From Octopus bimaculoides (Eukaryota): 37,457 bases of DNA. The stretch covers positions 8,133,516-8,170,972 of the forward strand of contig NC_068985.1 of the NCBI RefSeq assembly GCF_001194135.2, given 5' to 3'. This document shows, in pieces, positions 1 to 37,457 of the stretch. The stretch's first letter is position 1. Each line of letters starts with the position of its first letter. Under the pieces are notes generated by a model. It was not told the DNA's origin. It saw only the letters and a program-made list of their open reading frames with translations, and did no database searches. The position numbers and the translations under genes were made by a program.

Positions 1-101
1 AAAACGCATTTTAGAGTAGTACGGATGATCCTGATAAGGCGTAAGTTATTTCCCTTGTATTTTTATTTACTTTTTTTAACCTCCCTATACTGGAAGATTA
101 C

Positions 102-145
102 ATCTATCTATTTATCTCTCTCTCTCTCTCTCTCTCTATCTATTT

Positions 146-223
<78 letters not shown>
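102..223. repeat. Compound microsatellite (CT)n/(TATC)n/(TA)n
   Basis: Directly visible tandem units. Confidence 0.95.
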
Positions 224-224
<1 letters not shown>

Positions 225-329
225 AAACACGTGTCTGTGTTCGGTTTGTCCTTGCACAGGGACACATGCGGACTCCCGTCTTCGCCGTGAACAGGAATTA
301 ATCTCTCTTCGCTCTTTTGCGCCACATGG

Positions 330-1005
330 GCTCAACTCCCTTCCCCTCTTCATCTAACTCCTCTCCTCTCTCCTCTCTTCCTCTCACACCTACTTCCTCT
401 CTTTACTCCTACCCACCTTCTCCCTTCCACCCTCTCCCTTCATCGTTACTCATCGTTAATTCCATCCATACCCCACCCCTACACATCCCAACACCACCAT
501 CCCTATACATCCCAATCCCAACCCTATCCCACCCCACACATTCCACTCCCACATACCCCACAATCACACCCCACTCTCAAACTCCACACCCTCACCTCAA
601 CCCTCAAAACACCCCTGCATCCCTCACTCTCGCATCGCCTACACCTCAACACTACCACACCACACCACAACCACCACACTACACACCATCACACCACAAC
701 AGAACACACCACAAACCACACATCACCTCACCACACCACGACACCACATCGCACCACTCTGCACACACTAGTATTGAACACTTCCCATAACCCACACCAC
801 ACCACGCCACATACCACTACACCATGCCACACCACACCACACAACACCACACCACACAACACCACACCACATCACCCCGCACACACAAGCATTGACCACT
901 TCACAGAACCCACACCACCATCCACACACCTACACATGCACACACCCACACATCAAGGTCACCAGCACCAATCCACACGCACGCACACGTTCACACATAC
1001 AACGC
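330..1005. repeat. Low-complexity C/T-rich then CAC/ACACC-rich degenerate tandem tract
   Basis: Almost G-free + strand with recurrent cacaccac/acacca units; explains the Pro/His/Thr ORFs. Confidence 0.85.
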
Positions 1006-1009
1006 ACAC

Positions 1010-1295
1010 GCACCTTCGTTTTGGGATCACCACTACTTTATTATCTCCCCTTTTTCCTAGCTCTCTTGTCTGACCACCTCTGTCTGGCCATCACCATGAT
1101 CGACCGCTAGCTACCAAAGCATTTAAAAAATTTTCTCTCTATTTATTTTCTCGTGTTCCTTTCTGCTGAAGAGCGTATGCTCGGAACGTAAAAGACGTTC
1201 TCACCTTCTCGAGCATTAGACTAATACACCTGTTTGTTGTTTACACACTTGACTTCATCATTTTTATTTTGTAAATTCCAACTATATATATAAAA
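1010..1295 (+). mobile_element. Dispersed repeat carrying a hammerhead-like motif (probable Penelope-like terminal repeat), copy 1
   Basis: Colinear similarity with 33150-33475 (ttatctcccc..tagctct, atgat.gaccg, ctg.tgaagagcgta.gctcg.aacgt.aaagac, actaataca.c..tttgtt.tttacac); ends in (TA)n. Confidence 0.6.
1159..1194 (+). ncRNA. Variant minimal type I hammerhead-ribozyme-like motif (degenerate copy)
   Basis: cttt-CTGCTGA-A-GAGC gtat GCTC-GGAA-CGTA-aaag: 4-bp stem I, 4-bp stem II, palindromic ACGT stem III, GUA triplet; GAAA is mutated to GGAA. Confidence 0.4.
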
Positions 1296-2491
1296 TATAT
1301 ATNNNNNNNNNNNNNNNNNNNNNNNNNNNNNNNNNNNNNNNNNNNNNNNNNNNNNNNNNNNNNNNNNNNNNNNNNNNNNNNNNNNNNNNNNNNNNNNNNN
1401 NNNNNNNNNNNNNNNNNNNNNNNNNNNNNNNNNNNNNNNNNNNNNNNNNNNNNNNNNNNNNNNNNNNNNNNNNNNNNNNNNNNNNNNNNNNNNNNNNNNN
1501 NNNNNNNNNNNNNNNNNNNNNNNNNNNNNNNNNNNNNNNNNNNNNNNNNNNNNNNNNNNNNNNNNNNNNNNNNNNNNNNNNNNNNNNNNNNNNNNNNNNN
1601 NNNNNNNNNNNNNNNNNNNNNNNNNNNNNNNNNNNNNNNNNNNNNNNNNNNNNNNNNNNNNNNNNNNNNNNNNNNNNNNNNNNNNNNNNNNNNNNNNNNN
1701 NNNNNNNNNNNNNNNNNNNNNNNNNNNNNNNNNNNNNNNNNNNNNNNNNNNNNNNNNNNNNNNNNNNNNNNNNNNNNNNNNNNNNNNNNNNNNNNNNNNN
1801 NNNNNNNNNNNNNNNNNNNNNNNNNNNNNNNNNNNNNNNNNNNNNATAGGTATATAATATGATTCTTTAAACATTCAAGGGATAGGCTGAAGTGTTTAAG
1901 CAACCAGGGGATAATTGAATCCGAAGGCACTCCTGGAGTTACTTGTGTTGGTACCGTCTTTGTTAGAAGGTATCCAGAGGCAGGTAATTTATCGTGTAAA
2001 CCGCAGTTTATATTTATAATCAGGTAGAGAATAGAGAAACAAACACAGGAAGAAGCAGGTCGATTGCGCTAGTTAGCCATTCATTTAATTATGTATGTAG
2101 AGAAAACATAATCTCCACACGAGAATAATAATCCAAGGTAACAAAAGATTCCGGCAGTTGGGTACATCAAATCCAGTTGAAAGGCCAGGGTCCGTGTGAG
2201 CGTACGTCATATAAGTTAAAAAAAACACAAAAAACAATAACAAAAAACAACAAAGTGAGGACGTGATACGGATAGTGTTATTGGACGCTCGGGAAAGGAA
2301 GGAGAGAGAGTATGANNNNNNNNNNNNNNNNNNNNNNNNNNNNNNNNNNNNNNNNNNNNNNNNNNNNNNNNNNNNNNNNNNNNNNNNNNNNNNNNNNNNN
2401 NNNNNNNNNNNNNNNNNNNNNNNNNNNNNNNNNNNNNNNNNNNNNNNNNNNNNNNNNNNNNNNNNNNNNNNNNNNNNNNNNNNNNNNNNNN

Positions 2492-2555
2492 TGTGTGTGC
2501 GTATGTATGTGTATGTGTGTGTGCATGGTTTGGTGGTTTATCTGTTAGTGTGTAT

Positions 2556-2587
<32 letters not shown>

Positions 2588-2875
2588 GACGTAGTGGAAG
2601 GAATTAGTAGCAGGAATAGTTAGTGGGTGCTTATGGACAATGGTTAGTGGTGGGTCAGCAGGCAGTTTTTGAGTATGTGTGTGTTCGTGTGTGTGTTTGT
2701 GTGGGGTTGTAGGTGTTGGGTACGTGTGCGTGCGTGTGTGTTTGTGTGTATGTGTATGTTGTGTATCTGTGCGTTGCTATGTACGTGTGTGTGCGTGCGT
2801 TTTCTATTGTATGTGCGTGTATTGTTTATGCCCATGTGTGTGATTGTATGCGTGTCTGTGTATATATATATATAT
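2492..2875. repeat. Degenerate (GT)n-rich tract
   Basis: Interrupted gtgt/gtat units. Confidence 0.85.
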
Positions 2876-2894
2876 TAAGTGAGACATAGACTGA

Positions 2895-3056
2895 GCCAAT
2901 TGTGGCCGAGGCACGGCCGTGGCCGTGAGCTAAGAACATAGATTCCGGGCTCAATCCCACCGCACTGCCCCTTGGGCAAGTGTCTTCCACTATAGCCTCG
3001 GGCTGACCCAGATCTGTGAGTGAATTTGATAAACGGGAACTGTGAGAAGCCCGTCG

Positions 3057-3060
<4 letters not shown>
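2895..3060 (+). mobile_element. tRNA-headed SINE family A, decayed copy
   Basis: ccttgggcaagtgtcttccactatagcctcggg...gaagcccgtcgtata matches 28616-28790; followed by (CA)n. Confidence 0.85.
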
Positions 3061-3124
<64 letters not shown>

Positions 3125-3995
3125 NNNNNNNNNNNNNNNNNNNNNNNNNNNNNNNNNNNNNNNNNNNNNNNNNNNNNNNNNNNNNNNNNNNNNNNNNNNN
3201 NNNNNNNNNNNNNNNNNNNNNNNNNNNNNNNNNNNNNNNNNNNNNNNNNNNNNNNNNNNNNNNNNNNNNNNNNNNNNNNNNNNNNNNNNNNNNNNNNNNN
3301 NNNNNNNNNNNNNNNNNNNNNNNNNNNNNNNNNNNNNNNNNNNNNNNNNNNNNNNNNNNNNNNNNNNNNNNNNNNNNNNNNNNNNNNNNNNNNNNNNNNN
3401 NNNNNNNNNNNNNNNNNNNNNNNNNNNNNNNNNNNNNNNNNNNNNNNNNNNNNNNNNNNNNNNNNNNNNNNNNNNNNNNNNNNNNNNNNNNNNNNNNNNN
3501 NNNNNNNNNNNNNNNNNNNNNNNNNNNNNNNNNNNNNNNNNNNNNNNNNNNNNNNNNNNNNNNNNNNNNNNNNNNNNNNNNNNNNNNNNNNNNNNNNNNN
3601 NNNNNNNNNNNNNNNNNNNNNNNNNNNNNNNNNNNNNNNNNNNNNNNNNNNNNNNNNNNNNNNNNNNNNNNNNNNNNNNNNNNNNNNNNNNNNNNNNNNN
3701 NNNNNNNNNNNNNNNNNNNNNNNNNNNNNNNNNNNNNNNNNNNNNNNNNNNNNNNNNNNNNNNNNNNNNNNNNNNNNNNNNNNNNNNNNNNNNNNNACAC
3801 ACATATATATATATATATATAAGCTAAAACATACACAAACAGATATGAACATCAACTGAATGATGAGTTGCCTCCCCTGATTTGCAATATTCGTGCTGGC
3901 GACAAGCTTAATCTATATACGTGGTAATTAATCATCTGAAAATTTAAACACTGCTTTCTTTTTTTACACTTACCCTCCCCACACACACGCACGCC

Positions 3996-4042
<47 letters not shown>

Positions 4043-4164
4043 ACACATATATATATATTGTACATTGAGACCCAAGGTTATATCTATTTATTTGAATCAT
4101 TGTCTCTTATCTGTTCTCTCAGATTTCCCCTTATAGCCACTGTTTACCCTGCTGACTTGGTGTT

Positions 4165-4838
4165 CAGTAAGATATGCGACAAAGTGCAGACGACTTACTG
4201 GATGGGTCCTGGGAACGTTCAGAACCAGAGAGAAGGAAACCACGATGTTCCTCTGGTGGACATTCGCCCTCAGTCGCCTGGATTACTGCTCCCAGCTATG
4301 GTCGCCCAACAGTGTACAATTAACAACGGACCATCGAAGCTTCACAAAGAAGATCGTCTCTTTGCAACAGCTCAGCTACTGGGATAGGCTGAAACAGCTA
4401 AGACTCTGCTCCCTGGATCGAAGGCGGGAGAGGTATGCAGTAATATACATCTGGAAGATCCTGGAAGGGATTGTGCCAAATTTTGGCATTGAAAGCTACA
4501 CAAATACTAGAATGGGTCGCCACTGCCAAAAATCCCAGCAATGCCATCGCGCTTCAGGACTAGTTACTGCAACAGCCTAGGTTTCAAGGGACCAATGGCT
4601 TTTTAATATCCTCCCTAAGAGCCTGAGGGACCTACACAAAGTGGATGTAGGTGCTTTCAAATCAAAACTGGATCTCTTCCTGTCAAGAGTTCCAGATGAA
4701 CCTAGCTCGCGGCAAAAGATGCAAATGAGGGTAGAAACGTCAACCTCCCTCACTCACCAAATTAGGTGGCTCTCAATAATAAGAGCGTAGCAAAATGGCA
4801 GTGCCCCAGCATGGCCACAGCTCTGATCTGAAACTAGA
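4165..4838 (+). mobile_element. CR1/L2-group LINE, 3' fragment (RT C-terminus and 3' tail)
   Basis: Peptide LSRLDYCSQLWSP..SYWDRLKQLRLCSLDRRRERYAVIYIWKILEG; homologous to 12370-13100 on the minus strand; tail gtgccccagcatggccacagctc. Confidence 0.85.
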
Positions 4839-4893
4839 AAAAATATATGTATACACACACATACACCCCCCACACACACACACNNNNNNNNNN

Positions 4894-4950
<57 letters not shown>

Positions 4951-5328
4951 TAATACATAAATACATAAAAATTTAATATACATGTATAAATCGATGAATG
5001 AGATTATGTTATAAAAGTGTTGATATATAATAGTATAGATGTATAAAGATATATATATATATATAGACATTTAGAATTATAGTCGTATTAAAAGGCGTTC
5101 ATTACTGGCAGCAAATTTTCGATGAACTACACCTGCCATCATTATAAAGTGACTCCGAGACCTCAGAAACACCTGTCGGACTTCTAACTCATTCTACCTT
5201 GTCACTGCCTGATTATATGTAATCAGAGTAAGTTTCCTCAGCACAGCATCATATATCAGCCGAAGAATGCTAACTGGTCCTCTTCTCTCATTCACCCTAA
5301 TCATCATTCGGAACTTTACTCGCACCAG

Positions 5329-5373
<45 letters not shown>

Positions 5374-5693
5374 NNNNNNNNNNNNNNNNNNNNNNNNNNN
5401 NNNNNNNNNNNNNNNNNNNNNNNNNNNNNNNNNNNNNNNNNNNNNNNNNNNNNNNNNNNNNNNNNNNNNNNNNNNNNNNNNNNNNNNNNNNNNNNNNNNN
5501 NNNNNNNNNNNNNNNNNNNNNNNNNNNNNNNNNNNNNNNNNNNNNNNNNNNNNNNNNNNNNNNNNNNNNNNNNNNNNNNNNNNNNNNNNNNNNNNNNNNN
5601 NNNNNNNNNNNNNNNNNNNNNNNNNNNNNNNNNNNNNNNNNNNNNNNNNNNNNNNNNNNNNNNNNNNNNNNNNNNNNNNNNNNNNNNNNNNNN

Positions 5694-8000
5694 ATGTACT
5701 GCTGAAACACTGGGATGTGCTACTACCAGACACAAAGGTTTGATGAAAATGATGCTGAAGTTCAGCGACTATTGGCTGTAAAGCGCCATGCCCATAACGT
5801 ATCGCTGCGCAGAGGGCTTTCAGCTGTGCAGCGAAATCTAGCACTTGCTCACAATATCAGAGTAAAATCACTACTGCAGCGATCTCTCAGAAAGATGCAG
5901 AACACTTGGGAGGATCTTGCTCGTGATGTTCAGGCTGCTGCTGATGCAAATGACAGCAAGCTTTACCATCTTATGAAGCAAGTTTATGAACCTAAGATCT
6001 CGGCATCAGCTTCTTTGCTTTCCAAGGAGTCTTCTGCTCTGTTTACTAAATCAACGGAAATCGCAGGTCGCTGGACTGAACACTTCTCTGAACTTCTAAA
6101 CAGCGAGTCAGTTGTGAATGAAACAATGATTGATACTATGCAACAAAGACCTATCCTTGGTTCCTTAACTTCCACGCCATCAATTGATGAGATAATGACA
6201 GCAATAAATAAATTAAACCTTGGTAGAAAACCTGGAAGGGATGGAATTTGTGCTGAGGCCTTGTGATTTAGTGATGATTACATCATACAGTCACTTCATG
6301 AACTTATTAGCGTAGTCTGGAGGGATGGTGCAATACATAATGACCTGAATGATGCAATTATTCTTCCTCTCTATAAAAGAAAAGGAGCCAGAATAATGTG
6401 TGGTATTGCTCTACTATTAGCTGTTGGCAAGGTTCTGGTAAATATTCTTCTTCTTATCCACTTGAGTGGGTGTCTCGTAAATGATGTCCTATCTGAATTT
6501 CAATGTGGCTTCCTATCTGGTAGTAGGACAATGGATATGATTTTCACAGCAAAACAGATGCAGAAGAAGAATTATGAGCAGAACATGGGCCTTGTCCAGG
6601 TATTCATTGATTTAACCAAGGCCTTTGATACTATGAATAGGGTCTTGACAAACTTGGATGTCCGGATCCTTCTGTATTTATAATTAAATCATTTCATGAT
6701 GGGATGCAGGCTTGGGTCAGTGTTGGTAGTGCTATGACGGGACCCATTATTGTAGAGAATGGTGTCAAGCAAGGTGACATCCTTGCCTCAACTCTCTTTT
6801 CTTTGTACTTTGCTGCTGCTTTTACGCATGCTTTTGCTAAGGTTAGCTTTCTGGGAATATATGTCAAGTATCGATCGTCTGGCCGCTTCTTTAATCTGCG
6901 CCGATTTGCTGCCAATTCAAAAGTTTTCCAGTCTCTTAGTAGTGACCTGCTTTATGCCGTTGACTGTGACTTAATCACTCATACAGTGGATGACATGCAA
7001 ATACTTATGAATCGCATTTGTGCTTCTTGCAAGTCATTTGGACTCAGCATCAGCCTGAGCAAGACAGTTGTAATGTTCCAGCCTGCACCAGGAAATCCAT
7101 ATGTAGAACCAGCTATATTGGTTGAAGGAACAATATTGAAAGTGGTAGACAAGTTTGTTTACCTGGGCAGCACAATCAGCCGTTCTTGCTCCCTAGATGA
7201 TGAAATATCTTTCAGGCTGAAGAGAGTAACTGATTCCTTCCGGTCTCTTAGCCTCGTGTCTGGTCCCAGCATAGCATTACAAGGCAAGCAAAAATTTCTG
7301 TGTACAGTGCATGTTTACTGATATCGCTCCTTTACTCATATGAGACATGGACCCTTTACAAACGTCATGTAAAGGTCCTTGATCGCTTCCATCAGAGATG
7401 CCTGAGACATATTCTGAATGTTGACTGGACCTTAAAAATTGCAGACACACAGGTCCTGAGGACCACTGATATCTTGAGTATTGAGGTGATAGTGCACAGG
7501 CACCGGTTACGTTGGACTGGACACCTTATTAGAATGAAGGATAGCAAGATCCCTAATCAGATTCTATATAGGGTACTTGTTAGTAGAAAGAGACCCCGGC
7601 AGAAACAAAGGTTGCAATTTAAGGACTGTGTCAAATCCTCATTAAAGGCCTGTGATATGCTGGAGACTGACTGGGAAAGCAATGCCTGTCATCGCCACAG
7701 TTAGAGGAAGCATTTTAAAGAGTGTGGTCGACACCTTTGAGAGAGCACGTATTCTGCATGAAGAATTTAAGTATTCTGCTCGAAAGCGCACTGCTAGCTT
7801 AGTGAATGGGGAAAGCTTGGTTTGCAATGCTTGCAGTCGTGTGTGCTTGTCAAGAGCTGGGCACATTATCCACGAACAGAGCCGTAAATGCAAAATATAA
7901 GTTAGTCCTAGAGCGCACAATTTTTTTCAAATTCCTTCTGACTATTTTAAGCATGAGAAAGTGATCTTTAAATTGATGGTGATGATGATGATGACGATGA
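5694..8000 (+). mobile_element. RTE-clade LINE, ~2.3 kb decayed RT region with (GAT)n tail
   Basis: Frameshifted ORFs give FIDLTKAFDTMNR, GVKQGDILASTLF, LLYAVDCDL (YADD relic), FVYLGS, LLYSYETW, LRWTGHLIRM and a C-terminal CxxC; gatgatgat tail at ~7974-8000. Confidence 0.92.
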
Positions 8001-9241
8001 CAACAAAAAAATTAGTTTGGCGGCAACAGAGTTCAAATATACTCAATATCAAATTTATTAATTAATTTTAAATATTTGTTGCATCATTGCGATTACAAAG
8101 AGCTTGTTCTTTGCTAGAAAGTTTAACGAGCTTTCAGACCTGAATACAATGATGTCAGCTAAGGATTTTCTTCATTCGTAACTACCATTGTGAAACAATG
8201 GTGCTTTTTTCCAGGTGACTATGGCTTTAAGATTTGAACGCCTAAATGAATGACTACGTGGGTGTAATCATTTGAAAGAAAGTGAATTCTAAAAAGCTGA
8301 ATCATGATCTAAATTCACCGTTCTACATTACATTTACGAGAGATGCTCATTGAAATATAGCCGAGCCTGGGTGATATTCACAAGGAGCGCTTAGACGCTG
8401 TGTCAAGCTTATTATGTTACTATATATTCTCTTGATCTGAGAGAAAGATTAAAAACATAGACAGTCAGATATAATAGAAAATACCTAAGAGAAGGTACCT
8501 AATATGAAATTAGATACCACAAAGTATTTTATCGGACAGTCCGATAATCGGTTAGCTGGCCGAAACTTCGAAGTCACTATCAATAGTTAAAAAATAATAA
8601 ATTTGTACTCTGCAAAAGTATCGCGTAGCCCTTCAGATCAATGTAAAATTATTTTTATTTTATCTAAACAGAAAAACAAATATTAATAGACAAAAGCAAG
8701 CTATGAGGCGTCCATACTGGACAAAATATACGTTTAAACAAAAATGAATTAACCATCTATAGTAATTCTGATAATTAATGATATTTATGCAAATAATACT
8801 AATAAATAATAATAGTAATAGCAATAATATTAATTGAGGGTATAAACCCAAATATAAGTGAAATAGCCCTGAATTAAATTATGTACTCAATACAGTAAAA
8901 TTGCAACAATTAAATGTAATATAAATAAACATTTTTAAAATCGCGATTCAACTGTAATACCACGGGAGGTAATTACAAGACCAGAATTCAAAAAGTAACG
9001 CTATCACCTTCAACTGAATACCAACGCAGTATATTTGTGTGAATTAGTTCCCTTTGAAAACATCACAAGTGATGGACCTTTGCTGAAACTGCAGCAGCGA
9101 GGACGAATAATTGCATACGGAGCAATGTGTAGTTGCTGCAGTAGAAACATATGTTGTTCATTGTTATATATGTTGTAGAAAACTTTTTAATAAATCAACT
9201 TTGGATGTGAATAAATCTCCACTGCTCTCATGGTTTTCAAT

Positions 9242-9272
<31 letters not shown>

Positions 9273-10447
9273 ATTACAAAGGTACCGTTAATTCTATTAT
9301 TATCCAATGATAATAACAGAATCAATGATACAGGCGACTGAAGGCCAAAAAGTAGCATTTAAATAGCCGAGGGATTAAAATTAATCAATATTTTTGGGCG
9401 ATTTAATAACGACTTTTGACTGTTATTTCAAGCAGGTAGACATACGTAGTATATCCTTTGATATATATATATATANNNNNNNNNNNNNNNNNNNNNNNNN
9501 NNNNNNNNNNNNNNNNNNNNNNNNNNNNNNNNNNNNNNNNNNNNNNNNNNNNNNNNNNNNNNNNNNNNNNNNNNNNNNNNNNNNNNNNNNNNNNNNNNNN
9601 NNNNNNNNNNNNNNNNNNNNNNNNNNNNNNNNNNNNATATATAAACAATATATGAGTATATGCATATATATGTACATGTATGTATATACGTTCATCCACA
9701 TGTACATATAGATACATAACTGGGTACATGACGTGGCAAAAGAACAAGGACAAAATGGTAAACAAGGTGCAACAAGCAAGCAGGCCACATAGAAACATCC
9801 CCTTCATCAGCTGCCACCATTAAAACTCCGGCGTTTCGAAGAATTAAGGCAGTACGCATCGTTAAAATGGTTCTTCCCACGAACACAAACTAAATTGTTT
9901 TCGTGGAGGGTAGTGGCGGACGGAAAACAAGACAGGAAAACAAAACGGTGAAATAAACAAACAAAAAGGCTGTACAGCCAGACGTGAAGTGTGTACACAC
10001 ACATACATACATACACACACATACACACGCACATATATATATACACACACATCTATGTGTCTTTGTCTATATATCTGTACGAGTGTTGCATATCAGGGGA
10101 GGCAACTCGTCACTCAGTTGGGGTTCATATGTAGGTGTATATTTTAGATGTATATATGTATATATATAGAGTGTTAGGTGTGGAGTATAGAAATCGAATA
10201 TTGAGAAAAAATGTCAGGATTTTGGGAAAAAAATCTTTTTATTTCTTTATTTGTATTATTAGCGCTTTCGTTCGTTTCTCGAACTTTTCAAATAAAAATT
10301 TGTGAATGTAGAAACAGCTTGTTCATTTATATAAAACAGATGATTTGGTGGGGTTTCGTTTAGATGAGAATATTGTTTTTGCTTTGGGGTGATGTTCCAT
10401 GATAATGGAGATGGATAGATAGAAATATAGGTAGGTAGAGAGGCTGA

Positions 10448-10519
<72 letters not shown>
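10448..10519. repeat. (GATA)n microsatellite
   Basis: Directly visible. Confidence 0.97.
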
Positions 10520-11199
10520 TCAGACAGATAATGAAGAAATAAAAANNNNNNNNNNNNNNNNNNNNNNNNNNNNNNNNNNNNNNNNNNNNNNNNNNNNNNN
10601 NNNNNNNNNNNNNNNNNNNNNNNNNNNNNNNNNNNNNNNNNNNNNNNNNNNNNNNNNNNNNNNNNNNNNNNNNNNNNNNNNNNNNNNNNNNNNNNNNNNN
10701 NNNNNNNNNNNNNNNNNNNNNNNNNNNNNNNNNNNNNNNNNNNNNNNNNNNNNNNNNNNNNNNNNNNNNNNNNNNNNNNNNNNNNNNNNNNNNNNNNNNN
10801 NNNNNNNNNNNNNNNNNNNNNNNNNNNNNNNNNNNNNNNNNNNNNNNNNNNNNNNNNNNNNNNNNNNNNNNNNNNNNNNNNNNNNNNNNNNNNNNNNNNN
10901 NNNNNNNNNNNNNNNNNNNNNNNNNNNNNNNNNNNNNNNNNNNNNNNNNNNNNNNNNNNNNNNNNNNNNNNNNNNNNNNNNNNNNNNNNNNNNNNNNNNN
11001 NNNNNNNNNNNNNNNNNNNNNNNNNNNNNNNNNNNNNNNNNNNNNNNNNNNNNNNNNNNNNNNNNNNNNNNNNNNNNNNNNNNNNNNNNNNNNNNNNNNN
11101 NNNNNNNNNNNNNNNNNNNNTATATATATACATATATCTATACGTATACCTAATCATTTTATGATTTTATAATAGCCTTTATGAAATTCAAACTTAGCT

Positions 11200-11700
11200 T
11201 ATATAAAACAATCCCGGTATCTTCACAATTTAAAAGAAACTACTTCGATTATAATTTAATTAATATATAGTTACCATGTTCTTTCGCCTCAGTACTCCTT
11301 TATTAAATACCAGTAAATACCAATGATGAATCTTCACAGATACCATCTAATAAGTTAGTATTTAAGTATATAATATGTATAAATATTAAACTATTTCTAT
11401 GTAATTTCTTTTCCTCCCTATATTGTGGTCAAATCGGTATATACTGAAAAATATTCAAAAAAATTTATCCGCTTGTTATAATATTATTCTTAATAATCTT
11501 CTTGATAACCCTAAATTTTAACTTTATACAATATAGCAATATTGCTTAAAATATTCAATTATAGTACGCCATGATAATATTTCCCCTGTATTATCATCAT
11601 TAGTTTACTAGAGTCTTGCCCCTTTAATTGACAGCTAACATCTTGATTTAAAATTTCCTTTATCAAATCTCATTATATTGCTTCAAATTAATCTTGACAG
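11200..11700 (-). mobile_element. Possible highly decayed Penelope-like GIY-YIG endonuclease relic
   Basis: Minus-strand fragments resemble the PLE endonuclease pattern (ILYKVK, YTDLTT for YIGLT, LHRNSL, FNK..E). Many stops; recognition is weak. Confidence 0.35.
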
Positions 11701-12229
11701 TTTGTGACTATCCCCACTATGATTTCTGTCGACTCCCTCAGCCCCTTTCCTAACAGACACAGCTCCTTGTTCTTTGGCCTTAAATTTTGATACGCAAAGA
11801 TTTGATAAACAAGACTATAAATTAAAACCGACCCCAAAAAGCAGTGACAAGCTAGATCTCTAACAAGTCTTTCTTCCTGATACCTTAGTAGCTTCCAAGC
11901 TGAAGTGAAGACAGCATGTTCTTTGTCTATCTCCCTACCTTCTTGGAGGTTTTAGGTAAAACTATACTAATGTGTCCATCTGTTTTAATTTAATTTAATT
12001 CTATGTATTTATGCAGCTGAAGATTGCTCTGCATTTAAATTGATGTAATGTTTGCATTGTTCAATTAAATGGAGTCGGTTGAAACGATCTTACTGCACTG
12101 CATTACATCTGGATATCTTGTTGCTTATCTTGATTTTAATCACCATATTTTGAAACTGTATGGATAATACCGTACTAAATTCGGGTGCTTCAACTTAACT
12201 ACGTAATCCATCTGAATCTAAATTTTTGC

Positions 12230-12297
<68 letters not shown>

Positions 12298-12305
12298 AAC
12301 ACACA

Positions 12306-12351
<46 letters not shown>

Positions 12352-12369
12352 TATATATATTTTATATTT

Positions 12370-14285
12370 GATCTAGCGTCAACTCATGAGCTGTGACCAT
12401 GCTGGGACACCACCATTTAGTGTTGCTACATAATTTTACTTCACTAATTCTTTTTAGAAATTGACGTTTGGTGCATGAGGGAATTTGATGCCACTGCCCT
12501 CATCTGCATTTCCTGCTGTGAAGTTGGTTCATCTGGGACACTTGACTGTAAGAGGTCAAGTTCTGTTTTGAAGTCACTTACATCCACCCAATATAGGTCT
12601 CTCAGGTCCTTCGGAAGGATAATGAAGAGGTGTAGGCCTTTAAAGACCAGGCTGTTGCAATCTCTTATCCTATATCTTGATGGCAAAGTTGGAATCTTTG
12701 GCCCTATGCAGTAGCGCCCTGTTCTAACAGTGTAACTCTCGATGCCAAAGAGTGGGACAAGTCCATCCGAGATCTTCCAGATGTATATTATGGTATATCT
12801 TTCCAGCCTACGCTCTAGAGAATAGAGTCTCTATCTCTTGAGTCTTTCCCAGTAGCTTACGTGCTGCATAGAGGCTATCTTCTTCGTGTAGCTTCGTTGG
12901 ATTGCCTCAAGTTCTGCAATTAATTTTACACTGGTTGGTGACCATAGCTGGGAGCAATAGTCAAAGAGGCTTAGGACAAACGTCTTCCAGAGGACCATCA
13001 TGGTTTCCTGATCTCTCGTTCTAAAAGTTCTAAGAATCCATCTTGTTAGCCACCTGCCTTTCATTGCCAACTTAGCAGGATGCACATGGAATGATGCATC
13101 ATTACTCATAAATACCCAGGTCTCGCACTGTCTGTGTCTCTGCGATTGCAATCCCTCCAGGTCCAGTGTATTTAATTGGTATTGCATTTAGTTTTGCATG
13201 CTGATAGCACAAGGCTTGAGACTTTTCAGCATTAAACTGCATGCTATTCTTCTCAGCCCACTTTTATATTTCATCCAGCTCACATTGCAGGTGTATAGCA
13301 TCTTCAGGTTTCTGTATTACCTGTGAGACTTTTGTGTCATCTGCATAACTTGTGATCGTGGCTCTCTGTGTGGCTGAGGGCATACCTGAGAGGGCCATTT
13401 TGAACAGTAGTGGTCCCAAAACAGTGCCTTGCGGAACACCGCTCACTATTGGCTACTAACACCTGACTTCTATCCTTCAGAAAGTCGTGCAGCTATTCTC
13501 CCATTCTCTCTATGCCAAGATCACGCAGTTTGTGACATGATCAACTTTATCAAAGGCCTTTGCAAAGTCGAGATATATCATATCCACATTTGAGTGGTTG
13601 TGCAGCTGTTTCAACACCCAGTCATAGTGTTGTAAGAGTTGAGTCAGGCAGCTTCTTCCTGGTCGGAAACCATGTTGGGTGTCAGTCAGCAAGTCATTTT
13701 TCTGAAGGAAGGTGATTAGTTTTCTGATTATTCGTTCCATGACTTTGCTGATGTGCGAGGTCTGAGAGATAGATCTGTAGCTTTTAGCCTCTGCTCTGCC
13801 ACCTCCTTTATGACTGGGGCATATTTTACCCTCCTTCAGCTTGCTTGGAAGTTTGCCAGTTGCAAGGAAGCTCTGAAAGAGGGACTGCAATTGACTTGCT
13901 AGGACTCGCTTACATGCTTTTAGAAGGATTGCTGGGAATCCATCAGGGCCAGTTCGGGTTCATTTCATCTATAGCCCTTACTACACGTCTTCTTTTATAT
14001 TGATGTAGTCAATCATCACTGCCCCTGTTTTTATATCTACAGTGGTAAAAAAGTCAGCTGGCTTGCTGACTTGCAAATATCATAGAGGTGGACTGAAAAC
14101 ACTTTTGAATTGCTTATTTAGTATTGCATTTATCCTCATTGGGTTTCCTGTGAGTGAACCATCTTTTCCGAGGAGTGGCCCTACCCTGTAGTGCACTGAC
14201 GCTGTTTCTTTGGCAAACTTGTAGAAAGCTCTGGGGTTAGATTTTATATTGTCTATAGCCCAGGCTTCTTTGTCTGCTCTTTCTT
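12370..14285 (-). mobile_element. CR1/L2-group LINE, ~1.9 kb with RT core and internal deletions
   Basis: QHGFRPGRSCLTQLL, DMIYLDFAKAFDKVDH, SGVPQGTVLGPLLF, SYADDTK, FDYCSQLWSP; same 3' tail as 4801-4838. Confidence 0.93.
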
Positions 14286-14354
14286 TCTCATGGGAGAGTT
14301 GCAGATTTTTTCAATCTCCACCAGTTGTATTTTCAGGCGGGATTTTTCTCTTCC

Positions 14355-14396
<42 letters not shown>

Positions 14397-15214
14397 CACC
14401 CATCCTATAAGATGCATACCTAATTTACAATTATATTTTGTAAAAAAGACAAATTTAATGTTTCGTCATACACTCATACACAGTGTAGCATCTGTAATAC
14501 GATCGCATTAGAAGCATGACAATTTGTCATGTTTCATTTAGAAATGAATGCACACACACACACACACACAGATATAGTATATATAATGTATATAATATAT
14601 ATAATATATATATATATGCATATATAATATATATACATATACATCATATATGTATATAATATATATATGTATGTATATATACATATATATATATATATGT
14701 ACTTATATATATATGTATATATATATATATATATATATNNNNNNNNNNNNNNNNNNNNNNNNNNNNNNNNNNNNNNNNNNNNNNNNNNNNNNNNNNNNNN
14801 NNNNNNNNNNNNNNNNNNNNNNNNNNNNNNNNNNNNNNNNNNNNNNNNNNNNNNNNNNNNNNNNNNNNNNNNNNNNNNNNNNNNNNNNNNNNNNNNNNNN
14901 NNNNNNNNNNNNNNNNNNNNNNNNNNNNNNNNNNNNNNNNNNNNNNNNNNNNNNNNNNNNNNNNNNNNNNNNNNNNNNNNNNNNNNNNNNNNNNNNNNNN
15001 NNNNNNNNNNNNNNNNNNNNNNNNNNNNNNNNNNNNNNNNNNNNNNNNNNNNNNNNNNNNNNNNNNNNNNNNNNNNNNNNNNNNNNNNNNNNNNNNNNNN
15101 NNNNNNNNNNNNNNNNNNNNNNNNNNNNNNNNNNNNNNNNNNNNNNNNNNNNNNNNNNNNNNNNNNNNNNNNNNNNNNNNNNNNNNCATACATACAACGG
15201 ACTACAAATACTTT

Positions 15215-15499
15215 CCTTGGCTTAGTGGTTAGGGCTTTCGGCTCACGATCGTGAAGTCGTGAGTTCAATTCCCAGTGACGCGTTGTGTCCTTGAGCAAGA
15301 CACTTTATTTCACGTTGCTCCAGTCCACTCAGCTGGCAAAAATGAGTAGTACCTGTATTTCAAAGGGCCGGCCTTGTCACACTCTGTGTCACGCTGAATC
15401 TCCCTGAGAACTACGAGAAGGGTACATGTGTCTGTGAATTGCTCAGTCACTTGCACGTTAATTTCACGGGACCCTCGTCGTCGTAACTGACGGAGTGCT
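15215..15499 (+). mobile_element. tRNA-headed SINE family C
   Basis: A-box tggcttagtgg and B-box gagttcaattccc, then tccttgagcaagacactt..tccactcagctg core-like segment; colinear with 27371-27688. Confidence 0.9.
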
Positions 15500-15509
15500 C
15501 CTACCTACT

Positions 15510-15630
15510 ACATTCACTCACAAGACATTGGTCAGTCCAGAGCTATAGTAGGGTAAACTTTCCCAAGGTGTCATGCAGTGAGATTGAACCTAAAACTACA
15601 TGCATCTTAAGTAAGCTTCTGAACCAAACA
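15510..15630 (-). mobile_element. SINE family A, decayed head
   Basis: cactcacaagacattggtc..gctatagtag..cccaaggtgtcatgcagtgagattgaacc is the reverse complement of the family A head. Confidence 0.8.
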
Positions 15631-15675
15631 GTAAAATCTACACCTAGAACTTAAATATTAAACAAGTTGCAGTTG

Positions 15676-15950
15676 AAATAATACATTTTAAAATCTCTCA
15701 GAGAGATTTATGCAGTAGCAGCACGATAAAGTGATAGTATGTTGTCAACTTGATGTGACAGTCCCATGAAAGGGAAGAATGCTACTGTTATTGAGCCCTA
15801 GGAAATACCGTTTCCTGTTGGACTTGACATAAGGACACAGGAAATGTGTCAAGTCCAACAGGAAACGGTGCTTCCTAGGGCTAAATAACAGTAGCATTCT
15901 TCCCTTTCATGGGGTTGTCACATTAAGTTGACAACATACTATCACTTTAT
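15676..15950. mobile_element. Unclassified foldback element, copy E1
   Basis: Arms 15725-15829 and 15847-15951 (105 bp, 6 mismatches), 17-nt apex, small hairpin aaatctctc-a-gagagattt at 15691-15709, 13-bp direct repeat caagttgcagttg at 15663-15675 and 15951-15963. Confidence 0.88.
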
Positions 15951-16403
15951 CAAGTTGCAGTTGGTTTCATACTTCAAAATGGCGAAGAAGAAGCAAAATG
16001 TGATAAAAATGAGAAATCAAATTTGTTTCATGCAAAATTGTAATTTCTGATGATATAAACCAACAAAGTTTTAAAAATAAATAATAACTATAGGAAGAGA
16101 AAAAAGAAGGATTAAAGTCAAGCAAAAAAGAATAAAACCGAATTTGATGTTTCACAAGTTATGACACGTTGTAACAACGAATTTTAAAATGTCTCTTCAT
16201 TTCCCAGTTATGCTGACTTTCAACTCTATGTGTCTTTTGTGTCTTTTCTTTTCTCCTCTAAGACTCTTTCAATTCCCTGTTTTTTAGCACAACACTTCTT
16301 TTCATCTGGTTGTGTTGTTTTTATTTCTTTTGTTTCACTTCAAACGTAAGCCATTCGTTTGAGGATTTGGCTGCTATTGCTCAAAATACTAAATTTCCTG
16401 GGA

Positions 16404-16470
16404 AAGTGTGAATAACAACAACAACAACAACAACAATAACAGCAGCAGCAGCAGCAGCAATAACAACAAT
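16404..16470. repeat. (AAC)n/(AGC)n trinucleotide tract
   Basis: Directly visible. Confidence 0.95.
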
Positions 16471-16479
16471 AAGCAACTG

Positions 16480-17356
16480 TGAGAATAGAAAAATGAATGG
16501 CAGTAGTGAAGACGTATAGCAAAGTGTAAATGTAAATGCATTCTCAGCAAATGAAGCAGAAGTGATAGGAAGAGCTATATCACAAGAATATGGTGATGAC
16601 CAACAAGACATAGTGTGGATGCTGTGCCAATATATTAGAGAAGACCAATATCAAGAACGCCCTAAACTGAGGTACATCGATCGAAGCAAGCTCAAAGTTG
16701 AAACCGAAGAGAGATTCGGTTCCTGGGACTATTCCAGACGAGAAATATAACCGAAACTAACAAGATTACTTGGGCTGCAGCTATTGTTGCTACAGACAGA
16801 GTTGGATACAAAAGAAAAGAAGAAACAGAAGGTAAAGAGCCATACTGGCGAAGATGAATTTGTGAGAAAGAAAGTTACAAAGACATTTGGGACACGTTGA
16901 TAAATTGAGAAGAAGGGAATTGCAGAACGAAAGCATAAGAATAATGCCGGAGAGAATATATAGAGTAAGAAATAAAGGATATGATGTGATATTGGATGAA
17001 TTGAAACAAAGTAGCAATCAAGGCAAAACTGGAAAGATATGACAATAGAAAAAGACAGTTCAGGCAAAACAGGTTGTTTGAAGCAAATCAGAGGAAACTG
17101 TTTTCAGAAACTAGATGGAGAAATACACGGAAAAATGATACCAAATGGAAAGGAAAGCAGAGCATTCTGGAGAGGGATCTGGGATCAATCTGTTGAGCAT
17201 AATGATGAAGCGGAGTGGCTGCATGAACTCCAAGATAGGTTAAGAAATATAGAAGGCCAAGAAGATATAAAGATAACTACAGAAATGATAAAAAAGCAGT
17301 TAAATAAATTATCAAATTGGAAGAGTCAAGGACCGGATGGGGTCGAAGGTTATTGA
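16480..17356 (+). mobile_element. R4/Dong-like non-LTR retrotransposon fragment (pre-RT region)
   Basis: ITETNKITWAAAIV, EPYWRR*I, FWRGIWDQSVEHNDEAEWL and LSNWKSQGPDGVEGY(W) match the pattern of R4-clade proteins upstream of the RT. Confidence 0.75.
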
Positions 17357-18540
17357 ATGAAAGCTCAGGTAGTCTTTAATGGTGAACTGTCTCTTGAATT
17401 TTCGGTGGACAACGGTGTCAAACAGCAAGATATTCTTGTCCCTACGCTTTTCTCTATTTATTTTGCTGCATTGCTTTGGTATGCTTTCAAGGATTGCAAC
17501 AGAGGAATCGGAATTAGATTTCAGACATCTGGTCGTATCTTTTATTTGACCCGGTTTAACTGAAAAGCAAAGCCTTTCAAAATACTTGTTAGAGAATTAC
17601 TTTATGCTGATGATGCTGATTGGCACACTTAGAGGGGGATAGGCAACATTTAATGGACAGATTTTCCACTGCATGTGTATATTTCGGACTTAAAATTAGT
17701 TTGGGGAAAACAAAAGTAATGTTTACTCCCGTACCAGGGCAAACATATTCTGAACCAAACATTTTTATGAATGGAACAAGATTAGAAGTCGTTGACACCT
17801 TTGTTTAGCTAGGAAGCACACTATCAAGAGTTGGTGGTTTTGATGCGGAGATATACTATGGAATACGGAAGGGAAGTGTTGCATTTCGAAATCTCAAAAA
17901 GCGAGTATGGGCAGATAGAAGCATTTCCCTGCAGACAAAAATCAGTGTCTAAAAAGCGTGTGAATTGTCTGCACTTCTTTATTCATGTGAGACATGGTTC
18001 ACTTACAAGCGTTATATAAAAATGCTGGAGAGATTTCATCAAAAGGCCTCAGACGTATTTTAACAGTCAAGTGGGAATGTTTAATACCTGATACTGAGGT
18101 TTTGTGCATGGCACGTTGCAGCTCAATTGAACAACATGTTACCTTGGCTCAAATGAGATGGACTGGACATGTTATTAGAATGAAAGACGTACGTTTGCCA
18201 AAGCGTCTTTTTGATGGTGAGCTCAACTCTGGTAGGCGACCTCAACATAAGCCGAGGAAAAGGCATAAATAATGTGAGAAAGAAAACCCGAAGAAACTAG
18301 ATATGAATAAAAGTGATTGGGAAAATGATGTTCTAGATAGGAACAAGTGGAGAGGTGCTGTTGGGACTGGGTGCAACGCCTGGGAAGAAAAGATGATTCA
18401 ACACTCTGAACTTAAAAGGGCCTGTCGCAAAGGAACAATTGGAACTGTAATCAGCAGTGAACATTGGATATGTATTATATGTGACCGTGTCAAAAGCAGG
18501 ATACGTGAATCATATGAAGTTACATGAAAATGATAATTCC
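17357..18540 (+). mobile_element. RTE-clade LINE, 5'-truncated RT distal half
   Basis: MKAQVVFNGELS.EFSVDNGVKQ, ELLYADD (ttatgctgatgat), GLKISLGKTKVMF, MRWTGHVIRMKDVRLPKRLFDGEL. Confidence 0.9.
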
Positions 18541-18835
18541 CAGATAAGTAATGATCTTGGACAATAACCGCCTCTTACGACTTGTGCAATCAGTCAAGAA
18601 ACTTGTATGACAATATATGAACTTAAAAGACATATATGCTAGTTCACAAATCAGATTCCAAAGGGCAAAGATATAGAAGGAACTTGAATAATATCTGTCA
18701 CTTGTGTTTTAAACCCTGTCAATCAGCAGCTGGTCTTAAAAATCATCTAAGAACTCATCAACGGAGTGATTGTGCTGTGTGATGGGGTGTGGTGTGTATG
18801 CTTATGGGAGGGCTATCATTTGTCAAGATGAAGCA

Positions 18836-18888
<53 letters not shown>

Positions 18889-19449
18889 ATGTATGTATAC
18901 ACACACACATGTATATATATNNNNNNNNNNNNNNNNNNNNNNNNNNNNNNNNNNNNNNNNNNNNNNNNNNNNNNNNNNNNNNNNNNNNNNNNNNNNNNNN
19001 NNNNNNNNNNNNNNNNNNNNNNNNNNNNNNNNNNNNNNNNNNNNNNNNNNNNNNNNNNNNNNNNNNNNNNNNNNNNNNNNNNNNNNNNNNNNNNNNNNNN
19101 NNNNNNNNNNNNNNNNNNNNNNNNNNNNNNNNNNNNNNNNNNNNNNNNNNNNNNNNNNNNNNNNNNNNNNNNNNNNNNNNNNNNNNNNNNNNNNNNNNNN
19201 NNNNNNNNNNNNNNNNNNNNNNNNNNNNNNNNNNNNNNNNNNNNNNNNNNNNNNNNNNNNNNNNNNNNNNNNNNNNNNNNNNNNNNNNNNNNNNNNNNNN
19301 NNNNNNNNNNNNNNNNNNNNNNNNNNNNNNNNNNNNNNNNNNNNNNNNNNNNNNNNNNNNNNNNNNNNNNNNNNNNNNNNNNNNNNNNNNNNNNNNNNNN
19401 NNNNNNNNNNNNNNNNNNNNNNNNNATATATATAATTATTCTCACGTAA

Positions 19450-21265
19450 GTGTATAGTCCTTTTTTCTATCCTTAAGCGACTAACTTACTTTATTTCGGC
19501 TGGTGCTAGCCTCTTTTTTTCTATGTCTAAATGTGTTTTCATGATTAGCTATTCTTTTTATATAAATTTCCGTAGAACCTATATAGTAATAACTTTGTCT
19601 CTTAGATACAACCTTACATCTATATATTATCAGTATTTATATTTATATTATCAATTTTGTTGTTGATATTATGCTTATTCAATCTTCTCAGATTGTATGC
19701 TTGTATGTTTAGATCATAGCGGGGAGTTTCTTAAAGTTATTTCCCTTCCTTCGTTTATCGTGTTACTCATATCACCGTTAATTTTCTCAACAGTTTGGTA
19801 ATTTGATAATTCATTTTTATTTTCTTTATTTCTATTGTTCTGGAAATCATTAAATCTTTTAACATTTTGTTCAGCAACAATTTGTGCTATGTTTTTTGAT
19901 ATGCAAAAACCAGCCCTTAATGTGTGAGAGTTTATTATTTTATGGTATTTATTTTACCTGAAAATGCTTAGAGGCCCCTTTGTACAATAATTTCACTACA
20001 TTAGTTTTAATTTGTTTTGCGAAAGGTATAATGAACCATATTATATCAGCTTTAGAATGATTTTTATGGAGGTTAATGTCATTTATGCATGAAGTGTGAC
20101 TTTTTTTACAGATTTGTTAGGAATATTATCGGTAAGCTTTTCAAATCCTTCCCTTTTGTCGTTAATTGTTCTATTTTGGTTTATATCTATATAGTCATAA
20201 TTATTATAGTGTTTTATTTTCGACTTCATTTTCATCTTATTGTCTTTTATTTTTATTCATTCCTTAATGTTTGTCTTTGTCATTCGTGTTTGATTTATTT
20301 TCGTTTTCTATTTCATGATGTTTTTACTTATATTATTCTTATCGGATTTATATTCTATCCAATCCATATTCTCGTTATTTGTATATTTATTAATTTCTAT
20401 GTTAATATCTTTATTACGAATCGTATTTTGTGTATTGTTCTTATTCTCAGGTTTTACGCTTCGTCTAGAGAATTTTAATTTTTCTTTATATCCAGTGCGA
20501 TATTGTAATAGTCTACATTCTGTCTAAAAATTTCCTCATCTGCAGAGAGATTAGAAATTCTTTTATATTTTCAACTAATTTTTCTGTAATACTTCTTGGA
20601 TGGTTACTATTTTTGTTTATGTACCTTAAATTAGCATTAGTTTATGGTAGGGTTTATATTTACCTGTTTCTAGCTCTAAGTTAACATCCAAGAAGTTGGC
20701 TGAGTTATGTCCCTTTTCCTTTTCATTTGTGATAGATATCCCTATATTTTTGATAAATTTATAGAATCTCTTTTTATATATTTCTGATTTCCTATTAGAG
20801 GGGTTATCAAGGAAGAGTAAAAAAATTGCATCATTCCTGTATAGACCGCCTCCGAGTTCCGGAAATTCCCTATCTAAGTTAAATAATATTTGTATTCCCA
20901 CCAAATCTATAACTTGTGCGAGTCAGCAGATCCCATTGTTATGTCGAAGCTATCATTAGTGTATTTTCTTACCCAGTTTTTATAATCGAATTGCATAATA
21001 GATTTCCCGTCTGCTAATATAACGTTGATTTCGCTCATATTAAGATTTGAATTCTTTTTAGCGAACAAGTGAGCCTTATTTAGTAGTATGGGGTTAATAG
21101 ATAAATAGTAGCTATCGATATCTATTTAGATAAACTTTTTACTATTTTTGTTGTCTATTTTATTTAACCAGTTTAATTCTCCAAGCGAGTTAGACCATAG
21201 TTTTAATTTCAATGAATTCCAAAATCGGCTCTATTCTACCTGTAAGTTCCATAACTAACGAAAAT
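19450..21265 (-). mobile_element. Penelope-like element, RT and decayed 3' region
   Basis: Minus strand reads IDIDSYYLSI..LLNKAHLFAK, FDITMGSADS, GLYRND (YRDD relic) and FLDVNLELETGKYKPYHK, typical of PLE RTs. The 19450-20600 part is much more decayed. Confidence 0.8.
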
Positions 21266-21269
21266 TGGA

Positions 21270-21430
21270 AGTTAAAAACAAACAATAAATGTTAATTATT
21301 AGTAATTCATCTTTGAAGGATATCCCCATTCCATCTAGAAATGAATATTTTTGGAAACTTATTAATAATTTTAAGGATTTTATTACTAGAATTAAATGGA
21401 AAGTCTACTTTAATAATAATTATAATATTA
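21270..21430 (+). mobile_element. Penelope-like ORF N-terminal fragment, inverted relative to the adjacent RT
   Basis: SSLKDIPIPSRNEYFWKLINNFKDFITRIKWKVYF matches the PLE N-terminal pattern SLKNIPIP..Y...LI......I.R.RWK..F. Confidence 0.7.
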
Positions 21431-21689
21431 CTAATAATAATGATGTAGTCGTTTTATTATCTTTATCTTATGATTTTTACTTTGTATTATATTATACTTA
21501 TTTATCGTGCATTTATTCATTATTTTTTCTATATGTGACTGTGGATTTTCATGGATGAGTTCAAGAACTTTGGTTCTTTTCTCTAAAACTATATATTCAT
21601 ATATTTTATACAGTGAAACTTGATTTAATTTTAATTTTTGATAAATTGAATTTAATTGAGTTTTTACCTGTAAATTTGGATTTTTATCC

Positions 21690-21737
21690 CTATTATTATT
21701 ATTATTATTATTGTTATTATTATTATTATTGTTGTTG

Positions 21738-21802
<65 letters not shown>
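21690..21802. repeat. (TAT)n/(TGT)n then (TA)n microsatellite
   Basis: Directly visible. Confidence 0.95.
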
Positions 21803-22488
21803 NNNNNNNNNNNNNNNNNNNNNNNNNNNNNNNNNNNNNNNNNNNNNNNNNNNNNNNNNNNNNNNACGCTCTTCAACAGAAAGAATACGGAGACAATATA
21901 TATATATATATATGGATCAAAATTATTATTATAGCTATGTTTATCCTACATTATATCGGTACAGCTCGGTGCGACCCGCAAAAAGATCATCTCTCCCCCT
22001 CTCTCTCTCTCTATATATATATATATACACACACACACACATATATATATATTTATATATATATGTGTGTGTTTGTGTGTGTGTGTTTGTGTGTGTGCCT
22101 CTATGTATGTAATCACACACACACACACGCACACACGCATACACAGAGACACATACACACCACACATTTCCACGTTGTATTTTAATGTCTTTTTCTAATC
22201 TGAAACATTTCAATTCCACCATGTTTCGTTACTGCACACAAACTGTCACGTTATTGATTTATAACAGTTATTATATATTTATATTTATTTACAGTTATTA
22301 TATATTTATATTTATTTATATTTATTTACAGTATAATTCTTTGGAATGTACAAGTACTTCCAAACATACTAATCTAATCTCTGCAAATAGGTTTTTTAAT
22401 CCTAGACTTTGTGTAAAGCCTTTTGCAAATATCAGAATCCTTGTTATTCATAGATTGAGTTTTTGTCTGCCGTTACGTTCTGAGTTCA

Positions 22489-22845
22489 AATCACTTGTAT
22501 CTTTGTTCATTATAATTGTAATTTTTATTGATTAAAACTTGGTAGGGTGTTTAATATATGAGACCCTTGTTAGTGGGAAAAAAACTTCGGCTGAATTTGA
22601 ACTCAGAACGTAAAGACAGACGAAATACCACTGAGCATTTCACCCAGCGTGCTAACGTTTCTACCAGCTCGTCGCCTTGATGAAAATACATATTGCATAT
22701 TTATTTGATAATAGTATACAGGTGAGAGCACAATTGTGTGATTAAAATGACCTTTTCGCACTAACAAGGGTCTCATATATTAAACACCCCACCAAGTTTT
22801 AATCAATAAAAATTACAATTATAATGAGCAAAAATACAAGTGATT
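22489..22845. repeat. 93-bp inverted repeat pair with 171-bp spacer
   Basis: 22489-22581 versus reverse complement of 22753-22845: 4 mismatches in 93 bp. Confidence 0.92.
22585..22680 (-). mobile_element. tRNA-headed SINE family B, head fragment
   Basis: atttgaactcagaacgtaaagacagacgaaatac..gcgtgctaacg..ccagctcgtcgcctt matches 24090-24174. Confidence 0.85.
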
Positions 22846-23384
22846 AACTTTACTGATAATTCCTTTCAAGGAAGCAAGAGGGATAATTCCGAAATCGAAA
22901 TTGATTTGATACTGAAGGAGAAGAATGTGTTGTAGAATATGGTTGATCTCTGGTAGGTAGAGTAACATATGGCTTGGAGTGATATCTTATGTAACGTTAA
23001 ACCTATGCTGCTACAGTGGTAACAGATTTAATTACAGTGTATTAATTGTGCATTGTCTGCTTTGGAAAGTGAAAAGTAAAGTGCTTTGAGGATATTTGAA
23101 ACCAGATCAGTTTTATGACAAAGCCTTCTGTGTCCAAATCAGTTTCATTGCAATTATTCTGTGGCATTGAAACCACTTTAAGCACTAGTCTACACCTCAT
23201 TTCATTATGATACGTATATTAGTTATATTGCACTCTGACGTCAGACATTAGTAACATGAGCCCATAAAGCAGACTATATGTGGACACTCGACCTGTTGGA
23301 ACGAAATAGCAGCCAAATCTCCTTCAAATCACATTATACCATCTGAGAAAACGACGCGTCGGATGTGGTCCTGAGTTATCTGTT

Positions 23385-23631
23385 AACTTTTATTGGTTTC
23401 AGTCATCAGACTGTGGTCATGCTGGGGCACCGCCTTGAAGAATTTCTGTCGAACGGATCATCCCCCAGTACTTATTGTTCTTTAAAGCTAGGTGCGTATT
23501 CCGTTGGATCTCTTTTTGATAAGCCGCTAAGTTACGAGGACGCAAACAAACCAGCACCGGTTGTTAAGCAGTGGTGGGGGACAAACATGATTGACACAAA
23601 GTTTCGCTCTCTCTCTCTCTCTCTCTCTCTC

Positions 23632-23665
<34 letters not shown>

Positions 23666-23820
23666 ATGACAAGATTCTTTCAGTTTCTGTCCACCAAATC
23701 CACTCACAAGGCTTTGGTCGACCTGGGGCTATAACAGAAGACACTTGCCCAAGGTGCCACGCAGTAGGAATGAACCTGAAACCTTGTGGTTGGAAAGGAA
23801 ACTTCCTACCATACAGCTGC
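23385..23820 (-). mobile_element. SINE family A, near full length with internal (CT)n/(CA)n tract and LINE-like 3' tail
   Basis: Head at 23690-23820 matches 28616-28780; microsatellite at 23605-23670; tail (reverse complement ggtgccccagcatgaccacagtc) matches the CR1/L2-group LINE ends. Confidence 0.85.
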
Positions 23821-23972
23821 GCTTTCACAGCCACGTTGGCACCTGCATTTAGAAAGAAAAAAGTAGTGGTCATGGCCGGGATGCGCTTCATCGTATGTCT
23901 ACATGGGTATTACTGACCCGAAGTAAACAACAACAAAATCAATGATACATCTGTAATATTGTATTCAAATGT

Positions 23973-24174
23973 TGGCACAAGGTCAGCAATTTGGGGGAAG
24001 TCGATTAAATCAATTAAATCGACGCCGGTGCTTGATTGGTATTTATTTTATCGATCTCGAAAGGATGAATAGCGAAGTCGACCCCGGCGGCGTTTGAATC
24101 CAGAACGTGAAGACAGACGAAATACCGCTAAGCATTTGCCCGGCGTGCTAACGATTCTGCTAGCTCACAGCCTT
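23973..24174 (-). mobile_element. SINE family B
   Basis: gaaaggatgaa..gtcgacc.cggcgg..tttgaa.ccagaacgt.aagacagacgaaataccgctaagcattt, shared with 22585-22680 and 27790-27943. Confidence 0.85.
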
Positions 24175-24424
24175 ACACATATGTGATATTACAAGGAATG
24201 CACAAAAGATCTTCTGTGTGGTCGCTCGATTTGCTAGAAATCGCAGGCAAATCGCCATATAGTGCACCTCACCATTAAAAATGGGAAAATATATAGGATA
24301 ATGTAGTCTTGTAAAATACTAAAAAAGGCAGGACGATCACGGCTAGAATGCTTTTGATTATAAATCGTCTAAATGAACCTGAAACTTTATGGTTGGGAAG
24401 GAAACAGCCACGTAGAAAAAATTT

Positions 24425-25135
24425 ATTAGAAGCTTGAGGATCAGCCAGGAAAAGACAAAAGTGCTGCATATCAACAACAAGCAGAAAGAGCCAATCACAG
24501 TCGAGGGGGCACCTGTGGAGGACGTTAGTGAGTTTGTCTATCTTGGAAGCAAGATCAGTAAATCAGGTGGATCAGACGAGGACATCACTGCAAGAGGAAA
24601 GAATGCTTGGCAAGCCTTCGCTATTCTTCGGCTGGTATGGAAGTCCACTGCCGTCTCAACTCGAACTGAACTTCGCTTATTTAGTTTAAACGTAAAATCT
24701 GTGCTTTTGTATGGCTCTGAAACATGGAGAGCCACCTGCAGCAACTACAAGAAGATCCAGACCTTCATCACCAAATGTCTCCGGCAGATCCTCCATCTGA
24801 AGTGGTTCGACAGAGTGCCAAACACCAACCTGTGGGAAAGGGCCAACCAGGAACCCATACATGTTCAGATTAGACGAAGGAAATGGAGATGGATCGGACA
24901 CACACTGCGGAAAGAACCCTCAAATGTGACACGACAAGCACTTGACTGGAACCCGCAGGGAAAAGGAAGCAAGGACGCCCGAAGCAGACATGGAAGCGGA
25001 GGATTTTGGACGAGATCAGGACCACCGGCCTGACATGGGAAGCAGCCAAGAAACACGCCAATGACCGCAAAAAGTGGAAAATAACTGTTGAGGCCCTATG
25101 CTCCACAAGGGGAAAAAAGGATTAAGAAGAAGAAA
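24425..25135 (+). mobile_element. RTE-clade LINE 3' fragment, well preserved, with (AAG)n-like tail
   Basis: ORF 24434-25033: FVYLGS, VKSVLLYGSETW, WRWIGHTLRK, ALDWNPQGK; tail taagaagaagaa near 25123-25135. Confidence 0.92.
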
Positions 25136-25454
25136 TTAAGATTGGCCTAAGGCTTACACGATTACAGTCAGAATCCAACAAATTACGACATTCACGCAAA
25201 ATCGGAATCCAAAACAAGGTTAGATAATATATCGGCAAAATTTAATTTTAAAAGTTTGCAAAAAAATGAAATAATTGTTCAAGGCAAATGCCTTGGTTGA
25301 GAAGCAAGATTTTGCTTCTAATAATGTTTTTTCTCTACGAAGGGTACACTCCGGAAACATCGGTTTTACACACCTCTTGTCAAATTAACTCAATGTAATT
25401 TATTTATGAAGTCTTTTTTAATCGTTATTTTCATTTACAGCAGAATACTAAACA

Positions 25455-26690
25455 CCATTGTCATATATCATCCATCTATCTCGTGGATGACTCTAAATTC
25501 CTGAAGATTGTTGACAGACGAATCTCCAGTCAGACCTGCATGTTGTTATTCGATGGCCGGAAATAAAAAAAAAGAAAGCCCACAATATGTAGTTAAACGA
25601 AAATAAATTTGAATTAGTCCGTAACGGTAAAGGGGCTGCACTTTAGCTATCATTCACTTTTCTTCCGTTAGGCGAAAACGGTGTGTCATCAAACACCGTT
25701 GGAGACCTCGGAGTAAATGTCGACAACTTATGGTGTGTTCACATAAGCAACAAAAAAGACATGGCCCGTAGGGCATGCACTTTGATCCGCAGGACTTTTA
25801 GGTCTAGAGACGGTCCTAACATTATCCTTCGTTTCTCCACCTGCCCCCGTCCCTACTTTGAATACTGTTGACCGCTGTGTTCTCCCGACACAAAACAAAA
25901 CATCACAAACATTGAAATACTCCAGAAATCGATTACAAGGGAAATAGACAATGTGACAGATCTTGATTATTGAGATCGTCTTGAGAAACTCAAACTTTAT
26001 TCTCTCCAACATCATCGTGAGTGCTATATCATTTTTTAGAGTAAAGATTATTTGCCAACGTAACATTGCAGTCCTGGTTTAGGACGAATGTTGCAGTAAT
26101 TTAGCCCCAGGAGACACGATCTGTGTCCTTATATTTTCGAACAAGGACACAGATCGTGTCGTATAGCCAGCTGGAGACGAGGTCTCCTGGGGGCTAAATT
26201 ACAGCAACATTCGTCCTAAACCAGGACTGCCATGTTATGTTGGCAAATAATCTTTACTCTAGCGTACTGTAGCTGAATATCTCTCGTTGAGAGATATACA
26301 AATAGTAATTTTATATCATTTTTATGATGTAGAATATATTCCAACAGCGCTGCCTAAATGATGCAAGTATCAACCTTAAAATCTACCCGAGGCTTGGTCC
26401 CCGTGCTGTCCATCCACTACAAAAGTCATGCTTACGTCACATTACAACACTAAGAGAGAACTGTTTCACCTCAATTGGCCCTGCTCTCTTTCTCATCATG
26501 CCAAGACACATAAGAGAAGGAAAAGATCCGTTAGCAGTCAAACGGTTCCTGGACGAATATCTCCCCAAATTTCTAGATAAACCATCTACATAGGATATAT
26601 TTCTGAAAACAATAAATCTTTACATGAATGCCCAAACAGCGCTTGTCTAGTGAAACATCATTAAATGATTCTTTTTCCATATGGTACTAT
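25455..26690 (+). mobile_element. CR1/L2-group LINE fragment interrupted by foldback element E2
   Basis: LVDDSKFLKI (FADD relic), RRTFRSRD, EYC, LKLYSLQHHRECYIIF|MM*NIF..PRLGPRA once 26037-26323 is removed. Confidence 0.8.
26037..26311. mobile_element. Unclassified foldback element, copy E2 (opposite orientation to E1)
   Basis: Outer arms 26037-26116 and 26182-26261 (3 mismatches, 1 indel); perfect 18-bp inner stem 26113-26130/26143-26160; small hairpin atatctctc-gtt-gagagatat at ~26277-26297; 12-bp TSD tatatcattttt at 26025-26036 and 26312-26323. Confidence 0.92.
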
Positions 26691-27370
26691 TAAGTTATAC
26701 ATAGTTTGCGCCAATTCTGACTGAAACTTAACTGAGTATTAGTATCGCAGAATCTATTTGTTGCATTGAGCTCTTTTTACGATTGATTGACATTGTGGCC
26801 ACTTTCGGATTCGTCTCTCCATATGCCGTTGGGACGCCTCCGGATTCCCTTCCCAAATAGATCATTTATCTTCTAAACAAATTTTAGAACGACCACTTGT
26901 CGTTAATTGGTTGTTGTGTTATTTCTCATAAATTCAGTTTTTTACCCTTGTCAATTTGGTGCTTACCAATAATAAATCTCATGATAATTTCAATTTTGGA
27001 AGTTGATTTCTAAACCCAAATGACACCAGCTAATCCTTATATAATCCTTTTAATGCTATAAACCTTAATTCTTGATATTAGATTCAATTTCAAAATGTGT
27101 TCTTTTATTTTCGTTTTAGAAATATCTGCCCATACCAATGCAGTTGTGTATTTGACAGCAACCTTCTTATCATTTGAACTTTATAGCTTATACTCTGGAC
27201 AGAAAAATCCTACAATTTGATTTATGGGTTTATCATAAATTGTTTCTAGATTTGGAAGGGGAATGTAATGTTTAAATAAAACCGTGCTTGTCGAACTCTT
27301 ACTAAATTACGTTGTCCTGTCTTTTTCTACACTCTGTCCTTTACTGTGCTGTATATATTGTTTGTGAGAA

Positions 27371-27688
27371 GGCGCGTGGCTTAGTGGTTAGGCTATTCGG
27401 CTCACGATCTTAATGTCGTGAATTCGATTCCCGGCGGCGCGTTGAATCCTTCAGCAAGATACTTTATTTCACGTTGTTGCAGGACACTCACCAGGCAAAG
27501 ATGAGTAGTACCTGTAATTTAAACGGTCAGTCTTGTCACATTCTTTGTGACGCTGAATCTCCCTGAGAACTACGCAAAGGGAACGCGTGTCTGTGGAGTA
27601 CTCAGCCACTTGCACGTTAATTTCACGAGCAGGCTGTTCCGCTGATTAGATCAACTGGAACATTCATCGTCGTAACCGACGGAGAGCC
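27371..27688 (+). mobile_element. SINE family C, near full length
   Basis: A-box tggcttagtgg, B-box aattcgattccc; colinear with 15215-15499. Confidence 0.9.
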
Positions 27689-27789
27689 ACGTTATTGGGT
27701 TATCACTGGGTCATTCAATTAACATATTTTCGTTCAGGGTTGACTCATGCTCGTGCACAACAATATGAACAACAACAGTAACAAAATTC

Positions 27790-27943
27790 TTTTCTTCTCT
27801 AGGCACAAGACCCGAAAGTTTTGGGGAGGGGCCAGTCGATTAGATCGACCCCGCTACGCAACTGGTACTTAATTTATCAACCCCGAAAGGATGAAAGCAA
27901 AGTTGACCTCGGCGGAATTTGAACTTAGAACGTAAAGACAGAC
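27790..27943 (-). mobile_element. SINE family B fragment
   Basis: gtcgattagatcgacccc..gaaaggatgaaagcaaagttgacctcggcggaatttgaac matches 23973-24174. Confidence 0.85.
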
Positions 27944-28615
27944 ATCAACAAAATTAAAGAACAACAACAATAACAACAAAAACAGCAACACCACCAGTAG
28001 TAACAACACACAACCAGACTTCATGCAATCGACAGGTTCAGGCGTTCTTCATTAAAAGGGTCGGACACTCCCTATTAGGATGTTAGCGTATATTTTCAAC
28101 TCGTATTTAAATGTATACCTTTGTGGCTGACATCAATCTTGTAATCCGGCAACCCTGTCTGTAACAGTTGTACTTGAGGTGATTTTTCATCCGGAGTTTG
28201 TTGAGCCGGATCCAACCAACGATTTCACCATGTCCGTGACGAATGTTGACCACATCCGACGGTCTGCAGTAGTCGAGGCTGTGATGCATATCTATTTCTG
28301 ATTCCACTGTCGAAGACCATTGACGCGGAGGCCTGATAGTGCTTCCACGTCCGGATAGAATGGACGCCGTATCTGTAGTCGTCATTGGTCCTTGAGATGT
28401 AGGGTTGATGATTGGAGTGTCTGTGGGAATACAAGTTCACATGTGGTCCCCGGTCACATGCATATACGTTTTTGAATAGTATGATCCGTAACAGATTCTC
28501 TTGCAGTCGATTGTCGACCGTCGCTGAGGGTTCGCTGACCAAGTCACCGCCGACTAGCGAATTCTAGAGATATGCTTCGGTAAAAGCCGATGAGTACCTC
28601 ATTCATTTTCGATAT

Positions 28616-28870
28616 AGGCGCAGGAGTGGCTATGCAGTAAGTAGCTTGCTTACCAGCCACATGGTTCCGGGTTCAGTCCCACTGCGTGGCACCTTGGGCA
28701 AGTGTCTTCTACTATAGCCTCGGGCCGACCAATGCCTTGTGAGTCGATTTGGTAGACGGAAACTGAAAGAAGCCCGTCGTATATATGTATATATATATAT
28801 ATTTATATATGTATGTGTGTGTGTATATGTTTGTGCGTCTGTGTTTGTCCCCCCAACATTGCTTGACAAC
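28616..28870 (+). mobile_element. SINE family A, 5' part, cut off at the mariner
   Basis: tRNA-like head aggcgcaggagtggct..ggttcagtccc, body, (TA/TG)n tract, gtttgtccccc..cttgacaaccgg. Confidence 0.9.
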
Positions 28871-30165
28871 CGGAATTTTGCAATATCATCTTATCCACTT
28901 AGTATTACATGTCTTCATTTTTATCGCCTTCAAAGTATTCTTTATTTGAAGCAACGCATCAGTGCAGACGCTTTTTCCACTGTTCGAAGCAGTCCTGGAA
29001 CTCTTGCGAAGTGGTGCCTTTCAATGCCTCCGTCGTTTTTTTTCTTCATTCCTTCTGTATCTGCAAAACGTTTTCCTTTAAGTTCTTTTTTCATTCGGGA
29101 GAACAGAAAAAATCTTGCAGAGAGTAAGATTGAGTGAATAGGGAGAGTGGGTAAGCAGGGTCGTGCCATTGTTAGTCAAAAATTGTCTCACACTCAAGGT
29201 GGTGTGTGCAGGCGCATTGCCATGATGAAACCACCCCTCTCCACTTTGCCACAGGTTGGGGTGTTTTCGTCTCACCTCGTCTCGCAAATGTTTCAGAACT
29301 GCCAAATAAAATGTCTGGTTTCACCAGATGGAACAAATTCTGTGCAGGCAACTCCTTTCGCATCGATGAAGCAAATCAGCATCGTGTTGACATTGGACAT
29401 TATTCGACGCGCTTTTGGGAGGCATAGTGACATTGAATGCTTCCATTGACTTGCTTGCTGATTCTTTCCTGGGTCGTAGCCATAGCACTAGCTTTCGTCA
29501 CCACTGATGACCTTTGGATAAAGGTTCGGATCAACTTCCAGCCGTTCTTTCAGTTCACGACATGCATTCAGCCGTGACTCTTTTTGATCTCTCTTGATCA
29601 AGCGAGGCACAAATATTTTGCTGCAACTTCTCATTCGCAGCCCCTCGCTCAAAATTCGTTGGCAGGAACTCCAGGCCACACCAATCATATCAATAAGTTC
29701 GTCAATCTTTTGGCGACGGTCCTCCAAGATCAGTTCATGAATTTTGATGATATTTTCATTCGTTCGAGAGGTCGACGTTCGTCCTGAATGAGGTTGGTCT
29801 TCAAGCGACAAGTCACCATTCCTAATGTGTGAAAACCACTCGTAAACTTATGTTTCGCCCATGGCAGCGTCCTTGCAAACTGTTAGAAACGTGACAACTG
29901 TTTCAGCCACCGTTTTCCTCAAGCAAAAAAACAGAATTTCACAGAAGTACGCTGTTCCTTCGTTTTAGCCATCTCCAAAATAGACGAACAGGAGAGAAGC
30001 ACTGCAAAATACAGACGCACCTCGTAACAGTACGACTACAAAATCCACGATACCGGTCGGCAGACTGACGCCTGAGGGTCTCATCAAGTGGCTTCAAGCG
30101 GCGAAAGCCTGAACTACAACGGGCTTGTCACGCTGAGAACGTTTCCAGTTACTTTTGGGTGACGT
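28868..30165 (-). mobile_element. mariner (Tc1/mariner) transposon with pseudogenised transposase
   Basis: Transposase relic ~29972 to ~28905 on the minus strand: VYEWF, LEDQPHSGR, VISGDES, WFHHGNAPAHT, HSPYSLNL, MKKELKGKRF. TIR-like ttccagttacttttggg at 30143-30159; only aaccggaa remains at the other end. Confidence 0.92.
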
Positions 30166-31129
30166 TCTGACCTCTCTGCTAAATTACCTACTTTCTGATA
30201 AAACACGTGACAGAAATTCTGTTTCAGAAAATCGATACTATGACAATCATGAATTTCCCAACACGTAAGTCACACTCAGATAAAGCATAAGTAAATTGAT
30301 GCACGCCCAAGTGCTTTACTTATATTTCTAGAATGACTTCTCTGCTTTGTCTAAAAATTATTTCGTCATTCAAGGAAGGACATCTGTAACTATTCTATAT
30401 GCAAGCAGCAACACTATATCCTTGTCAATGTCACTGTTTATGTTGATACTCGTCTAAAACCTGGTGTTTATGCTGTCTTTTTAAGTCTCTTTTAGTTAGC
30501 GGTTCGAGAAAAGTAATTGATGAAATAAGTATCCGAGTTAAATGAATACTGTGGTTGATATGATCTACTAAACCCTTGAAGAAAAGGAACAGTGCAAGAT
30601 TTGGAGAATAGGTGATAAAATAGTAAGAAAGACAGAAATGGAGAGTCTGGTGCATCGAGATGGTTTAGGCGGAAGTACTAAGTAATTTTCAAGTACAGAG
30701 GAGGAGAGAACAGTTCAAGTAAGCTCGAGGAAGCAGAGAGAAAAACCAGAGCGTTTATACTGTATCTGTAATGTGTTAGTCGGAGGGCTTCACTAGGTTG
30801 CGGTCTAGGATGTTTGTTTATGTAGAGGCAGCACTCTATATTTGGGAGTAGTATCTGGAATCGATTCTTAGCTGAGGTTTCTGAGTTCAGATCGCGCTCT
30901 TTGTCACTGGTAACGATGTTAATAGACTTGGTAAGGCCTTAAAAAGTGACCCCAAATTTTAGCTGATCACTCAACGCCAACACACGAGTTGTCAAGCCGT
31001 CCGAGTCTTGTGCACGCAATGAATATGTATCTATAGAGAATTCAGGCTAAATTTGAATATTTTCATAAAAGGAAAAGAAAACACAGCGTCCCGTCCCAAA
31101 ATGAAAGTATTTAAAAGTATTTAAAAGAA

Positions 31130-31425
31130 AAATAGAAACTAGATTATGGCTGGGAGATAACAGTTTACTGAAATTAGCCGCACTCAGCTTCCACCACGAC
31201 CTCACTGTGCACATAGGACGATCGAACACCACTTGATGTTGCCCACCTGCTTGGCCATGGTATTGAAGGCAAAGCCAGGGGTGTCTTTCTCAACCGCGCC
31301 GCACACATAATAATCCATAGGGTCAGAATCAAAGGAGTTTGGGGGTCATAAATGGGGGCAGGTGAAATAGTAAAACTTCCCCAACAACCACTTCAGATTC
31401 CTTCGGGTTTTTTCTCTTCCAGGTT
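31130..31425 (-). mobile_element. Tc1/mariner (maT/DD37D-like) transposase C-terminal relic
   Basis: Minus strand: *PPNSFDSDPMDYYVCGAVEKDT..VVEAECG, a relic of WPPxSPDxNPxDYxVWG; truncated by an N gap. Confidence 0.7.
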
Positions 31426-32495
31426 ANNNNNNNNNNNNNNNNNNNNNNNNNNNNNNNNNNNNNNNNNNNNNNNNNNNNNNNNNNNNNNNNNNNNNNNNNN
31501 NNNNNNNNNNNNNNNNNNNNNNNNNNNNNNNNNNNNNNNNNNNNNNNNNNNNNNNNNNNNNNNNNNNNNNNNNNNNNNNNNNNNNNNNNNNNNNNNNNNN
31601 NNNNNNNNNNNNNNNNNNNNNNNNNNNNNNNNNNNNNNNNNNNNNNNNNNNNNNNNNNNNNNNNNNNNNNNNNNNNNNNNNNNNNNNNNNNNNNNNNNNN
31701 NNNNNNNNNNNNNNNNNNNNNNNNNNNNNNNNNNNNNNNNNNNNNNNNNNNNNNNNNNNNNNNNNNNNNNNNNNNNNNNNNNNNNNNNNNNNNNNNNNNN
31801 NNNNNNNNNNNNNNNNNNNNNNNNNNNNNNNNNNNNNNNNNNNNNNNNNNAAAAAAAAACCGCGAAACAAAACTCCGTTGGCGGGAAACTCCGTGGTTCC
31901 CTCCACCCCTTCACCTCCTTTTCTTTCTCGGGAAAAAGTGGCTTGGAGGTTAGATACGTTGAATGCATTCGAAAAAACCTGTGGAAAAAAAAATTATTTC
32001 ACGCCGAAGTACGAACGGGTCCATTACAAAATATTTACCATTGTATTTTTGAAATCACATTCACTTAAAAATATTTCTAAATGATTAAAATATTGTATTT
32101 AACAAAAGCAAAATTAGAAACATTTACTGTAAAAACAGCTCATATTTTTTCGTTGGCAAGTTAAAGTCACTGAGACTTGCAAAGATCGTGAACTTTGTCT
32201 TCAAAATACAGAAGCCATTGATCATAATGTCTCTAATCGAAAGGTTAGAGTTTCTTCCCTTTCCAGGTTATGTTATTTCCGGAGTGTTTTCCCGTTATGA
32301 ATCGTTTTGGGTATTTATGAATACCCCCAAAACCCACCAATATCTCAGGAATCCGTGGTCCGATTTACGCGAAACTTCTTTTATTCCGTTTGTATTCAGA
32401 TTTCAGTAATATCTTAATTCATGGTACTTTTTCATTATGCGCCAGTTTAGCTGTATTAAATGAATGACAAACAAGCAAGCAAACAATCAGAGTTT

Positions 32496-32496
<1 letters not shown>

Positions 32497-32559
<63 letters not shown>

Positions 32560-32567
32560 GGTGGTGG
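32497..32567. repeat. (TAG)n/(TGG)n microsatellite, followed by a CT-rich tract up to the gap
   Basis: Directly visible. Confidence 0.95.
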
Positions 32568-33149
32568 ACCCCCTCCTCCTGCCTCTCTCCCCCACCCTCC
32601 CTCCTACCACCCCTACTCTTTCTCTCCTCTCTCTTACTCTCTCTCACTCTCTTCTCTCGTACTCCCCCCTCTCTCACTCTTACTCTCTACACTCTTACTC
32701 TCTCACCCTTACTCTCTCACTCTCACTCTCTTNNNNNNNNNNNNNNNNNNNNNNNNNNNNNNNNNNNNNNNNNNNNNNNNNNNNNNNNNNNNNNNNNNNN
32801 NNNNNNNNNNNNNNNNNNNNNNNNNNNNNNNNNNNNNNNNNNNNNNNNNNNNNNNNNNNNNNNNNNNNNNNNNNNNNNNNNNNNNNNNNNNNNNNNNNNN
32901 NNNNNNNNNNNNNNNNNNNNNNNNNNNNNNNNNNNNNNNNNNNNNNNNNNNNNNNNNNNNNNNNNNNNNNNNNNNNNNNNNNNNNNNNNNNNNNNNNNNN
33001 NNNNNNNNNNNNNNNNNNNNNNNNNNNNNNNNNNNNNNNNNNNNNNNNNNNNNNNNNNNNNNNNNNNNNNNNNNNNNNNNNNNNNNNNNNNNNNNNNNNN
33101 NNNNNNNNNNNNNNNNNNNNNNNNNNNNNNNNNNNNNNNNNNNNNNNNG

Positions 33150-33475
33150 ATCACCAGCATTCTATCTCCTACACACAGCCCCTCGTTCTTCGATCACCGT
33201 TTGTTATCTCCCCCTTTTCTTAGCTCTCCTGAAAAAAGAATTTCTAACTTCCGGTCAGCCATTATTAGCCATTATTATGATTGACCGTTGACTGAACACT
33301 ATTCAATTTTTTTCTCCGTGTTTTTCTCCTTGTCTCCGTATTCTTTCTGTTGAAGAGCGTAGCTCGAAACGTCAAAGACTTTCCGTATTCCTGAGCGTCA
33401 TACTAATACATCCTTTTGTTATTTACACCACCTGTACTCGTCTGTTGTTGTTTTTTCGTACATTCTCCCATATAT
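33150..33475 (+). mobile_element. Dispersed repeat carrying a hammerhead-like motif, copy 2
   Basis: Colinear with 1010-1295; ends in (TA)n. Confidence 0.6.
33342..33378 (+). ncRNA. Variant minimal type I hammerhead-ribozyme-like motif
   Basis: tcttt-CTGTTGA-A-GAGC gta GCTC-GAAA-CGTC-aaaga: 5-bp stem I, 4-bp stem II, intact GAAA, palindromic ACGT stem III, GUC triplet. Core position 6 is U rather than A. Confidence 0.5.
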
Positions 33476-33539
33476 ATATATGTACATACACAAAGACTTA
33501 CAACTCATATGTAATACGGTCGGTGGGAGTTTTACGGTA

Positions 33540-34110
33540 GCAGTATATATAAAAATCTAAGGTGGGTAGGAGCGATGGCGTTCTTCGGGAAACTCTTGGC
33601 GTCGACGAGGATGAACTAACTAGCCTACTTCGGTGGACTTTCGACCCCGGTACTACCATGGATTACTTCCAGAAATCCCTAGCCTGGCAGTGCTACCGAG
33701 GATCACTGCCTGTTCAGGATAAACTTTACAGGCACGGACGCTTTATCAGGCAAGACTGTTCGAGATGCGCGCAAAGCGATGAAACGGCTCTGCATGCATT
33801 TGTGCAGTATCCGAGTATTGCTGACTTGTGGAATTATGCCGAACAGCTGTTATCGTGTGTGGATGAAACCGGCTATTGGCCGGATCTATTTTTAAGGATC
33901 GCCCCACCACCCACCTTTAACAAAACAGGGAAGGCGATGTTCCTCTGTCTGATGGCTATGGTAAAAGAGGTAGTATTGTAGATGATCTTGTAAGGATTTA
34001 AGAAAGATACCTTCCTCTTCGCTCAAGATATTAGGGAAAGGAAAGTGAGGGTGCAACTACCTTTCAGTGAATTTGTGAAAAGATGGGTGACTGGCAAAAA
34101 TGGTTAGAGC
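33540..34110 (+). mobile_element. Tx1/L1-like LINE, ORF2 C-terminal fragment
   Basis: LAWQCYRGSLPVQDKLYRHG..CSRC..SDETALHAFVQY....LW fits the zf-RVT-type C-terminus of L1/Tx1 ORF2. Confidence 0.75.
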
Positions 34111-35734
34111 GAATGGCCCTGCTCTAAGCATTTACCTATAGATTGGGGAACAACATATGGAAGAGGGTTCGTGCTGGTCAGGGTAATCCTGAATCTGTGG
34201 GGTTCCTTGATTGACCCAAGTTGGTGATTCAACTGTATCATTCATGTTATCACATACTTTGGAGTACTGCATGTATTTTTCATTTTCTTCATGCTACTAC
34301 CATTCTATAAGGGCTAAAATATCCTCTCTATAAGGGCTAAAAATTCCTCTCCACTCTTAGCTTTTATTCTGAGTAGCTTCTACCTCGGCGTCTTACCTTT
34401 GTTACGACTTTCGGTGTTCGCGTCCACCCCTGTCATGTAATTTAATCGGAATTACTGCTCACCTAGACGGACTGTTTTCACTAGGATTTACAGCGCCTTT
34501 TCTCCTCATATGATTTAATTTCAGAACTTACAACTCTCTTGGACGGGTTACTAGGATCAAGAGAAATAATGAGAAGCTGGGAAGAGTTAGAACGATGTGG
34601 GGCATATCTGAAAGGAATGACTGAACGAACAGGTTATATGGAAGCGAGGGCAGGAACGAGAAAGATGTGGTAGGGAACCGAGATAGGGAATGCAAAGGGC
34701 CAGGGTTTCCATACCCATTGAGATCGACTACATTAGTATTAGTAAGCCACTCATATCATATATGAATTGAGATACATATACAACCAAGTAGGTGAGAAAA
34801 CGAGAAAAATAATCCCCAAGACGATTAGCTGAACCTGCTCTGTATGGCTTGAAAGTTTATAAGCGTAAATATCCATCTACGTCTATAGTTGTGTTTGTGT
34901 GTGTGTGTGCAATGTGCGACACAATGGGTAGCATTGCATTATGCTATGAAATATGCCATGGTTAAAACCGTATTGCATAACATCTTTGTTTGAAGACAGA
35001 AAATAACTCAATAAAAGGAAAAACCAGGTTAACTTCGCAATAAATAAATAAAAAAAAAAACGAAACAAGTTTTCGCAAGTCATTTTTAGTTTCTTTATGT
35101 TTGATTTGTTTTGCTTGTCTGAAAAAAGTAATGAAAAGAAGAAGAAGAAAAAAAAAAANNNNNNNNNNNNNNNNNNNNNNNNNNNNNNNNNNNNNNNNNN
35201 NNNNNNNNNNNNNNNNNNNNNNNNNNNNNNNNNNNNNNNNNNNNNNNNNNNNNNNNNNNNNNNNNNNNNNNNNNNNNNNNNNNNNNNNNNNNNNNNNNNN
35301 NNNNNNNNNNNNNNNNNNNNNNNNNNNNNNNNNNNNNNNNNNNNNNNNNNNNNNNNNNNNNNNNNNNNNNNNNNNNNNNNNNNNNNNNNNNNNNNNNNNN
35401 NNNNNNNNNNNNNNNNNNNNNNNNNNNNNNNNNNNNNNNNNNNNNNNNNNNNNNNNNNNNNNNNNNNNNNNNNNNNNNNNNNNNNNNNNNNNNNNNNNNN
35501 NNNNNNNNNNNNNNNNNNNNNNNNNNNNNNNNNNNNNNNNNNNNNNNNNNNNNNNNNNNNNNNNNNNNNNNNNNNNNNNNNNNNNNNNNNNNNNNNNNNN
35601 NNNNNNNNNNNNNNNNNNNNNNNNNNNNNNNNNNNNNNNNNNNNNNNNNNNNNNNNNNNNNNNNNNNNNNNNNNNNNNNNNNNNNNNNNNNNNNNNNNNN
35701 NNNNNNNNNNNNNNNNNNNNNNNNNNNNNNNNNN

Positions 35735-35768
<34 letters not shown>

Positions 35769-35782
35769 TATATATACATATA

Positions 35783-37116
35783 CAGCAACCTCGGTTCTCT
35801 AACGTCTCACATGTCGAACAAATCGGTTTTCGAACAGAAAATTCGAGATGAAAATGTCTCGGTTATCGAACAAACTTTCGCTTCTCGAATAACGTTGCCG
35901 AACCGAGTTAACCTGAACGGAATCATTTCTGAGTCGATGCCGTGTCGTATACGTTGTGCTGTGCTTTTCTTTTCTAACTTTATTGTACTGTGCCTTTTTT
36001 TCTCTTCCTTAGCCCTTAGTCATGGCTCCAAGGGAAGCTAGTAGTGATACTGGTAAAGGGAAAAGAAAAGTTGAGAGAAAAACAATTGCGGTGAAGAAAG
36101 AAATCATCGCAAAACACGAAAATGGCGTTCGTGTGTCAGATCTCGCTGTACATATAGTACGGTATACCTAAATCGACAATATCTACTATTCTAAAAAAAA
36201 TAGGGAAGTGATAAAAGCAGCTGATATTGCAAAAGGATGGACTATTATTAATAAACAAAGACCAAAGATTCTCGAAGCAGTGGATAAGTTTTTGCTTACT
36301 TTTATAAATGAGAAACAGTTAGCAGGTGACAGTATTAGTGAAGCATTTATTTATGAGAAAGCATTAGAAATGTAAAATAATCTAGTAAAGAAAACTCGTA
36401 CAAGTGCTGAAAGTGAAACTTTTGAATTCAAAGCTAGCAGGCGAGTTCAAACAAGGAAGTGGCTGAGAAATTTGTGATTGAGTTTAGCGATTTGATAAAG
36501 GAAGGAGGTTATCTCCCCCAACAGGTGTTTAACAGGTGTGGATGAAACAGGATTATTTTGGAAACGAATGCCAAATAGAGCCTATATTACTAAGGAGGAA
36601 ATAGCGTTACCAGGACACAAGAGACTCACTCTTTTGCTATGCGGCAACGCAAGTGGCGATTTCGAGGTCAAGCCATTGCTTGTTTACTATTCCGATAATC
36701 CGGGGGGTTTTCAAAAGAAACAATGTTATGAAGAGTAAATTGCCTGTTATGTGGCGGGCTAATACGAAGGCTTGGGTAACCAGACAATTTTGTATTAAGT
36801 GAATTCATGAAGTTTTTGGTCCGAGTGTTAAAAAATACCTGTAAGAAAGAAAAAAACATGTCACTAAAATGCCTTCTCCTGTTAAACGATGCTCCCGCAC
36901 ATCCTCCAGGTTTGGAGGATCACTTAGTTGAAAAGTCCGATTTTATTCAGATCAAATATCTGCCACCTAACATAATTCCTCTGATACAACCAATGGACCA
37001 ACAGGTCGTTGCAAACTTTAAGAAACTTTACACAAAATCCCCGTTTCGAAAGTGTTTTCAAGCCACTAATGACAGTTAATTCTCAGAGAATTTCAGAAAA
37101 ATCATTTCAATATCCT
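35783..37116 (+). mobile_element. Tigger/pogo-like DNA transposon, 3'-truncated, pseudogenised transposase
   Basis: TA followed by cagcaacctcgg terminus; KKEIIAKHENGVRVSDLA (CENP-B-type HTH), DETGLFWKRMP, RLTLLLCGNASG, LLLLNDAPAHP, LPPNI..LIQPMDQQV. Confidence 0.92.
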
Positions 37117-37342
37117 ATACGGGACAGTGCTACTGACATTTATAGCCCCAGGAAAACATCTCTTCCAGCTGGCCAACGCCACACATTCTGTGTCCGATTA
37201 GTATTTGCGAGGGGAGGTCATCGCTCCCATCCGTAGCCTTACGTAATAGATACATGGACTCGAGTTTCTGGGTGGTTACCCGTTCTCAGCGTGTATTAAT
37301 CACCAGCTAGTGATGAAAACTCACCCCAATCGCAAAATACTA
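37113..37342. mobile_element. Partial third member (E3) of the foldback family, with a longer interior
   Basis: gtgctactgacatttatagccccaggaaaacatctcttccagctgg..ctgtgtcc aligns with the E1/E2 arm; an imperfect inverted pair follows at 37199-37225 and 37309-37342. Confidence 0.65.
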
Positions 37343-37457
37343 TATGTTCTTTCCAGCGATGAACCATCGCTGATCTCGGAAAAGGAGAAAGAAGCTATAT
37401 TAAATCTCTGAGCAAGATGTAATAGTAGCAATACGGAATCGTAACATATATATATAT

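What the first reader, a model, noticed from the sequence alone, without database searches (positions are those of the whole stretch)
15663..26323. Unnamed asymmetric foldback element family whose two arms co-evolve (E1 15676-15950, E2 26037-26311)
Seen: E1 and the reverse complement of E2 are homologous end to end. They share an unpaired ~50-nt terminus (aaat..attt..atctctca..gagagat..cag.ta.cag.ac), an arm (ttg.caac..gcagtcc..gaatg.t.ctgt.att.agccc.agga..cgt.tcc.g.tgg) and an apex motif AAGGACACAG/CTGTGTCCTT. The hairpin stops within 2 nt of the same position in both copies. Hand alignment gives about 61/96 (~64%) identity between copies, but 99/105 and ~95% complementarity between arms within a copy, so roughly 30 differences are mirrored in both arms. 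Established: cut-and-paste elements have inverted repeats at both termini and short fixed TSDs (2-11 bp). Helentron/HINE elements have subterminal inverted repeats plus a small terminal hairpin but insert at TT without long TSDs. TSDs of 12-13 bp and variable length are typical of target-primed reverse transcription. This element mixes those signatures and shows no poly-A or simple-repeat tail. Inference: a non-autonomous element whose second arm is re-templated from the first during mobilisation (foldback self-priming) or homogenised by conversion, moved by an unidentified enzyme.
Basis: partly seen in the sequence, partly recalled or inferred. Interest (0 to 1): 0.88.

Follow-up and report, generated by a model that had tools for sequence, protein, structure and literature searches.

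The report
Penelope-type inverted retroelement insertions in octopus
The two "foldback elements" are real mobile-element insertions in the Octopus bimaculoides genome, but their odd shape is the known insertion signature of Penelope-like retroelements and their small ribozyme-carrying dependants, not a new class of element.

Summary
E1 (15676-15950) and E2 (26037-26311) are each 275 nt, flanked by perfect 13-bp and 12-bp target duplications. Each is a long hairpin plus a 50-nt unpaired tail holding a 7-bp mini-hairpin. They are homologous (57-63% identity, z about 11) and carry 24 mirrored differences.

The interpretation needs revising. The same family exists as a linear unit of about 335 nt: window 37062-37394, and a three-unit tandem/inverted array in another O. 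bimaculoides locus, L006 3606-4353, inside a (TA)n microsatellite. This long unit carries a type-I hammerhead ribozyme motif.

Each "hairpin" is two 5'-truncated copies of the unit's 3' part joined head to head. All copies start at one of two fixed sites 49-50 nt apart, and the tail is the stretch between them. Truncation points differ between copies (106 to 240 nt) and cluster at a small palindrome.

Variable target duplications, an adjacent inverted 5'-truncated copy, a one-sided tail, a palindrome at the junction, partial tandems, a hammerhead and a microsatellite target are the published hallmarks of Penelope-like element (PLE) insertions and non-LTR retrozymes.

Both arms are copied from one template at insertion, so no arm co-evolution is needed. 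Verdict: a new member of a known kind. The autonomous partner was not identified.

The parts
15663..15675 (.). E1 target-site duplication, left copy (CAAGTTGCAGTTG)
   Evidence: 13/13 identical to 15951-15963
15676..15725 (-). E1 'tail': the 3'-terminal 50 nt of copy 1, lying between the two reverse-transcription start sites. Contains the mini-hairpin 15693-15707.
   Evidence: Unpaired in the fold. Homologous to the E2 tail and to the L006 tails.
15726..15829 (-). E1 copy 1 body: 5'-truncated copy of the unit's 3' part, unit positions 1-106 counted from the inner start site
   Evidence: nhmmer with L006 unit C: unit 134-287 matches 15830-15677 on the minus strand, E = 3e-23. Truncation point.
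15830..15950 (+). E1 copy 2: inverted, tail-less, 5'-truncated copy (unit positions 1-123). Its first 17 nt (15830-15846) form the hairpin 'loop'.
   Evidence: unit C 113-242 matches 15825-15952 on the plus strand, E = 1.4e-22..
15951..15963 (.). E1 target-site duplication, right copy
26025..26036 (.). E2 target-site duplication (TATATCATTTTT), left copy
   Evidence: 12/12 identical to 26312-26323
26037..26142 (-). E2 copy 2: inverted, tail-less, 5'-truncated copy. Includes the 12-nt 'loop' 26131-26142 and has lost 22 nt that are present in copy 1 and in the linear relative.
26143..26261 (+). E2 copy 1 body (unit positions about 1-122), with the 22-nt segment 26161-26182
   Evidence: unit C 115-279 matches 26139-26303 on the plus strand, E = 2.6e-7..
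26262..26311 (+). E2 tail (50 nt) with mini-hairpin 26279-26295
26312..26323 (.). E2 target-site duplication, right copy
37062..37394 (-). S3: full-length linear member of the family (333 nt) with no inverted partner. A degenerate hammerhead-like motif lies at 37249-37297, and the tail has a compensated mini-palindrome at 37078-37092. It interrupts a pogo/Tigger-like ORF.
   Evidence: A profile built from E1 and E2 only hits 37119-37195 at E = 4e-5. L006 unit C hits 37311-37113 at E = 2.7e-6. Collinear alignment over the whole unit.
37395..37443 (-). T4: tail plus linker of a further, very short copy placed head-to-tail with S3 (partial tandem), followed by (TA)n to the end of the window. Tentative.
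   Evidence: Best non-self hit of the tail profiles, but weak (E 0.2-0.8). The junction sequence is homologous to the A-to-B tandem junction in L006.
19448..21558 (.). Context, not a proven partner. Two copies of a reverse-transcriptase plus GIY-YIG-like element lie head to head: the minus copy at 21215-19448 and the plus-strand N-terminal piece at 21289-21558. Both run into the two assembly gaps.
   Evidence: tblastn with P0325 and P0329. The predicted fold matches reverse transcriptases, including telomerase RT. GIY-YIG is only sub-threshold in Pfam.

Best explanation
E1 and E2 are insertions of a non-autonomous Octopus bimaculoides retroelement. Its full unit is about 335 nt and carries a type-I hammerhead ribozyme motif. 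That makes it a non-LTR 'retrozyme'-like element of the kind thought to be moved by Penelope-like elements (PLEs).

Shown:
- Each 'hairpin' is two 5'-truncated copies of the unit's 3' part joined head to head.
- Every copy begins at one of two fixed positions 49-50 nt apart.
- The copy started at the outer position carries the 50-nt tail; the copy started at the inner position does not.
- The 5' ends differ in every copy and cluster at a small palindrome (GACAC..GTGTC).

Inferred from published PLE biochemistry:
- The element-encoded RT/GIY-YIG protein cuts both target strands with a variable stagger, which gives the 12- or 13-bp duplication.
- It primes reverse transcription from both 3' ends, at the internal start sites of a multimeric RNA.
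- Both cDNAs stop near the palindrome, and one is completed by copying the other.

Because both arms are copied from the same source at one moment, they are near-identical within a copy. Copies from long-diverged source units differ by about 40%. The 3-6 arm mismatches are decay since insertion.
For: 1. Linear and longer relatives exist.
- S3 in the window.
- In L006 (O. bimaculoides chromosome CM046609.1), units A, B and C at 3606-4353. A and C are 240-nt inverted copies, 95% complementary. A and B are direct repeats in tandem, 96% identical. B and C form a pair built like E1, but with partners of 134 and 240 nt.

2. Fixed outer ends and variable inner ends. The truncation points are 106, 123, about 122, about 128, 134, 240 and 297. 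Tails are 0, 1 or 2 per insertion and 35-50 nt long.

3. Hammerhead motif. A descriptor scan gives one hit in 133.6 kb (both strands scanned) and none in 30 shuffles. The hit lies inside L006 unit C (4095-4137). At the homologous place, S3 has different but still complementary helix I and helix II sequences and a palindromic loop III (read from the sequence).

4. Other family traits. The L006 array sits in (TA)n. Units have 39-44% G+C and no ORF.

5. Published PLE and retrozyme features match.
- Variable duplication, an inverted 5'-truncated copy at the 5' end, and a 30-40 bp tail often at only one end (PMC8557442).
- A 31-bp tail on one of two inverted pLTRs, and palindromes at the inverted junction (PMC3846280).
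- Both strands cleaved and extended, and two internal RT start sites with the tail lying between them (PMC11167929).
- Retrozymes of about 300 bp in tandem, with low G+C and duplications longer than 4 bp (PMC7229834).

6. A candidate enzyme type is present. An RT plus GIY-YIG-like element lies between E1 and E2, itself as a head-to-head pair.
Against: - No autonomous PLE with a matching 3' end was found. The RT/GIY-YIG copies at hand show no nucleotide similarity to the family's 3' region.
- Rfam's hammerhead models do not score the motif, even at E <= 10.
- Only one of three long units has an intact catalytic core: unit A has CTGGTGA and S3 has CTGAGAA.
- The tail is 49-50 nt in E1 and E2, longer than the published 30-40 bp.
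- The sample is small: only seven copies from four insertion events could be examined. No copy was seen in about 110 kb of O. sinensis and O. vulgaris sequence.
- The RT element gets no Pfam RVT_1 hit, and its GIY-YIG hit is below the curated cut-off.
Confidence: 0.78

Rival explanations
1. Heritable foldback element. The hairpin itself is the transposing unit. Its second arm is regenerated from the first in each cycle by self-primed foldback synthesis, or kept paired by selection, and an unknown enzyme moves it.
For: - The arms cluster by copy, with 24 mirrored differences.
- The tail-side boundary is the same in E1 and E2.
- The literature on PLEs has itself considered self-priming at palindromes (PMC3846280).
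Against: - Linear members and an inverted pair with very unequal partners (134 versus 240 nt) exist.
- Apex positions differ between E1 and E2.
- The loop is in the orientation of the tail-less copy in both elements, which foldback of the tailed strand does not give.
- The fixed boundary is explained by a fixed RT start site.
Confidence: 0.1
2. A tRNA- or LINE-dependent SINE whose 5' part was inverted by twin priming during LINE-type target-primed reverse transcription.
For: - Target duplications are variable in length.
- A conserved stem-loop lies near the 3' end.
- LINE fragments (RTE and CR1/L2-like) are abundant in the window.
Against: - No tRNA-like head was found by ARAGORN or Rfam.
- Twin priming joins adjacent parts of the RNA, not fully overlapping ones.
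- A one-sided tail and two discrete start sites are not LINE features (PMC8557442).
- The hammerhead motif and the tandem arrangement point elsewhere.
Confidence: 0.05
3. Arms kept alike after insertion by gene conversion or template switching between the two arms of a palindrome.
For: Short-spacer palindromes are known to undergo intrastrand exchange. The arms are 94-97% alike while the copies are about 60% alike.
Against: - Each copy keeps private one-arm substitutions and indels, including an unrepaired 22-nt deletion.
- The perfect duplications fit a young age.
- Divergence between copies is explained by different source units: L006 units are close to E1 and far from E2 and S3.
Confidence: 0.04
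4. A miniature inverted-repeat or foldback DNA transposon (cut-and-paste), or a Helitron/Helentron derivative.
For: Long inverted repeats, small size and a small subterminal hairpin.
Against: - The ends are asymmetric, with a tail on one side only.
- The duplication is 12 bp in one case and 13 bp in the other.
- Linear and tandem relatives exist without inverted repeats.
- Helitrons make no duplication.
Confidence: 0.02

Closest known systems
Penelope-like element insertions with an inverted pLTR and a one-sided 'tail' (for example Pen2a_Av of Adineta vaga; Naiad, Penelope and Poseidon elements)
   Same: - Head-to-head inverted 5'-truncated copy.
- An optional tail at the outer end of only one of the inverted repeats.
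- A palindrome at the inverted junction.
- Partial tandems.
- Length-variable duplications.
- A microsatellite/(TA)n target.
- A hammerhead motif upstream of the start sites.
   Different: - No ORF lies between the repeats; these are solo pairs of 104-121 nt.
- The tail is 49-50 nt in E1 and E2 (35 and 48 nt in L006), against the published 30-40 bp.
- No autonomous element with the same terminal sequence was found.
Metazoan non-LTR retrozymes (Cervera and de la Pena 2020): coral, mussel and axolotl families
   Same: - Non-coding unit of about 335 nt with low G+C.
- A type-I hammerhead with a short helix III and a palindromic loop.
- Tandem arrangement.
- Duplications longer than 4 bp.
- Co-occurrence with PLE-like elements.
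   Different: - Here most copies seen are dispersed, truncated and inverted pairs rather than long tandem arrays.
- Circular RNA and self-cleavage are untested.
- The motif is not scored by Rfam.
- In my searches of the held papers, the mentions of octopus and cephalopods I read concerned Naiad elements, and none described a retrozyme family in cephalopods.
5' inversions of human L1 by twin priming
   Same: Both target strands prime cDNA synthesis, giving an inverted 5' segment within one pair of duplications.
   Different: - In L1 the two segments come from adjacent, non-overlapping parts of the RNA.
- In L1 the second priming site is not fixed.
- Here both cDNAs copy the same stretch from fixed start sites.
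Foldback elements and palindromic MITEs
   Same: The overall hairpin shape and small size.
   Different: Those have symmetric ends, a fixed short duplication and DNA-mediated movement.

Membership tests
PLE-type insertion (pLTR-derived or PLE-dependent element) | Target-site duplication of variable length | tested here: met
   13 bp for E1 and 12 bp for E2, both perfect. The L006 array lies in (TA)n, so its duplication cannot be read.
PLE-type insertion (pLTR-derived or PLE-dependent element) | An inverted 5'-truncated copy adjacent at the 5' end (head to head) | tested here: met
   Seen in E1, E2, and L006 B/C and A/C.
PLE-type insertion (pLTR-derived or PLE-dependent element) | An optional tail extension (30-40 bp), often at one end only, bounded by two RT start sites | tested here: met
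   One tail of 50 nt in each of E1 and E2, tails of 35 and 48 nt in L006 B and C, and none in L006 A. The outer and inner ends coincide between insertions. The length is somewhat above the published range.
PLE-type insertion (pLTR-derived or PLE-dependent element) | Partial tandem copies (pseudo-LTR arrangement) | tested here: met
   L006 B followed by A, with direct repeats 96% identical. S3 preceded by T4 in the window, which is tentative.
PLE-type insertion (pLTR-derived or PLE-dependent element) | ORF with a TERT-like RT and a GIY-YIG endonuclease, or sequence shared with such an element | tested here: not met
   The family has no ORF. It shows no similarity to the ends of the RT/GIY-YIG-like copies at hand. 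It is therefore filed as a dependant, not as a PLE proper.
Non-LTR retrozyme | Type-I hammerhead ribozyme in the unit | tested here: inconclusive
   The descriptor gives one hit in 133.6 kb, none in shuffles, and the hit is inside unit C. Helices I and II covary between unit C and S3. Against this, Rfam finds no hit, and two of three cores are mutated.
Non-LTR retrozyme | Short (150-450 bp) non-coding unit, low G+C, tandem copies | tested here: met
   The unit is 333-345 nt with 39-44% G+C. Only dimer-level tandems were seen.
Non-LTR retrozyme | Expression as self-cleaved linear and circular RNA | not testable with these tools
   No octopus RNA data could be searched by nucleotide sequence.
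tRNA-derived SINE | A 5' tRNA-related head with A and B boxes | tested here: not met
   ARAGORN found none. Rfam at E <= 10 found none in S3. The apparent 'B box' is the palindromic helix III loop of the hammerhead-like motif.
MITE / foldback DNA transposon | Symmetric terminal inverted repeats and a fixed short duplication | tested here: not met
   The 50-nt tail is on one side only, and the duplications are 12 and 13 bp.
Helitron / Helentron non-autonomous element | No target duplication; insertion at AT or TT; a 3' hairpin followed by CTRR | tested here: not met
   Perfect 12- and 13-bp duplications, and the ends read ...TATTATTT and ...CTTTAT.

The most novel reading that the evidence does not exclude
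These short head-to-head pairs may be natural in-vivo footprints of dual-strand priming by a PLE-type enzyme that uses two start sites 50 nt apart on a ribozyme-bearing multimeric RNA. The enzyme could be the RT plus GIY-YIG-like family found next to them, which Pfam's RVT_1 model does not detect. If so, it would be an undescribed or poorly described PLE lineage in cephalopods with its own retrozyme. The near-perfect 100-bp hairpins it scatters through introns could also feed small-RNA pathways.
Probability: 0.25. Interest if true: 0.5.

Novelty: new member of a known kind. Interest (0 to 1): 0.35.

Why it matters
It removes an apparent anomaly. The 'asymmetric co-evolving foldback' is what PLE-type integration leaves behind when both cDNAs are very short.

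It has modest positive value in three ways:
- The copies give a clean genomic read-out of two discrete reverse-transcription start sites and of both-strand priming. These are features so far shown in vitro for one lizard PLE.
- They indicate a hammerhead-bearing retrozyme-like family in octopus.
- They are a practical warning for repeat annotation, because such pairs will be called as unknown MITEs or microRNA-like hairpins.

Tried and rejected
1. tRNA-derived SINE with a 5' inversion. I read A- and B-box-like strings in S3, but ARAGORN and Rfam found nothing. The 'B box' turned out to be the palindromic loop of the hammerhead-like motif.

2. Simple snap-back of the tailed cDNA. Rejected because in both elements the loop is in the orientation of the tail-less copy.

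3. Getting more copies.
- The RTE and mariner protein searches returned no octopus contigs.
- Two metagenome loci had no copy.
- A 22-base arm motif found nothing in the metagenome contigs.
- Rhodopsin loci of three Octopus species had no copy.
- Success came only through homologues of the RT-like ORF 20626-20904.
- Further loci L009-L012 had none.

4. Rfam. Nothing reached gathering score in the window. E1 gave only generic microRNA-precursor hits far below threshold. There was no hammerhead hit in L006.

5. Target similarity to the element's linker. Matches of 7/14 and 3/14 are chance level (read from the sequence).

6. Shared 3' end with the RT/GIY-YIG copies. Scores were at the shuffle level.

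7. Classifying that RT element by Pfam or PDB sequence search. There were no hits except a sub-threshold GIY-YIG match. Only the fold comparison gave reverse transcriptases.

8. The inverted repeat at 22489-22845 as a second example of the same process. Its structure is not explained and no duplication was found.

Full report
**Source and observation.** The window is Octopus bimaculoides draft sequence: an RTE fragment at 24434-25033 is 100% identical to UniRef A0A0L8HA18_OCTBM. It is 38.5% G+C and has 13 N runs.

E1 (15676-15950) and E2 (26037-26311, opposite strand) are each exactly 275 nt between perfect direct repeats of 13 bp and 12 bp. As single strands they fold at -121.7 and -108.2 kcal/mol, with z of -28 and -23. 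Each has a 50-nt unpaired end with a 7-bp mini-hairpin, then two arms.
- E1: 104-nt arms, 6 mismatches, 17-nt loop.
- E2: 3 mismatches, a 1-nt indel, and a 22-nt piece present in one arm only.

E1 and E2 are 57-63% identical, and tail plus arm scores z = 11.5 against shuffles. Of 84 columns where all four arms align, 24 differ between copies but agree within each copy.

The two N runs named by the scan's program lie between the elements, kilobases from either.

**Known libraries.** Rfam finds nothing at gathering score. At relaxed thresholds E1 only resembles long plant microRNA precursors far below their cut-offs, which is a shape effect. ARAGORN finds no tRNA.

**A linear relative in the window.** A profile made from E1 and E2 alone hits 37119-37195 at E = 4e-5. 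That stretch has no inverted partner.

It is preceded by a tail-like stretch whose mini-palindrome is compensated (AATTCTC-A-GAGAATT). It continues for about 200 nt beyond the point where E1 and E2 fold back. I first read this continuation as a tRNA-like SINE head, but that did not survive testing.

**Getting more octopus DNA.** Protein searches with RTE and mariner ORFs gave no octopus contigs. A motif scan of metagenome contigs gave nothing. Rhodopsin loci of O. vulgaris, O. bimaculoides and O. sinensis (L003-L005) hold no copy.

The route that worked was the degenerate RT-like ORF 20626-20904. Its relatives include RefSeq proteins of O. bimaculoides and O. sinensis. The locus of one of them, L006 on chromosome CM046609.1, holds a strong family match (E down to 1e-24).

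**The L006 array (3606-4353).** It sits inside a (TA)n microsatellite and has three units.
- Unit A: 3606-3902, tail-less, at least 240 nt and collinear to 297.
- Unit B: a 35-nt tail (3907-3941), then 127 nt.
- Unit C: 4066-4305 plus a 48-nt tail to 4353, in the opposite orientation.

A and C are 240-nt inverted repeats, 95% complementary. A and B are direct repeats, 96% identical, arranged head to tail. B and C form a pair like E1, but with partners of 134 and 240 nt.

Using unit C as the query:
- E1 is hit on both strands (E = 3e-23 and 1.4e-22).
- E2 is hit at 2.6e-7.
- The window's linear copy is hit over unit positions 12-202 at 2.7e-6.

A three-way alignment shows that copy (S3, 37062-37394) to be a complete unit of 333 nt. 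It is collinear with the L006 units, including the sequence that precedes the next tail in the tandem. At 37395-37443 a further tail plus linker follows S3 head to tail and then runs into (TA)n. This partial tandem is only weakly supported statistically.

**Anatomy that follows.** I call the strand with the tail at its 3' end the sense strand. On it, every copy ends at one of two places:
- the outer site, ...TATTATTT (E1, E2, L006 C);
- the inner site 49-50 nt upstream, ...CTTTAT or ...CTCTA (the second copies of E1 and E2, and L006 A).

The tail is the stretch between these sites.

The 5' ends are all different: unit positions 106 and 123 in E1, about 122 and 128 in E2, 134 in L006 B, 240 in C, and 297 in A and S3. 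The short ones cluster at a small palindrome, GACAC(N4-5)GTGTC.

In both E1 and E2 the 'loop' is simply the extra 17 or 12 nt by which the tail-less copy is longer than the tailed one. So the hairpin is not a unit of inheritance. It is two independently truncated copies joined head to head within one pair of target duplications.

**Hammerhead motif.** On the sense strand of unit C I read:

TCCAGA-CTGATGA-TGAG-CAAAGA-CTCA-GAAA-TATG-TC-TCTGGA

The parts are helix I, the core, helix II, GAAA, a short helix III with a four-base loop, the cleavage site, and helix I again.

A descriptor scan of 133.6 kb of octopus sequence on both strands finds this one site and nothing else. It finds nothing in 30 shuffles.
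- Unit A has the same motif with CTGGTGA and a CATG loop.
- S3 has, at the homologous place, ATACACG-CTGAGAA-C-GGGT-AACC-ACCC-A-GAAA-CTCGAG-TC-CATGTAT. Helices I and II have different sequences that still pair, loop III is palindromic, and the core is mutated (read from the sequence).

Rfam's hammerhead models do not report any of these. I therefore count this feature as likely but not proven. Units are 39-44% G+C and have no ORF.

**Comparison with what is published.**
- Craig et al. [quoted passage not shown] They have a 30-40 bp tail often present at only one end, duplications of variable length, and a bias for microsatellites.
- Arkhipova et al. [quoted passage not shown]
- Frangieh et al. 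2024 (PMC11167929): a purified PLE protein cleaves and extends both target strands and starts reverse transcription at two internal sites of the RNA. The tail is the sequence between them.
- Cervera and de la Pena 2014 and 2020 (PMC4209133, PMC7229834): type-I hammerheads with short helix III and palindromic loops occur in PLE repeats and in tandem 'non-LTR retrozymes' of about 300 bp. These have low G+C and duplications longer than 4 bp.
- A 2026 preprint argues that retrozymes are non-autonomous PLE derivatives.

E1 and E2 match this list feature by feature.

**Mechanism.** Shown: two start sites, variable truncation, head-to-head joining, and variable duplication.

Inferred from the cited biochemistry:
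- Both target strands are nicked with a 12-13 bp stagger.
- Each 3' end primes cDNA synthesis on a multimeric unit RNA, one at the outer site and one at the inner site.
- Both stop near the palindrome.
- The tailed cDNA is completed by copying the other one to its end, which places the loop in the tail-less copy's orientation.

The arms of one insertion are thus copies of one source. E1 (close to the L006 units) and E2 come from sources about 40% apart. No co-evolution or conversion is required. The few one-arm differences and the 22-nt deletion are later decay.

**Candidate enzyme type.** Between E1 and E2, and bounded by the two assembly gaps, lie two copies of an element head to head.
- A minus-strand copy covers residues of about 222-740 of relatives P0325 and P0329 (21215-19448).
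- A plus-strand N-terminal piece lies at 21289-21558, about 70 nt away.

Full-length relatives show a YRDD motif and a C-terminal Cys-rich linker with a 'VVY...YVGSS..FK.RF..H' stretch.

Library tests of these relatives gave little:
- Pfam gives no RVT_1 hit, and GIY-YIG only at E = 0.005-0.012, below its cut-off.
- PDB sequence searches are empty.
- An AlphaFold model (mean pLDDT 60.5, with a core of 80-90) matches reverse transcriptases including telomerase RT (E down to 1.4e-6).

This is PLE-like in architecture and in its inverted arrangement. However, its ends show no similarity to the E family, so it is not shown to be the partner.

**Limits.**
- Only four insertion events (seven copies) could be studied.
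- The partner is unknown.
- The ribozyme is not validated.
- No copy was seen in about 110 kb of O. sinensis and O. vulgaris sequence, which is too little to say the family is absent there.

**Verdict.** The thing itself is a new octopus member of a known kind, with moderate-to-low interest.

Noticed in passing
window 22462-22845: A 93-nt inverted repeat (22489-22581 and 22753-22845, 96% complementary). Its 171-nt spacer holds an antisense tRNA-like SINE head. A 27-nt sense piece of the same head abuts the left arm. No target duplication was found and the structure is unexplained.
   Followed up: partly
window 19448-21558, flanked by gaps 18921-19425 and 21803-21865: Two copies of an RT plus GIY-YIG-like element lie head to head. 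Pfam RVT_1 does not detect the protein family, but a predicted model matches reverse transcriptases. Both assembly gaps sit at the outer ends of this pair, as expected for repeats that short reads assemble badly. The same element occurs twice in L006 (9827-11778 and 17597-20211).
   Followed up: partly
window 36807-37079: A pogo/Tigger-like DDE transposase ORF is cut short by the S3 unit. A mariner-like copy with stop codons but no frameshifts lies at about 28900-30000 on the minus strand.
   Followed up: no
window 24010-24185, 27836-27962, 22585-22680: Three copies of a tRNA-like SINE family on the minus strand (B-box-like GTTCTGAGTTCAAAT). Separately, CORE-like SINE copies at 2943-3060 and 28665-28783 are each followed by (CA)n.
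   Followed up: no
window 15218-15468 and 27377-27627: A 251-nt direct repeat, 84% identical, of unknown family. One copy lies 200 nt from E1 and the other 1 kb from E2. This is probably coincidence.
   Followed up: no
L003 4498-4524, L005 4428-4454, L004 5577-5621: A weak match (E about 0.1) to the arm motif CCTGGGGCTAAAT lies at the orthologous place upstream of rhodopsin in three Octopus species. It is either chance or a very old relic.
   Followed up: no
L006 3907-3941 versus 4306-4353: The two tails of one array differ. Unit B lacks the 13-nt linker between the mini-hairpin and the arm, so its tail is 35 nt rather than 48 nt. This could be a deletion or a third start site.
   Followed up: no
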